From a phage, in the sequence record PZ496580.1: 64,000 bases of DNA; one strand, written 5' to 3'. Shown one piece after another: positions 1 through 64,000 of the stretch; within the stretch, counting starts at the first letter, position 1, and each line of letters opens with the position of its first letter. The position numbers were made by a program, and so were the translations under genes. Below the pieces are notes generated by a model that saw only the letters and a program-made list of their open reading frames with translations, did not search any database and was not told where the DNA came from.

Positions 1-2126
1 ATACCCGCGCTATTACTCCTAAGAAATTAGAAGAACGTCGAGCGTCCGAGGATCTTGCTGGTATTGCTGAAATTGTTCAGGTTGGCGGTCGTGCTGCCGC
101 TCGACGTGGCGAAGCTGGTACAGGGATCTATAACATCAACGACCATGCTAAAATTGTTACGCCACAAAACATCAACGAAGTTAAGGCGACAGAAACTTCC
201 CGTGGTGTTGGCTATCTGGCAACTGACGCGGAAGTGCAAGGGGCTACAGAATCAACCCCGCAAGATGCTTTACTAATCACGACTCGCACGCTAACGAAAC
301 GTACTGCTACCGAATCGCGTACTGGTATCGCTGAAATTGCAACTCAGGAAGAAACAAACTTAGGTCAAAGTGATAACCATATCATCACGCCTAAAAAGCT
401 GCATACTCGCCGCGCAACGGAAACTTTACACGGTTTAGCAGAAATTGCAACTCAGCCGGAATTTGACGCAGGTCGTGACGATGCTCGCATTTCTACCCCA
501 TTGAAGATTAAAACCTTCTTTGAGAATGCACAGCGCTTGAAAGTAGATCCGACTCAGGGGCTTAACCTTACTGGTGATTTGTGGCAAGGTATCATGATCA
601 GCGGTCTGGATGCAACCGAAGACACAAAAGGTGTCGCTAAAGTTGCTACTACTCAGCTTACGGATGCTGGTCAAGATGATACTACAATCATTACTCCTAA
701 AAAGCTGCAAGGCAAAAAGGCAACCGAAGGTAAAGAAGGTATTATCCGAGTTGGTACTCAAGCCGAAACCGTGGCTGGTACACTGGCTAATGTAGCAATT
801 TCTCCGAAGAACTTCAAATATGTTGTTCAGACAGAGGATACATGGAAAGCAACCGAAGCGCGTCGTGGTTTCTTGAAAGTTGCTACTCAGGAAAACTGTT
901 TTGTTGGTGACAATCTGCAAGGTTCTACTCAAGAACTAGTAAACTACCCGCATGACGGAATTGCTGTTACCCCGAAAGGATTAAACTATGCACTTGCTAA
1001 TTTCTTACCTAAGATGGCAACCGCTCAGAATAGTTTGAAATTGGGTAACGTAGAGGCCGCTAAATGGGCGCGTAGAGACATTGACCAGACCATTGAGAGC
1101 AATTACACGTTTAATAAAAACGTTAACGTGAAGGGCGATTTAGAGTGCTTAAAATCAGGTTCCTTTGAAACTCTGTATGTGACTAAGAACTCTACTGATG
1201 ATCCGAGTAATGGTCATCTGGTGTTGGGTGAGCGTGGAGTTGACGGTCACACCGGAATTACTCTGCATGGCACAACAGAATCGGAAGGTATGGAAAACTC
1301 ATGGTCTATTATCGTTGGTGGTACTGGTACGGCGCAAGTAGTTGATGGTGATGCGATCGCTTTCGGTAAAATTAATGATGGTGGATTCGTCGAGCATTAC
1401 GCCTTTGCTATGGAACACAATGGCGACGCGGCAGCATATCGAGACTTTATTGCAGGTCGTAACCTGTATGCGAAACAAGGCGGTTTATACATTGTTGACC
1501 AGTCTAATCCGGCAATGACTCGTTCCCCGGATGGTATGCTGAATATCGGTCACGGTGGAAGTGTTAACATCAAGGCAGGTTATCAAACGTTAACTACAGA
1601 GATCGCCGGACAGAAATATCAGATCGTACACGCAGGAAACGCTGACGAAGTTCTTAACCGTCAGTTTGTTAAGAATGCTGGCGATACAATGGTCGGTAAG
1701 CTGATTATGGATAATGCGCCTATTGTTTCTGTTAAGCATGAAGCTAGCGCAGCAACCGCTCCGGCAATCGGTAACATCGGTTTCTGGAATATGCGCGTTA
1801 CTACCCAGAACATCAAAGAAACTTATCCAGAGAAGAAAAACGGTACTCTGATGCAATGGGGTACTGACGAGGACGGGCTTACCCAGCTTTGGTCCCCTGA
1901 TGGTACTCATAAACATTATATCCGTTCCGGTACTGGTGGTCAATGGACCGCATGGGGTGAAATTTACACCAAACAGAATAAGCCTACCGCTCAGGAAATC
2001 GGGGCAGTAGTTGCAGAAGGTGGTTTAATGAACTCTATGACGGTTCGTGATTGGATCAAAGTTGGTAATGTTAAAATCATCGCCAATAATCTGACTCGTA
2101 CCGTAGACTTTATCTGGGAAGACTAA
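1..2126 (+). CDS. 34: Long tail fiber proximal subunit gp34, C-terminal ~700 codons (5' end outside window)
   Basis: Frame open from nt 3 to stop at 2126. Repeated ITPKKL..TE..G.AEIATQ motifs and C-terminus ...VGNVKIIANNLTRTVDFIWED match remembered T4 gp34. Followed by 35-36-37. Confidence 0.85.
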   Translation, partial: TRAITPKKLEERRASEDLAGIAEIVQVGGRAAARRGEAGTGIYNINDHAKIVTPQNINEVKATETSRGVGYLATDAEVQGATESTPQDALLITTRTLTKRTATESRTGIAEIATQEETNLGQSDNHIITPKKLHTRRATETLHGLAEIATQPEFDAGRDDARISTPLKIKTFFENAQRLKVDPTQGLNLTGDLWQGIMISGLDATEDTKGVAKVATTQLTDAGQDDTTIITPKKLQGKKATEGKEGIIRVGTQAETVAGTLANVAISPKNFKYVVQTEDTWKATEARRGFLKVATQENCFVGDNLQGSTQELVNYPHDGIAVTPKGLNYALANFLPKMATAQNSLKLGNVEAAKWARRDIDQTIESNYTFNKNVNVKGDLECLKSGSFETLYVTKNSTDDPSNGHLVLGERGVDGHTGITLHGTTESEGMENSWSIIVGGTGTAQVVDGDAIAFGKINDGGFVEHYAFAMEHNGDAAAYRDFIAGRNLYAKQGGLYIVDQSNPAMTRSPDGMLNIGHGGSVNIKAGYQTLTTEIAGQKYQIVHAGNADEVLNRQFVKNAGDTMVGKLIMDNAPIVSVKHEASAATAPAIGNIGFWNMRVTTQNIKETYPEKKNGTLMQWGTDEDGLTQLWSPDGTHKHYIRSGTGGQWTAWGEIYTKQNKPTAQEIGAVVAEGGLMNSMTVRDWIKVGNVKIIANNLTRTVDFIWED

Positions 2127-2131
2127 TTAAA

Positions 2132-2148
2132 GGGGGGCGAAAGCCCCC
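2132..2148 (+). other. GC-rich stem-loop (GGGGGGCGAAAGCCCCC) between 34 and 35, no U-tract
   Basis: Perfect 6-7 bp inverted repeat with GAAA loop, 12 nt before the gp35 ATG. Confidence 0.3.
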
Positions 2149-2160
2149 TATGGGGTTATT

Positions 2161-3300
2161 ATGACACAAGAGATAGAATTACGCAATACTGGAATTAAGT
2201 TTGCGCATTTCGATGAGGACTCCGCGACATTTACCAGCATTTCAGAAAATAACTCTGTAATGTATAAACTTGAGGTTAGAGGATCTAATGCGGATTCTAC
2301 CAAACCAGCAAGGATTAGATTTAATGGAGTGGAGATCGTTGGCACTGGTTATGAAAATGGCCTAAATTTTAAAGTTCTTACTCCAACTGGACAATTACAC
2401 GAAGAAAAGGTATTCTATGGTCGAGGTGCTGTTTTGGCAATGCGTGATTATCTTTCTTTGCTGAAAGGTGATTATATCATTGCGATGGCAACGCATGGAG
2501 AATTGTTTGCAGATCCGGTAAGTGATGATGTATTTTCTAAGCTGGGATCGGTATCATTCCCGAATCACATTTTGCTACAGCAAATGCCTCGTGTATCATA
2601 TGCAGCAATTTATTCTACGAAAATGGGTAAAATTGTTTGTGAAGGTATGCAAGCGACCCACGGGGAAGGACAAGATTCATCTATACAAATTGAGAAGGTT
2701 TATGATACTATAGATGATCTTGCTATAACAGGAACACCACAACGATTTTTAGATTATCCGGTTGAATATGTTAGCGAAGATGCCGAACATTTCGAGCTAG
2801 TACAATGGCCTCATGATGAGATCAGCGCACCACTTGAATATTTTAACATAAAGGCAGGTGACAAACTATCAATATCTTTTGAATTGTTCCGTGATAGTGC
2901 CGCAGCCGCAGCCAACGTAACAGCGCGTTTCTATCACAACTACTTCACCGATGGACAATATAAAACTGGTGTTCGATACAATGCCAGCAAAAAAGATCAA
3001 TGGGAAAAGTTTGAAGCCGTCTATACCGTACCGGAAGGAGTTGATAGTGTAGTAACTGGTTGCGTTAGATATCCAACCAACTCCAATGAAGGTATTGTTA
3101 AAGTTAGAAACATACTAATAACGCCGATCAGTGGAGTCGTCAAAACTACTGGTCCTACTTCATTTGGTGTTAATGGTGTTAGAACAACTCATATTCAGGA
3201 TAACGGTGATTTTACTAACCCTGTAATGAGTCTTCTTAAACTACCCAGAGACAATAAACATATCACATCCAACAACTTTAAAGAGTTCGATGTTGATTAA
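2161..3300 (+). CDS. 35: Long tail fiber hinge connector gp35 (379 aa)
   Basis: Position between 34 and 36; size close to T4 gp35 (372 aa). Assignment mainly by synteny. Confidence 0.7.
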   Translation: MTQEIELRNTGIKFAHFDEDSATFTSISENNSVMYKLEVRGSNADSTKPARIRFNGVEIVGTGYENGLNFKVLTPTGQLHEEKVFYGRGAVLAMRDYLSLLKGDYIIAMATHGELFADPVSDDVFSKLGSVSFPNHILLQQMPRVSYAAIYSTKMGKIVCEGMQATHGEGQDSSIQIEKVYDTIDDLAITGTPQRFLDYPVEYVSEDAEHFELVQWPHDEISAPLEYFNIKAGDKLSISFELFRDSAAAAANVTARFYHNYFTDGQYKTGVRYNASKKDQWEKFEAVYTVPEGVDSVVTGCVRYPTNSNEGIVKVRNILITPISGVVKTTGPTSFGVNGVRTTHIQDNGDFTNPVMSLLKLPRDNKHITSNNFKEFDVD

Positions 3301-3311
3301 CATTTTTAACA

Positions 3312-3340
3312 AGCCGATCCATGTGGTCGGCTTTATTTTT
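3312..3340 (+). terminator. Rho-independent terminator after gene 35
   Basis: Hairpin AGCCGA-N9-TCGGCT followed by TTTATTTTTAT. Confidence 0.6.
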
Positions 3341-3462
3341 ATACAGTTGGTTAAATTATAACCAAAACGAAGAAAGATCTTTAGAATATAGAAAAGTTTG
3401 TTTCGGTTAAAAATTAGTCAGTGCCTACGGCACGTCGCGAAGCGATATTTTGTTAACATTCT

Positions 3463-3470
3463 ATAAATAC
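3463..3470 (+). promoter_or_regulatory. T4-type late promoter TATAAATA upstream of gene 36
   Basis: Exact TATAAATA 33 nt upstream of the gp36 ATG. Confidence 0.6.
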
Positions 3471-3502
3471 TCGGAACTATAACTAATTTTTGAGGTTACT
3501 TT

Positions 3503-4993
3503 ATGGCAGATTTGAAACATGGATCTACTGTAGGCGGATCTCCCATTTGGACGCAAGGAAACTTGACGATCCAGCCAGCGGGAGATCAGCTTTTCTACAA
3601 AGGTCATAAAATCTATACCGCTTTTGATAGACCTTCGGCTACCGATTTTGATGCTGTTAGTGCATCCGAAGGTGGCACATTTCAAAAGCAAGTTCATTTC
3701 GAGGAAGGTTTAAGCGTAGGTAGCGCATCGGCTGGAGAAACCAAAAAGAATGGTATCTTTAAAGGCCAGAGTGATGCTGCTAATTTTGACGGCGTAAGCT
3801 GGGGTTTGCATTCATGGAAGTCAATCGGCTTTGTTAATGCCCGTGATGGCGTTATCATGGCGTATATTGACACCACAACGGGCGAATTTAAGTCTAAAGG
3901 GACTATCGAAGGGACAACCATTAAAGACACAGGTCAACGCGTCTACAGCCCTGTTAATAAACCGACGAATAATGATTTGGATTTGGTTTCCCGTCGCGGT
4001 GATACTCTCACAGGAACATATAATTTAAACACTGTCACTGTTAAACTATCGGTTGATTCGAAATTAATTGCAAGGGAACGTGATTTAATTAATTTTGATG
4101 CGACTAAGATCTATTATGGTAACGTTCTTGATACGTTGGTCTTCCGAAGTAAAGATGAGCCTACCATTTTTGTTAATGGCAAAGAAGGTCGTTTTTATCA
4201 CACCAACAATAAACCAACTAAAGCCGATGTTGGACTAGGCAATGTCACCAATGATGCACAGGTTAAACGTGCTGGTGATATTATGGAAGGTAACTTGCAA
4301 GCGCCTAGAATGTTGGCGACAAACGATCCTGCTGGTCCTAATGAATTGGTTCGTTTGAGCTACTTTGAGAAAAAATCAATGGTAGCAAATCCAACCATCA
4401 TTGGAAACGTTGATTGGAACACTCTTATTAATCGCGGTATCTATCGTGTGGAAAATGCTGGGTCAGGTACTAACAAACCGTCTGATAGCTATTATAACGG
4501 CGTTTTGATGGTATATCGCCCAGAAGATGCGGTCGGTACTCGTCGAATTGTTCAGGTTTATTATCCTGAATCTATTGACCATCCGATGTGCTGGCGTTCT
4601 TGTTCTAATGAATCATGGACTGCATGGAACTATGTAGATCACCGTAAATTAGCCGATATTCGCTATGTTAACGTAACTGGCGATACCATGACAGGACAGT
4701 TAACTGTTCCGGCTGCAAATGGCGTTAAAACGGCTAGAGGTGCATATAATGGTGATAACTACTATGCTGGGTTAAATAGTGCTGATGGCACGGCTATGAT
4801 TCACCGTATCAGCGATATTAAAGCCACCGAAAAATTGGGTATTACGCACGATTCTAAAGCTGTTTTCATTAAAGCGCGTGGAAATACTCAAGACACAGAC
4901 CGCTATGAACTTTACCACGAAGGCCATAAACCGACACCCGCAGAGGTTGGCGCGGTTCCACTTAATGCGGTGATTGATTTTGGTACTTTCTAA
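3503..4993 (+). CDS. 36: Long tail fiber distal-half connector gp36, enlarged (496 aa vs 221 aa in T4)
   Basis: N-terminus MADLKHGSTVGGSPIWTQGN...PAGD matches remembered T4 gp36 N-terminus MADLKVGSTTGGSVIWHQGN. SD GAGG before ATG. Confidence 0.85.
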   Translation: MADLKHGSTVGGSPIWTQGNLTIQPAGDQLFYKGHKIYTAFDRPSATDFDAVSASEGGTFQKQVHFEEGLSVGSASAGETKKNGIFKGQSDAANFDGVSWGLHSWKSIGFVNARDGVIMAYIDTTTGEFKSKGTIEGTTIKDTGQRVYSPVNKPTNNDLDLVSRRGDTLTGTYNLNTVTVKLSVDSKLIARERDLINFDATKIYYGNVLDTLVFRSKDEPTIFVNGKEGRFYHTNNKPTKADVGLGNVTNDAQVKRAGDIMEGNLQAPRMLATNDPAGPNELVRLSYFEKKSMVANPTIIGNVDWNTLINRGIYRVENAGSGTNKPSDSYYNGVLMVYRPEDAVGTRRIVQVYYPESIDHPMCWRSCSNESWTAWNYVDHRKLADIRYVNVTGDTMTGQLTVPAANGVKTARGAYNGDNYYAGLNSADGTAMIHRISDIKATEKLGITHDSKAVFIKARGNTQDTDRYELYHEGHKPTPAEVGAVPLNAVIDFGTF

Positions 4994-4997
4994 TTTT

Positions 4998-5022
4998 AGC
5001 GGGGAGATAATCCCCGCTTTTC
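4998..5022 (+). terminator. Rho-independent terminator after gene 36
   Basis: AGCGGGGA-GATAA-TCCCCGCT hairpin followed by TTTT. Confidence 0.6.
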
Positions 5023-5063
5023 TAAATAATATTATTCTAATAACCGTTTAAGGATTTTATAAA

Positions 5064-7976
5064 ATGGCAGATTTAAGCAGAATCCAATTTAAACGCACTA
5101 GCACTAAAGGTCGTCGACCTGATGCTGGTACGATGAATCCGGGGGAATTGGCAATCAACCTTGCGGATCAATATCTTCTTACTAAAAATGATTCCGGTGC
5201 TATTATCAATTTAAGTTGTCCTCCGGTTTATGACCGCGATGTTACAATGGCTGGTAAAGTTAAAGGTAATAATTATATCTTAAGTAAAACCGCTAACTAT
5301 TTGGAAGACCAGACAGCGAGAGACCTTAACTACTTTGGTGCTTTCCGTACCAATGGTCTTGATGGCTTTCTCGAACTCACGCTAAACGTTCCTCATTCTT
5401 CTGGTGTTCAGCATGGTCGAGGATTTACTTTCCAGTATGGACACACTGGATCACGAGTAGAAACCTATGGCTATAATAGAGAAGGTCAAAAAGCATTTAG
5501 CTATAAAATGTATCACGAAGGTGATAAACCAACTCCTGGAGAATTGAACGTTTACAGCAAACAAGAAGTTGACCGTATGTTTGTTAAAAACGTTAAACTT
5601 GCTACAGTTCCTGTTGATACCGTTGAAGGCTATTTTAAATTAGCAACTGCAATGATTCCACAAAACGGTCGTAGCGTATTTTTCCGTATTCATGGCGGCA
5701 ACGGATATAATGTTACTGCATACGATCAAGTTGATATTGTAGAAATTGTTATTCGCAGTGGAAATAATCGCCCTAAAAGTGTTAACGTTATTGCATATCG
5801 CCGAAATACAAACAAATCATTTGATGTTTTGGCTGTTAATACTTCTGGTGATAACTATGATATCTATGTGAAATATCAGCGTTACACTGATAACGTTATT
5901 GTTGAATTTGGTAAAAGTGTTGATGTTAATCTGGTAGTTCATGACGTTCCAGACTTTGTTGCTGACCGTCCTGCTGGCGATAATGTTATTGGCGGTCGCG
6001 CGGTAACTCTTTTCAACACCGAAAACAAACGCGGTGTATTGAGTTTTGACGATAACACACAAAATAGTTATGATATTGTTCACTTGAGTAATGATAAAGG
6101 TACTGGACGAAAATATATTCGTAAATTCCGTAGCAACTATAACGAAATGATCTGGCATGAGACTGTTCAAGGTAATACATATCGATTGGCAACCGGAACG
6201 ACTGATGCATCGGAAGTTTTTAGAATTACTAGTCGCACCATGTTTACTGGTAAAGGTGTATTTGATGCCGGACAAAACGTTCTTAGATTAGAGCGTCCTA
6301 GTAACCAATCAAACTATATTGAATGGCAAGATCGCCGAAATGGTGCTGATGCTCGTCAAGGTTGGATCGGTTTTGGTAGTGCTGAAACAAATAACTTCCA
6401 ATGGTATAGCGATCACGGAAAAAACTCATTCCAGTTGGATGCTAATGGTCAATGCTCTATTACTACTGGTGCGACCAAAATTGTATATACCAACGGACAA
6501 TATTATTCCGCTAACTCTGATGCATATCGTATGATCTATGGCAATTACGGTGCATTCTGGCGCAATGACGGGACTAAAGTTTATCTTCTTTCCACCAAAG
6601 AAAATGACCGTTTTGGTGGATGGAACGGCAACCGACCATTCATTTACGATTTGACGACTGGTAAAGTTACTTTAGGTGGTGACGGTAACGAAGGTGCATT
6701 AGTTCTTGAAAGAGATAGCCGTGCGGCTAGATTTGCTGGCGACATTTACGTTGGCAAAGGGATGTTAACATTTGATGCCGGACGATTAAATTCTCGTGAT
6801 TACTTCCGGTTTAACCATTGGGGCGATAGCAATAACGCGCGTGATAACATCCTACAGCTTGACGATAGCAAAGGTGCACACTTCACCACTGAACGTACTT
6901 TAGCAACTGGTGCGATTAAAACTAAATTCTTCGGTGATTTGGAATCTGCTGGTCAGATTAAATGGGGTAAAGGGACCGCCACATCTACGTTTACTATACG
7001 TGTTTGGGGTGCTGATGCTCGTAAACAAATATTTGAATGCGGCGATGAAAGCGGGTGGCATTGGTATACACAGCGTGCTGGTGGACCGGGAACTCCCGCA
7101 ATTGATTTTAGTATTAACGGTACTGTAAGGCCGCAAACTATGGATTGTGGCGGTAATATCACCCTTCGTGGTGCTGATATTGAATTTAAACGAAGCGGTA
7201 ACAAGCATTTATGGTTTAGAGATCCAAACGGATTAGAATTGGGTTTGATTTATTGTGATGATGCTGGTGTTATTCGTGTCCGTGGTGAGAAGTCGACCGA
7301 AGTATGGAAATTCTCGGCAAAACAGATTCATTTAGAAACGGGTACTGCCGGAAATGGTGTAGGCTTGCTTCGTGGTGCTGTAGGTGGTGGCGCATGGACT
7401 CAATGGAGAGATCGTGGTACTGGTTTGCAGGTTGACTGTCAGCAATCAGAAAACTCAGCACACAACATATGGCGAGCGACTCATCAAGGCAAATACCATC
7501 TTGCAGCAATGGGTGTTCATGCATCCGGTGGTAGTGTTGCTAATACCGTTGTTAGATTACATGTCCATGACTCAAACTATGATTTCACTGCGGTTGGTGA
7601 CTTCACCGCAGGTCGTAACGGTTCGTTTAACGATGTGTACATTCGTTCTGATGCTCGCCTTAAAATCAACAAGGAAGAGTATAAGGAGAATGCCACCGAT
7701 AAAGTTAATCGCTTGACGGTATATACCTATGACAAGGTTAAATCTTTAACCGACCGTACTGTCATTGCTCATGAAGTTGGTATTATTGCTCAGGATCTTG
7801 AGAAAGAATTGCCAGAAGCAGTAACAACCTCGAAGATCGGCGACGGTGATACACCAGAAGAGATCTTAACAATTTCTAACTCTGCTGTCAACGCTCTTTT
7901 AATTAAGGCGTTTCAGGAAATGAGCGAAGAATTGAAAGCCGTTAAAGCTGAACTAGCGGAACTTAAAAAGAATTAA
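5064..7976 (+). CDS. 37: Long tail fiber distal subunit gp37 (970 aa) with C-terminal intramolecular chaperone domain
   Basis: N-terminus MADLSRIQFKRTSTKGRRPDAGTMNPGELAINL resembles remembered T4 gp37 [28 protein letters not shown]. C-terminus has S-D-A-R-L-K motif and helical tail typical of S74-type auto-chaperones. Confidence 0.9.
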   Translation: MADLSRIQFKRTSTKGRRPDAGTMNPGELAINLADQYLLTKNDSGAIINLSCPPVYDRDVTMAGKVKGNNYILSKTANYLEDQTARDLNYFGAFRTNGLDGFLELTLNVPHSSGVQHGRGFTFQYGHTGSRVETYGYNREGQKAFSYKMYHEGDKPTPGELNVYSKQEVDRMFVKNVKLATVPVDTVEGYFKLATAMIPQNGRSVFFRIHGGNGYNVTAYDQVDIVEIVIRSGNNRPKSVNVIAYRRNTNKSFDVLAVNTSGDNYDIYVKYQRYTDNVIVEFGKSVDVNLVVHDVPDFVADRPAGDNVIGGRAVTLFNTENKRGVLSFDDNTQNSYDIVHLSNDKGTGRKYIRKFRSNYNEMIWHETVQGNTYRLATGTTDASEVFRITSRTMFTGKGVFDAGQNVLRLERPSNQSNYIEWQDRRNGADARQGWIGFGSAETNNFQWYSDHGKNSFQLDANGQCSITTGATKIVYTNGQYYSANSDAYRMIYGNYGAFWRNDGTKVYLLSTKENDRFGGWNGNRPFIYDLTTGKVTLGGDGNEGALVLERDSRAARFAGDIYVGKGMLTFDAGRLNSRDYFRFNHWGDSNNARDNILQLDDSKGAHFTTERTLATGAIKTKFFGDLESAGQIKWGKGTATSTFTIRVWGADARKQIFECGDESGWHWYTQRAGGPGTPAIDFSINGTVRPQTMDCGGNITLRGADIEFKRSGNKHLWFRDPNGLELGLIYCDDAGVIRVRGEKSTEVWKFSAKQIHLETGTAGNGVGLLRGAVGGGAWTQWRDRGTGLQVDCQQSENSAHNIWRATHQGKYHLAAMGVHASGGSVANTVVRLHVHDSNYDFTAVGDFTAGRNGSFNDVYIRSDARLKINKEEYKENATDKVNRLTVYTYDKVKSLTDRTVIAHEVGIIAQDLEKELPEAVTTSKIGDGDTPEEILTISNSAVNALLIKAFQEMSEELKAVKAELAELKKN
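7647..7976 (+). other. Intramolecular chaperone (peptidase S74-like) domain of gp37; predicted autocleavage at Ser of SDARLK
   Basis: ...YIRSDARLKINKEEY...GIIAQDLEKELPEAV...ALLIKAFQEMSEELKAVKAELAELKKN, the pattern of endosialidase/T5 L-fiber C-terminal chaperone domains. Confidence 0.7.
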
Positions 7977-8018
7977 GGAAAACTCCCAGGGAAGGGAAAC
8001 TACTAAGGAGAAACGGCT

Positions 8019-8258
8019 ATGGTCTATAATATCGTCATTGGTGCTTTGTCTAGTTTCGGAATGAAACTATTGTCAAAGTTAATTAGTGAAAAGATGCTCA
8101 CTAAAATTTTCTTCTATTGCGCTCGTCGTCTTGCGGCTTATACCAATACGCCAATTGATGATCGTTTTGTGGAAGAACTTTATAAGGAGTTTAATAAAGA
8201 TCAGTCAGAAGATAGTAACGAGCAAGATAAACCTAGTGATAGTCAACTACCTAAATAA
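8019..8258 (+). CDS. Hypothetical 79-aa protein between 37 and t (hydrophobic N-terminus, acidic C-terminus)
   Basis: Strong SD AAGGAG 7 nt before ATG; occupies the slot where T4 has gene 38. Confidence 0.6.
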   Translation: MVYNIVIGALSSFGMKLLSKLISEKMLTKIFFYCARRLAAYTNTPIDDRFVEELYKEFNKDQSEDSNEQDKPSDSQLPK

Positions 8259-8291
8259 GAGTACACTGTCATAGTTATCTTAGGGCATTAT

Positions 8292-8948
8292 ATGCAAGTT
8301 TCTGAAAAAGAGAAAGACTTTGCTATCTCAAATGTCCTGCGCGCTATTTTCACAACTAAAAGCACGGAGTTGCTCGTACTTCGTGTTTTTGCTGCCGTCG
8401 TGTTGTCCATATTAGCATTTGTCGTTTATAGTAAAAACGAGTTATTTGCGCTTTATAAAGAGACTCGTTATGAGACTTATGCTCACGTTCTCCAGGTAGA
8501 GAAAGACCGCAATTTTGATAATGCAGCACAGGAGCAGTTACAGATAGTTCATGTGTCGGCTGATGCCGATTTTTCTGCTGTTTTTAGTTTTCGTCCGAAA
8601 AACCTAAACTATTTTGTTGATTTGGTGGCATATGAAGGAAAGCTACCGCATACGATCGATGAAAAGAATTTAGGCGGATTCCCTATCAATAAAACGAGTG
8701 AAGAATATCGTAGGCATCTTTTAGGTAAATCCTATTTTACTGATAAAGATTTCCAGTATATTCCATCGAGGGAGAAAAAATTAGAGAATATCGATATAGG
8801 ATTCATGTATTCTTGTCCTATATTCAATCTCGATAATGTCTATTCTGGTAGTATCGCCATTGCATGGAAGAATAAACCGGATATTGACATTGAGAATTTA
8901 GATACTCTTTGCAATCAATCTGCCAGAATCCTCGGAAGGATTAGATAA
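8292..8948 (+). CDS. t: Holin t (218 aa)
   Basis: Same length as T4 holin t; EQLQIVHVSADADFSAVFSFRPKNLNYFVDLVAYEGKLP and C-terminal ARILGR match remembered T4 T. Confidence 0.9.
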   Translation: MQVSEKEKDFAISNVLRAIFTTKSTELLVLRVFAAVVLSILAFVVYSKNELFALYKETRYETYAHVLQVEKDRNFDNAAQEQLQIVHVSADADFSAVFSFRPKNLNYFVDLVAYEGKLPHTIDEKNLGGFPINKTSEEYRRHLLGKSYFTDKDFQYIPSREKKLENIDIGFMYSCPIFNLDNVYSGSIAIAWKNKPDIDIENLDTLCNQSARILGRIR

Positions 8949-8952
8949 CTTA

Positions 8953-8988
8953 AAGGGGAAGCCTTTCGGCCTCCCCTTCTTTTTTATT
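8953..8988. terminator. Convergent terminator separating plus-strand late module from minus-strand early array
   Basis: AAAGGGGAAGCC-TTTC-GGCCTCCCCTT hairpin followed by CTTTTTTATT. Confidence 0.6.
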
Positions 8989-9232
8989 GGTGCATAGAAG
9001 CCCCTGAATCACATTTTGACGCTGTATGATGAAAACAGGTAGCGTACCAGTCATCGGCTTGTTTGTCTTCGTCAGAAAACGCGTAATTTCGTTGTATACC
9101 GTTTTCTACTTTGACCAGTGCAATAGCTGTTTCTGGAAGATCAATCAATCGAACAAAATCACCATCTTCCCACTCTACACGAGCAATATCATAGCCCATC
9201 TCAAAATAAACAATCGCTTGTTCTAATTTCAT
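8984..9232 (-). CDS. Hypothetical protein (82 aa)
   Basis: Last ORF of the minus-strand array; start overlaps the stop of the upstream ORF. Confidence 0.5.
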   Translation of the reverse strand: MKLEQAIVYFEMGYDIARVEWEDGDFVRLIDLPETAIALVKVENGIQRNYAFSDEDKQADDWYATCFHHTASKCDSGASMHQ

Positions 9233-9576
9233 TCTGGAAACTTCCCGTAAATGTTCTCTGCCAGCTTACGTGCATCGCTAATAATATCTTTCATGTGATG
9301 GTCGTATTGCTTTGCCATAATAAGAATACAATCAATGAAGAATGAATAACGTCTAGAATTTACTAAAAAGTTTTTACCTAGTGAATCAAACGGATCTAGA
9401 TCATCAAGTTCGATAGATTCTCTAACTTTAGACAATTCTTTCATTACAAGGTTTACATCGTTTATAATATCTTTTGATTTATATGCGCCTTTCTTTAACA
9501 ATATGGCGGTCAATTCTGACGCAGTTTCTTGAAATTCTTTCTGATAAGCTGAGTTTACATCATCGATATTAAACAT
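9229..9576 (-). CDS. Hypothetical protein (115 aa), tandem paralog of the next ORF
   Basis: MFNIDD... start and ...ENIYGKF end mirror the adjacent ORF (MFNFDQ...ENIYGNI). Confidence 0.55.
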   Translation of the reverse strand: MFNIDDVNSAYQKEFQETASELTAILLKKGAYKSKDIINDVNLVMKELSKVRESIELDDLDPFDSLGKNFLVNSRRYSFFIDCILIMAKQYDHHMKDIISDARKLAENIYGKFPE

Positions 9577-9585
9577 AATCGCCTC

Positions 9586-9918
9586 TCAAATATTGCCGTA
9601 AATGTTTTCAGTCATGGTTCTTGCTTCTTCCAGCATTTTGGTCATGCTCATGGTGTAGTTGTTATCTCGTACAGACTTAATAACGACAAGCAAGGAATCT
9701 AGGAAAACTTTATATACTCTCCATTTTACGCTATTGTTGAATAGTTTTATATCTTCTACTTTATCGATCAGATAACCTAAAACAGATAGCGCCTCGTTCA
9801 CTTCTTCCGTTACTTTACTGCCACTAAACCAGATGGGGTAAAGCTGGATTGACAGCGACCGTGCTGCCTCTTTCAGTTCGGTCGCCTTCCATGATTCATA
9901 TTGATCAAAGTTAAACAT
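9586..9918 (-). CDS. Hypothetical protein (110 aa), tandem paralog
   Basis: Shared N- and C-terminal motifs with 9229..9576. Confidence 0.55.
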   Translation of the reverse strand: MFNFDQYESWKATELKEAARSLSIQLYPIWFSGSKVTEEVNEALSVLGYLIDKVEDIKLFNNSVKWRVYKVFLDSLLVVIKSVRDNNYTMSMTKMLEEARTMTENIYGNI

Positions 9919-9930
9919 TATAGAATACCC

Positions 9931-10263
9931 TTACAGATGAAAACCTGTTACGATCACCGCGTCGATCATACCGCTAGGGATAAACGGTTCACCCTCTTTT
10001 ATCTCAACTTTGAATTGATGCCATTTCGCTAATACTTCTTCCGGTACACCCAGCGATTCGGCATCTGCTTTAGTTTCATCCATAATCCAACTAGGCTGCA
10101 TGAGAGCATAGTTTACATAGTCCATTTCTGGGGTCATGTCATCAATGTTAATATATTTGCAGTTGACGCGTTTCAGAATTTCAAATTCTTTATCATCAAC
10201 CTGTACCATGTACAATTCGGTAGTTTCTGGAATCAGTTCCCATACAATCAGTACATTTTTCAT
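9931..10263 (-). CDS. Hypothetical protein (110 aa)
   Basis: ORF in tightly packed minus-strand array. Confidence 0.5.
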   Translation of the reverse strand: MKNVLIVWELIPETTELYMVQVDDKEFEILKRVNCKYINIDDMTPEMDYVNYALMQPSWIMDETKADAESLGVPEEVLAKWHQFKVEIKEGEPFIPSGMIDAVIVTGFHL

Positions 10264-10271
10264 AGGTCACC

Positions 10272-10640
10272 TCACTTAACAAAGATTTTCTTTAATGCTT
10301 TCAGGATCGTTGCTTCCGGCGCTTCTTCCGGTGGAGGAAGCAATTCTACCACTTCCTCTTCCAACTCGATATAGTCTACCAGATATTCTACATAGAATGC
10401 AAGTGCTTCCATGAAATTAAATGCTACATCCGATTCACCACACGCTCCTACATGCATTGTATAAACATCACTGCGATCAAGTTTGTGGATACTGCCTAGA
10501 TAGTTCCGGTTATACCAGACTTCCCACACTTTCAGCTTTCCGGTTTTGGTTGCTGTTTTATAATCGGTTTCGTAGTGGTGCAATTGACGTTGCAGATCAT
10601 TGATAATAACACATTTTTCGTAATTGTTTTGAATTTCCAT
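10272..10640 (-). CDS. Hypothetical protein (122 aa)
   Basis: ORF in minus-strand array. Confidence 0.5.
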   Translation of the reverse strand: MEIQNNYEKCVIINDLQRQLHHYETDYKTATKTGKLKVWEVWYNRNYLGSIHKLDRSDVYTMHVGACGESDVAFNFMEALAFYVEYLVDYIELEEEVVELLPPPEEAPEATILKALKKIFVK

Positions 10641-10650
10641 GATGTAATCC

Positions 10651-10842
10651 TCACTTATCGTTAAGAAGTTCTAAAACTTTCTGTCGTACTTTGTCAATAT
10701 TAGTTGATTCAAAAACTGTACGGTATCCCCAGCTTTGACCGTATGACCGCGAGCAATCCCCATATCCCCATTGTTCAACCTGATAGTATTCAAGGAATGG
10801 ATGTTGCCGAACTATTATACCATCGCGATTAAAAATTACCAT
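10651..10842 (-). CDS. Hypothetical protein (63 aa)
   Basis: ORF in minus-strand array. Confidence 0.45.
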   Translation of the reverse strand: MVIFNRDGIIVRQHPFLEYYQVEQWGYGDCSRSYGQSWGYRTVFESTNIDKVRQKVLELLNDK

Positions 10843-10864
10843 AATATAATCCTCACGTCAAAAC

Positions 10865-11164
10865 TTATTTTCGGTTGTGGTCACGATATGTTTTAAAATA
10901 TCCCTCGTACCACGGTAAAACATCTGGATTTTTACCACTATACAGACTTTTAACCATCATGTCAATAAGACCGTCCGGTGTTTGATAATTACCAGCTTTT
11001 ATAAGCTCTCTGATTAAAATCTCTCTGTATATGTCTTTAGGATCTTCGTAATCAACTTGTATTGTGGTTGTTGTCTCGCTTAATTTGGTTTCTGGGGTAT
11101 CTTGCATCGCCTTCCACCAATCTTTTGTAATCTTCATGCTGTTGAATTTCATAATTATCTGCAC
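10865..11164 (-). CDS. Hypothetical protein (95-99 aa; start ambiguous, internal ATG at 11152)
   Basis: Track start at 11164 is GTG; ATG at 11152 lies 2 nt after the upstream stop. Confidence 0.5.
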   Translation of the reverse strand: MQIIMKFNSMKITKDWWKAMQDTPETKLSETTTTIQVDYEDPKDIYREILIRELIKAGNYQTPDGLIDMMVKSLYSGKNPDVLPWYEGYFKTYRDHNRK

Positions 11165-11925
11165 CCGTACTGGTCAACATAGATTTTAGAGTATCCTTGT
11201 TCGCGGACTTCTAAGCGAATGATATCGCTATCCTGTTCACGCCACACATAATACTTTTTATTTTCTTTCCAGCCGCTAAAAACGATCATTCCGTTGTCAT
11301 CAACTACTCGTTTTGTGTTTGCCTTATGCACATCATTATTGTCGATGTATGTAAAATGGATAATCTGACCATCTTTTACTTTCAGAGTCAATTCACCTGG
11401 ATTGTACTCTTTATAAAATGGCTGTGCTTTCGGCTTAGTGTTTGCTCCGTCGATATTTTTCCATTTAAAGTGAGATTCACATTGCAAGGTAAACTCGCTG
11501 GTTTGTGGTTTCTTTTCTTTCTTCGGTTGCTCTACCACTTTTTCTTCCTGTTTCGGTTGTTGTTCTTCGTCAACCTTAACGGAAGTCTCTGAATCGCTTT
11601 CTGACGCGGTTTCTTCTTTAGGTAATACATTCATCAAGTTTTGAATTTGAGCGTTATATACAGCCTCCAGTGGCTGAATCTGCCCGATATTGATCATAGT
11701 ATCACGAACAGTTTTATTCCAGTTGCGTTGCTCTTGTTTCAGAGACGGATCAATCTTAACAGCCTTAACATACACCTCATGAAGTTTCGAATCCAGTGCG
11801 GAGATTGACTCATTAGCACAAATAAACTTCTCTGATTTGGTAGTAGCTTTAGCGCAATCAAAGGACGCAGCATTGGCACCGAAAGCAGTAGCGGAAAGAA
11901 CGATAGCAGCGATAATGTTTTTCAT
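11155..11925 (-). CDS. Secreted DUF1311/LprI-like protein (256 aa) with signal peptide
   Basis: N-terminal MKNIIAAIVLSATAFGANA signal peptide, then FDCAKATTKSEKFICANESISALDSKLHEVY...QRNWNKTVRD, the pattern of the DUF1311 lysozyme-inhibitor LprI N-domain. Confidence 0.6.
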   Translation of the reverse strand: MKNIIAAIVLSATAFGANAASFDCAKATTKSEKFICANESISALDSKLHEVYVKAVKIDPSLKQEQRNWNKTVRDTMINIGQIQPLEAVYNAQIQNLMNVLPKEETASESDSETSVKVDEEQQPKQEEKVVEQPKKEKKPQTSEFTLQCESHFKWKNIDGANTKPKAQPFYKEYNPGELTLKVKDGQIIHFTYIDNNDVHKANTKRVVDDNGMIVFSGWKENKKYYVWREQDSDIIRLEVREQGYSKIYVDQYGCR

Positions 11926-11959
11926 AATATATTCCTCAATGTTTTGTCTTGATGGGAGT

Positions 11960-11988
11960 ATCTTACTACTCCCTTAATCCGGTGTCAA
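11960..11988 (-). promoter_or_regulatory. sigma70-type early promoter cassette (TTGACA-N17-TAAGAT) with inverted repeat GGGAGTA-N6-TACTCCC over the -10
   Basis: Plus-strand tgtcaa at 11983-11988; palindrome at 11954-11973. Confidence 0.6.
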
Positions 11989-11995
11989 CTACTTT

Positions 11996-12151
11996 TTAAA
12001 TTTCTTCTACAGTAAAGTCTTCAATGTTGTTGTGCTCTGCGAACGTTGCCAGACCAGCATCCCACGCATCATCCTCAGAGAAGAATACACCGTAACGTTC
12101 ATATCCTTTAGCGCCTTCAAATTTAACCATTAATTTGTGAGTATGTTTCAT
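11996..12151 (-). CDS. Hypothetical protein (51 aa from ATG at 12151; track start 12211 is an upstream alternative)
   Basis: ATG at 12151 preceded by AGGAG. Confidence 0.5.
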   Translation of the reverse strand: MKHTHKLMVKFEGAKGYERYGVFFSEDDAWDAGLATFAEHNNIEDFTVEEI

Positions 12152-12220
12152 TTTGATTCTCCTTCGTTGTCTTGATGAGTTCATTATAGGGGATCTGCGA
12201 TCCCCTGTCAATAACTATTT

Positions 12221-12433
12221 TTAATTTTTACCCGCTCGTGCATTAATACGCATTTTCTGCATAGCCATGATCTGGCTTACTGCTTCTTCTTTACGTTCTT
12301 GCGTGATAACGTGACCAGATTCCGCAAACTCTCCCGCAACTTCTTCTACGATCTCGCGAACTTGAGAACGTCCAAAGATGCGGTTTCCTTCGTAGCTCAT
12401 AAACTCTGTTACTACTTGCTCGATAGATTTCAT
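12221..12433 (-). CDS. Hypothetical protein (70 aa)
   Basis: ORF with SD AAGGAGAAT upstream. Confidence 0.5.
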   Translation of the reverse strand: MKSIEQVVTEFMSYEGNRIFGRSQVREIVEEVAGEFAESGHVITQERKEEAVSQIMAMQKMRINARAGKN

Positions 12434-12462
12434 GTGATTCTCCTTTTGTTTGGTATGGGAGT

Positions 12463-12491
12463 ATGTTACTACTCCCTTATCTTTACGTCAA
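12463..12491 (-). promoter_or_regulatory. Early promoter cassette (TTGACG-N17-TAACAT) with GGGAGTA-N6-TACTCCC palindrome
   Basis: Same module as 11960..11988; palindrome at 12457-12476. Confidence 0.55.
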
Positions 12492-12498
12492 CTAGTTT

Positions 12499-12741
12499 TT
12501 AGAAATTTTTCGCTTCTTCTTCGGTCATCATAACCGCGCATTCGTGCATAACTTTGAAAACCGGATCAATCATGTCGAATGCTTCGCGAGACAATTTACG
12601 AGAAGCGATTTTGATTGCTTCATCGTCTTCGACTACAGGAACAAAAACAGTTTTCAGTTCATCGAGAATGGCAGCTTCTTTTTCATTCAGGAAGATACCA
12701 GCGTCATACAGTGCAACTTCGATAACATTAACTTTAACCAT
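12499..12741 (-). CDS. Hypothetical protein (80 aa)
   Basis: ORF in minus-strand array. Confidence 0.5.
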   Translation of the reverse strand: MVKVNVIEVALYDAGIFLNEKEAAILDELKTVFVPVVEDDEAIKIASRKLSREAFDMIDPVFKVMHECAVMMTEEEAKNF

Positions 12742-12774
12742 TTTAATTCCTCCAGTTCGTTTCGGTATGGGAGT

Positions 12775-12803
12775 ATAATACTACCGATGACCTTTGGCGT
12801 CAA
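12775..12803 (-). promoter_or_regulatory. Early promoter cassette (TTGACG-N17-TATTAT), degenerate palindrome
   Basis: Plus cgtcaa at 12798-12803; GGGAGTATAATACTACC at 12759-12775. Confidence 0.45.
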
Positions 12804-13005
12804 CTGCTTTTTTATTATTTTCGTGAAAATTTTTCGTCGCCTCATGTGCTTTTCGCTGGGCTTCTTGTTGTGCTTGCTGGCGTGCTGCCTCTTGCGATGC
12901 CATAACAGACGCATTTGCAGCAGTTACAGCCGCGACCATCGCTGCGGTATTGGCATTTACAGTACATGCGCTCGCCAACAAAGCAATCGCAATCATTTTC
13001 TTCAT
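12781..13005 (-). CDS. Small secreted Ala/Gln-rich protein (74 aa) with signal peptide
   Basis: MKKMIAIALLASACTVNA signal-peptide-like N-terminus. Confidence 0.5.
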   Translation of the reverse strand: MKKMIAIALLASACTVNANTAAMVAAVTAANASVMASQEAARQQAQQEAQRKAHEATKNFHENNKKAVDAKGHR

Positions 13006-13241
13006 AGTTTCCCCTTTATGTTATCTTCGACCTTCATCCATTCCGCGTATTCTTGCGCGGCTACTTTCGGATTTAGTCCGTCTTCGTACATTGCTTCAAG
13101 TAATTCTTCGTCGGTGGGCTTATACCCTAGATAAGCCTCCACCTGATTTTTCCAAATTTTATACCAGTTCATATTATCACCAGTCAAGAGCGCGTGTCTC
13201 TGCGTCTTCCCATGCTTGATCCATAACAGCCTTAAAAACAT
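13002..13241 (-). CDS. Hypothetical protein (79 aa)
   Basis: ORF; ATGA start/stop overlap with downstream ORF. Confidence 0.5.
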   Translation of the reverse strand: MFLRLLWIKHGKTQRHALLTGDNMNWYKIWKNQVEAYLGYKPTDEELLEAMYEDGLNPKVAAQEYAEWMKVEDNIKGKL

Positions 13242-13449
13242 ATTCTAAGGTATCATCTTTCGAGAATCCGAAGACCTTAGACGGAATATCTTCAATTGCT
13301 ACTCCAGCAACTTCCGCATTACGAGCCTGACAATAATGCAACTCTAAGTTATCGAGATAGCGACCGCCTAATTTCTCCATATCATCCCAACATTTCCAGT
13401 AACCTACTTTATCGGCAATTGCTAACACTTTGCTGTTTTCGTTGCTCAT
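13177..13449 (-). CDS. Hypothetical protein (90 aa from ATG at 13449; track start 13509)
   Basis: ATG at 13449 preceded by AGGAG; the track start would overlap the promoter cassette. Confidence 0.5.
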   Translation of the reverse strand: MSNENSKVLAIADKVGYWKCWDDMEKLGGRYLDNLELHYCQARNAEVAGVAIEDIPSKVFGFSKDDTLEYVFKAVMDQAWEDAETRALDW

Positions 13450-13480
13450 CTTTGATTCTCCTTTCGTTTGGTGTGGGAGT

Positions 13481-13509
13481 ATGTTACTACTCCCATTATT
13501 CAGTGTCAA
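13481..13509 (-). promoter_or_regulatory. Early promoter cassette (TTGACA-N17-TAACAT) with GGGAGTA-N6-TACTCCC palindrome
   Basis: Plus tgtcaa at 13504-13509; palindrome at 13475-13494. Confidence 0.55.
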
Positions 13510-13515
13510 TAGATT

Positions 13516-13722
13516 TTATTCGATTATTTCAAATTTTGCTACCGGATCACCGTTTCGTTTGGTTGCGGTAAGTTGTTGTTTGTCAAAGTAAAACCAAATA
13601 TAGTCACCATGAACTACATCAAATGTGTTTCCGTTATTGTTCGTGAATACATCAACATCATAATCACACCCGACACTAAAGCTATAATTGATGTGATCGG
13701 TTTCAATGCAACGTACTTTCAT
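13516..13722 (-). CDS. Hypothetical protein (68 aa from ATG at 13722; track start 13785)
   Basis: ATG at 13722 preceded by AGGAG. Confidence 0.5.
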   Translation of the reverse strand: MKVRCIETDHINYSFSVGCDYDVDVFTNNNGNTFDVVHGDYIWFYFDKQQLTATKRNGDPVAKFEIIE

Positions 13723-13753
13723 TTTTGAATCTCCTTTTTGTTTCACTGTGTGT

Positions 13754-13782
13754 ATTATGCGGTGCTGGATTATGGAAGTCAA
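13754..13782 (-). promoter_or_regulatory. sigma70-type promoter (TTGACT-N17-CATAAT)
   Basis: Immediately downstream of the terminator at 13791..13822. Confidence 0.45.
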
Positions 13783-13790
13783 CAACTTTT

Positions 13791-13822
13791 TAAAATAAAA
13801 AAGCCGACCACAAGGATCGGCT
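13791..13822 (-). terminator. Rho-independent terminator after ORF 13833..14228
   Basis: Minus strand GCCGATCC-TTGTG-GTCGGC hairpin followed by TTTTTTATTTT. Confidence 0.65.
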
Positions 13823-13832
13823 TAATAATCAG

Positions 13833-14228
13833 TTACTTACTAAATTTCTTTTTGGCTTCGTCTACTGCATGAGATGCCAGTACCGCCGCCGCATGTGCAT
13901 TTTTATCTGTGTTGCAGAGAACACCCAGATAAACATCACGCCAAAGTTTAATCATCTCGTAGATCATATCAATATCATTTTCTTGTTTGTTGGCGATGCT
14001 ATTCGTCGTTATCTGGTAAGGTAACGGCTTGATCTGTACTGGTTCCGCCATCGGGCTAATAGGTTTCGGATCGGTCATAATAGGTGCTGTTGTCGGTGAT
14101 GTTTTCCATACGTCATTATTCCACGGTTTAACGGTTGTACCGTATATTTTATAAGGATTTTTGTCTGGATCAACCATCCATGTATGATGAATACCTAAAC
14201 CATTTGAAGTAATGCGTCGCTCAGTCAT
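13833..14228 (-). CDS. Hypothetical protein (131 aa)
   Basis: ORF in minus-strand array. Confidence 0.5.
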   Translation of the reverse strand: MTERRITSNGLGIHHTWMVDPDKNPYKIYGTTVKPWNNDVWKTSPTTAPIMTDPKPISPMAEPVQIKPLPYQITTNSIANKQENDIDMIYEMIKLWRDVYLGVLCNTDKNAHAAAVLASHAVDEAKKKFSK

Positions 14229-14433
14229 GTTTTACCCCCTCTGATAATTCTTTCATCCAATAATCTATCGTTGCTCTGTGTTCTGGTGTGTTTGTTATCC
14301 CTGCGAACTTGTTCAGAGATTCAATATTGATCCGGTTGGCTTCTTCCATAGTCTCAACGACCATTGGTACAATCTTTTCATTGTTGTACACGAAAGCCAC
14401 ATAACCACCTACGGGATATTCTTTCATAATCAA
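14221..14433 (-). CDS. Hypothetical protein (70 aa)
   Basis: ORF overlapping the gp52 stop. Confidence 0.5.
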   Translation of the reverse strand: MIMKEYPVGGYVAFVYNNEKIVPMVVETMEEANRINIESLNKFAGITNTPEHRATIDYWMKELSEGVKHD

Positions 14434-15791
14434 CCCTTCTTAAGTTCTTTAAGATCCTTCTTATATTCCTTCATTGCGGTCGTCTTTGTCCAATACTCAT
14501 ATTCACTATGATGTTTATCGGCATCTTTGACCAGTCGATCATACTCTTCTTGAGTAACGCTATACAATGGCATAGAAACGAGCTTATCGGCGTATGAACG
14601 CAGTTTTTCATGTCCATTGATGGATTGCATTACCTCGGCCTTTTTCTTTCCCTGTAGCTCGATTTCGCCCTTAATTACGCGATCGATAAATTCGGCTTTA
14701 GCCATTGCATAATTGTATGCTTCCAGCGTTTCCGCTTGCATCAATTCAATGCGTTTATCGACATACCATAAGCGGATTTCGACGAATCGACGAATCAGGT
14801 CGCTAGCTTTCTCGAATACTTCAACTAAACCACGTTCATTAACCACTACGATATTCTGGGCTACTAACTGCGTTAGTTTAAAATCCTTCATGATTTGCTC
14901 ATGTCGAGCGGATTCATCTTCGCTTTTGAAATAATCGCGTTTCAGTGTTACTTCAAATCTAAATCCATCCTTAGAGCAACGGTCATTATATGAGACAATC
15001 AGATCTTTTTCTTCCAGTGCATCCAGTACCGCTACATATTCTTCACGGTCGAACTTATAAGGAACTTCTGATATTGTCAGTTTAGTCTTGCCGTTTAGTT
15101 CATATGTACCCTCAAGAATGACACCATCGCGGTCATCACGCGGGATAACTTTACCGGTGAATTTTGGGAATTGAACACTAGGTTCTTTATCCAGTTTTCC
15201 GGCAAGTGCTAGCTCTGTGCATTCAATGAGGCTTTCCAGTGAATGCGGTAAAATGTCAGTTTTATACCCTGTAGCAATACCACTAATACCATTAGCCAAT
15301 ACCATTGGCACAACTGGCAAGTAGAACGCTGGCGGGATGTGTTCCAGATCTTCGTGCTTAGGTGCGCAATTCATATCTTTATAGATTTTAAAGAAGTTTT
15401 CATGCACACGAGCAAAGATATAACGTGCCGCGCCTGCTTTCTGGACTAAACGCGAACCGAAGTTACCTTGACCGTCAAGCAGTGGAGTATTATTGCTCCA
15501 TGTATTCGCCATGAGTGATCCGGCTTCTACGGCATTAGTTTCGCCGTGGTGATACCCCAATTCAGCAACACCAGATCCAATATCTGCCATCTTACGGAAT
15601 TTCTTACGGTCGCCTTTACTCTTTTGCAAAGCACATTCCATAACAAAGCGTTGCACTGGTTTAAGCCCATCCACTAATTGAGGAATCCCGCGTTCCTCGG
15701 CAGAATAGATCGCATATTCCTTAGCTTCATTATGTACAATGCTTTCAAGGCTGCGGTAAGTAACTGATTTATTCATCTTCACCTCATACAC
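14430..15791 (-). CDS. 52: DNA topoisomerase II medium subunit gp52 (GyrA-like)
   Basis: GLKPVQRFV, GYHHGE and LLDGQGNFGSR motifs match remembered T4 gp52; 453 aa vs 442 aa. Confidence 0.9.
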   Translation of the reverse strand: MYEVKMNKSVTYRSLESIVHNEAKEYAIYSAEERGIPQLVDGLKPVQRFVMECALQKSKGDRKKFRKMADIGSGVAELGYHHGETNAVEAGSLMANTWSNNTPLLDGQGNFGSRLVQKAGAARYIFARVHENFFKIYKDMNCAPKHEDLEHIPPAFYLPVVPMVLANGISGIATGYKTDILPHSLESLIECTELALAGKLDKEPSVQFPKFTGKVIPRDDRDGVILEGTYELNGKTKLTISEVPYKFDREEYVAVLDALEEKDLIVSYNDRCSKDGFRFEVTLKRDYFKSEDESARHEQIMKDFKLTQLVAQNIVVVNERGLVEVFEKASDLIRRFVEIRLWYVDKRIELMQAETLEAYNYAMAKAEFIDRVIKGEIELQGKKKAEVMQSINGHEKLRSYADKLVSMPLYSVTQEEYDRLVKDADKHHSEYEYWTKTTAMKEYKKDLKELKKG

Positions 15792-16146
15792 GCTTACAAA
15801 TCACATTCTTTACTTTATCAGATTTATCAGCCCAATCCAATAGCCATTTTAACGGAAGGATTGAAACAATAAACGGGGTAGCAATCAAAGCAAACATGAT
15901 ACACCGGATAATCAGGAAAGCGCAAGTAACAAAGCTAGCGATAGCGATCCCGACAAAACAAAATACCATAGAAAACAGAGTAATGATATAGAAAGGCCAA
16001 AATACCCACTCCCGCATCTTAACGCCTTTGTATTCTCTGAATTGCTTAAAATCTACAAACAACTCTCGGATAGACGCGTACAGGACCGAAAAATCATCTT
16101 TCATTGCTCTGAATGAGCAATCTTCTATTTTAGAATGACCTAGCAT
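15784..16146 (-). CDS. Hypothetical membrane protein (120 aa, 2-3 TM helices)
   Basis: Long hydrophobic stretches (WVFWPFYIITLFSMVFCFVGIAIASFV...). Sits where T4 has ac/stp. Confidence 0.5.
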   Translation of the reverse strand: MLGHSKIEDCSFRAMKDDFSVLYASIRELFVDFKQFREYKGVKMREWVFWPFYIITLFSMVFCFVGIAIASFVTCAFLIIRCIMFALIATPFIVSILPLKWLLDWADKSDKVKNVICKRV

Positions 16147-16148
16147 TA

Positions 16149-16442
16149 TTAACCGCCTTTCATCATTGATACTGGAATTGTTTTCTGATTTGTGTATAAT
16201 TGGCCTACTTCAATTTTTTCTTGAATCACCACAACGTTACAATAACCACTGTCTTTAAGTTTTCTGATAATGACTCTCTTTTGTTCGTCGGTGATAGGAT
16301 TGACTGTTCTCACCAATTCACCGCAAATAATAGCACCATCTTTACAATTACCAGTAACTTTCATGCTACGACCGTGAACAACAACCACATCACCGTAAAT
16401 CACATTTTCGTCGTCGTATTTGGTAATAATCGTGACCGTCAT
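16149..16442 (-). CDS. Hypothetical protein (97 aa)
   Basis: ORF with SD GAGGGAA before ATG. Confidence 0.5.
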   Translation of the reverse strand: MTVTIITKYDDENVIYGDVVVVHGRSMKVTGNCKDGAIICGELVRTVNPITDEQKRVIIRKLKDSGYCNVVVIQEKIEVGQLYTNQKTIPVSMMKGG

Positions 16443-16487
16443 AATGTATTCCCTCTAAGAAAGGCCGCGCAAAGCGGCCTATGTTGA

Positions 16488-16814
16488 TTATTGTTCTACA
16501 GTATAACCGTTGTTTTCAAGCCATGCAATAACAATCTTTTCGCCAATTTCATCGAGCATTTCATCAGAGCCATATTCTTTGATGAAAATCGATGGGTCAT
16601 TATTGCTTACTACGTGCTGGATCACAACATGTTCAGGAATTGCGTCTAGCAGTTCGCTATGATCATACTCATTAACGATATCTTCAACACTAACATTATT
16701 AACCAAATCAACATCATCCATAGTCACAGTAACGCGACCGGACGGACGCAATGAATATTGGCTACTTTCAACTTCAACATGTGCACTTTCGCAAGTAACT
16801 TTCATATCAACCAT
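16488..16814 (-). CDS. Hypothetical acidic protein (108 aa)
   Basis: ORF immediately downstream of rIIB. Confidence 0.5.
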   Translation of the reverse strand: MVDMKVTCESAHVEVESSQYSLRPSGRVTVTMDDVDLVNNVSVEDIVNEYDHSELLDAIPEHVVIQHVVSNNDPSIFIKEYGSDEMLDEIGEKIVIAWLENNGYTVEQ

Positions 16815-16828
16815 AATTAATTCCTCTG

Positions 16829-17830
16829 TTAGTAATGGCTAAAACCTTCGGTTACATCTTCAACCACATAGTAACGATGACAGCGCATTTTGGCATTCGC
16901 ATAATCTTTCGGGATACTTACAACGTGACGCGGATCAACTTTACATTTAATGATTCGGCCTCGTCCACCGCCATAGTGCGGAATATAGTGTTTCGCTGCA
17001 ACGTGGAGGCCATTAGAGCAAGTACGGTCATCATCGGGGTCCACGTCTTTACGCTTCATTTTAACCGTGCGCCCTGGGCTATTATCAAACGTATGCGTAA
17101 AGAAATCTTTATAATCAACATCAACACGTTTCCATGCATAGAAACAACCATCTTCCCCGATCTCAATGTCGTTGTGCTCTAAGAAGTCAAACAGACGATC
17201 TACCGCCTTACGGCTAGGGTTTTTCTTGCACTTCTCAAAGAAGTTCAGATAGTGCGTATATGGCTTATTCTCTTTAATCGACTCCACAACTCGACGAGTC
17301 AGATTATTATCAAGAACAATATTATGATAATACACAATACCATTTTCGATACGGAAAGCGCCGTGATAATATACTTCAACCGCTTTCTTAATGTCAATCA
17401 GCGTAATTGCTTTAATGAAATCATTCTGCTTAACTGCCTCCAGTGCTTCATTAAAGTTAACATGCGACGGATCAGCAGTATAAACAATGTCACCACATGT
17501 AATAGTAATAAATTTAGATGAGGCTATTGCTACGATTTTTGAGGAAGTAGTCACGGGCTTTTTTGCGCGTTCACCGCCTTTTCCTTTACTGGTTTTACGT
17601 CGTGCTTTACGTTTTTCTAGTGCCTTGCGACCTTCCGCTACTGCGTCTTTCTGAATCAGTAATACACGGGAGGCAGTACGACGAGATACACCAAATGCTG
17701 CCGCAAGTGCTTCGCGGGTAGTAAACTTACCCTCACCCCACTGTTTAGCCAGTTTGATTTGTTTTGCAGAGTCCAGACATTGAACGTTACGGTCAGAGAC
17801 GGTGATTTTTGCTTTAGTCATAGTATTCAT
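16829..17830 (-). CDS. rIIB: rIIB protein (333 aa)
   Basis: C-terminal RLFDFLEHNDIEIGEDGCFYAWK...SIPKDYANAKMRCHRYYVVEDVTEGF matches remembered T4 rIIB; N-terminal HTH TTREALAAAFGVSRRTASRVL. Confidence 0.85.
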   Translation of the reverse strand: MNTMTKAKITVSDRNVQCLDSAKQIKLAKQWGEGKFTTREALAAAFGVSRRTASRVLLIQKDAVAEGRKALEKRKARRKTSKGKGGERAKKPVTTSSKIVAIASSKFITITCGDIVYTADPSHVNFNEALEAVKQNDFIKAITLIDIKKAVEVYYHGAFRIENGIVYYHNIVLDNNLTRRVVESIKENKPYTHYLNFFEKCKKNPSRKAVDRLFDFLEHNDIEIGEDGCFYAWKRVDVDYKDFFTHTFDNSPGRTVKMKRKDVDPDDDRTCSNGLHVAAKHYIPHYGGGRGRIIKCKVDPRHVVSIPKDYANAKMRCHRYYVVEDVTEGFSHY

Positions 17831-17870
17831 TCCTCTATTAGTGGGCGACTCTCGCCGCCCGATTCACATC

Positions 17871-17880
17871 ATTATACCAG
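17871..17880 (-). promoter_or_regulatory. Extended -10 promoter (TGgTATAAT) in front of rIIB, followed by a short stem-loop (17843-17860)
   Basis: Minus strand cTGgTATAATg directly after the stop of the small HTH ORF; GGCGA-CTC-TCGCC hairpin; then SD AGAGGAA. Confidence 0.4.
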
Positions 17881-17882
17881 AA

Positions 17883-18014
17883 TTATTTTGCTTCTACAAC
17901 CTTGCGGATTGTGCGGTCTGATACATTATAGATTCGTGCCAGTTCGCCTTTAGTCAAGCCGCGAGCGTATTGTTTACGGATGGTTTCTTTCTGGATAGCG
18001 GTCAGTTTAGTCAT
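17883..18014 (-). CDS. Small HTH protein (43 aa) resembling the N-terminal HTH of T4 rIIB
   Basis: Not in ORF track (<60 aa). ATG at 18014 preceded by GAGGTGA 11 nt after the rIIA stop. MTKLTAIQKETIRKQYARGLTKGELARIYNVSDRTIRKVVEAK aligns with remembered T4 rIIB N-terminus ...YTQQELADWQGVSVDTIRRVLKNAEEAK. Confidence 0.55.
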   Translation of the reverse strand: MTKLTAIQKETIRKQYARGLTKGELARIYNVSDRTIRKVVEAK

Positions 18015-18025
18015 AATATCACCTC

Positions 18026-20134
18026 TTAAAATTTAACATTCTTAACCAGTTTCATAAAGTCTTGTGCGCGTTTGTCGTTATGCAGAATACGATACCAGTT
18101 ATCTACAATATCATACAGTAACGGGCTATTCTCTTTAAACTTCGCACAAACTGCTTTAATTCGTTCGTTTGCTGCCGTGAATTTTTCGTCACAGATCTTT
18201 TTAGTTTCTTCGTCCATAATCCAACGAGTACGAAGGAGTAACTTGGAAACCTCTTTATTATAATGACGACCGTACAGTCTGTCAACAAATTCTGGAATAC
18301 AGCGTTCTAATTCATCGTCATGATACAACATAGTGATCACACCCAGATATTCGCCATACCCCAGATGATTGGTCTTAACCTTCTTAGCCAGACCAGCCAG
18401 CTTACCGCGAACAAATTCTAGCGCACATTCCAATTGTTCGTCAACGAGATATTTTTGTGTCTCATTACGGGTAATAATATACTTTGTTACCCCGAAGTAG
18501 TCAAGCGCCGTGTGTAATGTATTTTCATTATAGATCGATTGACGGCTACGGCTTTCGAATGCATCACCCACGCGGAACATGTGCAAGCCTGATAACTCGC
18601 GAATCTCTGCCGCTTTCATGTGATGGCTGGTTTTATGCCAACTGTCACCAATCTTTTCCATAATATACACGTTAGGTAGCTTAGGAGTCGCTTCACGCTG
18701 TGTACGTTCGGTCTTCTCCGGTTTAACTGCTTTAGCACGCAGATCATCGGCCTCAGATACCTTAATCACGGTCATTTCAGATTCATCATAATACTGTTTG
18801 ATGTACTCGAAAGTCTCCATATGTTTTTCGTTGCGCTGACGGAACACCAGTACCTTTTTATTGATGCCGTATTCCTGGACCATGCCGTTAAGAGTCAGTG
18901 CACGCAGTTTCGGTTTATCGGTATCATCAATAAGACACGTAATATCTTCTTTATGCATCCATACAAAATGCGTAATGTTGTATTGACTGCTAACGAAAGC
19001 AGGGCGCAATTTACTGATTGTGTGTCGAGTACGATACAGAGTATACACTTGACCTTCTACGTCATTAGGCGAATCTTTACCAGCATTAACAAACTTATTA
19101 TAGATTTCTACCGGATCATCCCATTGTCCGATCTTACCCATCTTGCTAATAATATTGCGTTGAGTCGATGAATACTCGCTCATAAATTGCGCAAGTTTAC
19201 GCTCTGTTTTAATGTTGGCGATCTTCTCTTTGACCTTTTCCAACATCATTTCATTGATTTCTGCAATACGTTTTTCGATGTTCGCTTTAGTCTCAATTGA
19301 CAAGTGAACTTCTTCACGCGATGGCATCAGGTCCAGATCACCCAAATCAAAATTAATGTAAATGGTCTGGTGCTGACGGTTTACAGCTTCTAACCATGTT
19401 CCGCGAACGTATTCATACGGGATCGGATACTGGATCTTACCCATGATTGCATATACTACATAGGAATCGTTATCACGCCCATTACAAACATAATAATTAT
19501 CAAAGCTAGGGAAATAATTAATTTCGATTGCATTGATATTAGGTTTGTGTTCCCCAAAATGACGCAGTACAAATTGTGCTTCTCTATGCCATGTCTGAAT
19601 ATCTTTCTCTTTCACTGGAATAGTGATTTTCAGACCATTGTCTTCATAGGTCGGTTCGTCGAAAATCTGCACCATTTTCGGCATAGAGTTTTGCACAAAT
19701 GCCGTAAAGCCATAAGCGCGACCATTGTAATAGTTTACGATTGTAAAGGTGTCGGTATAGCTATAAGCAGACTTCGCACCCAAACCAAAAGATCCGATAT
19801 AATCATTAGTTTGGTCTTTTGTTGATTCAAAGTAAACCGTAAACAGTTGTTCTAATTCTTTCTTAGACGGAATACCAGTACCATAATCACGCACAGAAAA
19901 ATACGGTTCGATTGCAGTCGGTAAATGAATATCAAACGGACGATCTAAGGTTCCGGCTTCTTTGTGGGTGTCGGTAGCATTACATGAATACTCACGGACG
20001 CAAGCACGCTCACAATATTGATAAGTGTTCTTAGAAAGCACCATAAAAGCCTTGCTACTTGCTTTCAGAGAAAAATCAACCGCACCGCTCAAGTCACTGC
20101 CAAATACTTCTTCATTATCAATATGCATTTTCAT
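18026..20134 (-). CDS. rIIA: rIIA protein (702 aa), GHKL/HATPase-like N-domain
   Basis: RDYGTGIP and GSFGLGAKS ATPase motifs; size close to T4 rIIA (725 aa); directly upstream of rIIB. Confidence 0.9.
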   Translation of the reverse strand: MKMHIDNEEVFGSDLSGAVDFSLKASSKAFMVLSKNTYQYCERACVREYSCNATDTHKEAGTLDRPFDIHLPTAIEPYFSVRDYGTGIPSKKELEQLFTVYFESTKDQTNDYIGSFGLGAKSAYSYTDTFTIVNYYNGRAYGFTAFVQNSMPKMVQIFDEPTYEDNGLKITIPVKEKDIQTWHREAQFVLRHFGEHKPNINAIEINYFPSFDNYYVCNGRDNDSYVVYAIMGKIQYPIPYEYVRGTWLEAVNRQHQTIYINFDLGDLDLMPSREEVHLSIETKANIEKRIAEINEMMLEKVKEKIANIKTERKLAQFMSEYSSTQRNIISKMGKIGQWDDPVEIYNKFVNAGKDSPNDVEGQVYTLYRTRHTISKLRPAFVSSQYNITHFVWMHKEDITCLIDDTDKPKLRALTLNGMVQEYGINKKVLVFRQRNEKHMETFEYIKQYYDESEMTVIKVSEADDLRAKAVKPEKTERTQREATPKLPNVYIMEKIGDSWHKTSHHMKAAEIRELSGLHMFRVGDAFESRSRQSIYNENTLHTALDYFGVTKYIITRNETQKYLVDEQLECALEFVRGKLAGLAKKVKTNHLGYGEYLGVITMLYHDDELERCIPEFVDRLYGRHYNKEVSKLLLRTRWIMDEETKKICDEKFTAANERIKAVCAKFKENSPLLYDIVDNWYRILHNDKRAQDFMKLVKNVKF

Positions 20135-20148
20135 AATATAATCCTCAC

Positions 20149-20406
20149 TTAATTAAAATCTTCTTTTTCCATCTCTGCGTAGATTACATCCCACGCCCAT
20201 AAATCAATAAACGCATTATATGTTATGGTGCAATCGTTATCAATCACTTCTTTCGCATATTTCTTGATGTTTTCGTAGGAAACTTGCGGATTAATTTTGT
20301 TCTTCCGAAGGTGCGCATATTCATACCTCAAACATTTCATAAACAGGTCCATCGATTTCTTTTCTCGATGACACTTGGCGATCATAAAATCAAAACTTCG
20401 ACTCAT
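20149..20406 (-). CDS. Hypothetical protein (85 aa), rIIA.1 position
   Basis: ORF between rIIA and gene 39. Confidence 0.5.
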   Translation of the reverse strand: MSRSFDFMIAKCHREKKSMDLFMKCLRYEYAHLRKNKINPQVSYENIKKYAKEVIDNDCTITYNAFIDLWAWDVIYAEMEKEDFN

Positions 20407-20417
20407 TTTTCTACTCC

Positions 20418-20612
20418 TTATACATTTTCAATTACCCATTGCAGATGGGCTTCTGCGTCAACCAGTTCAGCGCGGCTTTTCTCTAAGCACTTGCTGTATT
20501 CTTTACGTTCCCAATCAGCAATTTCGTTTTTCAGGACTTCTTCATAGTAAGCAATTACGCCTTTCAGGTCTGAAACTTTACGGCTTGCCAATTCGATGTA
20601 ATGGTTACGCAT
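20418..20612 (-). CDS. Hypothetical protein (64 aa)
   Basis: ORF with promoter cassette upstream. Confidence 0.45.
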   Translation of the reverse strand: MRNHYIELASRKVSDLKGVIAYYEEVLKNEIADWERKEYSKCLEKSRAELVDAEAHLQWVIENV

Positions 20613-20650
20613 TTTGATTCTCCTAAGTGGTATCTCGTTTCGATGGGGAC

Positions 20651-20679
20651 ATTATGATATATCCCCGATCCAGTGTCAA
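20651..20679 (-). promoter_or_regulatory. sigma70-type early promoter (TTGACA-N17-CATAAT)
   Basis: Plus tgtcaa at 20674-20679; GGGGA..TCCCC inverted repeat spans the spacer. Confidence 0.5.
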
Positions 20680-20687
20680 CAACTTTT

Positions 20688-20987
20688 TTAATCTTTTTTC
20701 AGTGCGTCCATTACTCGCTCTGCGATCAGTTCTCGTAAGCACTGATAACCATGATATTTGATGGCAATGTCACGCAGATCATTAACCAGTTCCCGTACTT
20801 CATGGTCTTTCAGATCGTCTCTGTATTTCGATTTAATCGTATCTTTAGGTTGATTGCGGATAACCTGAAAACCTTGTTCTGCAATCACTGCGGCTTCTCG
20901 CTGGCGTTCATGCTGTACTGTATTTTTGATCAGGTTTGCTTCCATGAACTTTGCCATACTCATCATCATGTTATTCTTTTTGCTCAT
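20688..20987 (-). CDS. Hypothetical protein (99 aa)
   Basis: ORF downstream of gene 39. Confidence 0.5.
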   Translation of the reverse strand: MSKKNNMMMSMAKFMEANLIKNTVQHERQREAAVIAEQGFQVIRNQPKDTIKSKYRDDLKDHEVRELVNDLRDIAIKYHGYQCLRELIAERVMDALKKD

Positions 20988-21022
20988 CGTTAAATCCTCA
21001 TAAAAAGAAAAGGGAGACTCCC

Positions 21023-21050
21023 ATTATAGAGAATCTCCCTTGTATGTCAA
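21023..21050 (-). promoter_or_regulatory. sigma70-type early promoter (TTGACA-N16-TATAAT) flanked by GGGAGA..TCTCCC inverted repeat
   Basis: Minus cacTTGACAtacaagggagattctcTATAATgggagtctccc. Confidence 0.55.
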
Positions 21051-21053
21051 GTG

Positions 21054-22877
21054 TTATGATTGCATCCAAATTTTGCGTTGATCTGCATCTTCACTATAGA
21101 GCAAATCGAATAGCTCTTTATAGTTTTCCGGCAACGTGATGATCTCCATTACAGGATCGTTGATCACGCGATGATAGTCTGATTCTGTGAGCGATGCTAA
21201 ACCTTTGATATATCGAATGTTGTAACCTTTGATATTATCGCGATCGTTCTCAAAATCTTCTAGGTCATAATACCATCGAACATCATCACCTTTCTTTGGT
21301 TCCGCAATGATAATAGGTGTTTTGATAAACCGGATTCGACCATCTTCGAACAATTCAGGCCAACGTGCAAAGAAAGAGATCAGACTAGGCTTAATAGACC
21401 CGATCCCGTCAGTATCAGCGTCTGTCATAATCGCAATATTTTTGTATTGCATAACTTCCAATGCATCAACACCAAATTGCAAGCCAGTGATCGCCATGAT
21501 GTTAAAAATTTCGGCGTTCTTAACGATCTTTGCCTCCGGTTGTTCCCACGTTGTAAGAGTTTTGCCTCGCAACGGGAAACCGCCATGTAAATCTTGATCA
21601 CGTACAGAGATCAGATAGTTGATCGCGGAATCACCTTCCGTCAAAAACAGGGTAGTTTCTGCGTCAGTTCCAATAAGGTTAGCTTTAACGTGCTTTGCTA
21701 CCTTAGCCCGTTTTGCTGCCTTTGCTGCCTTAGTCGCTGCCGCTTTATCTGCTGCCTCTTTGCGTGCCAGGACTACAGCAATAATAGGCATGATAATGTT
21801 TTCTTTCTTCGCAATGATTTTAGCCAGTTTTTTAAAATCCAGATCAATGTGTCGCTTGATATCACCAGTTGGATTAGTCAAGCGTTCTTTTGTCTGTGAA
21901 TCAAAACGAAGGTTAGGCAATTCACGAACAATAAGAATACAGGTCAATCCAGACTTAACCGCAGCTTTAGTAACATCAACCTTATATTCTTTCTTGATTC
22001 GTTTTACAATCTCTTCACAAAGATCATCTGTCACGTAGTCTACGTGTGTTCCCCCGTTTTTGGTAAACAGACCATTAGCAAAGGATACTGATTTAAAACC
22101 TTCTCCCTCGACCGCAGGAACTAGGGCAAGTGAAAAGTTTTTATCTTCAATGACAAACGGATCATCATTGTATAGTTTAGCATAATCCTTGAACTTACTA
22201 ACAATACGTTTACCATTAAACTTAAACGTGATCTTAGGAAAGATTACGCTCAATGATTGCAGACGATCATGAACAATATCTAAAACAGAGTTGTCCATCA
22301 TATAACCTTCGAAGTGGTCGAAGTCTGGGCAAAATGTAACCTTTGTTCCCTTCAATTTTGATGGTTTCGATGACCATGTGATATTTTCAGCACCATTTGT
22401 ACACTGTACGGTCATTTCTGTTTCACCGTCACATGTCACACCAGTAAACCAATCGCTAAAGAAATTTGACAACGACGACCCTACACCGTTCATCCCTTGC
22501 GTTAATCGATTGGTATCATCAAAGTTAGACCCTGCTTTTGTTCGTGTCCATGCGGCTACAGGTTGCGGAATCTGCGTACCCTCTGGGGTAGTGACCATAT
22601 GTTGAGGAATACCGCGACCATTGTCTGTTACCGTAACAATATTGTTTTGGATATCGACGCTAATCACATTGGCAAATTCAAAATTAGTGCGAATCGCCTC
22701 GTCTACAGAGTTGTCGATGATCTCATCAATGATTTTAACCAGTCCGGGAACGTATGAAATTTTTGTCCACTTACCGAACAGGAAACGTTGATGTTCTTCG
22801 TATGTAGTTGACCCTATGTACATCCCAGCACGCTTAAGGACATGTTCACGATCAGATAAAATGCGGAACTCACTCAT
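21054..22877 (-). CDS. 39: DNA topoisomerase II large subunit, fused gp39+gp60 form (GyrB-like, 607 aa)
   Basis: N-terminal GMYIGST...DEIIDNSVDEA...DNGRGIP ATPase motifs and TOPRIM region; length equals fused 39/60 of T2-type phages (T4 has split 39 + 60). Confidence 0.9.
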   Translation of the reverse strand: MSEFRILSDREHVLKRAGMYIGSTTYEEHQRFLFGKWTKISYVPGLVKIIDEIIDNSVDEAIRTNFEFANVISVDIQNNIVTVTDNGRGIPQHMVTTPEGTQIPQPVAAWTRTKAGSNFDDTNRLTQGMNGVGSSLSNFFSDWFTGVTCDGETEMTVQCTNGAENITWSSKPSKLKGTKVTFCPDFDHFEGYMMDNSVLDIVHDRLQSLSVIFPKITFKFNGKRIVSKFKDYAKLYNDDPFVIEDKNFSLALVPAVEGEGFKSVSFANGLFTKNGGTHVDYVTDDLCEEIVKRIKKEYKVDVTKAAVKSGLTCILIVRELPNLRFDSQTKERLTNPTGDIKRHIDLDFKKLAKIIAKKENIIMPIIAVVLARKEAADKAAATKAAKAAKRAKVAKHVKANLIGTDAETTLFLTEGDSAINYLISVRDQDLHGGFPLRGKTLTTWEQPEAKIVKNAEIFNIMAITGLQFGVDALEVMQYKNIAIMTDADTDGIGSIKPSLISFFARWPELFEDGRIRFIKTPIIIAEPKKGDDVRWYYDLEDFENDRDNIKGYNIRYIKGLASLTESDYHRVINDPVMEIITLPENYKELFDLLYSEDADQRKIWMQS

Positions 22878-22980
22878 TATTAAACCTCTTCATAACATAA
22901 CCATAACTTACTGCAACCGCCACAAAGACGGCTGCAACAATCATATTAAAAATTGAGTGATTGTCAAGTATATGACTCAT
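22870..22980 (-). CDS. Small single-TM peptide ORF (36 aa)
   Basis: Not in ORF track. ATG overlaps the upstream stop (ATGA); stop overlaps the gp39 start. MSHILDNHSIFNMIVAAVFVAVAVSYGYVMKRFNNE. Confidence 0.35.
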   Translation of the reverse strand: MSHILDNHSIFNMIVAAVFVAVAVSYGYVMKRFNNE

Positions 22981-23150
22981 GACACGCGCACATTTTTATC
23001 GTAATACCCGCCATTAATCCCGCGCGGGGCAGTCAATCCCTGTTTGCATTCTTTACCACATTCAGGGCATTCTGCCTTTTCACGCTCGGAAATTTTGCGG
23101 ATTTTCTGAAATTGACCGTGTTCTTCACAAGAATAATCATATAATGGCAT
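22977..23150 (-). CDS. FmdB-family zinc-ribbon protein (57 aa from ATG at 23150; track start 23231)
   Basis: MPLYDYSCEEHGQF...CPECG is the FmdB/CxxC-x17-CxxC zinc-ribbon signature; SD AGGGGA before 23150. Confidence 0.6.
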   Translation of the reverse strand: MPLYDYSCEEHGQFQKIRKISEREKAECPECGKECKQGLTAPRGINGGYYDKNVRVS

Positions 23151-23151
23151 A

Positions 23152-23820
23152 TTATCCCCTTTGTTTCTTAACTGAATTTGGATCTGGATTTTCTGGCAAG
23201 TCTTCCAGACCCATAGCATAACGTTGTGCATAGATTAGCATAAGAATATCGCGAGCGCAATCATGAATTGCATCATGCGCGATAAATCCGTCTAGCGTAC
23301 CCATTGGTAACGGGCATTCACACATACCACGATGCATCAATGTACGCTCAATGGCGGTGCGAACATCTCGGATGTTCCAGAATCGCACAGGTTCAAGGCT
23401 GAACGTCTCTCGTGTATTGTGTGCACGTCGAATCATATCAACTAGTAACGGAATATCAAACGCATTACCGCGTGACCACATTACGGATTTAACCGGATCT
23501 ACTCCTACGGATTCACAGAATGCGTTAAAACGCGCTAAACCTTCTTTAGTTGATACTTCCGTACCATTTGTGATTAATTGCTTTCTCATGCCTTCTGAGG
23601 CGGTATTCTTCCACCATTCAACCACACCATGATCAAACACTCTTACACCTTTCTGGGAAGGAATATCAAATTTTACCAGAAAGGAATTGTCAACCAGTTC
23701 TTTAAATGTAGGTGGATTGTGCGGATCTTCTTTAAATCCGATTGCCGCCATATTGATAACCGCCCCATCAGGCGGATAACCTAAACTTTCAAAGTCAATC
23801 ATTAAATCCACTGGAAGCAT
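23152..23820 (-). CDS. dexA: Exonuclease A DexA (DnaQ-like 3'-5' exonuclease; 222 aa from ATG at 23820)
   Basis: DFESLG exo I-type motif and HDAIHD exo III-type motif; size close to T4 DexA (227 aa); SD GGAGGA before ATG at 23820. Confidence 0.75.
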   Translation of the reverse strand: MLPVDLMIDFESLGYPPDGAVINMAAIGFKEDPHNPPTFKELVDNSFLVKFDIPSQKGVRVFDHGVVEWWKNTASEGMRKQLITNGTEVSTKEGLARFNAFCESVGVDPVKSVMWSRGNAFDIPLLVDMIRRAHNTRETFSLEPVRFWNIRDVRTAIERTLMHRGMCECPLPMGTLDGFIAHDAIHDCARDILMLIYAQRYAMGLEDLPENPDPNSVKKQRG

Positions 23821-23821
23821 T

Positions 23822-24064
23822 TTAAATATCCTCCGCGATATGCCGGAACAACTCCAGATCGTTTTTATCCAGAATGAAACCGCTACAATCAATAATCCCT
23901 TTACCGTAATTATCGGTTAACAGTCGGTCCGTTGCCATGTATGCGCGTACTTTGTTGTTAAAATTCATTACATGTTGTGCATAGTCACAATGAATCTTTT
24001 GACGGTTCCACGCGACAATTGATTGTAGATGTATTACATTAGCCATATCATTAATAACAACCAT
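23822..24064 (-). CDS. Hypothetical protein (80 aa)
   Basis: ORF between dda and dexA. Confidence 0.5.
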   Translation of the reverse strand: MVVINDMANVIHLQSIVAWNRQKIHCDYAQHVMNFNNKVRAYMATDRLLTDNYGKGIIDCSGFILDKNDLELFRHIAEDI

Positions 24065-24065
24065 A

Positions 24066-24233
24066 TCAAAACCCTCGCTTAGTGAAATGCTCGATCATTT
24101 TATTGATACATGCAGCTTCACTATCGCCGGACACATTCCAGCCATATAGACCCCATCTAAAACACATGGTAACAGTTCCATTGTGACGGCTTACCGTCAC
24201 ATCATTAAATTCTGGGATACTTCGCATAATCAT
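24066..24233 (-). CDS. Small hypothetical protein (55 aa)
   Basis: Not in ORF track. SD AGGAAA before ATG; stop abuts the next start. Confidence 0.4.
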   Translation of the reverse strand: MIMRSIPEFNDVTVSRHNGTVTMCFRWGLYGWNVSGDSEAACINKMIEHFTKRGF

Positions 24234-24243
24234 AATAATTTCC

Positions 24244-25635
24244 TCAAATATAGTCTACTCGATACCGCGCACGGGTAACACCCACATATAATAACTGCAT
24301 TGCCAATTCAAAGTCAACATTGTCTGTACACATGCAAGGAGTATACAGGAACACGCGGTCTACGCTGATCCCTTGTGACTTATGAATGGTGCAAGCTGGT
24401 AATGCTTTTACATTCAAGAACATACGTTTCATCGTCCAGAAGGAATCCCAATCTGGTTTAAATTTTGGATTCTCTTTCTTCATTTCGCGATATTGTCCGG
24501 CGACCGTATTCAGATAGATAGAGAAAATGTTCTTCTGACGTTGTTCTGTCAGAATGTTGATTTCTACTAAATCCGGTTTATCTGTAGTGATTCCGACTGC
24601 ATCTAAACCAACTTTCTGATTTAGGATTTCTTTGTCTTCGTCATCATCGACGCTTTCCACTTTCAGAGTATAGCCTAAAACTGGTTGCGGATCTACCCCC
24701 GTGCAACGTAATGTAAATTCACGCGGGATGACCTCTTTAACTCGGATCATCTCACCATTGTTAAAAATAACATTGGGAATCTTCTTCCCGCGTTCATCTC
24801 GCAGATATTCGATCAATGGTTCCTGAGTAACCAGAATTTCATCTATAATCACTGGTTCATCGGTGTTATAAACGCGCTTACGTACAATTTCATTGAGTTT
24901 TTCGACGCTCTTGTTAGTGTAGGCCAGAATACGGTTTTCTAGAAGGTCTTCCGGCGTTTTAACGGTTTCGAAATAATGCTTCATAAACTCCGGCAGAGTT
25001 GAGCTATGGAATACACCCTCGTTACCGCACTGCTTTTCGAATACCCATTTACCATTACGAACAGCGGTCGCCACATCAATGATCGGTGCATTAGATCGTT
25101 TAATTTCTGTCAACTCCACGTTTTGAAAATTTTCATCCGTGAAGAAAGGAGAAATTGACGTTGCACCACTCGGATCAACTGGTCGTAACTGGTGCGGATC
25201 GCCAACTGCAATAACAACAATTCGACCGTTGATACTCTTCATGAGAATATCAAATAGTTTCTTATCGACCATACTCGCTTCATCAACAATGATGATCTGA
25301 ACATCATCTAGTTTAGGAGTATCTTTTTGCTCAAATACTTGAGTATCTTCATAGTTGGTCGGGTTAAGACGCAATAAAGCATGTAAAGTAAATGCTTGAC
25401 GACCTACCGCTTTACTCAAAACTTTTTTAGCCTGGTGGGTAGGCGTTGCCAAAACCACACCAGTCACACCCCGGCGGACCATTTCCTGAACAATGAATTT
25501 CATCATTGCGGTTTTACCAGTACCAGCCGCACCACGGACAGTTGTATGCTTCTTTTGTTCAATGCGTTTCATTAGAACATCAAAAGCATGTTTTTGTCCG
25601 TCTGTCAACATATCGAAAGTTAATACTCTGCTCAT
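24244..25635 (-). CDS. dda: Dda SF1 DNA helicase (463 aa)
   Basis: GAAGTGKT, ATPTHQAKK and DEASM motifs; C-terminal LLYVGVTRARYRVDYI matches remembered T4 Dda (QLLYVGVTRGRYDVFYV). Confidence 0.9.
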   Translation of the reverse strand: MSRVLTFDMLTDGQKHAFDVLMKRIEQKKHTTVRGAAGTGKTAMMKFIVQEMVRRGVTGVVLATPTHQAKKVLSKAVGRQAFTLHALLRLNPTNYEDTQVFEQKDTPKLDDVQIIIVDEASMVDKKLFDILMKSINGRIVVIAVGDPHQLRPVDPSGATSISPFFTDENFQNVELTEIKRSNAPIIDVATAVRNGKWVFEKQCGNEGVFHSSTLPEFMKHYFETVKTPEDLLENRILAYTNKSVEKLNEIVRKRVYNTDEPVIIDEILVTQEPLIEYLRDERGKKIPNVIFNNGEMIRVKEVIPREFTLRCTGVDPQPVLGYTLKVESVDDDEDKEILNQKVGLDAVGITTDKPDLVEINILTEQRQKNIFSIYLNTVAGQYREMKKENPKFKPDWDSFWTMKRMFLNVKALPACTIHKSQGISVDRVFLYTPCMCTDNVDFELAMQLLYVGVTRARYRVDYI

Positions 25636-25949
25636 TATCCTAAAATCCTCACCTTGCGAACACAGATAGTATTGAGTTCTCGCCGTACCCGTTCTTTTTC
25701 ATATTCAGGAATTTTGTATTCTATACCATCCCGAACAATTTCAGAAGATCGGATTATACCAAATTTTCGTTTAGGCACAACCTTGTATTTCGGTTCACCT
25801 GCCAATAGACTCTCACAATAATCTATCTGATCACACATTGACGCTAACGCTGCATCATGTGTTTCGCAAGTTAGGACGCGACCCTTCGCGTCCACTGAGT
25901 ATTGAAAGAATCCGTCTTTATCACGATAACATACAGCAAATACATGCAT
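25635..25949 (-). CDS. Hypothetical protein (104 aa)
   Basis: ORF, ATGA overlap with dda. Confidence 0.5.
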   Translation of the reverse strand: MHVFAVCYRDKDGFFQYSVDAKGRVLTCETHDAALASMCDQIDYCESLLAGEPKYKVVPKRKFGIIRSSEIVRDGIEYKIPEYEKERVRRELNTICVRKVRILG

Positions 25950-26704
25950 TATAAACCTACCTTCGCTTTCATCAATTCAATCCACGACGCATCAATCGGA
26001 AGCCCGTATTTCACGCGTTCTTTTTGTGCTGGCGTTAAGTTCTCATACTTAGAAAGAGATTCAATCAAAACGCTGGTATATTTTAGCACGATTTCGGTAT
26101 TGTTTGCAATAGCCTTAAGTTTTTCTTCTTTCTTGTTGATTTCGCTAAGGGCTTGCTTGAGATCTGCAATTTTCTGATAACGTTCTTCCATACGGAAGAG
26201 AGTATTTTTAATCGCTCGCTCGGCTGCCTCTGCTTTCTCCGGTTCGTTGTGCTTTTTGTGGCGCTCGATTGCTAATTTCTTTTCTTCGATTGCCATTTCC
26301 TGATTTTTGATGCGATTCTCGTTAAGTTCGATCCACTCGATGTACTTCGCACGTAGGGCAATTTCATCATCAGAAAGTTTACCGTTAGTTCCTAGTTCCT
26401 GGATCTCTTTAAGAGATTCGATAGTGTGATTGCCACGGAAAGAATTGTATTTCAGTTTAACCGGAATTACATTGCCATCAACATATCCCAGATTGCAATC
26501 AATGCGCTCTAAGGAGAGTCCGTCATCACCTTCACCGAAAGCCTCACCTGAATAGGCGCAATGAGTCTGACGGTAAATGTTACGCACAGTGACTAAGCTC
26601 ATAGAGAAGTCTTTGTTGCGACGTGAAGCGCCAGCCATGATAGAGTTCAGACGGAAAACAACCAGCGCCAATTCTTCGTTAGATTTAAAAGCAAACAGTT
26701 TCAT
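25949..26704 (-). CDS. Hypothetical protein (251 aa) with coiled-coil C-terminal half; srd/mod region by position
   Basis: Located between dda and gene 56 where T4 carries srd/modA/modB; no motif recognised. Confidence 0.5.
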   Translation of the reverse strand: MKLFAFKSNEELALVVFRLNSIMAGASRRNKDFSMSLVTVRNIYRQTHCAYSGEAFGEGDDGLSLERIDCNLGYVDGNVIPVKLKYNSFRGNHTIESLKEIQELGTNGKLSDDEIALRAKYIEWIELNENRIKNQEMAIEEKKLAIERHKKHNEPEKAEAAERAIKNTLFRMEERYQKIADLKQALSEINKKEEKLKAIANNTEIVLKYTSVLIESLSKYENLTPAQKERVKYGLPIDASWIELMKAKVGL

Positions 26705-26732
26705 AATTGATTCTCCTTAGTTGGTATGTGTG

Positions 26733-26762
26733 TATTATTGTCTATCTGGTTTGTGCTGTCAA
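26733..26762 (-). promoter_or_regulatory. sigma70-type early promoter (TTGACA, weak -10) with conserved 5'UTR
   Basis: Plus tgtcaa at 26757-26762; UTR ACACATACCAACTAAGGAGAATCAATT-ATG is nearly identical to the one at 63153. Confidence 0.4.
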
Positions 26763-26765
26763 CAC

Positions 26766-27269
26766 TTAAATTAAAGAAAATTTGTAAATCTCTATCAGAT
26801 CGCCGTTACATGCGTAAACTTCCTCGATCTCATCAAGGATCATGGTCGTCCCTGTCTTGTATATGCACTCGCGCTCATCCGCCAACATAGCATACAAAGA
26901 CAGTCGAGTAGTCGGATTGTCATACTCTTTAGACACCACTCGATCAATAGCATGTTCGTAATAATTCATGCAAGGCTTGGTAGGTTTTATTGCAATAATC
27001 TTTCCTGTTGCATAAACATCGGTTGCAAAGTCCTCTGCTGTTGATTGCAGTGGCGTAAAGCTCATAGGACGCTCTACAACGAAAGAATCACCTACAATTA
27101 AGGTATCCAGCTTACGGCCTTCTCTTTTGCTCACACCGCGATACAAGGCTTCATGATGCACTAACCGTTCAGTCTTTTCAATCAATCCATTAAGGATCGA
27201 CATATCGATATTTTCTTTAGAGTTCATCACTTCATCAATGATGTTAAGTTCTTCTGGTGTAAATTGCAT
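26766..27269 (-). CDS. Hypothetical protein (167 aa)
   Basis: ORF downstream of gene 56. Confidence 0.5.
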   Translation of the reverse strand: MQFTPEELNIIDEVMNSKENIDMSILNGLIEKTERLVHHEALYRGVSKREGRKLDTLIVGDSFVVERPMSFTPLQSTAEDFATDVYATGKIIAIKPTKPCMNYYEHAIDRVVSKEYDNPTTRLSLYAMLADERECIYKTGTTMILDEIEEVYACNGDLIEIYKFSLI

Positions 27270-27302
27270 AATAAAAAAGCCTCCAATCTTTCGACGGGAG
27301 GC

Positions 27303-27331
27303 ATAATAAAACCATTATAGAGTAGTGTCAA
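27303..27331 (-). promoter_or_regulatory. Promoter (TTGACA-N17-TATTAT) overlapping a terminator-like hairpin (27273-27302)
   Basis: GCCTCC-N12-GGAGGC hairpin plus TTTTTTATT between the -10 and the downstream ATG. Confidence 0.5.
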
Positions 27332-27338
27332 CTAATTT

Positions 27339-27863
27339 TTAGTAGCCGCGTTCTTGACGGGCGAAGTTTTCAGCATTTTTCAGATAGTACAGCTTGAAGA
27401 TATCCTTAGCGGTTAAACCTAAGCCCAGCATTTTAATCAGCACAAAATGCCAGATATCGATCAATTCCATCGCAATTTCGGTTTTATCGTCATCTGACAG
27501 ATCAGCAAATTTACGCGCTCGTGCTTCGCCGTGGTTCTTCTTCCACACTTTAGTAATTGCGCTTGCATCTTTGCCATTTGACATGCCACCCAGGGCAACA
27601 TAAAGTTCTCGTGTCTCGTCGTCGATTGCGTCATCCCACAACTTCATCCAGTCAAGGATCTCCCCGCAAGTTTCCAGCTTATCAGGATGCGGCACCCACT
27701 CAAATTTATCAGCTAGTGCGACCTGTAAGCCTTTTTGCATATCTAACATTACTTGCAGCGGATCTTTGCCGCTAGTGATTGCCTCGGAATACGCAATACC
27801 AGCTTTAGACATAGTTTCGTCGCTAACCAGACCAGCACAAGAATTAAATTCTGACATATTCAC
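27339..27863 (-). CDS. 56: dCTP/dUTP pyrophosphatase gp56 (MazG-like, 174 aa)
   Basis: KDPLQVMLDMQ and C-terminal FKLYYLKNAENFARQERGY match remembered T4 gp56. Confidence 0.8.
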   Translation of the reverse strand: MNMSEFNSCAGLVSDETMSKAGIAYSEAITSGKDPLQVMLDMQKGLQVALADKFEWVPHPDKLETCGEILDWMKLWDDAIDDETRELYVALGGMSNGKDASAITKVWKKNHGEARARKFADLSDDDKTEIAMELIDIWHFVLIKMLGLGLTAKDIFKLYYLKNAENFARQERGY

Positions 27864-27871
27864 CTCATTAA

Positions 27872-28900
27872 TTAAAATTTACAATATTTCATAAACCGCA
27901 TTTTAGCCATCAGACCTTGTACGGTGTTCTCTTTGATGTATTCCATGATCTGGTCGCGTGTAGCGCCCTCGTCCTGAATCATGGCGTTAACGTCTTTAGA
28001 ATGCCACGGGCAACGATCCCACAAAACAATCTTTTCCCCTGCATTGATAAACTTTTCCAGTCGGTGCATTGTATCGGCTGACCGTGGTTCCGCATCAAGT
28101 ACAAACACTCGCTGGTCTGGGAAAGGGATTTCATCTAATCCCAAAGTACCGCCAGTAATTGCACACCCGTTATCAATAAACAATGAATCGATCGGACCTT
28201 CTAAGAAATACACTGGCTTACTCGGATCGGCGCGTTCAAGACCATAGACCTTACTCGCTAACTCATGAGTTTTAATCGTCATATATTTGGTCTTTCCGTA
28301 ATCCTTTCTCAATGCTCTCCCCTGAATGGATTCTATCTTGTTCTCGCGGTTAAAGATAGGAATCACTAAACGCGGTTCAGGTTGTGGATTCTTGAAAGTA
28401 TCAGCTTTAATATGATTTGCTACCTTTTGCCATTCTCTCGTGAAATACAGAAGATCCCATTTATCGTGGGGAATGCAACGATCACTGACATACTTTATTA
28501 TAGGATGATTAGCCGGAAGAGTATCTAATCTCTCGCAGAAAGGCAATGTTTGCACTTTCTTAATCTCCGGCTTTTCTACCTTTTTCAGTGGCTTGAACGT
28601 GGTGTTCTTGTGGTCGCCTTGTTCCTTCCGTCGTTCCATAAGCCATTCCCTGAATAGGTCCGGCTTATATTGTTTAAGAAATTCACCTAACGGCTGATTG
28701 TAGTTACAGTTGAAACACCCGGCTCGCAAACTATCCTTATAGGTATAGATACGGAATCGCGCTTGAGTATGATTTTTCTTTGAGTCACCGCAGATCGGAC
28801 AACTACAGACCAGCGTAAATGAGCTAGTATGCAACCGTTTAAAATTTCGTTCGCCGTATATGGCTTTTTCCGCTATTTCATAATCTGCGTAGTAAATCAT
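27872..28900 (-). CDS. 61: DNA primase gp61 (342 aa)
   Basis: Same length as T4 gp61; N-terminal zinc ribbon CSCPICGDSKK...CFNC and TOPRIM-like core. Confidence 0.85.
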   Translation of the reverse strand: MIYYADYEIAEKAIYGERNFKRLHTSSFTLVCSCPICGDSKKNHTQARFRIYTYKDSLRAGCFNCNYNQPLGEFLKQYKPDLFREWLMERRKEQGDHKNTTFKPLKKVEKPEIKKVQTLPFCERLDTLPANHPIIKYVSDRCIPHDKWDLLYFTREWQKVANHIKADTFKNPQPEPRLVIPIFNRENKIESIQGRALRKDYGKTKYMTIKTHELASKVYGLERADPSKPVYFLEGPIDSLFIDNGCAITGGTLGLDEIPFPDQRVFVLDAEPRSADTMHRLEKFINAGEKIVLWDRCPWHSKDVNAMIQDEGATRDQIMEYIKENTVQGLMAKMRFMKYCKF

Positions 28901-28909
28901 AATAACCTC

Positions 28910-29113
28910 TTATATCTCAAATTTCATGAAAGTTCCTACACTTTCATTTTCATTCTCTCCGTTCTCATCTAAGCCAAATTTGTAGACACTACCATCTGGC
29001 GATGTGTAAGAGAATACACGAAAACGGCCTACCGGGTCAAGTTCTGTAAATTCATATTCTTTTCCGGCTTCAAACAGTGCATATGTGCTTTTAAGACATT
29101 TCATCGTAATCAT
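28910..29113 (-). CDS. Hypothetical protein (67 aa)
   Basis: ORF downstream of 61. Confidence 0.5.
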   Translation of the reverse strand: MITMKCLKSTYALFEAGKEYEFTELDPVGRFRVFSYTSPDGSVYKFGLDENGENENESVGTFMKFEI

Positions 29114-29253
29114 TTAAGCGCCACCGACAACAGAATGAGAACTACACCAACATACATTGTGATCTCGGATAACTTTTCTGTTTTTGTTTTGTGTCCAGAT
29201 AATCCGAAAACAACAACACCGATAATAGCGGACAGCAAGCCAACGATAAACAT
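29110..29253 (-). CDS. Small two-TM membrane protein (47 aa)
   Basis: Not in ORF track. ATGA overlap with the downstream ORF; MFIVGLLSAIIGVVVFGLSGHKTKTEKLSEITMYVGVVLILLSVALK. Confidence 0.45.
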   Translation of the reverse strand: MFIVGLLSAIIGVVVFGLSGHKTKTEKLSEITMYVGVVLILLSVALK

Positions 29254-29260
29254 GATGATA

Positions 29261-29437
29261 CTAAGCACCGTCTTTCTCCTTTTTGCGTTTTTCTTTACCC
29301 GCTACACTAGGTCCACGATTGGTAATAGATCCGCTCGTTTCACCTGCTGCGATCTTCTCAGGATTGCCGCCAGCATCGCCAGCGGTCATATCTTCTTTGA
29401 GTTTATTTTCTTCAACAAACTGTTTAAAGCCAATCAT
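29261..29437 (-). CDS. Small hypothetical protein (58 aa)
   Basis: Not in ORF track. ATG overlaps the stop of the upstream ORF (TCAT at 29434-29437). Confidence 0.35.
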   Translation of the reverse strand: MIGFKQFVEENKLKEDMTAGDAGGNPEKIAAGETSGSITNRGPSVAGKEKRKKEKDGA

Positions 29438-29808
29438 AGAATAATCTCTTTCAGTAAGTCAACAATCTGGTCTTTCGTCAGTTTATCCTGATTCTCTACA
29501 ATCTTGATAACACAAGCGTTAACATCTTTTCGAGTCACGCGGGAGATCGTTTTAATACGGTTAAACGGTTCGTAGAAATACACTGCTTCATTATAGAGAG
29601 CGGATACTTTACGACGCATTTGATCTTTATCTGACAAGAAAACAAGTGCTGTTTTATGATCTACACCCGCCACGTTATATAGTTCAGCAACACCCCAGCG
29701 ACCTTCCGGTTCAATCATTCCGGCGTGTTTACCGTCGATAAAAATAAGAATATCTCCGTTGAATGCGGTTTTGAATGCTACATCTTCCGGCGTAATCATA
29801 TTTTTCAT
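29434..29808 (-). CDS. Hypothetical protein (124 aa)
   Basis: ORF with SD AGGAGACTATATT before ATG. Confidence 0.5.
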   Translation of the reverse strand: MKNMITPEDVAFKTAFNGDILIFIDGKHAGMIEPEGRWGVAELYNVAGVDHKTALVFLSDKDQMRRKVSALYNEAVYFYEPFNRIKTISRVTRKDVNACVIKIVENQDKLTKDQIVDLLKEIIL

Positions 29809-29838
29809 AATATAGTCTCCTTAGAGTTTCAATATAGG

Positions 29839-30474
29839 TCAGGCGAACGTAGAAAGCAAATGTTTCGTTTCTTTCAGTTGTCGTTCAAGATCTTTTCGTT
29901 TCTCTTTAAGTTGCATTTTAGCATTATTTCGCTGTTTTTCAACATCTTTATCAATATGCTTAGTCCAATTATCAATATCAGAATAAGTTGGCATACCCAA
30001 TTCTAGACCTAATGCGGTTGGATACAGGGTAACAGTCCATAGACCGCTAATCTTCTTAAACAGGTCTGGGTTTAGTGTACTACCTACATCTTCCGGTGTC
30101 AACTCTTTTTCTTCTTTCAGTGGTGGGATCTCGTCATATGGTTCCAGTGCATTTACTTTAATATCAGATACCTCATCAAAGAATCCGCGTACATCCGCAG
30201 GAAATACACAAGCAATTTCCCAACCGTGATCACGCAGAGAAGTAATATTTTTCACTCCCCCACCATGTGTGATGATTGATGTGACATTGCCATCAAGGTC
30301 CACCGAATTTACGAGAAATGGCTTATCGTCTGTCAGATCATTATAAAACTGTGCTTCGGCTGTAGTCATCTCCAGAAACAGATCTCGGATCGGACGACCA
30401 TCAGGTGCGTTACCTTCCTTGAGAGTATAAAAACGACTTACGATCCATTTTGGCGGTAAAGCATTAGCGATCAT
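29839..30474 (-). CDS. Hypothetical protein (211 aa)
   Basis: ORF between 41 and 61. Confidence 0.5.
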   Translation of the reverse strand: MIANALPPKWIVSRFYTLKEGNAPDGRPIRDLFLEMTTAEAQFYNDLTDDKPFLVNSVDLDGNVTSIITHGGGVKNITSLRDHGWEIACVFPADVRGFFDEVSDIKVNALEPYDEIPPLKEEKELTPEDVGSTLNPDLFKKISGLWTVTLYPTALGLELGMPTYSDIDNWTKHIDKDVEKQRNNAKMQLKEKRKDLERQLKETKHLLSTFA

Positions 30475-30524
30475 GTTATATCTCCTATCAAATCATTCAC
30501 CAGCGCCCCGCAGGGCGCATTTTA

Positions 30525-31937
30525 TTAGAAAGTCATGTTATTTGCTAGCTCGTCGAGTTTTTCTCGTTTCTCGGCTTGCTGTGCGCTTTGTGGTTTAACT
30601 TGTGCATTCTCCTGATCTGCGATCTGGTTTGGTACTTCATACCAACGCTGATTGCCTTTCTTCACACCAACGTTAAACCGTGAATAATAGTTCTTATCAC
30701 CGTAACGAGACTTGATCTGCTTCATGAGTTGAACGCCCATTTTAGCAAGGTCTTCGGTCTCGATAACACCCAACATAAAATCGGCTGTAGCCGGAAGACC
30801 TGCTGATTCAGCGGTATCACTCATGTTAAGGTCTGACGCATCCCAACCCGCGCGGGTAGTCTGTGCCGCAGTCCAACCAACAACATCCCACTTAACAAAA
30901 AAACCTCGCAGTTCTTCCGCAATCGCCTTAACTAGTGTGTAACTATTTTCAGAGTATACACGCAAGCGAGACGATGCGCAAATCCCCAGATAGTCAACAA
31001 TCACAACATCAGGTTTAAACTGTTTCTTGAGTCGCAATTCATTCATTAACGCCTCAAAGTGATTGGAGTTCGCGCCACCAGTCGGATACTGCTTGATCAT
31101 CAATTTTCCAACCGGACGATCTCCGATCTTCTTATTCTTAACACGCTTCATACGTGCGGAATATTCCGCAAAAGAAACATTACCATTATCCAATTCATCT
31201 AATGTAATGTCAAGCAAGTTTGCGTCGATACGTTTGGCTACGACATGCTCTGCCATCTCCATTGAGATATACAATACATCATAACCACATTCCATATAAT
31301 CCGCAGCAAGAGAACACAATCCAAGCGATTTACCAACATTTACACCAGCAAGCAACACATTTAGCGTTTTTCTTTCCGCACCTCCTTTCGTGATTTTATT
31401 CAACATCGGCAGCTTAAACGGGATCTTATTCGCCTTAGTCTGATATAGCAAGAATCGTTTTTCAAAGTCATTAAACCAGTCATGACCTACATCAGAATCA
31501 AACGTAATGGATAGTGCTTCCTGCATGATCTCAGGAATAGCTCCCTCGCCAGGCAATTTCTTATTCTGTTTCTCTTTTGGTAGTTGTGCGTTCGCCTGAA
31601 TCTCTAGCGCCCGTGACATTGCGTTATACATGGCACGGTCACGAATAAATTTTTCGGTTTCCTTCATTAACCAATCAAGGTCTTCCGGTGTATTCTCCAG
31701 CGAATCGAGAAGAGTTTTAGCCCCTTCATATGTTGTCTGATTGCCTCTCTCCTTGTCTAAAGCAATCTGTAATGCAGTTGGCGTAGGAATGTTGGAATAT
31801 TCGTCTACGTGCTTTTTAATCAGCTTATAAATCAGTTTTTCTTCGTCTTCGGTGAAGTAGTCCGCTTTAAGGTGAGGCCATACATTCGTAAAGAATGCGC
31901 CATTGTAAATCAACTGTGAAAAGATAGTTTTAATCAT
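30525..31937 (-). CDS. 41: Replicative DNA helicase gp41 (DnaB-like, 470 aa)
   Basis: Walker A LAGVNVGKS and RecA-like core; size close to T4 gp41 (475 aa); synteny 61-41-uvsX. Confidence 0.9.
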   Translation of the reverse strand: MIKTIFSQLIYNGAFFTNVWPHLKADYFTEDEEKLIYKLIKKHVDEYSNIPTPTALQIALDKERGNQTTYEGAKTLLDSLENTPEDLDWLMKETEKFIRDRAMYNAMSRALEIQANAQLPKEKQNKKLPGEGAIPEIMQEALSITFDSDVGHDWFNDFEKRFLLYQTKANKIPFKLPMLNKITKGGAERKTLNVLLAGVNVGKSLGLCSLAADYMECGYDVLYISMEMAEHVVAKRIDANLLDITLDELDNGNVSFAEYSARMKRVKNKKIGDRPVGKLMIKQYPTGGANSNHFEALMNELRLKKQFKPDVVIVDYLGICASSRLRVYSENSYTLVKAIAEELRGFFVKWDVVGWTAAQTTRAGWDASDLNMSDTAESAGLPATADFMLGVIETEDLAKMGVQLMKQIKSRYGDKNYYSRFNVGVKKGNQRWYEVPNQIADQENAQVKPQSAQQAEKREKLDELANNMTF

Positions 31938-32251
31938 ACATAGCCCCCAACTACACGCATAACAAAGGTCTTGAGTTTATACCAGAAAGTTTCTTTTTTC
32001 AACTTTTCTTCTGCTTCTTTGATCTGCGCGGTTAACGCCTTAATGACGTGAGGATATACCACATCACGATCTGACGGCGTGGAGTAGTCGACCACAATAC
32101 CTTTAGTGTCTGGATCGTATTCAACATTATGAATATAGACAATATGATGTTCTCCCTCTTCATCAACAATTATCAATTCCTGAATAACTGTCTTCATTGC
32201 TTCTTGAATCAAGCTGTGTGCTTCTTCTAAACTTGTTGGTTTCTTATCCAT
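31934..32251 (-). CDS. Hypothetical protein (105 aa) in the position of T4 gene 40
   Basis: Lies between 41 and uvsX as gene 40 does in T4; hydrophobic C-terminus. Positional only. Confidence 0.4.
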   Translation of the reverse strand: MDKKPTSLEEAHSLIQEAMKTVIQELIIVDEEGEHHIVYIHNVEYDPDTKGIVVDYSTPSDRDVVYPHVIKALTAQIKEAEEKLKKETFWYKLKTFVMRVVGGYV

Positions 32252-32306
32252 AATATAATCCTCTCTAGATATGAAAAAGGGGCACGTAGCCCCTTTACTA
32301 CCATTG

Positions 32307-33377
32307 TTATGCTAACATATCTTCGATTTCTTTGTCAACTGCTTCGTCGCTGATCACTTGCCCCAGCTTATAATGATCGTTGATTGCTTCGTTAAACTTA
32401 TCGTTTGTCAGAAGTGGTTTCCAGAACTCAATGCTATTGGTTTCTTTAGCACGGAACTTGCGTTCTTCGGTTTCCATCTCTCCGGTCTCAGTATTCAGGA
32501 TTGAACGAGAATACCAACCGTTTGACGGTTTCACTACCCAGCCTAACTCTACAGCCAACTCCAGCAAACCGGAATAAGGATCGATGCCACCGCTAAATGT
32601 TACGCTAATCGGGAACTTAGATTTTTCTTTAACGGTTCGTGATTTTTCCGCATTCAGGATAAAATCATAACCAGTAATTTCGGTTCCTTCTTTCTGCTGA
32701 CGACGACCAATAATGAAAACTTCATTGGCTGAATACATCGCGCCCGTGCCGCCGGACATAACGGTCTTACTAAACATTTCTTGCGTTTCGTAAGTGTGGT
32801 TAATAGCGATGCACGGGATATCATTCATAGTCAGATACGGCGTAACCATACGGAACAAGCCTTTAAGTGCTTTAGCTCGCGTCATATCCTGTGCGGATTT
32901 CTCATTAATCGCGTCTTCAACTTCTTTTTTACTTGCTAAGTTACCGATTGAGTCAATAAAGATGATCACTTTATCTTCACGGGTAATTTGCTCAAGCTGG
33001 TTCATGATTTCAAATTTAAGTTCTTCGATGTTCTTGATTGGAACATGCACCACGCGATCAGGATCTACACCCATAGATTCAAGATAAGCAGACGTAATAC
33101 CGAACTCAGAATCAAAGAACAAGCAAGCCGCATCTGGATTCTGTTTCATGTATGCACTAACGCAAGTTAATCCCATGTTTGATTTAAAGTGCTTAGACGG
33201 ACCAGCAAAGAAAATCAGACCAGATTGAAAGCCTTTTTTAAGATCACCGGAAAACGCAATATTCAGCATCGGGATCTTAGTGCGAGTATTTGTTTTTTCG
33301 TTAAAGAAGCTGGATTTAGACAGTACCGCAGTAGTTTTCAGGGTAGAGTTCTTTTTCAGTTTTTCCAGTACAGACAT
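32307..33377 (-). CDS. uvsX: UvsX recombinase (RecA-like, 356 aa)
   Basis: Extensive identity to remembered T4 UvsX (AGPSKHFKSN, FFDSEFGIT, IAINHTYETQEMFSKTVM, KSRTVKEKSKF). Confidence 0.95.
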   Translation of the reverse strand: MSVLEKLKKNSTLKTTAVLSKSSFFNEKTNTRTKIPMLNIAFSGDLKKGFQSGLIFFAGPSKHFKSNMGLTCVSAYMKQNPDAACLFFDSEFGITSAYLESMGVDPDRVVHVPIKNIEELKFEIMNQLEQITREDKVIIFIDSIGNLASKKEVEDAINEKSAQDMTRAKALKGLFRMVTPYLTMNDIPCIAINHTYETQEMFSKTVMSGGTGAMYSANEVFIIGRRQQKEGTEITGYDFILNAEKSRTVKEKSKFPISVTFSGGIDPYSGLLELAVELGWVVKPSNGWYSRSILNTETGEMETEERKFRAKETNSIEFWKPLLTNDKFNEAINDHYKLGQVISDEAVDKEIEDMLA

Positions 33378-33388
33378 TATTAATACCT

Positions 33389-33577
33389 CTATTCAGTTAA
33401 TCCGTAATACTTTAATTGCTTCATTGTTATTCGATCTTTGTAGTGCTCTTGAATTAACTTTTTCATCGCATCAACATCGATCGTCACAAATACTTCGTTG
33501 CTGTGATTTCCGTGAACTTTCTTGAAATGCTCTATGCCTTCCTCACGTTCACGTTTAATCTTTTCAATGTCTCTCAT
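33389..33577 (-). CDS. Hypothetical protein (62 aa from ATG at 33577; track start 33616 is GTG)
   Basis: Promoter at 33622..33649 puts the transcript start near 33615, favouring the internal ATG. Confidence 0.45.
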   Translation of the reverse strand: MRDIEKIKREREEGIEHFKKVHGNHSNEVFVTIDVDAMKKLIQEHYKDRITMKQLKYYGLTE

Positions 33578-33621
33578 AGTATATTTCTCACGTTGGCGGG
33601 TATCGTCACCCAACACCCGCC

Positions 33622-33649
33622 ATTATACACACTTTATCTTAAATGTCAA
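33622..33649 (-). promoter_or_regulatory. sigma70-type promoter (TTGACA-N16-TATAAT) at the 3' end of gene 43
   Basis: Plus tgtcaa at 33644-33649 and attata at 33622-33627. Confidence 0.5.
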
Positions 33650-36317
33650 ACAGGTCAGTAAGCGATGCAACTTTTTCGTATTGCAGCTTTGCAGCCGTGG
33701 TAATGTTCTCCAGTGGTTTGACGAAAGTCTTATTGAACAACAAAGGCCAGTCCAACCACTTCAACACCTCTGATTCAATTTCTGGCGGAATACGAGTACC
33801 GGACAACCAACCAAAACAGATTTCTCCAAACGGATTTCGATCTTTAAGCGGTACAATCATAACCTTCTCGCCTTCACGAATCGGATCTAGTCCGAATTTT
33901 CTGGCATTACGATTATAACACAATACACTCTTAACCGCATACGGACAACCCTTAATCGGATACCCGTTTGAATCGCTGTATTTCTGTAGGTTGTTTGCAG
34001 ATGATACAGCAGCAACCTCAAGATAATCAAGTTTTCTAAATTCTTGCTCAAAAATACCGTAGTATTCCTGCAATGACTCTTCCCCTTCCTGCAACATACG
34101 GCGAATACATTCTTTCAGTGATTTCTGACATGCTTTAGGGGTAGAGCTACGTTGCGTTTCCAAGCCCATGATTTTTAGCTTAGGTTCAGCAAAGCGTGTT
34201 CCTTCCATATCCCAAACATTAAGAGCATAACGCTTTTTACCAGTCCAGAATCCACCGATACCCGCAGATTTCAACGGAGGACCAGCAATTGCCTCACGGT
34301 CCATAAACATCAAGTGCTCATAGTTGTTCATGTACTCGCATAACTCGCGATATCCTTTGTCGATAATCGGTTCCATTCGATGTTTACCGAAATTATCAAG
34401 GAAGTCAACAAGTTTTTCGGTATCGTCGAAACGATCTTCCCCGCCAACCTTATCAACAACATTGTTAACCAGCACATAAACGGAGTCAGTATCACAATAA
34501 CGAACATATGCAAAATCGGTTGTTCCGCAAAGCTCGTTTAAGTATTCGTTAATCTTACGTTCAATCCACTGAATTGCAAGCTGACCGAACAGTGTGATCG
34601 CACTAGCGTTACGGAGATCATAAAAACGGAATTTAGGATTCCCCAACGCACCATAGAGGGAGTTGATCAAAACTTTTCGAGAAAGCTGGTTTGTATTGCA
34701 CAAGATCGACTCGTCTTTACATTCTTCCAGCAATTTCTCTAAGGCATCTTTACTTAATTCAGAAAGCATCGATTTAAACGCTTCATCGAAGTCGTGACGC
34801 ACTTCAACGCTATAGCTAATGGTTCCCCCATAAACATGATTTTCATCGTGTAGAATCGCTTTACAGAGTTCAGCATTGCGATCACACGCCAACATCATGT
34901 TTTTGTACTGCTTACGCTGATCGAATACCTTTTTAATCTCAATCGGTACGATACCATGAATATCTTTTCGATACATCCACCCGTTAGGCGAGCAAGAATA
35001 CTCATCACTCGGACGTGGTGCAGTTTTATTGATATACTCGTGCATCGGTGCAGCATCAAAAGATCCAGCGATTGTTTCAGGCGAAATATTAACCTGTCGA
35101 ATAATAGATGGGTACAGACTTGTTAAGTCAAAGCTCATCATCCAACGGTAAGCATTCGGCACAGGTTCTTTTACAAATGCGCCCGGATACGTCTGCTTAG
35201 GCTGTATCTTATTTTCCGGTACTACTTTACCCTCAGCTTTCAGAGATCCGAAGATAATAGCATCCCATACTTTCATCGGGTTATAAACATGGTTAAATTT
35301 AATCTTTGCATAGAAACATAGGCTATACACCAGATCAATAAAGCCACGCTTTTTATCAATCGCCAGCACACGGTCAACGTCGCCGATGTTATAATCGATG
35401 TAAAGTTGATGGTTATCATCACGCAATTTCTTTAACGGACCATCATAATCAACCTTACCGATTCCTGTCTCATATTCAGCAACATAATCTAACGCATATG
35501 TTGGTTGAGTCGTAAAGCTAAATTTCTTGTACAAGTCAATGTAATCAAGGCTTTCGATCCCCATGATCGTAAATGCTTCACGCTCGTTGCCAAAATCATC
35601 CTGTGAGATTCGGGATTTAATCTTACCGCACGGGCTTAGACGGTTAGCGGTTCTACTTCCGAACTTATTACTGATACGTTTAATGATATATGGAATATCG
35701 AATGTTTCTGTGTTCCAGCCAGTGAAACCAACTGGTCGGTTTTCCTCAAAGAATCGGATGTATTCTAACAGCAATTCATCTTCTGTGTCATAGACGTTAT
35801 AAACAACGCGCTCTACAATATCAGGTCGAAGAATAGACTTGCTTGATTCCCAGATTTCACCGTTTTTTCCTTTCAAATCAAATACAAAGAAACGATCATG
35901 TACGGAATCATAATGCGTAATTGCATCGATGGGATATTTCGCTTCTTCTGGTTTAGGAAATTCCGGGGCAGTGACCTCAATATCAACCCATGCTACACGG
36001 ATTTTATTTCGGTCATATCGAATCTCGCCTTTATACGTATCGGACAGATAGGAGATGATAAAATCATCCATCCCTAATGCCTCTTGCCCCATTTCTCCCA
36101 TCTTTTTACGCCATTTGTTGGCCTCGTTCATAGATGGGAATTTTTTAGCAATGCAAGGCTTGCCATAGATATCTTTATAATTCGTAACCATACTCGGTGC
36201 GGCATGATGAAATAAAGTTGGCGTATATTCAACGTAACGCTCTTGTTCTTGTCCAGCATCATCAATATAACGCTCGTAGATCTTATCACCCACTCGCTCA
36301 CATGACAGAAAATACAT
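33639..36317 (-). CDS. 43: DNA polymerase gp43 (family B, 892 aa from ATG at 36317)
   Basis: Near-collinear identity to remembered T4 gp43 (YGDTDS, DFxSLYPSII, KxxxNSxYG). ATG at 36317 preceded by AGGAG; track start 36347 is GTG. Confidence 0.95.
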   Translation of the reverse strand: MYFLSCERVGDKIYERYIDDAGQEQERYVEYTPTLFHHAAPSMVTNYKDIYGKPCIAKKFPSMNEANKWRKKMGEMGQEALGMDDFIISYLSDTYKGEIRYDRNKIRVAWVDIEVTAPEFPKPEEAKYPIDAITHYDSVHDRFFVFDLKGKNGEIWESSKSILRPDIVERVVYNVYDTEDELLLEYIRFFEENRPVGFTGWNTETFDIPYIIKRISNKFGSRTANRLSPCGKIKSRISQDDFGNEREAFTIMGIESLDYIDLYKKFSFTTQPTYALDYVAEYETGIGKVDYDGPLKKLRDDNHQLYIDYNIGDVDRVLAIDKKRGFIDLVYSLCFYAKIKFNHVYNPMKVWDAIIFGSLKAEGKVVPENKIQPKQTYPGAFVKEPVPNAYRWMMSFDLTSLYPSIIRQVNISPETIAGSFDAAPMHEYINKTAPRPSDEYSCSPNGWMYRKDIHGIVPIEIKKVFDQRKQYKNMMLACDRNAELCKAILHDENHVYGGTISYSVEVRHDFDEAFKSMLSELSKDALEKLLEECKDESILCNTNQLSRKVLINSLYGALGNPKFRFYDLRNASAITLFGQLAIQWIERKINEYLNELCGTTDFAYVRYCDTDSVYVLVNNVVDKVGGEDRFDDTEKLVDFLDNFGKHRMEPIIDKGYRELCEYMNNYEHLMFMDREAIAGPPLKSAGIGGFWTGKKRYALNVWDMEGTRFAEPKLKIMGLETQRSSTPKACQKSLKECIRRMLQEGEESLQEYYGIFEQEFRKLDYLEVAAVSSANNLQKYSDSNGYPIKGCPYAVKSVLCYNRNARKFGLDPIREGEKVMIVPLKDRNPFGEICFGWLSGTRIPPEIESEVLKWLDWPLLFNKTFVKPLENITTAAKLQYEKVASLTDLFDI

Positions 36318-36349
36318 AATATAAACTCCTTCACTTACGAAAGACACTC

Positions 36350-36378
36350 ATTATAGGGGAATCGACTTAGTTTGTCAA
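36350..36378 (-). promoter_or_regulatory. sigma70 consensus promoter (TTGACA-N17-TATAAT) for gene 43
   Basis: Perfect -35 and -10 hexamers, about 26 nt 5'UTR to the gp43 ATG. Confidence 0.65.
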
Positions 36379-36399
36379 TACCCCTATCCCATCAGTATC

Positions 36400-36762
36400 T
36401 TAGCGTCCGATCTGATACTTTTCGATCAGTGTCCATTCTTCTTTCTGTTTGAAAGACAGTACACGGAAATTATTAACTTCGGTAGTTTCAAAATCACTAT
36501 CAATCAGGGTACACAGATTCCACTGCGCAAGAAGTTTTGCAATGTTATTACGGCGTAATTCATCTTCCCACGTCATTTTAACACTACGACCATCTAATTT
36601 CAACAACTCCTTGAAATGAACGATGTAATAGCGCCCCTTCTTCTGGAGAATATGACAAGACTGATACAGTGTCTTGTCTCGATTGTTGGTAATGCCGCAG
36701 CGGGTTAAAGTCTCCTTAATTTTAAGGAAGTTTTCAGGATTAATCAAATTAATTTCAATCAT
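36400..36762 (-). CDS. regA: Translational repressor RegA (120 aa)
   Basis: MIEINLINPENFLKIKETLTRCGI...LYQSCHILQKKGRYYIVHFKE is near-identical to remembered T4 RegA. Confidence 0.95.
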   Translation of the reverse strand: MIEINLINPENFLKIKETLTRCGITNNRDKTLYQSCHILQKKGRYYIVHFKELLKLDGRSVKMTWEDELRRNNIAKLLAQWNLCTLIDSDFETTEVNNFRVLSFKQKEEWTLIEKYQIGR

Positions 36763-36763
36763 T

Positions 36764-37342
36764 TTACCACCTTTCTATAATCTTTTTAAGTCGTTTCCTT
36801 TCTGTCTGATTCTTAGTAACACCCGCCAAAAGTTCATCGGTCGCATACGGTTTAATGTGCTTCAATAACTTGTCCATATATCCCTTTTCATTAGCCAAAT
36901 CGAGATAAAACCGGGCGTCATCCATATTTACACAATATGCTTTCGCCACTGCCATTAAAACCAATTTTTGGTCCAATTCTTCTGTTAGCTTAGCCCATTT
37001 ACCGTATCGTTTCCCCTTAGAAATACTCTGTAAGAGATAATCAAAATGCATTTGATCTGGGAGGCCATGACCGATTAAATTCATCACATACGCGCTATAT
37101 AGGCAATCTGCGTGCTGGGAAAGAGCGGTGTTAATCCATCTCTGATTGTATGCAGAATTGTTCCCAACATTAACGCGCTGTTTATCTAAGGTGATATGAT
37201 CCATCAGAGCAAACAATGCATTGTCGGTTTTCTCGGTGAATGTGTCCGCTAATTCAGACACCTTTTCCCAATCACGAGAGCGCCATGCAATTTCATGCTC
37301 GTTTAATTGTGTATCATCTTCACCGAAAAATTGACCTAACAT
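36764..37342 (-). CDS. 62: Clamp loader small subunit gp62 (192 aa)
   Basis: QLNEHEIAW...KGKRYGKWAKL matches remembered T4 gp62. Confidence 0.9.
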   Translation of the reverse strand: MLGQFFGEDDTQLNEHEIAWRSRDWEKVSELADTFTEKTDNALFALMDHITLDKQRVNVGNNSAYNQRWINTALSQHADCLYSAYVMNLIGHGLPDQMHFDYLLQSISKGKRYGKWAKLTEELDQKLVLMAVAKAYCVNMDDARFYLDLANEKGYMDKLLKHIKPYATDELLAGVTKNQTERKRLKKIIERW

Positions 37343-38331
37343 TATACGAACTCCAATTCAACCATTAATTGCATTAACAAAAAGACAATGTGAATCTCTT
37401 TATCAGCCGCGTGCGCAAACATCTGATTATTTTCACCGATAATCTCGGTCAGACGGATAATCGACGCTGGCTTAACTTGAGTATACAACTCATTATAAAG
37501 TTTCTTGACAAATTGAGCGTATGTATTGGTATGGCGTGGTGCGAGTTTACGCACATTAGCAAACTGTTTAGTTTTAAGTGCTTCCACCACATCGGTTACT
37601 TCGGTATTGCTACTTTCGATAACCATGCTCAATACGCCAGCATCAATTTTACCATGTTTAGCGTAGCGGTCCAAAAGTTTCATTACGCGTCGGAAGTCTG
37701 GAAAGTTCTGCTTAACCAGTTCCGCTAATACGCGCATTTCTTCTACTGGCACACCTTCTTTATCAAGAATTGCTTTACACCGGACGATCATTTCTTTCAT
37801 CATGCGAAGCTGGTCATCTTTAGTCGGAGATCCAAACGTGATGGGGTCAAATCGAGACCGCAACGCTGGGATAATACCTTCTAGATCATTTGCTGTAATG
37901 ATGAATGTCACATTGTTTGAGTATGCCTCAGAGAAACTACGCAAGTGTCTTTGAGCATCAGCAAGCCCCGCTCGGTCATACTCATCGATAATAACAACTT
38001 TGCCTTTTTCTCGTTTTTCTTCATCAAGTGATACACTCTGCGCAAAGCGTGTAATCTCATCGCGGATAAAATCAATCTTACAATCTGCGCCGTTAACGAA
38101 CAGATAATCAACACCCACATCTTCGCAAAGCGCCTTAGCAACGGTTGTTTTACCAGTACCCGGCGATGGGCTATGCAGAATCATTGAAGGGATTCGGCCT
38201 TGCTTAACAATCTGCGCGAAGATCTTTTTATCTGCTTCCGGCAGAATACATTCAGAAATTGATTTCGGACGGTATTTCTGTTCCCACTGAAACTCATTTT
38301 CATTAACACTCAGCATATAATCACCTCTCAC
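37342..38331 (-). CDS. 44: Clamp loader large subunit gp44 (AAA+, 329 aa)
   Basis: EQKYRP...ILHSPSPGTGKTTVAKALC...DEYDR matches remembered T4 gp44. Confidence 0.9.
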   Translation of the reverse strand: MRGDYMLSVNENEFQWEQKYRPKSISECILPEADKKIFAQIVKQGRIPSMILHSPSPGTGKTTVAKALCEDVGVDYLFVNGADCKIDFIRDEITRFAQSVSLDEEKREKGKVVIIDEYDRAGLADAQRHLRSFSEAYSNNVTFIITANDLEGIIPALRSRFDPITFGSPTKDDQLRMMKEMIVRCKAILDKEGVPVEEMRVLAELVKQNFPDFRRVMKLLDRYAKHGKIDAGVLSMVIESSNTEVTDVVEALKTKQFANVRKLAPRHTNTYAQFVKKLYNELYTQVKPASIIRLTEIIGENNQMFAHAADKEIHIVFLLMQLMVELEFV

Positions 38332-38381
38332 AAATTACATCATTAAAATGGGGAGTATTTACACTCCCCGCAAATATTATA

Positions 38382-39071
38382 TTAGTCGGTGTAGCTGGAG
38401 TCAAGGTCACACGCGATCATATAAGATACGGTTTCACTTGCCAGCCATACAGCCTTACGGCGAGTGAAGCTCAGTTTGTAATCGCCGAAGTCAGTAGCAA
38501 CCAGTTTCATGTTATCTTTACGAATAAAGAAATGGAAGTCGGCGGTTCCGGCATATTCGCCCATGTCAAGACAAAACATCTCATTCGGATTATTTTTGTC
38601 AATCTCTTCCCAGCCTTTGATCATAAGACGACCATCAATCGGAAGAAATTCAAGGCGGTCCACTTTAAGCTGATTGCTCATTTTCATAAGCTGTTTCAGA
38701 TCGTCGTTGCTCAGTTCGTAATCTACATCGCTTGCAGGTGGAGTAACTCGGCCTTTCGGTGATACGATAGCAGCAGCACTAGCACCAGGATAATTAATTT
38801 TCAGACGATCGTTAGACACACGAATGTTACCAGTGCGGTTATCAACCGTAATATCTGCTTCATCACCTACCAGATTCAGAATACCCAGGAAAGAGTTAAG
38901 ATCATAGATCCCAATTTCGTGTTCCAGTTCTTGATTCAGAGTCGCTTCACCATATACAACGTTTGTCATGTTTTTGGTGATCAGGACGTTTCCTTTTTTC
39001 AGGATGATACCTGGGTTAATAGCGGAAAAGTTTTTCAGGGTAGCAATGGTTTCTTTAGTAAGTTTCATCAA
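38382..39071 (-). CDS. 45: Sliding clamp gp45 (229 aa)
   Basis: MKLTKETIATLKNFSAINPGI resembles remembered T4 gp45 MKLSKDTTALLKNFATINSGI; size 229 vs 228 aa. Confidence 0.9.
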   Translation of the reverse strand: MMKLTKETIATLKNFSAINPGIILKKGNVLITKNMTNVVYGEATLNQELEHEIGIYDLNSFLGILNLVGDEADITVDNRTGNIRVSNDRLKINYPGASAAAIVSPKGRVTPPASDVDYELSNDDLKQLMKMSNQLKVDRLEFLPIDGRLMIKGWEEIDKNNPNEMFCLDMGEYAGTADFHFFIRKDNMKLVATDFGDYKLSFTRRKAVWLASETVSYMIACDLDSSYTD

Positions 39072-39098
39072 ATCACCTTTATCATGTTAATCAATTAA

Positions 39099-39497
39099 TT
39101 ATGGGTTTACTTTGTGCTCATTTTGAATCTTTAGCATTCTTTCGATAAATTTTTTCTCGGCTTCCTTGTCGGATGAGTGAGTATACTTCAATCCAATGTA
39201 AGCTGTCAAGTATTGTTGCAGAGCATAGACAGTAACAGGATTCTTTGCGGTCTTTTTGCCGTCGAGATATACCAGATCACCACGAACATCAAACGCAAGT
39301 TTACGACGAATCACGTCATCAACAAATTTATCTAGGACAAAATACCACTCAATACATTCTATCCCGTGACGGTAGTTCATTACATCATTATCTTTGATAT
39401 AGTCAAACGGAATATGACATAATTTACGATTTTGTAGTATGAATAGCATTTGTTCTTTTAAGCTCATACGTTTCATTCTATCACTTCCCATCAGCAA
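39099..39497 (-). CDS. Hypothetical protein (132 aa) in the rpbA position
   Basis: Immediately downstream of 45 as rpbA is in T4; size similar (129 aa). Positional only. Confidence 0.4.
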   Translation of the reverse strand: MLMGSDRMKRMSLKEQMLFILQNRKLCHIPFDYIKDNDVMNYRHGIECIEWYFVLDKFVDDVIRRKLAFDVRGDLVYLDGKKTAKNPVTVYALQQYLTAYIGLKYTHSSDKEAEKKFIERMLKIQNEHKVNP

Positions 39498-39873
39498 TTG
39501 CGATCAGACGAGTTACTACTACGCTAGCGGCTTCAATCAGCAGTTCATCAGTGTCAATCTGATAACCTTTTTCGAGAATATCTTTACCACGAATAGTTTT
39601 AGCGCCTTTAGCAATTGAATCATCGTAATACTTGCGCATTGCAGCGATCCATTCTTTTTGCACCATATCATCAATATGCGCGTACAGTTCAAAGCGTGCT
39701 TGCTGCGGGATAACCTTCATTTTAGCTTTCTCGCTTTCCGGCATTTGCAGTACCCACGCTTTACGGATCTTGTTCATTGCTCGGTCAAATTCGAGGCTGG
39801 TTTTCTTGTTCTGAATGTCTGCTACAGTAATTTTAGCCAGGTTTGCGGAAGTAGTCATAATATTAATCTCCAA
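39481..39873 (-). CDS. Hypothetical protein (130 aa)
   Basis: ORF between 46 and 45. Confidence 0.5.
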   Translation of the reverse strand: MEINIMTTSANLAKITVADIQNKKTSLEFDRAMNKIRKAWVLQMPESEKAKMKVIPQQARFELYAHIDDMVQKEWIAAMRKYYDDSIAKGAKTIRGKDILEKGYQIDTDELLIEAASVVVTRLIAIADGK

Positions 39874-39888
39874 AATAAAATCAGTATA

Positions 39889-40119
39889 TCACGTTCTAAA
39901 GTTTGTTGCAACCCCAGCATCAGGGTAATCAAGTTTATCAAAGTTGGGGACCAGCATAAACTCATGATGACGACAAGACAACATTTTTGTTATGTCTTCA
40001 TCGCTGTATATGCTGTTTTTCATATCCCCCATACTAACTACATATTCTTCACCGGAATATAGATTGATTAATGTATACAATTCTAACTCCGGCTGCGTTA
40101 CTCTGTCAAATGTTAACAT
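39889..40119 (-). CDS. Hypothetical protein (76 aa)
   Basis: ORF overlapping the gp46 stop. Confidence 0.45.
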   Translation of the reverse strand: MLTFDRVTQPELELYTLINLYSGEEYVVSMGDMKNSIYSDEDITKMLSCRHHEFMLVPNFDKLDYPDAGVATNFRT

Positions 40120-41803
40120 TCATTTCAGTGAATCGCCCACGTTTAACCATCTTGAGATGACGGCTAAAATCATCAGGGTTATGGTCACGATGGCTGATAA
40201 TATACACGTTATCATCTAACTTGTCAATGATGGAATCAAGTGCTTTTACGCCTTGAACGTCCGTAGCCCCATCATAAATTTCGTCGAGTACCAACAAAGA
40301 AATATTAGTACCAGATACTTTACCAGCAACATCACGCCATGTAAAGAGCATCGCAAGGTCAATACGTGCTTTTTCGCCTTGACTGAATGATGTATACGAA
40401 AACGATTCACGCCCCCGTGATTTAATTGTCTCGTTAAACTCTTCATCTAACGTAAAGATATAATCCGCTTCCATGATATCAAGATAATACGCAATCCGAT
40501 CATTGAAATATGGAATATATTTCTTGACGATAGACGCCTTAACACCGGAATCTTTCAACATTTCTGTTACAAATCCACGATGATATTTTTCAAGAACTAG
40601 CTTTGATTTTTCATTAGTAATCTCTACCAGTTCGTGTTCCAGTTTAGCAAGTTCTTCGGAATTGTCAACCCTTTCTTTTTGTAATTCCTGAATTGCTTTC
40701 TGGATCTGTTTAGCCCGACCTACAGATGCCGTTAAATTCGCTCTCTGTGACTCTATAGCGCGTTTAATTTCCAATACCTTAGTTTGTGCTGTCTGGAAAG
40801 AATTGGCCTTCTCTGCGTATTCTACGCGTTTCTCGTCAATCAGAGACAGTTTATGTTCTGCTTGTGCTTTTTGTTCTCGTACAGCCTGATCATTACCTTG
40901 AATGATCGGTTGTGTGCACGTAGGACAGACCCCGCCTTTCTCATGCATATGAATAACACGGTCAAAGTTCTGGATCTGCGCACCAATCTGTGCGATAGCC
41001 GTATTAATTTTAGCCAATGCCGCGCTAGGATCTTCCGGCATAACAACAGCCAATAGCTCATCGGTCAAGCGCGTTTCTTCGGCTTTAAATGCTTTAGCCG
41101 ACTCTACCTCTTTATCATACATATTCTGTAAACGCTGGAGATTCTCGGCACTCGCCTTGCTAGCGTCTTCTATGTACTTTTTATGAGTGTTGATTTGTTG
41201 CTGAACGTGATTAGCTTTCATTTCCTGCATTTGGATATTCTGGGTTATCTCGCGCACATACGCTTTATTCAGTTTATCCATTTCGCCTAGCGTAGCAATA
41301 TCAAGCAAATCCTCGACCAGTTTACGGCGACCCGCTGCCGGAAGACTCATAAACGGAACATAACCAGCAGTGCCTAAAACAACGATCTGTTTGAAGCTGG
41401 CTAGGTTCATGCCTATGATACCTTCAAAATATTCCTGAAAGTCTTTGGTGCTTGCGCTCTCATCGATCTTTTGACCGTCGCGATGCACTTCGAATACTTC
41501 CGGCTTTTGTCCACGTTTAATATAAAATTCTTTCCCGTCCAGTTCAAACCAGACTTCGACCAACAGTTTCTTTTTGTTGACGCTGTTAATCAATTGGCCT
41601 TTCTTGATACTACGAAACGGTTTACCGAACAACACAAAGCAAAGCGCCTCGATCATTGTTGATTTACCAGCACCGTTAACACCAGTGATTAGTGTCTTTT
41701 TGAATCCGTCTAGCTGAATCTCTACAGGTTCAGCACCCACGCTCATTATATTTTGATAGCGCAAGGTTTTAAAATTTAACTTTGCCATTAATCCACTCCG
41801 CAA
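40106..41803 (-). CDS. 46: Recombination endonuclease subunit gp46 (Rad50/SbcC-like, 565 aa)
   Basis: Walker A GVNGAGKST, central coiled coil with CPTC zinc hook, C-terminal FSQGEKARIDLA...LVLDE; matches remembered T4 gp46. Confidence 0.9.
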   Translation of the reverse strand: MRSGLMAKLNFKTLRYQNIMSVGAEPVEIQLDGFKKTLITGVNGAGKSTMIEALCFVLFGKPFRSIKKGQLINSVNKKKLLVEVWFELDGKEFYIKRGQKPEVFEVHRDGQKIDESASTKDFQEYFEGIIGMNLASFKQIVVLGTAGYVPFMSLPAAGRRKLVEDLLDIATLGEMDKLNKAYVREITQNIQMQEMKANHVQQQINTHKKYIEDASKASAENLQRLQNMYDKEVESAKAFKAEETRLTDELLAVVMPEDPSAALAKINTAIAQIGAQIQNFDRVIHMHEKGGVCPTCTQPIIQGNDQAVREQKAQAEHKLSLIDEKRVEYAEKANSFQTAQTKVLEIKRAIESQRANLTASVGRAKQIQKAIQELQKERVDNSEELAKLEHELVEITNEKSKLVLEKYHRGFVTEMLKDSGVKASIVKKYIPYFNDRIAYYLDIMEADYIFTLDEEFNETIKSRGRESFSYTSFSQGEKARIDLAMLFTWRDVAGKVSGTNISLLVLDEIYDGATDVQGVKALDSIIDKLDDNVYIISHRDHNPDDFSRHLKMVKRGRFTEMNVNI

Positions 41804-42032
41804 TCACACATTCCATAATATTAAATGCTAACACATCTTCATCAATGTTGTAAACACTTGCCGCCTTCACTTTAACTAATGTGTCTCTGCGATCTGGCAA
41901 CATGATAACATAATCCAGTGTCGCCGGATCATATGTCATAAAGGGGTCAATATAAACCCCTTTATTCAATGCCAGATATTCGCGAAGACCTTCTATAACC
42001 CTGTGTCTAAGGTAGGTCATCGATAGAATCAT
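41769..42032 (-). CDS. Hypothetical protein (87 aa)
   Basis: ORF in the 47-46 interval. Confidence 0.5.
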   Translation of the reverse strand: MILSMTYLRHRVIEGLREYLALNKGVYIDPFMTYDPATLDYVIMLPDRRDTLVKVKAASVYNIDEDVLAFNIMECVIAEWINGKVKF

Positions 42033-42619
42033 TTTAGTTTATGTTCCTCTAAAAATTCTTCAATTTCACCTTGCAGGTCTTCCGCTTGCTGTTCCAGAAT
42101 ATCGCGAAATTCACCTACAGTCAAGCGGTAATCACATTTCACCAGTCGATGCGGGAGAATATACCCTTTATACATTGTCTCTGACGCTTCCAGGAATACC
42201 CCGCTATGCATGACGGAGATCCAACCTGTTAACGTCAATGGAGTATTCGGAAAATAATACTTGCTGGATTGTTTCCACTGGACGAAAGCACCATATACAA
42301 TCGGATTATATTCACCAACCACACTCTTAATAATGGATTCTACTTTGTCTTTTACAAATACGCCCATATCCATAGTGGTCATCAATTCTTGTGGATGAAT
42401 CACTTTAAGGTAACGACGATAGTCATCATCATAATACAGCTTAACTACTGGTTCACCCCACATAGACGAAATATTCGCTTTCAGATATCCATAAATCGGA
42501 TTCTTATCATAGGATTGTTTTAGCGTGTAGGTATGCAACAGCGTAATAAAATGTCGCATTACCAGTTTATCTGGATCAACCGCGCCCATAGTCGTATTCA
42601 TAATATGTTCCTTTCTCAA
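42029..42619 (-). CDS. Hypothetical protein (196 aa)
   Basis: ORF in the 47-46 interval. Confidence 0.5.
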   Translation of the reverse strand: MRKEHIMNTTMGAVDPDKLVMRHFITLLHTYTLKQSYDKNPIYGYLKANISSMWGEPVVKLYYDDDYRRYLKVIHPQELMTTMDMGVFVKDKVESIIKSVVGEYNPIVYGAFVQWKQSSKYYFPNTPLTLTGWISVMHSGVFLEASETMYKGYILPHRLVKCDYRLTVGEFRDILEQQAEDLQGEIEEFLEEHKLK

Positions 42620-42899
42620 TTGCTTCTTGTTTCAGGTCTTCTAACATTTCATCAATAGCTTGTTTCAGCATATGACGCAGAGTAAAGTAGTAGTGTTCAT
42701 CAAATTCTATTTCTCGACGGGGAATAGAACGGAACTTACATTTAACGACTGTATCAGTCATTCGTTTTTCGACCAACATACGCACTTCTTGATGTTCTTT
42801 AGAATACCAGACCATCACATGCATATCTTTACGGCGAGCGAACATAGGCAAAGACGCATTAAACCATATTACCTTTTGTGCAAGTGTAAGGGTTTTCAT
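42576..42899 (-). CDS. Hypothetical protein (107 aa)
   Basis: ORF in the 47-46 interval. Confidence 0.5.
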   Translation of the reverse strand: MKTLTLAQKVIWFNASLPMFARRKDMHVMVWYSKEHQEVRMLVEKRMTDTVVKCKFRSIPRREIEFDEHYYFTLRHMLKQAIDEMLEDLKQEAIEKGTYYEYDYGRG

Positions 42900-43159
42900 A
42901 GTACAGACTCCATAGATCCACGCGCAATAACATTCTGGGTGATATCAGCAATCTTACGGGATACGATGTTTGTTAGCCCTTCTTTGGTGATATTTTCACG
43001 ATCAAATGGGATTTCGTCATGAGTCCACAAACCATAGTTAGATCGAAATGATAGCATATACTGACCATCTCGCACAACCTCAAATACATGGATCTTAGTG
43101 AATTTCGATAAACCTTCGTTGATTTCTTTCAGTGCATTAGTAATCATAACAACCTCCAA
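42896..43159 (-). CDS. Hypothetical protein (87 aa)
   Basis: ORF with promoter cassette upstream. Confidence 0.5.
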   Translation of the reverse strand: MEVVMITNALKEINEGLSKFTKIHVFEVVRDGQYMLSFRSNYGLWTHDEIPFDRENITKEGLTNIVSRKIADITQNVIARGSMESVL

Positions 43160-43171
43160 TCAATTTTAGAG

Positions 43172-43200
43172 AGTATAACGGGGATTTCTCCCCGCGTCAA
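43172..43200 (-). promoter_or_regulatory. Early promoter (TTGACG-N17-TATACT) with CGGGGA-GAAA-TCCCCG hairpin in the spacer
   Basis: Plus cgtcaa at 43195-43200. Confidence 0.5.
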
Positions 43201-44235
43201 CTAACTTTTTGCGCTATTTACTTCGGCTAAAAGTTCATCAGAAATACGCTTGACCGCCGCAAGTTCTTCCGGTTCTAGGTTTTGTTCTTCCAGATATTCA
43301 TAGACCATCTGAATAGTGCTTTTAACTTCAATAACACCTGTTTCCTGTGATGCGCTACTCTCCAGTTTATGGACCACTTTTAGCTTGTGTACAACGGCCT
43401 CTAACGCGCTTTCTAACTTAGTTAACCCATTATCAGCGACCGTTGCGATAAGACGCACACTAAGCCCCTTAAAGCGTTCTACATCGATTTTATCATCTGA
43501 CGGGTAAGTGATACGCACATGATAAGTTTTGTCATTCTGAATAAACTCTTTTTTGTGTGTATCGGTATCGAATACCCAAAAACCACGCGGATCGTTTTCG
43601 TCACCCGCCGTTAGTGTGTATGGTGTACCGATATACGTTACGTTACCCCCATCACTAATAGTATGAAAATGACCAGAAAACACTTCACGGTATTTCTTGA
43701 GGAAGTCCGCGCTATAACCTTCGGATTTTAGCCCTTTATAGAAATAGTAACCGGACAATTCCCAATGGCCTACACAATATTCGCTGAATGAGTTTTGAAT
43801 AAACTCTAAAATCTCTGATTTATTGTCATCACAAAACCACGGGAACAGATCAAATGATACACCATCAAAGGTAACTGTTTCTGGTTTATCAATAACCTTA
43901 ATACAATCATACTGGCTTAACACTTCACGCGGTGCGTTAGGCTGGATCTTGTTTCGTTTAAACATATCATGATTCCCGACCGTGATATAACAAGTAATAC
44001 CAGCCTCTTCCAGTAGCGGGATGATTTTCGTTCTATTAAAACGCATAGTTGCATGTGTGATTGCTTTTCGGCAATCAAACCAGTCCCCTGTCTGAATCCA
44101 TGCCTTAATATTATGTTTTTTTGAATAATCGACTGCCTTTTTAATAGTATCAAGAATATACTCATGTATCCACGGATCATCGTTGCCGATACCAGTATGC
44201 AGATCACCCAAAAGCAAAATTTTCATATTATACAT
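43201..44235 (-). CDS. 47: Recombination endonuclease subunit gp47 (Mre11/SbcD-like, 344 aa)
   Basis: Phosphoesterase motifs GDLH, GDWFD, GNHD, GHWE, GHFH; TAGDENDPRGFW matches remembered T4 gp47. Confidence 0.9.
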   Translation of the reverse strand: MYNMKILLLGDLHTGIGNDDPWIHEYILDTIKKAVDYSKKHNIKAWIQTGDWFDCRKAITHATMRFNRTKIIPLLEEAGITCYITVGNHDMFKRNKIQPNAPREVLSQYDCIKVIDKPETVTFDGVSFDLFPWFCDDNKSEILEFIQNSFSEYCVGHWELSGYYFYKGLKSEGYSADFLKKYREVFSGHFHTISDGGNVTYIGTPYTLTAGDENDPRGFWVFDTDTHKKEFIQNDKTYHVRITYPSDDKIDVERFKGLSVRLIATVADNGLTKLESALEAVVHKLKVVHKLESSASQETGVIEVKSTIQMVYEYLEEQNLEPEELAAVKRISDELLAEVNSAKS

Positions 44236-44241
44236 AATCTC

Positions 44242-44796
44242 CTAAAAATTTTTAACACCATATTCACCAAAATAAAGATCAACCGCTTTGTCATAAGCTC
44301 TGGCCGCATCTTCTTCGTTGACATAATACCCAAGAGATATTAGTTTATCATTATTTCGTATTCTTGCAACCCATTTCTTCGTATGTTTATGCCAGCTAAC
44401 CCCTTTATACTTGCTTGCTTTATTCTTGTACTTTCCAACGTTACAAGCATTTTTCTTTGCGTCGGACTCTCTAAGATTGCGCGGTGCGTTGTTTAAAGGA
44501 TTTCGGTCTATATGATCTATAATTTCTGGTTGTGTTCCATGCTCAAGAAACCATACAATACGATGTACATATGGCTTTAAAACCCTCCCATTATCCATAA
44601 CAATTGCAATTTGGAGATGATCCTGACTTTTAAAAGTTTTTACTTTATCTCCTGCCTTATAAAACTTTCCTTCGTAATTCTTTCCTCCGGCTCGGCTATT
44701 CTTTAAATGATAAAGAATACCATCGTCGTCATGTCTATATCTTTCTCGTATAATTCGTTGCGTTTCTTCATCCCACAATTTGGAACGTCTACTCAT
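44242..44796 (-). CDS. Freestanding HNH homing endonuclease with C-terminal AP2 DNA-binding domain (184 aa)
   Basis: HRIVWFLEHG...IDHIDRNPLNN HNH motif; YKGVSWHKHTKKWVARIRNNDKLISLGYYVNEEDAARAYDKA is an AP2 domain. Confidence 0.8.
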   Translation of the reverse strand: MSRRSKLWDEETQRIIRERYRHDDDGILYHLKNSRAGGKNYEGKFYKAGDKVKTFKSQDHLQIAIVMDNGRVLKPYVHRIVWFLEHGTQPEIIDHIDRNPLNNAPRNLRESDAKKNACNVGKYKNKASKYKGVSWHKHTKKWVARIRNNDKLISLGYYVNEEDAARAYDKAVDLYFGEYGVKNF

Positions 44797-44866
44797 AGTC
44801 TCTTCCTCTCTTCGTTTTCGATGCTCTCACTATATCACAGAAAAATAAAAAGGGAAACCCCTTTCA
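44242..44866 (-). mobile_element. Homing-endonuclease insertion unit (terminator, extended -10 promoter, HNH-AP2 ORF) between genes 55 and 47
   Basis: Minus-strand AAAGGG-GTTT-CCCTTT + TTATTTTT terminator (44841-44866) and TGaTATAGT promoter (44826-44837) directly upstream of the HNH ORF. Confidence 0.55.
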
Positions 44867-44886
44867 GAGTCTCCCTTATAAAGCCA

Positions 44887-45174
44887 TTACAGCATACTTA
44901 ATACCGTTTGCCGTGTACTAACCCACATAGCAGAAAGCAGTTCTGGCGTGTGTGGCTGTTTGTAGATATCACGTAATTTTCCGATAGCGTAGATATACGC
45001 ATCACGGTTATCATCGATGATAGCTTGTTCAGCCCACCTCTTAAGGCGTGCAATCTCTCGCGAGTTCTTACGCAAGATCTTTTCCGCTTTCTTAGCGGCT
45101 TTCGCCTCTAGTTCTGCTTGTACTTTGTCTACTTCATTCACTACAATCTGGTCATGTTGTTCATCGTAAGTCAT
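44887..45174 (-). CDS. Hypothetical protein (95 aa)
   Basis: ORF downstream of 55. Confidence 0.5.
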   Translation of the reverse strand: MTYDEQHDQIVVNEVDKVQAELEAKAAKKAEKILRKNSREIARLKRWAEQAIIDDNRDAYIYAIGKLRDIYKQPHTPELLSAMWVSTRQTVLSML

Positions 45175-45175
45175 A

Positions 45176-45409
45176 TTATTTTCCTTCTGGGATATAGTCG
45201 ATGATTAAAGAAAATTCATCTTCTGATACATTATAGCTATGTGAGATTGTACCCGTAAAGACCTCAAGGTCCGGTGATTTGATATTGCACGGATCGATAA
45301 TCACCGGAACGCCGCAATCTCTCAAAAATAATTTGGCGAAATACGGCACAAGGTCAGTTTCAAACTCTGCTTCTTCCAGCAAACGGGAAATGTTAATTTT
45401 CAATCTCAT
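45176..45409 (-). CDS. Hypothetical protein (77 aa)
   Basis: ORF overlapping the gp55 stop. Confidence 0.5.
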
Positions 45410-45926
45410 AAAATTGGTCCAGGCTAGGCAATTCCTCGGTCAATACATCTTCAACCTTTGGCGCTTTCGGTTTATTGACCGATTCCTCGTAGTTGTTGAT
45501 TTTATCGTAAATGTCCTGTATGAATGCCTCATCCGCAATCTGGCACATATCAGCGTCGCGTTCGTCATATACATGATGCACAAAATATTTGTATTTTGCG
45601 GCGGTTGCTGTTCTTTCTTTTTTAATGCGCTGTACAAAGGCATTAAAGCACGCTTGCGTAATGTAAGCATGAGGATTTTTATACTTTGTCTCGTCAAAAT
45701 TAATCAAACCCTTGACCGCCGCTTCGATTCCATCGTCGATCATTTCTTCGCGCCACGTTTGACTATAGCCAGAAAAGTTAAAACGCCGTGATAGATTTTT
45801 AGAGATTTGCATAATTGCTAGGCCGATTTGGTCGCTCATTGGCACTTGTCGACCTTCGGCTGCAATTCGTTGTTTCCAACGGCAAATTTCTTCGTAAAGC
45901 TCTTTATTGTTTACATAATCAGACAC
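45393..45926 (-). CDS. 55: Late-transcription sigma factor gp55 (177 aa)
   Basis: [11 protein letters not shown]...[22 protein letters not shown]...[29 protein letters not shown] is near-identical to remembered T4 gp55. Confidence 0.95.
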
Positions 45927-45966
45927 TTCGCACCCTCGCTATTATTTAGGAAATAACCCTTTCGGG

Positions 45967-47436
45967 CTATTCCCCATTACCATTATACTTTCTTTGCTTA
46001 GTTATCCACACTCTAACCATCTCTACAGATTCGCCGTCAGACGGATCAAGAGTTTTTCCTTTTTTCTTCATGCGGTACTTAAATCCGTTAAATCTTGCAT
46101 TCTCTTGCTCGTTAAAGTCGAACATCTTTTTAAATGATTTTCGCCCTTTACGCTCACCGCATTCTAGAGGAATCATTCGGTCTGTTATTACATTGGCATT
46201 AGGTAGAAACGTTTTTAGATAATCTACCAACGCCCAATCAGGAACATATAGATTAACATTCTCCTTGCTCTCGTTGTCTCTCAGGTTACAACGCAAACAT
46301 AATTGAAATGCTGGTTCCAGATAATCAGACACATGACGCGCTTTCAAAAACTCGTTTGTTGGGAGATCGCAACTATTAGCAAGACCTTTTAAAATATCAA
46401 TCTCCCATCGTTGAGGGTTAAAGCTGAACATCACAGCAACATTTTTATGATGAATGTAAGAGTTAAGACCATAAGATCCGTAAGGTATCCGCTCACCAAT
46501 ACCATTTGTGCACGCTTCTCGGTCCCGATTCACGGTATAAATGAAGTCATCACCACATTCATTTTTAACCATATCAACAAGACGTTCAAAGGTATTGTTT
46601 GTTTCTGACTGGTGACGCGACCATCGTTCAGAGTCCGTCATAAGGATGATATTAACTCTATCTGTATTTTTATACTCTTTGAAATATAGTCTGGATTCTA
46701 GCGCACTCGGAACAAAATCACAATTTGCATAGTATCGTAGATACTTCCCACTATATGTATCAAAGAGATTTGCACATGCTATCGTAACCTTTTTAAAGTC
46801 TCCCCACGTACCGTGTTTGTTATCGTTCAAGAAAACAATTTTCGACCCATTCTTCCGGTGGCCTTCGTTATGTTTTACCATAACGTTGATTTTCTTCTCT
46901 AATAACGCCTCATAAAGCCCTCTAAGAGAAGAATCGATCATATCAGTACCATCCTTTGCACTTTCTATCTTTTCTTTGATAGCGGCCTTCTCAGAGTCTT
47001 TTAGAACTAAGTTCTGTAGGCATTCCGATTCGTCGGCGATTGGTTCGCAATGCTTCGTGATAAGTTCAAGATTAGACTTAAACGGATACTCATTAAATTC
47101 AACCAGTTGAGGAACTTCATCAATGTAAAGAGCATAATCACCAAACATTTTTGAACGTTCCATATTAGATAACGCTGTATGTGTAATGAATATCACATCA
47201 GCACCATCTTTAACTGATTGCATTATCGACGCTTGCACTGTCTTAAGGCTTCTTAGTCTTGTGCTATCAATCAAGACAGCACGACCGCCCATTCTTTTAA
47301 ACTTATTGTAAGATTGTTCACTTAAAACACGAGATGGCGAAGCAATAACCGCTTTTTCTTTTGTCTCTAGGACGTGGGAAAGTATAGCATCAGTTTTCCC
47401 CGCCGCTGGCAATGCGATTAATGTTTCAATCTTCAT
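45967..47436 (-). CDS. Unassigned P-loop NTPase (489 aa) with helicase-like motifs I, Ia, II at the N-terminus
   Basis: Walker A ALPAAGKTD (res 8-16), ASPSR (Ia-like), YIDEVP (Walker B/DExx-like); Cys-containing C-terminal half without recognisable helicase motifs III-VI. Confidence 0.6.
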   Translation of the reverse strand: MKIETLIALPAAGKTDAILSHVLETKEKAVIASPSRVLSEQSYNKFKRMGGRAVLIDSTRLRSLKTVQASIMQSVKDGADVIFITHTALSNMERSKMFGDYALYIDEVPQLVEFNEYPFKSNLELITKHCEPIADESECLQNLVLKDSEKAAIKEKIESAKDGTDMIDSSLRGLYEALLEKKINVMVKHNEGHRKNGSKIVFLNDNKHGTWGDFKKVTIACANLFDTYSGKYLRYYANCDFVPSALESRLYFKEYKNTDRVNIILMTDSERWSRHQSETNNTFERLVDMVKNECGDDFIYTVNRDREACTNGIGERIPYGSYGLNSYIHHKNVAVMFSFNPQRWEIDILKGLANSCDLPTNEFLKARHVSDYLEPAFQLCLRCNLRDNESKENVNLYVPDWALVDYLKTFLPNANVITDRMIPLECGERKGRKSFKKMFDFNEQENARFNGFKYRMKKKGKTLDPSDGESVEMVRVWITKQRKYNGNGE

Positions 47437-47723
47437 TAGAAACCCTTACGTCGTGCTTTCTGACATTTCTTGATCATTTTATCAGAAATTTCGCGCTTCG
47501 GTGCAATCTCTTTCACACCGAAAGCACTAATGCCAAATTCAGAGAGAATATATTCAACCAACAATTCACGCACACGCGCTTTACCGATATTCACGCCGTT
47601 ATTTTTCAGATATGTCTGGCCTTCGACTTGCATCAGATCTAAATCCGCGTCGGTAATATTGATTTCTTCCATGCGCCCAAATCGAGAATAAACCATGTGT
47701 GCGATTGCATTGTGTACTAACAT
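47436..47723 (-). CDS. Hypothetical protein (95 aa from ATG at 47723), co-transcribed partner of the P-loop NTPase
   Basis: Track start 47741 is TTG; ATG at 47723 preceded by GAGG; stop overlaps the NTPase start. Confidence 0.5.
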   Translation of the reverse strand: MLVHNAIAHMVYSRFGRMEEINITDADLDLMQVEGQTYLKNNGVNIGKARVRELLVEYILSEFGISAFGVKEIAPKREISDKMIKKCQKARRKGF

Positions 47724-47744
47724 AATATATTCCTCACTCAAGAA

Positions 47745-47903
47745 TTACTTAATGATACTTACTTTACCAGATCCGTGACAATGAGCGCAACACCCATCAC
47801 CACGCAATCCTGTTCCGTTACAGTGTTTACACGTCTTCAACGGTAAAGCCATTATAGCAAATAAAGCAATAATGAACACCGAAACTAAATTCTCAATAAT
47901 CAT
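47745..47903 (-). CDS. Small membrane zinc-ribbon peptide (52 aa)
   Basis: Not in ORF track. MIIENLVSVFIIALFAIMALPLKTCKHCNGTGLRGDGCCAHCHGSGKVSIIK: one TM helix plus CxxC-x8-CCxxC. Confidence 0.4.
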   Translation of the reverse strand: MIIENLVSVFIIALFAIMALPLKTCKHCNGTGLRGDGCCAHCHGSGKVSIIK

Positions 47904-48162
47904 AAATCGCCCTCAGTTCTTTATAGCCTCCAATGTGCTCGTTGTCAATGAATATCTGGGGGTATACAAATCGGAGGCTCTTTGAGTTCAGCCTCCCCGC
48001 CAGTTCTTCAATCATATCACGGTCGGGAATAATGTCAACCCCAACCTGCTTGAATACTGGTTTAAGTGTATACGGAATACCCAGATCATCCAGTAGCTTC
48101 ATTGCACTAATACAACCATAACAATGATAAGCCTCTTTCGGTATACCGTATATCTCGATCAT
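47893..48162 (-). CDS. nrdH: Glutaredoxin-like protein NrdH (89 aa)
   Basis: CYGC redox motif in glutaredoxin-like context; located between 55 and nrdG as in T4. Confidence 0.6.
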   Translation of the reverse strand: MIEIYGIPKEAYHCYGCISAMKLLDDLGIPYTLKPVFKQVGVDIIPDRDMIEELAGRLNSKSLRFVYPQIFIDNEHIGGYKELRAIYDY

Positions 48163-48665
48163 TTCTCAGCCTTTAATCTTTCTAGTTCTTCTTCCAGTTC
48201 CTTAATGCGCTTCTCGCGTTCAATATCACGTTGGATCTTAGTGGCGAATACTCGTTTAAACTGACTATAGTCATCAATTTTAAATACTTCCTCTTCACCA
48301 TATCGACGTACAGAAACTTCGTAGTTGTTGAAAAATTGTTCCAACATTGCATCAGTGGTCAGTTCTGCCGATACCACTTTAAAATGACGTTCTTCTGATT
48401 GCAAAAACCAGTTGTGCGCGTATTCCCGTACATCATCAACATTGCGGCAGGTGTATACCGTGCCATCAATTTCAATCGCAGAAACATAATCATCATCCGA
48501 TGCATGGTGATCAAATGCAATAACTTTAAATGGACGGTCGCCGATAAACTCTGCTATTGCATCATTTGCAACGCTAAAGTTTGCAAAATCTTTTCTCGTT
48601 TTCTTATCTTTCCACTGATAGGTCACGCCAGCAACAAACATATTACCATCCTCGCTCTTTACCAA
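48159..48665 (-). CDS. Paralog-family protein (168 aa): one beta-domain plus coiled-coil tail
   Basis: Shares GxTYxWKD...PFKV...IEIDGxxYT...WF motif block with ORFs at 48643-50497 and 54320-56957; C-terminal KRIKELEEELERLKAEK. Confidence 0.6.
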   Translation of the reverse strand: MVKSEDGNMFVAGVTYQWKDKKTRKDFANFSVANDAIAEFIGDRPFKVIAFDHHASDDDYVSAIEIDGTVYTCRNVDDVREYAHNWFLQSEERHFKVVSAELTTDAMLEQFFNNYEVSVRRYGEEEVFKIDDYSQFKRVFATKIQRDIEREKRIKELEEELERLKAEK

Positions 48666-49467
48666 TCAAAAATTCAACTTCACGACGTTTAATGTCTTCT
48701 TGAAGGTCTTTAATCTTCTGTCGATCTTGCATGATTTCGTCCATCTTGTCAAGTGCTGCAATGAAATCATCGAAACGTTCAAAGGTTTTACCTTCATTTG
48801 CTTCGCTAAATTTAACCATAGTCAGACCGTAACGACTACTAAACAGACGTTTCAACTGTCCAACGATCTTAGAATCAGTGGTTATAACTTCCAATTCTTC
48901 TACTTCTTGAAAGAATTTTCTATCAGAATCAATAAACCAGCTAGTTCCTTTATGGTCTCTATCTCCGGTTGCGCTCATTAGAGTATGGTCTTTACCATCA
49001 ATTTCAATTACATCAATTTGCCCACATGGACTAACATTTTTAACAGTAAAAGGTCTATAATTTATTGCTCGTGCAATAACATAATTAAGGTTAGATACGT
49101 TTTCAGCATAATGGCAGAAGTCGGTCATAGCCTTCGCATCTTTCCAAGTATAAGTTTTACCAACTTCCCATTTCTGGGGAACTTCTTCAACTTCACGAAA
49201 GAATTTTCTATCGAATGGACTAAAGAAATATGTTGCAGTCCAAATGTCTTTTCCTGTAGCAGTTTTCGCCGTATGATAAACACCGTCTAGCTCTATTGCA
49301 TTAATCCAACCGTTACCCTCGATCTCGATGATGGTAAATGGCTTGTCACCAATAGCTGCACTAATATCGCTGTTAAGTGGAGAAAGAACACCTTCTCCGT
49401 TAGTAATAAACTCAGTTTTAGCGTTTTCATCTTTCCAAGTGTAAGTTTTACCAATTTCCCATTTCAT
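48643..49467 (-). CDS. Paralog-family protein (274 aa): two tandem domains plus helical tail
   Basis: KWEIGKTYTWKD and KWEVGKTYTWKD each begin a ~95-aa repeat ending in DRKFF(R/Q)EVEE. Confidence 0.6.
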   Translation of the reverse strand: MKWEIGKTYTWKDENAKTEFITNGEGVLSPLNSDISAAIGDKPFTIIEIEGNGWINAIELDGVYHTAKTATGKDIWTATYFFSPFDRKFFREVEEVPQKWEVGKTYTWKDAKAMTDFCHYAENVSNLNYVIARAINYRPFTVKNVSPCGQIDVIEIDGKDHTLMSATGDRDHKGTSWFIDSDRKFFQEVEELEVITTDSKIVGQLKRLFSSRYGLTMVKFSEANEGKTFERFDDFIAALDKMDEIMQDRQKIKDLQEDIKRREVEFLIGKERGW

Positions 49468-49479
49468 AATATATTCCCC

Positions 49480-49959
49480 TTAACCGATTTTATCAAGTTC
49501 GTTTAATGCTTTCTCTGCTTCCTGTATAGCTTGCACCCTTTCCGGCATTTTGTCAAGAAAATCTTTCAACTCTTCAAAACTGGAGATATGACGCAAGGCA
49601 TTAGCACCGATAGCCGCATGTGATTTGCATTCAAAGCGAATTTTATAATTATCCATCGCCAACTTGAGAAGATCAATTAGTTTAGATTCTTCTGGAATAA
49701 TAATTTCTTCAAATCTGCTACGGTCGTGATCCAGAAACCAACAAGATAGACCTACATCGGTTGAACTCATATAAGTTCCATCATGAAGATATACAGATCG
49801 CACGTATCCTTTTTTCGCATCAACCGACGCAACTTTAAACGGTAATCTCAGATATTTCAAATAATCAACATCATACCATTTAAAAAATTGGTTTGCATCT
49901 TTTACATCTTTCCACGCATAGGTCTTACCAGCTTCCCATTTCATAATATCATCTCTCAT
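49480..49959 (-). CDS. Paralog-family protein (159 aa)
   Basis: KWEAGKTYAWKD...PFKV...; C-terminal LKDFLDKMP tail motif. Confidence 0.6.
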   Translation of the reverse strand: MRDDIMKWEAGKTYAWKDVKDANQFFKWYDVDYLKYLRLPFKVASVDAKKGYVRSVYLHDGTYMSSTDVGLSCWFLDHDRSRFEEIIIPEESKLIDLLKLAMDNYKIRFECKSHAAIGANALRHISSFEELKDFLDKMPERVQAIQEAEKALNELDKIG

Positions 49960-50497
49960 TTTTGATACGTGATTCTAATTGGATCATACGGTCGCGCGTT
50001 TGCTTGTATTCGCGGATAGCACCGATACGGCTAGGCATACCATTTAGAACGCTCTTAATACCTTCTAGGGTAGTAATTTTAGCAATGCTATTATGTAACC
50101 CCATCTTATCGATTAACTGAATATCGTAGGCTTCCATAAGCAGACCCAGACGTTCTAAGGTTAAATCTTGTTCTTTATCTTCTTCCTTTTCTTCCGGTTC
50201 TGGGATTTCTTTGTTAATAGTAGCTTCGGTAAAGAAACGACGCTCACCTGCCCAAAACCACACACCGGAAAAGCCAATAGGGGATTCTTTTAACGTCATA
50301 GAGTCGTAACCACTGCCGATAATAGTAATTTCTCTAACATCACCATCATCGTCAATGTCTTCTACCCTAAACGGGCGACCAGCCAACAAGTCCACAATAC
50401 ATCTGTTAATAGACGACGAAAATTTAGTCAGTTCGGCTTTCGACGCTTCGCATTCAATCTTGTAAGTTTTACCAACTTCCCATTCCATAATAATCAC
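49949..50497 (-). CDS. Paralog-family protein (182 aa)
   Basis: EWEVGKTYKIE...RPFRVEDID...; Glu/Lys-rich linker and helical tail. Confidence 0.6.
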   Translation of the reverse strand: MIIMEWEVGKTYKIECEASKAELTKFSSSINRCIVDLLAGRPFRVEDIDDDGDVREITIIGSGYDSMTLKESPIGFSGVWFWAGERRFFTEATINKEIPEPEEKEEDKEQDLTLERLGLLMEAYDIQLIDKMGLHNSIAKITTLEGIKSVLNGMPSRIGAIREYKQTRDRMIQLESRIKNER

Positions 50498-50498
50498 C

Positions 50499-51008
50499 TC
50501 AAATAATTTTCACTGGAATACTATTAACAATCTTGTATTGTACTTGATTGTCGGACCCCCGCCACGGCTTCTTCGTTGGCATATCTTTAATATAACGCCC
50601 ATCGATGAACATGTCAACCGATTCTACAATTTTTCTTTGCTCATCATTCAATTGGTCAAGGGTATAACCAGACCATAGCCAAATATCTTTATTTGGCATC
50701 CATGATTTTACTTCATCGATGATCCGCTGTACACCCTTTAAATTGCGTTTATACAGTGGATCGCCACCTAAGAATGTTAGCCCCTGAATAAAATCAGGTC
50801 TAAGCAGATCCAGAATCAATCCCATTGTATCATCAGTGAATGGTTCCCCGTTCTTAGGATTGAGTAGGCTAGCATTAAAGCAACCATCACATGCGTGTGA
50901 ACATCCGGTAACGTAAAGGGAGACTCTCACTCCCTCACCGTTAACCATATCACAATCTTTAATATCGGCATAGCGTAGTTTGCCGTATGTATCAGAACTC
51001 ATATTCAA
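50499..51008 (-). CDS. nrdG: Anaerobic ribonucleotide reductase activating protein NrdG (radical SAM, 169 aa)
   Basis: CSHACDGC (Cx3Cx2C) cluster motif, GGDP, C-terminal KKPWRGSDNQ similar to remembered T4 NrdG. Confidence 0.85.
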   Translation of the reverse strand: MNMSSDTYGKLRYADIKDCDMVNGEGVRVSLYVTGCSHACDGCFNASLLNPKNGEPFTDDTMGLILDLLRPDFIQGLTFLGGDPLYKRNLKGVQRIIDEVKSWMPNKDIWLWSGYTLDQLNDEQRKIVESVDMFIDGRYIKDMPTKKPWRGSDNQVQYKIVNSIPVKII

Positions 51009-51144
51009 TTACCCCAAACTCGTTTACAATCTGCGCTTTATAGTATCCACCGCGAGATGCTAATAGATAAGCCGGGCTTAGGTATTCGTATTCACGGATT
51101 TCTACTTGTGCGTTTTCAGTTTCCCAAATCAGTAAAGTCCACAT
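50992..51144 (-). CDS. Small hypothetical protein (50 aa from ATG at 51144; track start 51219)
   Basis: ATG at 51144 preceded by AGGAG; the track start would overlap the promoter at 51187..51215. Confidence 0.4.
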   Translation of the reverse strand: MWTLLIWETENAQVEIREYEYLSPAYLLASRGGYYKAQIVNEFGVIEYEF

Positions 51145-51186
51145 ATTTGATTCTCCTGTAAAGTTGTATCTCGTCTTGATGAATAT

Positions 51187-51215
51187 AGTATAGGGGATCT
51201 CTCGATCCCCGTCAA
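51187..51215 (-). promoter_or_regulatory. Early promoter (TTGACG-N17-TATACT) with GGGGATC-TCTC-GATCCCC palindrome filling the spacer
   Basis: Plus cgtcaa at 51210-51215; palindrome at 51193-51210. Confidence 0.55.
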
Positions 51216-51219
51216 GCAT

Positions 51220-51540
51220 TTATTTTAAATTTTTTCGAATGTATTCAGACCATTCCTTCCCTGTCAGTTCGGTCCCATTCTGGAAACTGAAATATTCATA
51301 CGGCATAGAGTCAAGATAAAACAGGATCATACATCGCGCCATATAATACCAATCACGATTAAAGTAAACTACGTTATCACCAGTACCATCAGCACCTTTA
51401 TCATAACCATCGCGGGTACGGGCGACCCATTGAATAGTATCATTTTTCTCACGGATAGTAACAGGTTCCCAATATCCAGCACCATCCAGCATGACCACAC
51501 GAACAAGTAAGGAAATATTGGCCTTTTGATTTGTTGTCAT
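51220..51540 (-). CDS. Hypothetical protein (106 aa from ATG at 51540), possibly the 3' part of a frameshifted gene
   Basis: Overlaps the upstream ORF by ~90 nt in another frame; no SD before any candidate ATG. Confidence 0.4.
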   Translation of the reverse strand: MTTNQKANISLLVRVVMLDGAGYWEPVTIREKNDTIQWVARTRDGYDKGADGTGDNVVYFNRDWYYMARCMILFYLDSMPYEYFSFQNGTELTGKEWSEYIRKNLK

Positions 51541-51769
51541 CCCATTCACGATGGATTGGTTCGATCTCGTGAAACAGTGCTAAACAATCATGATTATGCA
51601 ACACTGGCTTACCATCAATCAATGCATGGAATGTATACAAACGACCAGTAGACAAATAGCTGTCCTCACGCTCAACCAGTTCAATAGCAATCTTTTTAGC
51701 TCGTTCCTTGTGTCGTTGTGCTTTACGCTTACGGTTTAATGATTTCATATTCACCTCACACATTATCAA
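51449..51769 (-). CDS. Hypothetical basic protein (106 aa), possibly the 5' part of a frameshifted gene
   Basis: C-terminal 20 codons (CSCGHAGWCWILGTCYYP) look like out-of-frame read-through; 10-bp tandem repeat at 51474-51493. Confidence 0.4.
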   Translation of the reverse strand: MIMCEVNMKSLNRKRKAQRHKERAKKIAIELVEREDSYLSTGRLYTFHALIDGKPVLHNHDCLALFHEIEPIHREWDDNKSKGQYFLTCSCGHAGWCWILGTCYYP

Positions 51770-52311
51770 AGGTCGCGATATAGTACATTATGAAAATGAG
51801 AACTTGCATTACCAATATTGTAGATAATAAATTCTTCATCCGGCGCTTGCGCTACAAATTGAGTATGAGCAACCGCTACAACCTTAAAAATACGATCCGT
51901 GATCTTGTGTTTAATTTCTGTTCCTACTTCCATAGGAACATATTCATGTGTTTCTGTTTCAGTCGCAAAACAGCCATCTTCTTCATAAGCACGAACAAAT
52001 CGATCGCAATCAGTACGCTTAACAAATTCAAGAGTATATAATTCTCGTGAATTGTCGGTATAAACCAACACAGAATTATTCTGATAGCGAATCACATACA
52101 GGTTATTATCATCGTCAATTACGCAAAAGCTACGGATTTGTGTTCCTTCGCCTTTACTCCAGCAGATATTAACCACCGTTCCTCTAATAAAAAAACTTTC
52201 CTTTAAATTAAAACTAGCCAATGTGCTAGCGTGCATTTTAACAACAACACCATCGCCAATTTCCAGTTTACGAAGTTTAACTTCTTTGCTCAGCACACAA
52301 AACATCATCAT
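51766..52311 (-). CDS. Hypothetical protein (181 aa)
   Basis: ORF downstream of the nrdD terminator/promoter. Confidence 0.5.
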   Translation of the reverse strand: MMMFCVLSKEVKLRKLEIGDGVVVKMHASTLASFNLKESFFIRGTVVNICWSKGEGTQIRSFCVIDDDNNLYVIRYQNNSVLVYTDNSRELYTLEFVKRTDCDRFVRAYEEDGCFATETETHEYVPMEVGTEIKHKITDRIFKVVAVAHTQFVAQAPDEEFIIYNIGNASSHFHNVLYRDL

Positions 52312-52340
52312 GTTGTCCTCTCGTTGTTTTCGATGTGAGC

Positions 52341-52368
52341 ATTATACATTAGCTAATCAGGTTGTCAA
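52341..52368 (-). promoter_or_regulatory. sigma70 consensus promoter (TTGACA-N16-TATAAT)
   Basis: Plus tgtcaa at 52363-52368 and attata at 52341-52346. Confidence 0.6.
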
Positions 52369-52373
52369 CACCT

Positions 52374-52406
52374 AAAAACGAAAAAGCCGACCCTTTCGGA
52401 TCGGCT
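52374..52406 (-). terminator. Rho-independent terminator after nrdD
   Basis: Minus AGCCGATCC-GAAA-GGGTCGGCT hairpin followed by TTTTTCGTTTTT. Confidence 0.7.
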
Positions 52407-52411
52407 GAAAA

Positions 52412-54274
52412 TTACATGTGCTTAACGCGGTTTACCATCTCGGAATGTTTCCCGTGGTTAAATGGACGCAGATCAACAGATCCAAGATATCCACTAACGC
52501 GACGGATAACATTCATTTTTTCCAGATTATCATTTCCGCAATCAGGGCAAACAAAACCAGACTCGGTCGCTCTCATTTCCTTAGTAGATCCGCATACATG
52601 ACACACATCAGAAGGGGTATTAACACCGAAGTAGTGCAATTTATCCATTGCATAGTCTACTACAGTTTCAAGCCCTTTAATGTTGTTTTTCATGTCTGGA
52701 AACTCAACATAAGAGATCATGCCACCGGACGCCAGCCAGTGATAGTCTTTCTCAAAGTCGATTTTCTCAAACGGTGTGACTTTCCGGTCTACGTCAAGGT
52801 GGAATGAGTTGGTGTACCAGTCTTTATCGGTAGCACCCTTAACAATACCAAATTGCTCTCGGTCCAGTCGATTAAATCGATAGCAAAGGCTTTCGGCTGG
52901 CGTACCGTAAAGACTAAACCCAAGTCCGGTTTCGTCCTTCCATTTTTCAGTATAATGACGCAAGATCTTAAGAATATGTTTACCGTATCGCTGCGCATCT
53001 TCCGAATCAAACGGATGAACACCAAACAGGACGCTCAATACCTCATGTAAACCAATATACCCAAGAGAGATACTAGCGCGACCATCTTTCAACACTTCCA
53101 AAATTTCATCGTTTTGATGAATACGGAAAAATGCACCTTCGGTATACAGTACAGGAGCAACATTGGCTTTAGCGCCTTTTAAAGCGTCTACGCGACTCAT
53201 GAGCGCATCAAAACAAATAGGCATACGATTAGCTAGCTCTTGTTCGAATAGCTCAATTCTGCGCATTACAGACGCTTTACCAGCACGACGCGCGGCAATA
53301 AGGGCAATACGCGGAAGATTCAGAGTAACAACACCTAAGTTATTACGTCCGTCTAATACTTCTTCGCCTTTCTCATTATGCCACACACCCAGGAAGCTAC
53401 GACAACCCATCGGGCTAACCGGAACACTAGATCCAGTGATACTACGGTTATTCTTCGCAGAGATATAATCAGGGTAAAGACGCTTACTAGAACATTCCAA
53501 TGCAAGTTGTTTAATGTCGTAGTTCGGATCTTCCGGTTTAAGGTTTAATCCTTCTTCTAAGAACATCACCAGCTTAGGAAACACCGGAGTTATACCATCT
53601 TTACCTAAACCTTTAGTTCGAACTTTCAGGATCGCTTTCTGAATCAGTTTTTCTTCCCAGCTAGTACCCATACCAAATGTTAAAGTCACAAAAGGTGTTT
53701 GACCGTTGGTGGAGAACAAAGTGTTGATTTCATATTCCAACGCCTGATACCCGTCTAGCGTTTCTTTTTCTGTCTTCTCTTGTGCATAGAGAGTATCAGC
53801 TTTGATTCCGTAGGTTTCGGCATCAGCAAGGTGTTTATGATATGTTTTCTCAACATACGGTGCTAACACCTGATCGATGTTTGCAATTGTGGTCCCGCCA
53901 TATTGATGACTTGCCACCTGTGCGATAATTTGAGCGGTTACAGCACAAGCAACGCCGATTGATTTCGGACTTTCGATTTGTGCGCTACCCAATTTAAAAC
54001 CATTCTCTAGCATGTCTTTTAGATTAACAAGACAGCAGTTAGTAAACGGCATAGCGGGTGCATAATCCATATCATGATAATGAATATCACCGTCTACATG
54101 CGCTTTATAGATGTGCTCAGGTAACACGGTTTTAGCAATCTGTTTAGACACAGCGCCAGCAATCAGATCTCGACGTGTCGGGAATGTTCGCGCGTCTTTG
54201 TTCGCGTTCTCTTTGCTTACTTCGTTTTCTTTACCCGTTGCGATCTCTGTAATGTCTTTGATTAGTTTTTCCAT
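52412..54274 (-). CDS. nrdD: Anaerobic ribonucleoside-triphosphate reductase NrdD (620 aa), uninterrupted
   Basis: Class III RNR size; C-terminal zinc ribbon CHVCGSTKEMRATESGFVCPDCG and glycyl-radical segment RVSGYLGS. Confidence 0.9.
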   Translation of the reverse strand: MEKLIKDITEIATGKENEVSKENANKDARTFPTRRDLIAGAVSKQIAKTVLPEHIYKAHVDGDIHYHDMDYAPAMPFTNCCLVNLKDMLENGFKLGSAQIESPKSIGVACAVTAQIIAQVASHQYGGTTIANIDQVLAPYVEKTYHKHLADAETYGIKADTLYAQEKTEKETLDGYQALEYEINTLFSTNGQTPFVTLTFGMGTSWEEKLIQKAILKVRTKGLGKDGITPVFPKLVMFLEEGLNLKPEDPNYDIKQLALECSSKRLYPDYISAKNNRSITGSSVPVSPMGCRSFLGVWHNEKGEEVLDGRNNLGVVTLNLPRIALIAARRAGKASVMRRIELFEQELANRMPICFDALMSRVDALKGAKANVAPVLYTEGAFFRIHQNDEILEVLKDGRASISLGYIGLHEVLSVLFGVHPFDSEDAQRYGKHILKILRHYTEKWKDETGLGFSLYGTPAESLCYRFNRLDREQFGIVKGATDKDWYTNSFHLDVDRKVTPFEKIDFEKDYHWLASGGMISYVEFPDMKNNIKGLETVVDYAMDKLHYFGVNTPSDVCHVCGSTKEMRATESGFVCPDCGNDNLEKMNVIRRVSGYLGSVDLRPFNHGKHSEMVNRVKHM

Positions 54275-54284
54275 TGTATCACCT

Positions 54285-54310
54285 ATGAAAAAGCGGGATT
54301 TTCTCCCGCT
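54285..54310 (-). terminator. Terminator-like hairpin 11 nt upstream of the nrdD start codon
   Basis: Minus AGCGGGAGAAAATCCCGCT followed by TTTTTCA, then SD AGGTGA. Confidence 0.5.
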
Positions 54311-54319
54311 CGTTGATAG

Positions 54320-54814
54320 TTATTTTACCAGTTCTGCTAATTCTTTTTCTTTAGCTTCTAGTTCAGCTTTAAGCTGTTTAATCTCTTGTCGCTTCTTATT
54401 AGCGGCTTCTTGCTTACTATTTCGGATAACCTGATCTAGATACAACTCCCAATCCTGAATATTTTTGATAATGTAACCGTCAACATTAATTGGTCGGAGA
54501 TTCAGTACAGCTTCCAGTTTAGTTGCAAAAACTTTAATTGCTGGGGTGAAGTATTCATATTCGTTATCTTCAAACCAATAACCTAGACTTGCATTATCAA
54601 TACGAAGACGAAGTTCAAGATCAAGGTCTTTATCTTCGGTGTATAGGTCTTTTACACCCCCCATCGAACCAACAACAACTTTAAAACGAATTTTATCAAC
54701 ACCACCAAACACATCAGTAAGGATACCAGCAATTGAGCTATTAGCGCAAGATTGGTCGCTGAATGCGTCAAGGTTTTCTTTAGTTACAGTATACCAAACA
54801 TCTTGTTTCCACAT
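54320..54814 (-). CDS. Paralog-family protein (164 aa)
   Basis: IRFKVVVGSMGGVKDLYTED... beta-domain and C-terminal coiled coil (KQLKAELEAKEKELAELVK). Confidence 0.55.
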   Translation of the reverse strand: MWKQDVWYTVTKENLDAFSDQSCANSSIAGILTDVFGGVDKIRFKVVVGSMGGVKDLYTEDKDLDLELRLRIDNASLGYWFEDNEYEYFTPAIKVFATKLEAVLNLRPINVDGYIIKNIQDWELYLDQVIRNSKQEAANKKRQEIKQLKAELEAKEKELAELVK

Positions 54815-54844
54815 AATATAATCCTCTCGTTGTTAAGTGGGAGT

Positions 54845-54872
54845 ATTATAGCATACTCCCTTTGCATGTCAA
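54845..54872 (-). promoter_or_regulatory. Early promoter cassette (TTGACA-N16-TATAAT) with GGGAGTAT-N6-ATACTCCC palindrome
   Basis: Palindrome at 54838-54859 overlaps the -10. Confidence 0.6.
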
Positions 54873-56047
54873 GCACGAACTTTTTTCTTTACTGCTTTCA
54901 CCTTCTGGCGAATTGCTCGAATCTCTTCGATCTCTTTTTCAGTCTCTTTAACAATTTCTTTGCGATTCTGAATATCTGTATCGAGATTATCATCAAGTTT
55001 AGGCAGCATGTCAATCAAGAACTTTTTAAAGTCTTTCAGGTTTCGGATAACAGCACCTTCACCCATTACCGCCACCCCTACACCATCCGGTAGATCACCA
55101 AACAGTTTAACCAGTTCAGACAGATGATCATGATCTTCTAGTGCTTCTTCCGGTTCAGATGGTAGTTCAACAAAGTAATAGCGTTCATCATTGCTGATCA
55201 GGTGATACCAGCAAAGCCCAAAAGATTTAGGAGTATATTCTACACCATCAACTTCAACCGCGTCAACACTTCCGAAAGAATCTACTTTAGTTACCTTAAA
55301 TCCGTGTTCCAGCTTTTGAACAATTTCAATAACATGACTGGATACGGTTTCAGTGTTAAACCAATGAGGCAAATTATGTGGATTTGGTTTGTAGCGTTCG
55401 CCCACTTTAAATCTCTGACCACGCTCTTGCATACGGACATATTCAACTCGCGTTATTTCCGCGAAGTATTCAAATTCGCTACCGTCAAACACACAAGCCC
55501 ATTGATCACAAAAACGATCCGCCTTAACAGTTTCACCTTTCGCGGTGATCATGGTAGCCGATCCGTGAAATTCTTCTTCAACTAAAAAGCCATATTCGAC
55601 AAAATCAACAAGTTTCATGGCTTCTTTGTGCTCTGGATCATGCTCTCCCCAGAATCGCTTAAATTCTTGCAAACCTTCCGGGGTAAACGAATAACATTTA
55701 CCTTTTTCAAAGTAAGTCGGCATTGCATCCTCTTTCTTGTTCATCGCTTCGTATGTCTCTTTTGAGATACGTTTAAAGTATTTGCGCTCATTGTGCATAA
55801 TCATAGTAGCCCAATAATCCACAATATCATTAGCGGAATAAACTACATCTCCAGCTTCAATAGTAATAACATGACCGTGGTCATCTTTTTCTAATACTTT
55901 AAAGCCCTTTTCTACGATTTCAGCAACCCGAATATGACCACGGCGCGAAGCATCAGTCAGAATAATTGAATAGCGAGAAAAGTCTAGAAACTCATCTTTA
56001 CCGCCTTCACGGAATGCATAGTAATGCCCTTCAAAGAATTTAGCCAT
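54869..56047 (-). CDS. Paralog-family protein (392 aa): three tandem domains plus LKDFKKFL helical tail
   Basis: Three repeats each containing GF(K/L)V...G.V..IE..G..Y motif and ERKYFKRI-type end. Confidence 0.6.
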   Translation of the reverse strand: MAKFFEGHYYAFREGGKDEFLDFSRYSIILTDASRRGHIRVAEIVEKGFKVLEKDDHGHVITIEAGDVVYSANDIVDYWATMIMHNERKYFKRISKETYEAMNKKEDAMPTYFEKGKCYSFTPEGLQEFKRFWGEHDPEHKEAMKLVDFVEYGFLVEEEFHGSATMITAKGETVKADRFCDQWACVFDGSEFEYFAEITRVEYVRMQERGQRFKVGERYKPNPHNLPHWFNTETVSSHVIEIVQKLEHGFKVTKVDSFGSVDAVEVDGVEYTPKSFGLCWYHLISNDERYYFVELPSEPEEALEDHDHLSELVKLFGDLPDGVGVAVMGEGAVIRNLKDFKKFLIDMLPKLDDNLDTDIQNRKEIVKETEKEIEEIRAIRQKVKAVKKKVRA

Positions 56048-56078
56048 AATATAATCCTCTCGTTGTTTAGATGGGAGT

Positions 56079-56107
56079 ATCTTACTACTCCCGTTTCATC
56101 ATGTCAA
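56079..56107 (-). promoter_or_regulatory. Early promoter cassette (TTGACA-N17-TAAGAT) with GGGAGTA-N6-TACTCCC palindrome
   Basis: Plus tgtcaa at 56102-56107; palindrome at 56074-56093. Confidence 0.6.
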
Positions 56108-56688
56108 GCGTTAAATGACTTTTGGATCTCTTTCAGTTCAGCTACTTTATCGGCGCTATACTTTGCTTGATGTTCCATGCGCTTAAGCTCACCTTTGATA
56201 TAGGTTTCTAGCTTAGGTTTATTCTCAATCAGAAAATCTTTCAAGTCATCGGCATTTTTAAAGTATAGCTGATTATCAAAGCTAAAATCTTCCAGCGTCA
56301 ATGATACCAAAGAAGACTTCGCAAACAAGTTAATCAGATCTTCCAGAGATTCTTCTTTCTTAACTGGTTTCATTTCTTCAAACTGCTTTTTAGTGATGCG
56401 TTTAAAGTATTTGCGCTCGCTTGCATCAATCAGAATCGATGCACCCTCATAATCATGAGTTTCTACCAAATACACATTACCCATAACATTAACGGTCAGA
56501 ACTTTAAAGCCATTGCGAAGCACATCATGCAGGAATTTGTTATGTTGCGGGTATAGTTTAACAAATTCAACAGCAGCATTAGCACTACGGAAAGTGTAGT
56601 AACGGCCTCTTTCAAAAACAGCATCATTGGAAGATTTAGCCGGATATACTTTGTATGTTTTCTGCACCATAATATAATCCTCTATCAT
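56104..56688 (-). CDS. Paralog-family protein (194 aa)
   Basis: NGFKVLTVNVMGNVYLVETHDYEG...ERKYFKRITKKQFEEM; tail LKDFLIENKPKLE. Confidence 0.6.
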   Translation of the reverse strand: MIEDYIMVQKTYKVYPAKSSNDAVFERGRYYTFRSANAAVEFVKLYPQHNKFLHDVLRNGFKVLTVNVMGNVYLVETHDYEGASILIDASERKYFKRITKKQFEEMKPVKKEESLEDLINLFAKSSLVSLTLEDFSFDNQLYFKNADDLKDFLIENKPKLETYIKGELKRMEHQAKYSADKVAELKEIQKSFNA

Positions 56689-56957
56689 TTCACTAATTGA
56701 ACAGCACGGAACAGAATGCGATCACATGGAAGTAGCATAAAGTTCCAGCTCGGATCAAAGTCTTTAGCGGTGTAGGGTTTCCCATCAACAGAGATTTCAC
56801 TTACATAACCAATGGGCGACACTTTAAGAACAGTAAATCCATTCTTGATGACTTCGTAGGTATCTTTCAGACCTTCGTAGTCGTCCTCTAAGAAGTCTTT
56901 ACGTGCTTGCTCAGATTTAAAAACATAGGCCACACCAGCTTTAAACATCTTACGCAT
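56685..56957 (-). CDS. Paralog-family protein (90 aa, single domain)
   Basis: NGFTVLKVSPIGYVSEISVDGKPYTAKDF. Confidence 0.55.
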   Translation of the reverse strand: MRKMFKAGVAYVFKSEQARKDFLEDDYEGLKDTYEVIKNGFTVLKVSPIGYVSEISVDGKPYTAKDFDPSWNFMLLPCDRILFRAVQLVK

Positions 56958-56988
56958 TGTTGATTCTCCTTCTTGATTAGATGGGAGT

Positions 56989-57017
56989 ATTTTACTACTC
57001 CCATTTCATGTTGTCAA
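56989..57017 (-). promoter_or_regulatory. Early promoter cassette (TTGACA-N17-TAAAAT) with GGGAGTA-N6-TACTCCC palindrome
   Basis: Plus tgtcaa at 57012-57017; palindrome at 56984-57003. Confidence 0.6.
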
Positions 57018-57023
57018 CTACTA

Positions 57024-57497
57024 CTATCTTAATTTTTGTATGAATTGTTTCTTATACTTCTTCGTGATTTCTTCTCGTGTATCAGCGTCGCAGTAATCGA
57101 AACCTTCTGCGTCCATAATAGCAACCATCTCCGCGCGTGTCAAGCGTGAAAATCGTTTTACTTTATCAACAGCATATTGAGGATGTAAATGATTGTTGGT
57201 GTAGTCTCCTTTGATGTAATTAACATAGTTTGTAGCCCAAACAACGAAATCAGCACCTAAAGCACCAACCCCAAACCGCTTAAAGTCTCCGGTCAGCGAT
57301 CCTTCTAGGCGGTTGCAACACGAATGAAGCAATCCCCTTACGCGGCCTTGCCCTTTCCCATCTAGATCGTGATCATGGTCAAGATGGTTTTTGCTCATAT
57401 CCTCAAAAAGTGGCAATTGACAAAGGGGGCAAATGCCCCCCTGTTTTTCGAATAGTTCTTGTTTGTACTCTTTAGCACTCTTAGCAGTCAGTAACAT
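57024..57497 (-). CDS. 49: Endonuclease VII gp49 (Holliday junction resolvase; 157 aa from ATG at 57497)
   Basis: MLLTAKSAKEYKQELFEKQGGICPLCQ...NHLDHDHDLDG...GRVRGLL matches remembered T4 gp49; same length as T4 (157 aa); SD GGAGGGTG. Confidence 0.9.
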   Translation of the reverse strand: MLLTAKSAKEYKQELFEKQGGICPLCQLPLFEDMSKNHLDHDHDLDGKGQGRVRGLLHSCCNRLEGSLTGDFKRFGVGALGADFVVWATNYVNYIKGDYTNNHLHPQYAVDKVKRFSRLTRAEMVAIMDAEGFDYCDADTREEITKKYKKQFIQKLR

Positions 57498-57521
57498 AAA
57501 TTCACCCTCCAAAGAAGGTAT

Positions 57522-57803
57522 TTAACCATTAATCTTGTTTTTGACTACAAAGGACCGGAACTCATCAAAGCCACCGATATAATCACCATTATAGAAAATC
57601 TGCGGCATGGTGGCAATAACTTCTACCCCTGCGCGATCCTGAATATCGGCAATGATAGAATCAATCTTTACCGGGCGACCGTTTTCGTCAACACCATCAT
57701 TAACCGGAATGTAGATGTAAGGGATCTTACGCGCTTCACAAAGGCGCTTTGCATTCTGGCAATACTTACAGTTGTAACCTTCAAAACCAAAAATTTCTAC
57801 CAT
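57522..57803 (-). CDS. nrdC: NrdC thioredoxin/glutaredoxin (93 aa from ATG at 57803)
   Basis: CKYC redox motif, MPQIFYNGDYIGGFDEF similar to remembered T4 NrdC (MPQVFAPDGSHIGGFDQL). Confidence 0.75.
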   Translation of the reverse strand: MVEIFGFEGYNCKYCQNAKRLCEARKIPYIYIPVNDGVDENGRPVKIDSIIADIQDRAGVEVIATMPQIFYNGDYIGGFDEFRSFVVKNKING

Positions 57804-57811
57804 GTTATACC

Positions 57812-58624
57812 TCAATCTACGTTAGTTACATAAACTTCTTGCGTATCAGAAGACTTGCCACCTGAACGATCTAGGCAATAGGTCTTATTCAACAGGACGC
57901 AGTTTAAATCGTTCCGCTTGATAAAGTCAAGAAGATGATCATTTACCTTTCCCTTATGATGTGTGACATTACTGATACCAAACTGAAAACCACGCGCCAT
58001 AATAGATTCTACCCACTGATAGAATTTAATCTCTTCCTCGTCACTCCAGAACTTATTATATTCCGCAGAAGTGATAAGGTACGGCGGGTCCAAATAAACG
58101 AAATCACCTGGCAAGATCTCGATCTCGTCATATCGTCCAGAAGTAAAATTGATTCGACCGTCTTTGTTTTCTTCTTTAAAATTCAGGACACGCTCTACCG
58201 CGTTTTCGTTAAAAGTCCGGCGACCAAAGTTAGCATTAAATTCGCCCTTCCGGTTATGGCGGTTAATGTTGCTAAAACTATGCTGAATCAACACAAACAG
58301 AGATAGCGGATCTGGATTCTCGTTATACTTCTTGCGGAATGCCATATAAGAATCTTTATCATCACGAGACAAACCATTCTCGGCAATAATCCGCTTGATC
58401 GTAGAAACCGGATCAGGACACTCGTCAATCGCTTTGTACGCGTCAATTAAGCGGTGATCATAGTCATTAGCCAGCACATCCCCTTCGACGTACAGAGACA
58501 CGCTCAAGCCGCCACAAAAGGCATCAACAAAGCGGTTATAGTGCTTAGGGAAATACTTACTAACACCAGGCAATAACTTTTCCTTATTGCCCGTATAGGG
58601 AATTAAACCTAATGCTTTCTTCAT
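57812..58624 (-). CDS. dam: DNA adenine methyltransferase Dam (270 aa)
   Basis: IPYTGNKEKLLP, FVDAFCGGLSVSL and DPPYLIT motifs match remembered T4 Dam. Confidence 0.9.
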   Translation of the reverse strand: MKKALGLIPYTGNKEKLLPGVSKYFPKHYNRFVDAFCGGLSVSLYVEGDVLANDYDHRLIDAYKAIDECPDPVSTIKRIIAENGLSRDDKDSYMAFRKKYNENPDPLSLFVLIQHSFSNINRHNRKGEFNANFGRRTFNENAVERVLNFKEENKDGRINFTSGRYDEIEILPGDFVYLDPPYLITSAEYNKFWSDEEEIKFYQWVESIMARGFQFGISNVTHHKGKVNDHLLDFIKRNDLNCVLLNKTYCLDRSGGKSSDTQEVYVTNVD

Positions 58625-59055
58625 TATCCCTTCCTCAAATAAGTTCGCTCAATCTCTACCAGTTCGAAAAAATCTTGCCAACCGCAAGGAAAATTGCAGT
58701 TTCCGAAATGATCCTCTTTGTAAAGTTCTTTACCGGATGGCAGCTTAATATCTGTTACGCTGTAGTATCCGCAACAATCGCAATCACCCTCTGTATATTC
58801 TGTTTTAGTCGGAATATCCATCATTGCCAGATACAAAGGTACATCGTCTTGCTCAAAGTTCATGTAACCTTCATGGTCAAACGAAACAAAATTGTCATCA
58901 CCACCGAAAGGGATATAATGGTCATAGTCGGTTACAGGTTGACCGTGTAATTCCCATTCTACAATTTTAATATTACCGCTAAAATTGATACCCATAATTT
59001 CAACAAGAAAATGAGTATCGTCAATGTAAATCTTACTAGGAGTTGGATAAACCAT
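58624..59055 (-). CDS. Hypothetical Cys-rich protein (143 aa)
   Basis: ORF; C-terminal CDCCGYY...CNFPCGW cysteine cluster. Confidence 0.5.
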   Translation of the reverse strand: MVYPTPSKIYIDDTHFLVEIMGINFSGNIKIVEWELHGQPVTDYDHYIPFGGDDNFVSFDHEGYMNFEQDDVPLYLAMMDIPTKTEYTEGDCDCCGYYSVTDIKLPSGKELYKEDHFGNCNFPCGWQDFFELVEIERTYLRKG

Positions 59056-59065
59056 TATATAATCC

Positions 59066-59362
59066 TCATATCTCAGAGAATAGAATCTCTGTTAGCTTCA
59101 CTGACTGCTCTCTGAATGTTAGCGTATACTCGAAAGGAAAGTCAACACCTAATTTCAGAAGAGAATAGCCTACCGCCTCTTTATGCTTATCGGTTAGGGC
59201 AATCCTAACCAATTCCCGTTGAATCTCTTTAGGCGGTGAATGGATAGTAACACTGGTATCATGCAATGTCCAGTCACCATTACGAATCAAGATTAACGGT
59301 TTATCGTCATTGAAGATCACCGACCCCTTTCCGGTCGGTGAGTGTTTTATACTAATCATCAA
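59066..59362 (-). CDS. Hypothetical protein (98 aa)
   Basis: ORF in minus-strand array. Confidence 0.5.
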   Translation of the reverse strand: MMISIKHSPTGKGSVIFNDDKPLILIRNGDWTLHDTSVTIHSPPKEIQRELVRIALTDKHKEAVGYSLLKLGVDFPFEYTLTFREQSVKLTEILFSEI

Positions 59363-59573
59363 ATTCTAAGAAATATTCTGGAACGATATAACCGTTAAAG
59401 TCATTGCACTTATAAAAATGTGGTGCATTTAATGCTGGATGAGCGTTTGTAAACCTCACGTCAGCCAGAAACAGAACGTAATTAACAGGTCTGATACCGA
59501 CAGAATCAGGATCTAATCCCTTTTCTCTCAGTTCAGCCAGCGTTAAAACTCGTCCAGATCGTAACTTAGCCAT
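59352..59573 (-). CDS. Hypothetical protein (73 aa)
   Basis: ORF in minus-strand array. Confidence 0.45.
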   Translation of the reverse strand: MAKLRSGRVLTLAELREKGLDPDSVGIRPVNYVLFLADVRFTNAHPALNAPHFYKCNDFNGYIVPEYFLEFDD

Positions 59574-59859
59574 GATTTACCCCCAATTCATCAAGATTAT
59601 GTCGCAGCATTTCAGAGTATTTTTCTACTTCCTTGATCTTAGTGTGGATCTCCACGATCTCATCTTCACTATCAGAAAGTTTAATGGCAATAGCGGTGCT
59701 GCTTTTACCCGCCTTGATCGCTTCTTTCAGTTCAACCAACATGTCCGCGTGTTTCAATAGTAATTCTTCACGTTGAACATAAGCGACGGTCAAAGCCTCA
59801 TCAGCGATTTCTAAAGCATTTTCAGCGACACCAACAACCATTTTACGAGTAGACAGCAT
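59566..59859 (-). CDS. Hypothetical coiled-coil protein (97 aa)
   Basis: ORF in minus-strand array. Confidence 0.5.
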   Translation of the reverse strand: MLSTRKMVVGVAENALEIADEALTVAYVQREELLLKHADMLVELKEAIKAGKSSTAIAIKLSDSEDEIVEIHTKIKEVEKYSEMLRHNLDELGVNHG

Positions 59860-59873
59860 AAATTCACCTCACA

Positions 59874-60182
59874 TTATTTCACGTTAACGCCGTCATCAAT
59901 CCAGCCGACGCTATTTGGTTTAACAGTTTTACCATAGGATGCATACTTAATCAAGCATGGTTTAACATCATTATCAAATCTTCCTAAACGTACTCCAAAA
60001 TCAGGAATATCCATGTATGCGGCTTTATATCCCCATGTACCGTATTCAGAATCAATCTCAACCGGACGGCCTTTAAAAGCATACACGACACCGTGACGGT
60101 CAACGATAACATAGCAATAGCCAGCCGGAAGATACACAGTTTCGCCGTAAACTTTAACTGGAGTAGCAGAAGAGATAAACAT
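59874..60182 (-). CDS. Hypothetical protein (102 aa)
   Basis: ORF preceded by GAGGATTATATT-ATG module. Confidence 0.5.
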   Translation of the reverse strand: MFISSATPVKVYGETVYLPAGYCYVIVDRHGVVYAFKGRPVEIDSEYGTWGYKAAYMDIPDFGVRLGRFDNDVKPCLIKYASYGKTVKPNSVGWIDDGVNVK

Positions 60183-60216
60183 AATATAATCCTCACATCG
60201 TTCATTTGATGCGGTT

Positions 60217-60245
60217 ATTATATGATAACCGCATTTTCATGTCAA
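60217..60245 (-). promoter_or_regulatory. Early promoter cassette (TTGACA-N17-TATAAT) with GCGGTTAT-N6-ATAACCGC palindrome over the -10
   Basis: Plus tgtcaa at 60240-60245; palindrome at 60211-60232. Confidence 0.6.
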
Positions 60246-60251
60246 CAGTTT

Positions 60252-60626
60252 TTAAAAATCTTCTTCCGGTTTATATCGACCGTCGTCTTCTTGTTTTGGA
60301 GTAAATCCTTTATGCGTGCGCGGCTTCGCTTCCGGTTTACCAGCAATCATCAAACCAAAACATTTCAGCCCTTTATAACACATAACAATATTAACCACGG
60401 TCCACGTTATAGGCCATATAATAGAACAAATGGCATATGCTCCAGTATCGACCTCTTTGGTGTCCTTGTCGAATCTAGCATACAAGCAAATTATAAGATA
60501 GGTGATCATTGCACCAGTAGGCCAGATATAAAGTACATTAACAATATCTTGTGACGTCACGTTATCCTCCTTACATGTCTTGCAGTGCATAAAAGCATTT
60601 TTCTTCATAGTCATAGAAAATGTCAA
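60252..60626 (-). CDS. Hypothetical membrane protein (up to 124 aa; start ambiguous)
   Basis: Two hydrophobic helices; track start overlaps the upstream ORF by 55 nt. Confidence 0.45.
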   Translation of the reverse strand: MTFSMTMKKNAFMHCKTCKEDNVTSQDIVNVLYIWPTGAMITYLIICLYARFDKDTKEVDTGAYAICSIIWPITWTVVNIVMCYKGLKCFGLMIAGKPEAKPRTHKGFTPKQEDDGRYKPEEDF

Positions 60627-60849
60627 AGTATGCTTTTTCTACATACTCGCCATTGATCCAAGCGGCAGTAACAATCAGAGTGGTCCAGTTAGATCCGCTC
60701 TCAACCGTAAAGGTTTTAATACCCAGCTTCGCTGCTAAGTCGAACGCAAACCGGACGCAACCACGGCAGGAAGTGATATTGGAAGTTTTGATTTTGATGC
60801 CACCGCGAGTTTTAGAAATTTCTACTTTAGCGAAAGACAGGTTGCTCAT
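60571..60849 (-). CDS. Hypothetical protein (92 aa)
   Basis: ORF with SD AAGGAGAATCAAA before ATG. Confidence 0.5.
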   Translation of the reverse strand: MSNLSFAKVEISKTRGGIKIKTSNITSCRGCVRFAFDLAAKLGIKTFTVESGSNWTTLIVTAAWINGEYVEKAYFDIFYDYEEKCFYALQDM

Positions 60850-60891
60850 TTTGATTCTCCTTAAGAAAGTGTGTTTCGTTTTGATGTGTTT

Positions 60892-60920
60892 AGTATAGGG
60901 GATACGTGATCCCCTGTCAA
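60892..60920 (-). promoter_or_regulatory. Early promoter (TTGACA-N17-TATACT) with GGGGAT-CACGT-ATCCCC palindrome filling the spacer
   Basis: Plus tgtcaa at 60915-60920. Confidence 0.55.
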
Positions 60921-60936
60921 CAACTTTTTTATGATT

Positions 60937-61257
60937 TTAGTGAATTAACTCTACACCAAAATGAGGCACAGAGAACGCCTTACGAAACACATATTCATCA
61001 TGTTTAGGGATCGCCCCTAACCTCTCTATTTCGCTCGCTAACACGATAAACTGTTTATCTGGTGCATATGCCTTGTGTGCTTCAACAACGCACGGAAAAC
61101 GCGTTTTAGAGAGTTCTGGATAGTTTTCTGAATCCAGAAGGACGATGAATACCCTATTACATTGATTGTAGAATCCTGTTTTTGATTTCATCAAGTTTTT
61201 TTCTATGTACATTTCGTGCAATCTTCCTTTCATGATTTCGTTGGTTCTTGTCTTCAC
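60937..61257 (-). CDS. Hypothetical protein (up to 106 aa; start ambiguous)
   Basis: Track start overlaps the upstream ORF by 100 nt. Confidence 0.45.
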   Translation of the reverse strand: MKTRTNEIMKGRLHEMYIEKNLMKSKTGFYNQCNRVFIVLLDSENYPELSKTRFPCVVEAHKAYAPDKQFIVLASEIERLGAIPKHDEYVFRKAFSVPHFGVELIH

Positions 61258-61498
61258 AGTTTACCCACTCAACAAGATCTTTACCTAACTCGAAAGCCCA
61301 TTCTCGGTCCTGCTTTACGTTTTGTAGGTATGGACTTTCCGACACTCTACGAAGTGATGTTGTCGTAACAAGAATGATCCCAGGAATGGTCGGATGTTCC
61401 TTGCCATAAACAATAGGACGCGAGTCACTATCAATACCTTGTAAGAAGGTGTATCCTGAATCACTTAGAATCATATACATTTTCATTTCACACATCAC
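61157..61498 (-). CDS. Hypothetical protein (113 aa)
   Basis: ORF in minus-strand array. Confidence 0.5.
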   Translation of the reverse strand: MMCEMKMYMILSDSGYTFLQGIDSDSRPIVYGKEHPTIPGIILVTTTSLRRVSESPYLQNVKQDREWAFELGKDLVEWVNCEDKNQRNHERKIARNVHRKKLDEIKNRILQSM

Positions 61499-61752
61499 AG
61501 TTTCCTCAACCAGTTATTAAAGCGAGCAAACCATGATGCTTTTCGTGCTTCTTTTACTTTATGTGCACGAAAACCACTGAAACACCATTCATAATCATCA
61601 CCGAAACATGATTCAACAGGAACACCCGCATTTCGTAGTTCTCTGGTCTTTATCATGAATCCTTGACATAAGGGGCGACCTTCAACAATGATAGGAAGTT
61701 TAACTTTTTCCATGAAAGTATACCCAGCACGGTCAATAATTTCAATCTTCAT
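61495..61752 (-). CDS. Hypothetical protein (85 aa), tandem paralog of 61771..61968
   Basis: MKIEIIDRAGYTFMEKVKLPIIVEGR vs MKIEIIDDGGFSFMNGVKLPIIVEGR. Confidence 0.55.
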   Translation of the reverse strand: MKIEIIDRAGYTFMEKVKLPIIVEGRPLCQGFMIKTRELRNAGVPVESCFGDDYEWCFSGFRAHKVKEARKASWFARFNNWLRKL

Positions 61753-61770
61753 AATATAATCCTCAATTAG

Positions 61771-61968
61771 TTATACTGCCCATGCTTCATTTGCACGAAA
61801 ACACCATTCATACTCAGGAAAATAACCTTTAATTGGTACGCCAGCTTTTTGTAGTTCCTGCGTTTCTACAAGATAATCAAGCCCATAACGACGACCTTCC
61901 ACAATAATAGGAAGTTTAACGCCATTCATGAAAGAAAATCCACCATCATCAATAATTTCAATTTTCAT
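61771..61968 (-). CDS. Hypothetical protein (65 aa), tandem paralog
   Basis: See 61495..61752. Confidence 0.55.
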   Translation of the reverse strand: MKIEIIDDGGFSFMNGVKLPIIVEGRRYGLDYLVETQELQKAGVPIKGYFPEYEWCFRANEAWAV

Positions 61969-62213
61969 TTTACATTGTCTCCATAGATCTTTCCATCAAT
62001 ACCAATTTCACCAGCACGAACATCTAGGATAAGATGCGGTAGGTGTATGCAGTTTTCCCACCCTACGCGCTTCATTTCTGAAACAGTGACGTAAGCCCAT
62101 CCGTTCGCTGTAATAAAGTCTACTTCAACCTTGAGAGGAAAGCAAGACTTTTCTATGTTTTCAAATCCGACAATGTGTTTTGTCGTTGAATATGGAATAT
62201 ATCCGGTGATCAT
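61965..62213 (-). CDS. Hypothetical protein (82 aa)
   Basis: ORF, ATGA overlap with downstream ORF. Confidence 0.5.
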   Translation of the reverse strand: MITGYIPYSTTKHIVGFENIEKSCFPLKVEVDFITANGWAYVTVSEMKRVGWENCIHLPHLILDVRAGEIGIDGKIYGDNVK

Positions 62214-62671
62214 TTTGTGATCTCCTTATACTCAACACACCATAAACGGGTCGCCCATGATAAACGCTCATAACGCTGGCAGAAATCAGACCATAGATAT
62301 TGTGTACCGTCTTGCATAGTTGAAATATGCGTTTTCTCTCCTACTTTCACGAATGAAGTATTCGATTTTGTGATCTCGACCGGAGTATATCCGAAAGCTG
62401 GTTCCAAGTCAACATCTGAACTAAATGCTAATTTAACAGAATTTGTTTTTCTGACCGCTGTCCGGTTTCCTTCTGGGTATAGCACAGCAGGTTTAGCGCC
62501 TAAGCGGATAAACTCAGTGTTTTTAATGAACAGAATATCATGATAACCGTCATATTCCGACACTTCCATAGTAACAGGAAAATCGACATGTTCTAAACCT
62601 GGTAGATCTCGCATATCATGAAATGTAGCCATCAACTTTTTCATCTTGTATTCCTCACTCTTCTGTTTCAT
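62210..62671 (-). CDS. Hypothetical protein (153 aa)
   Basis: ORF in minus-strand array. Confidence 0.5.
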   Translation of the reverse strand: MKQKSEEYKMKKLMATFHDMRDLPGLEHVDFPVTMEVSEYDGYHDILFIKNTEFIRLGAKPAVLYPEGNRTAVRKTNSVKLAFSSDVDLEPAFGYTPVEITKSNTSFVKVGEKTHISTMQDGTQYLWSDFCQRYERLSWATRLWCVEYKEITK

Positions 62672-62852
62672 TTCTTTTATATGGTACTATAACAGGATTA
62701 ATACAGCAAGCACCAATTACGTTATGAGCACCACAATTTAAGCATTTATAATCATGGAACTTATTAAGGAATCGACCAAACTCATAGCCGACTAACGCCG
62801 CGTGTACTTGAGTCTCGATCTCATCCATATCAGCCAATGTTTTAACCTTCAT
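62655..62852 (-). CDS. Small zinc-finger protein (65 aa from ATG at 62852; track start 62891)
   Basis: ATG at 62852 preceded by GAGGATTATATT; CLNCGAHNVIGACC motif. Confidence 0.45.
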   Translation of the reverse strand: MKVKTLADMDEIETQVHAALVGYEFGRFLNKFHDYKCLNCGAHNVIGACCINPVIVPYKRNETEE

Positions 62853-62862
62853 AATATAATCC

Positions 62863-63153
62863 TCAAATGGTAGTTTTGCGAAGATGGTCATTACATGCTT
62901 TTAATGCATCAGTCGCGGTGTCATAGCGAGTATTATCATAGCACCAGTAACCATCTGTCAACTGATAAATCAATCCGTCCCTTTTAGCTTCGATGAAAGA
63001 TAACTCTTTGAAAGTTTCTACTTTCTTTGCTGATACTCCACGGTCACGGCGCTTATAGAGTTTAGCTAAAATGCGTTCAGCTTGTTCCTCTTTATCACCA
63101 GACAGATCCCAAATAATGTTGCGGATATGTTTGATTAATTGTTCAGTGGTCAT
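62863..63153 (-). CDS. Hypothetical protein (96 aa)
   Basis: ORF with conserved UTR/SD AAGGAGAATCAAAG before ATG. Confidence 0.5.
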   Translation of the reverse strand: MTTEQLIKHIRNIIWDLSGDKEEQAERILAKLYKRRDRGVSAKKVETFKELSFIEAKRDGLIYQLTDGYWCYDNTRYDTATDALKACNDHLRKTTI

Positions 63154-63182
63154 CTTTGATTCTCCTTAGTTGGTATGTGTGC

Positions 63183-63210
63183 ATTATAGCATTGTGATTA
63201 TCTTTGTCAA
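63183..63210 (-). promoter_or_regulatory. sigma70 consensus promoter (TTGACA-N16-TATAAT)
   Basis: Plus tgtcaa at 63205-63210 and attata at 63183-63188. Confidence 0.6.
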
Positions 63211-63215
63211 CACCC

Positions 63216-63247
63216 AAAAACAAAAAGGCTACCCCGAAGGATAGCCC
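63216..63247 (-). terminator. Rho-independent terminator after the gp38-like gene
   Basis: Minus GGGCTATCC-TTCG-GGGTAGCC hairpin followed by TTTTTGTTTTT. Confidence 0.7.
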
Positions 63248-63253
63248 ATAAAA

Positions 63254-64000
63254 TTACACGCGAGCACCGTAGATCGTGCCTACTTTATCCCAGCGAGGGG
63301 CATTGCCAGTAACAGCCTTACCAGCTGCGCCACCCGAGTGAACAGTTCCTCCAGTACCACCTTGAATATATGAAGATTTGCCAGCAGACCCCAAATCTCC
63401 ACCATTTCCTCCATAGTGAACCCCAGAAACAGTGCCTTTACCTGGGGCAGAAATTGTACCAGCAGATGCTGCCGCTGCGCCGCCTCCTGCCTTACCAGCA
63501 GCACCAAATGGACGGCCTCCGCCGCCTCCAAATATCATATCCATTTGAGGGAAAGGATGGTATCTAGCACCAGCACCGCCACCACCGCCACCACCAATAA
63601 TACCATTATTGTTTATTCTTAAACGAGTTCCAATTCCGTTATTTATTGCATTTCCTCCTGCTCCACCAGCAGAGTTACTTCCGCCATTTCCTCCCCGACC
63701 TAATACATGAACACCAGAGTTAATGATTAGTGTCACATATTCATTTGTTAGTGAGCTAGGGAAATCAAGACAAGGAACGCCAGTAGATTGGGAAACAATA
63801 TTACCTGTGATAGTAATTACTACCGGAGTAGATCCTTGTGCTTTCATCCAGTTAATAAGAGTGTCTTTATTGTAAGAGTTACTAGCGCCAATGCTATAAT
63901 GAATCTCTTTAGAACGTCCGACCATCGCTGACATATACGCCGGACGACCTAAGCGTACAGCTTGCATTGCGGCGCTCATCCACCGTTGACCAGTCTCAGA
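63254..64000 (-). CDS. gp38-like glycine-rich receptor-binding adhesin, C-terminal ~248 codons (5' end outside window)
   Basis: Frame open to window edge; ...SETGQRWMSAAMQAVRLG...GRSKEIHYSIGA... resembles the conserved N-domain of T2-type gp38 as remembered; multiple glycine-rich tracts (GRGGNGGSNSAGGAGG, GGGGGGGAG, FGGGGGRPFGAAGKAGGG). Confidence 0.55.
   Translation of the reverse strand, partial: SETGQRWMSAAMQAVRLGRPAYMSAMVGRSKEIHYSIGASNSYNKDTLINWMKAQGSTPVVITITGNIVSQSTGVPCLDFPSSLTNEYVTLIINSGVHVLGRGGNGGSNSAGGAGGNAINNGIGTRLRINNNGIIGGGGGGGAGARYHPFPQMDMIFGGGGGRPFGAAGKAGGGAAAASAGTISAPGKGTVSGVHYGGNGGDLGSAGKSSYIQGGTGGTVHSGGAAGKAVTGNAPRWDKVGTIYGARV

Follow-up and report, generated by a model that had tools for sequence, protein, structure and literature searches.

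A predicted gp38-type tail-fibre adhesin gene displaced to the early strand of a Krischvirus (RB49-like) phage

The 64,000-nucleotide stretch of phage DNA analysed here (sequence record PZ496580.1, hereafter the window) ends within a glycine-rich open reading frame (ORF) on its minus strand. By homology to characterized proteins this ORF is assigned as encoding a long-tail-fibre adhesin of the T2/S16 gp38 type. We consider it nearly certain that it is the genuine gene 38 (g38) of a Krischvirus phage and that its product is an ordinary gp38 tip adhesin whose gene was displaced in an ancestor. Displacement of g38 in RB49-like phages is already known and is their normal published arrangement. Here we describe the gene, its flanks and its distribution among relatives, and weigh other explanations for the presence of an adhesin gene among early genes.

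Results

The glycine-rich ORF belongs to the gp38 family

The g38 frame was open from position 64000 to a stop codon at 63256-63254 on the minus strand, giving 248 residues plus the stop. The fragment starts with SETGQRWMSAAMQAVRLGRPAYMSAMVGRSKEIHY (SETGQRWMS...GRSKEIHY), and alignment to relatives placed 13 further N-terminal residues, MAIKAGWVGSSAV, past the window edge. An ATG at 63979, proposed as the start by the ORF finder, was rejected because the relatives' proteins begin 13 residues before the fragment. Glycine accounted for 23.4% of all residues in the fragment, rising to 33.8% over the C-terminal 148, compared with a mean of 5.9% over the 51 long ORF segments of the window, and the runs included G7 (residues 136-142), G5 (158-162) and G3 (172-174). 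The earlier note, made from the DNA letters, had described a minus-strand polyglycine ORF with this N-terminal segment; the description was confirmed, the fragment being the most glycine-rich of the 51 segments.

Profile and structure-database searches substantiated the resemblance to T2-type gp38 adhesins that had also been proposed there. The fragment matched the Pfam family GP38 (PF05268) over profile positions 1-218 of 218 with E=1.7e-70 and 237.7 bits, where the curated cut-off is 25 bits. The N-terminal attachment domain Gp38_N (PF21721) was matched by the truncated fragment at profile positions 14-40 of 40 (E=2e-9, 37.7 bits) and by the full-length homologue from phage W115 at positions 1-40 (E=3.9e-18, 65.6 bits). 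When the W115 protein was compared with S16 gp38, as the earlier note had suggested for the gene product, its residues 1-259 aligned to residues 1-247 of 6F45_D, the full length of that chain, with E=8.6e-49; a second gp38 structure, 9V85, was matched as well. AlphaFold2 run on the 248-residue fragment as a single sequence, with no alignment, returned a pLDDT of 33 and a pTM of 0.26, too low for a fold search. The full-length match to the solved S16 protein settles homology without a structure model. Within the region that aligns residue by residue to the S16 polyglycine domain, glycine-rich motifs alternated with variable segments, the sequence-level hallmark of the polyglycine sandwich fold, and differences between alleles clustered there. 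A tblastn search of the 64-kb window found no second gp38-like sequence. The coordinates of g38 and of the other features discussed below are collected in Table 1.

Table 1. Features of the tail-fibre locus and of the g38 locus in the window
Feature	Position	Strand	Details
Gene 37, distal long-tail-fibre subunit (gp38 attachment partner)	5064..7976	+	Pfam Gp34_trimer and Peptidase_S74
79-aa ORF (Dc5-like), in the slot where T-even phages have gene 38	8019..8258	+	Annotated Dc5 in RB49 and kvi
Holin t	8292..8948	+	Pfam Phage_holin_T, E=4.9e-61
Small early ORF, 96 aa	62863..63153	-	First downstream of g38; right-hand border of the g38 insertion
Consensus sigma-70 early promoter	63183..63210	-	TTGACA, 16-nt spacer, TATAAT, with TG; 12/12 hexamer matches
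Intrinsic terminator directly after g38	63216..63247	-	9-bp stem, UUCG loop, U5GU5 tail; hairpin 63247-63226
Gene 38 (predicted gp38 long-tail-fibre tip adhesin), partial	63254..64000	-	Codons 14-261 and stop codon; first 13 codons past the window edge
Predicted N-terminal gp37-attachment domain of gp38	63920..64000	-	Fragment residues 1-27, truncated by the window edge; Gp38_N
Putative glycine-rich receptor-binding region of gp38	63320..63700	-	Glycine runs; aligns to S16 gp38 polyglycine domain

The window comes from a mosaic relative of phage Brandy

Positions 62000-64000 matched 92 phage records, the best being Enterobacteria phage Brandy at 98.7% DNA identity, and the best matches all belonged to Krischvirus, the RB49-like genus of the Straboviridae. 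At the amino-acid level the gp38 fragment was 100% identical to that of Brandy (Brandy49), 97.6% to W115, 84% to GEC-3S and 77% to RB49. The gene 37 and holin region was nearest to phage Sf20 (97.7%), with Brandy at 95%, and the phage is therefore a mosaic relative of Brandy, not Brandy itself. Database labels for the same gene varied from "hypothetical protein" through "tail assembly protein" and "distal long tail fiber assembly catalyst" to "tail fiber adhesin".

Gene 37 carries its own chaperone domain and is not followed by gene 38

The distance from g38 to gene 37 was 55.3 kb, with the two genes on opposite strands and g38 inside the early-gene array, in agreement with the roughly 55 kb reported earlier. 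The Peptidase_S74 intramolecular chaperone domain occupied residues 862-921 of gp37, and the last 115 residues matched the C-terminus of S16 gp37 (6F45_A, E=1.5e-4), SDxRLK motif included. Gene 37 was followed by the 79-aa Dc5-like ORF, which had no Pfam match and is mentioned in PMC3157838, and then by holin t; gene 38 was not there. The earlier statements that gene 37 has its own chaperone domain and that no gene 38 follows it both held. A self-cleaving chaperone domain on gp37 combined with a separate gp38 adhesin is the standard design of T2, S16 and RB49 (PMC9569957), so the presence of both in this phage is neither a conflict nor an anomaly.

Phage KFS-EC likewise has its g38 on the early strand, but the C-terminus of its gene 37 is different. 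After its gene 37 (L007:4071-4500) lies a 107-aa glycine-containing ORF, possibly with a frameshifted continuation; as a candidate second adhesin this ORF was rejected, having neither gp38 similarity nor a Pfam match.

g38 lies between a short upstream hairpin and a strong terminator with an early promoter

A strong terminator at the end of g38 had been noted previously, and the hairpin found there had a predicted stability of -14.7 kcal/mol (z = -3.3) and was conserved in GEC-3S, W115, Brandy and RB49. The promoter beyond it serves the next early ORF in a row of small minus-strand ORFs. Terminator and promoter together form an element like the PeSLs, the promoter-early stem-loops of RB49 and phi1, whose anatomy was described by Arbiol et al. 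2010 (PMC2839356).

As the sequence ends at 64000, the upstream context of the window's phage was deduced from relatives. On the g38 strand of Brandy, W115, GEC-3S and RB49, the upstream DNA ran through a 73-aa ORF with a sigma-70 promoter of its own, another four small ORFs, rI.-1, rI and tk. The 54 nt immediately upstream of g38 (L002:7905-7958; the same region of L001, L003 and L008) were almost invariant in four phages; a ribosome-binding site and a short GC hairpin were all that they contained, and neither an early nor a late promoter was present. The hairpin lay 20 nt upstream of the g38 ATG and read GCCCC-TTAAWT-GGGGC-TTTTCTT, its 5-bp GC stem closing a 6-nt loop and leading into the tail UUUUCUU; it was short and weak, whereas the downstream hairpin was a classic strong terminator. 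Both flanks were nearly invariant across the four phages, and the C-terminal domain of gp38 varied.

These data bear on the possibility, raised in the earlier note, of a second tail-fibre locus just past the window, such as one with another gene 37 ahead of g38. The one point in its favour is that the edge of the window cuts the ORF and hides its upstream context. The upstream DNA of Brandy, the 98.7% identical relative, and of W115, GEC-3S and RB49 contained no second gene 37 or other fibre gene, its content being small early ORFs, rI and tk, and the hairpin described above sits just ahead of g38. We give a second fibre locus practically no chance of being correct. Extension through the relatives, which had been recommended, thus recovered the 5' end of g38 (13 residues) and early ORFs with a sigma-70 promoter, and not a second gene 37.

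More broadly, the minus strand between 56000 and 64000 was dense in sigma-70 promoters, with 38 promoter-like sites where 22 were expected. The sites, including 60217-60245 and 63183-63210, were consensus or near-consensus, and several adjoined stem-loops, resembling the hyperplastic, PeSL-rich regions known from RB49 and phi1. In this stretch of minus-strand genes, two neighbouring small early ORFs (61495-61752 and 61771-61968, both minus strand) were clear paralogues (MKIEIID..F.FM..VKLPIIVEGR...), and the N-terminus of the 73-aa ORF upstream of g38 in the relatives was loosely similar to theirs.

Some relatives have an empty early-strand site

We found 44 phage records in which g38 lies between the same 73-aa and 96-aa early ORFs, carriers including RB49, Phi1, JSE, GEC-3S, ECD7 and KFS-EC. 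The filled site spans ~1545 nt in these 44 records, versus 669 nt for an empty site present in at least eight listed records (kvi, FL15, KMB43, Skers, UPWr_E1, G5211, G2248 and LF73P4) and in MIZ4. At the empty site the 96-aa ORF directly follows the 73-aa ORF, the two being separated by one PeSL only, in which the stem-loop falls between the -35 and -10 boxes; in MIZ4 (L006:2500-2566) this element reads TTGACA-cggggagaaatccccg-TATAAT. Phages kvi (L005:3712-4491) and FL04 (L004:3900-4682) had a T2-type g38 between gene 37 and the Dc5-like ORF, and kvi combined this g38 beside gene 37 with an empty early-strand site. In the five phages inspected, g38 occupied one of the two sites and never both. 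The DNA of g38 itself was 82-88% identical to g38 of Tequatrovirus-like phages, and the flanking DNA had no such match. The early-strand arrangement is fixed in most of Krischvirus.

Examined as a possible PeSL cassette, the g38 locus was complete on its downstream side and had only the 5-bp GC hairpin on its upstream side, the nearest upstream promoter in the relatives being the one that precedes the 73-aa ORF. Presence/absence polymorphism between close relatives and a single PeSL at the empty site were both found. The locus could be read as an actively mobile cassette, excised and inserted by way of PeSLs, that serves host-range switching within a phage population. Consistent with such mobility, g38 has a hairpin on one side and a hairpin with an early promoter on the other; in some members of the genus the early-strand site is precisely empty apart from one PeSL, and g38 is found beside gene 37 instead; the gene resembles its Tequatrovirus-like counterparts in DNA and its flanks do not; and PeSL-flanked ORFs form mini-circles in RB49 and phi1 (PMC2839356). 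However, the upstream hairpin without a promoter is an incomplete PeSL, g38 is not mentioned among the mini-circle cases of PMC2839356, and the five phages inspected had the gene at one site or the other, not at both. The position was moreover identical in all 44 carriers, which argues for one old event and against ongoing movement. We therefore judge active mobility to be unlikely.

The relocated adhesin cassette of the earlier note stands as evolutionary history, which was published in 2011 (PMC3157838), where Trojet et al. described RB49 g38 as "displaced to a distant locus"; of an active host-range switch there is no sign. The empty sites, the invariant flanks and the Tequatrovirus-like g38 would instead fit an old exchange via promoter/stem-loop elements, a process that Arbiol et al. 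2010 (PMC2839356) proposed for other ORFs.

No late-promoter motif lies near g38 in relatives

We searched for late promoters in the upstream DNA of four relatives. Neither the motif TATAAATA nor ATAAATA occurred between rI and g38 in GEC-3S, W115, Brandy or RB49, and the nearest late-promoter motifs were upstream of rI, 2.6 kb from g38. Similarly, the nearest predicted late promoter of RB49, Pl:48756, lies upstream of rI (Nolan et al. 2006). Together these results imply that the gene for a virion protein appears to be without the usual late signal. Inspection by eye of the interval between the upstream hairpin and the g38 ATG revealed no usable MotA-box arrangement for a middle promoter.

The late-promoter core ATAAATA was strongly avoided in the 64-kb window, with 2 copies versus 22.9 ± 4.5 expected. 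A copy at 3463-3469 on the plus strand preceded the ORF at 3503 by 34 nt; from its position we take this ORF to be gene 36. The motif also occurred inside g38 (63640-63646, minus strand, the sense strand), but was rejected as an internal promoter since no in-frame start codon follows it. It was present in the W115 and Brandy alleles and absent from those of GEC-3S and RB49, and is probably a chance occurrence.

Transcription of g38 could proceed by read-through of the weak upstream hairpin, with initiation either at the sigma-70 promoter ~350 nt ahead of the gene or at the late promoter of rI, 2.6 kb away. Transcript timing data for RB49-like phages were not found in the literature. A bolder reading, which we consider less likely than not, is that the virion adhesin gene of RB49-type phages has no late promoter and would be transcribed early from a sigma-70 promoter, with partial read-through of the short attenuator hairpin, yielding a structural fibre component early and in low quantity. 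On this reading g38 would also be a unit bounded by PeSLs and open to loss and replacement, as is suggested by the empty sites of kvi-type relatives.

Published genetics support a fibre-tip role for gp38

In RB49-like phages gp38 is the long-tail-fibre receptor-binding protein (Golomidova et al. 2022, PMC9569957). In that study the only changes in spontaneous RB49 host-range mutants were E230K, or E230K with Y231S, in gp38; the OmpA dependence of RB49-like phages was assigned to the long tail fibre; and Brandy49 gp38 was modelled and discussed as a fibre adhesin, the receptor of this broad-host-range phage being neither OmpA nor the O antigen. The accessible part of a 2025 study (PMC12032242) gives receptors for twelve other phages and names none for FL37 and FL38, whose gp38 is 97.6% identical.

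These observations allowed us to evaluate a further suggestion of the earlier note, that the protein is not a virion component but a soluble receptor-binding decoy or superinfection-blocking factor made early in infection. Its early-strand location, the sigma-70 promoter and small ORF that precede it, and the lack of a late-promoter motif within 2.6 kb would all suit such a role. Several lines of evidence point the other way. The gp37-docking N-terminal domain has been kept, this is the only gp38-like sequence in the window, and the cleavable chaperone design of gp37 needs a separate adhesin. Inspection of the sequence revealed no signal peptide or membrane segment by which gp38 might reach the outer membrane from within the cell. 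In addition, it was the displaced gp38, and nothing else, that changed in the spontaneous RB49 host-range mutants (PMC9569957). An early decoy for superinfection exclusion is thus without support and we consider it highly improbable.

We favour instead a virion adhesin that works as in S16 and T2. Trimeric gp37 would fold with the help of its C-terminal Peptidase_S74 chaperone domain, which would then cut itself off. As the S16 structure and the genetics of RB49 indicate, one gp38 monomer would then dock on the exposed gp37 tip by its conserved N-terminal domain, and its C-terminal glycine-rich domain would present variable loops to the host receptor. Domain content and homology follow from the searches above; docking and receptor binding we infer for the gp38 of the window's phage. 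In the ancestor of RB49-type phages, g38 would have moved into a hyperplastic region on the early strand, where it now sits as a single-gene unit between the short upstream hairpin and the downstream terminator with its early promoter.

Discussion

The 2011 report of Trojet et al., the work of Golomidova et al. 2022 and a remark in the 2025 study that places the gp38 genes of FL37 and FL38 away from the holin (PMC12032242) mean that the displaced gp38 was already known. Displacement of g38 illustrates in textbook fashion how modules are shuffled among T4-type genomes, and the present case adds nothing new to this. The empty-site polymorphism, the invariance of the flanks, the resemblance of g38 to its Tequatrovirus-like counterparts, the short upstream hairpin and the absence of a late-promoter motif between rI and g38 go slightly beyond the published accounts that we found. 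Of some value is the question of how and when an early-strand structural gene that has no late promoter is expressed.

Therapeutic cocktails make use of Krischvirus phages. Correct naming of g38 matters for annotation, as this gene is the phage's predicted host-range determinant and yet is labelled hypothetical or "assembly catalyst" in several records. The gp38 allele of the window is identical to that of Brandy49, a phage of broad host range.

Comparison with known systems

The T4 protein of the same name is a folding chaperone that acts in tail-fibre assembly, is related to lambda Tfa and is absent from the virion. It is unrelated to RB49-type gp38, with which it shares only the gene number and the link to gp37, and the chaperone labels on RB49-type g38 are a misannotation carried over from T4 gp38.

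S16 gp38 (6F45 chain D) is the structural archetype, with a polyglycine-rich receptor-binding domain, and shares the N-terminal docking domain and the glycine-rich motifs with the protein of the window; S16 gp37 likewise has the same C-terminal chaperone domain as the window's gp37. The variable loops of S16 gp38 differ, so the receptor is probably different. A further difference is one of position: in S16 and the T-even phages g38 directly follows gene 37 in a late transcription unit, whereas here it is distant. The T2/T6-type gp38 found in kvi and FL04 belongs to the same family and has the same fibre-tip role, with ~48-52% identity to the W115 homologue and an N-terminal domain of the T2 type (MAVVGVPGWIGSSAANETGQRWMSQAAGQLRLG...).

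Like the PeSLs of RB49 and phi1, the element downstream of g38 combines a stable stem-loop rich in GC with a consensus sigma-70 promoter, a Shine-Dalgarno sequence and a start codon. The upstream flank differs in having a hairpin without a promoter, and PeSL cassettes typically carry ORFans, whereas g38 is predicted to be an essential structural gene.

The closest counterparts are the gp38 genes of RB49, Phi1, JSE, GEC-3S and Brandy49. The gene, the locus, the flanking ORFs, the hairpins and the promoter are all shared with the window, and from RB49-type gp38 there is no substantive difference.
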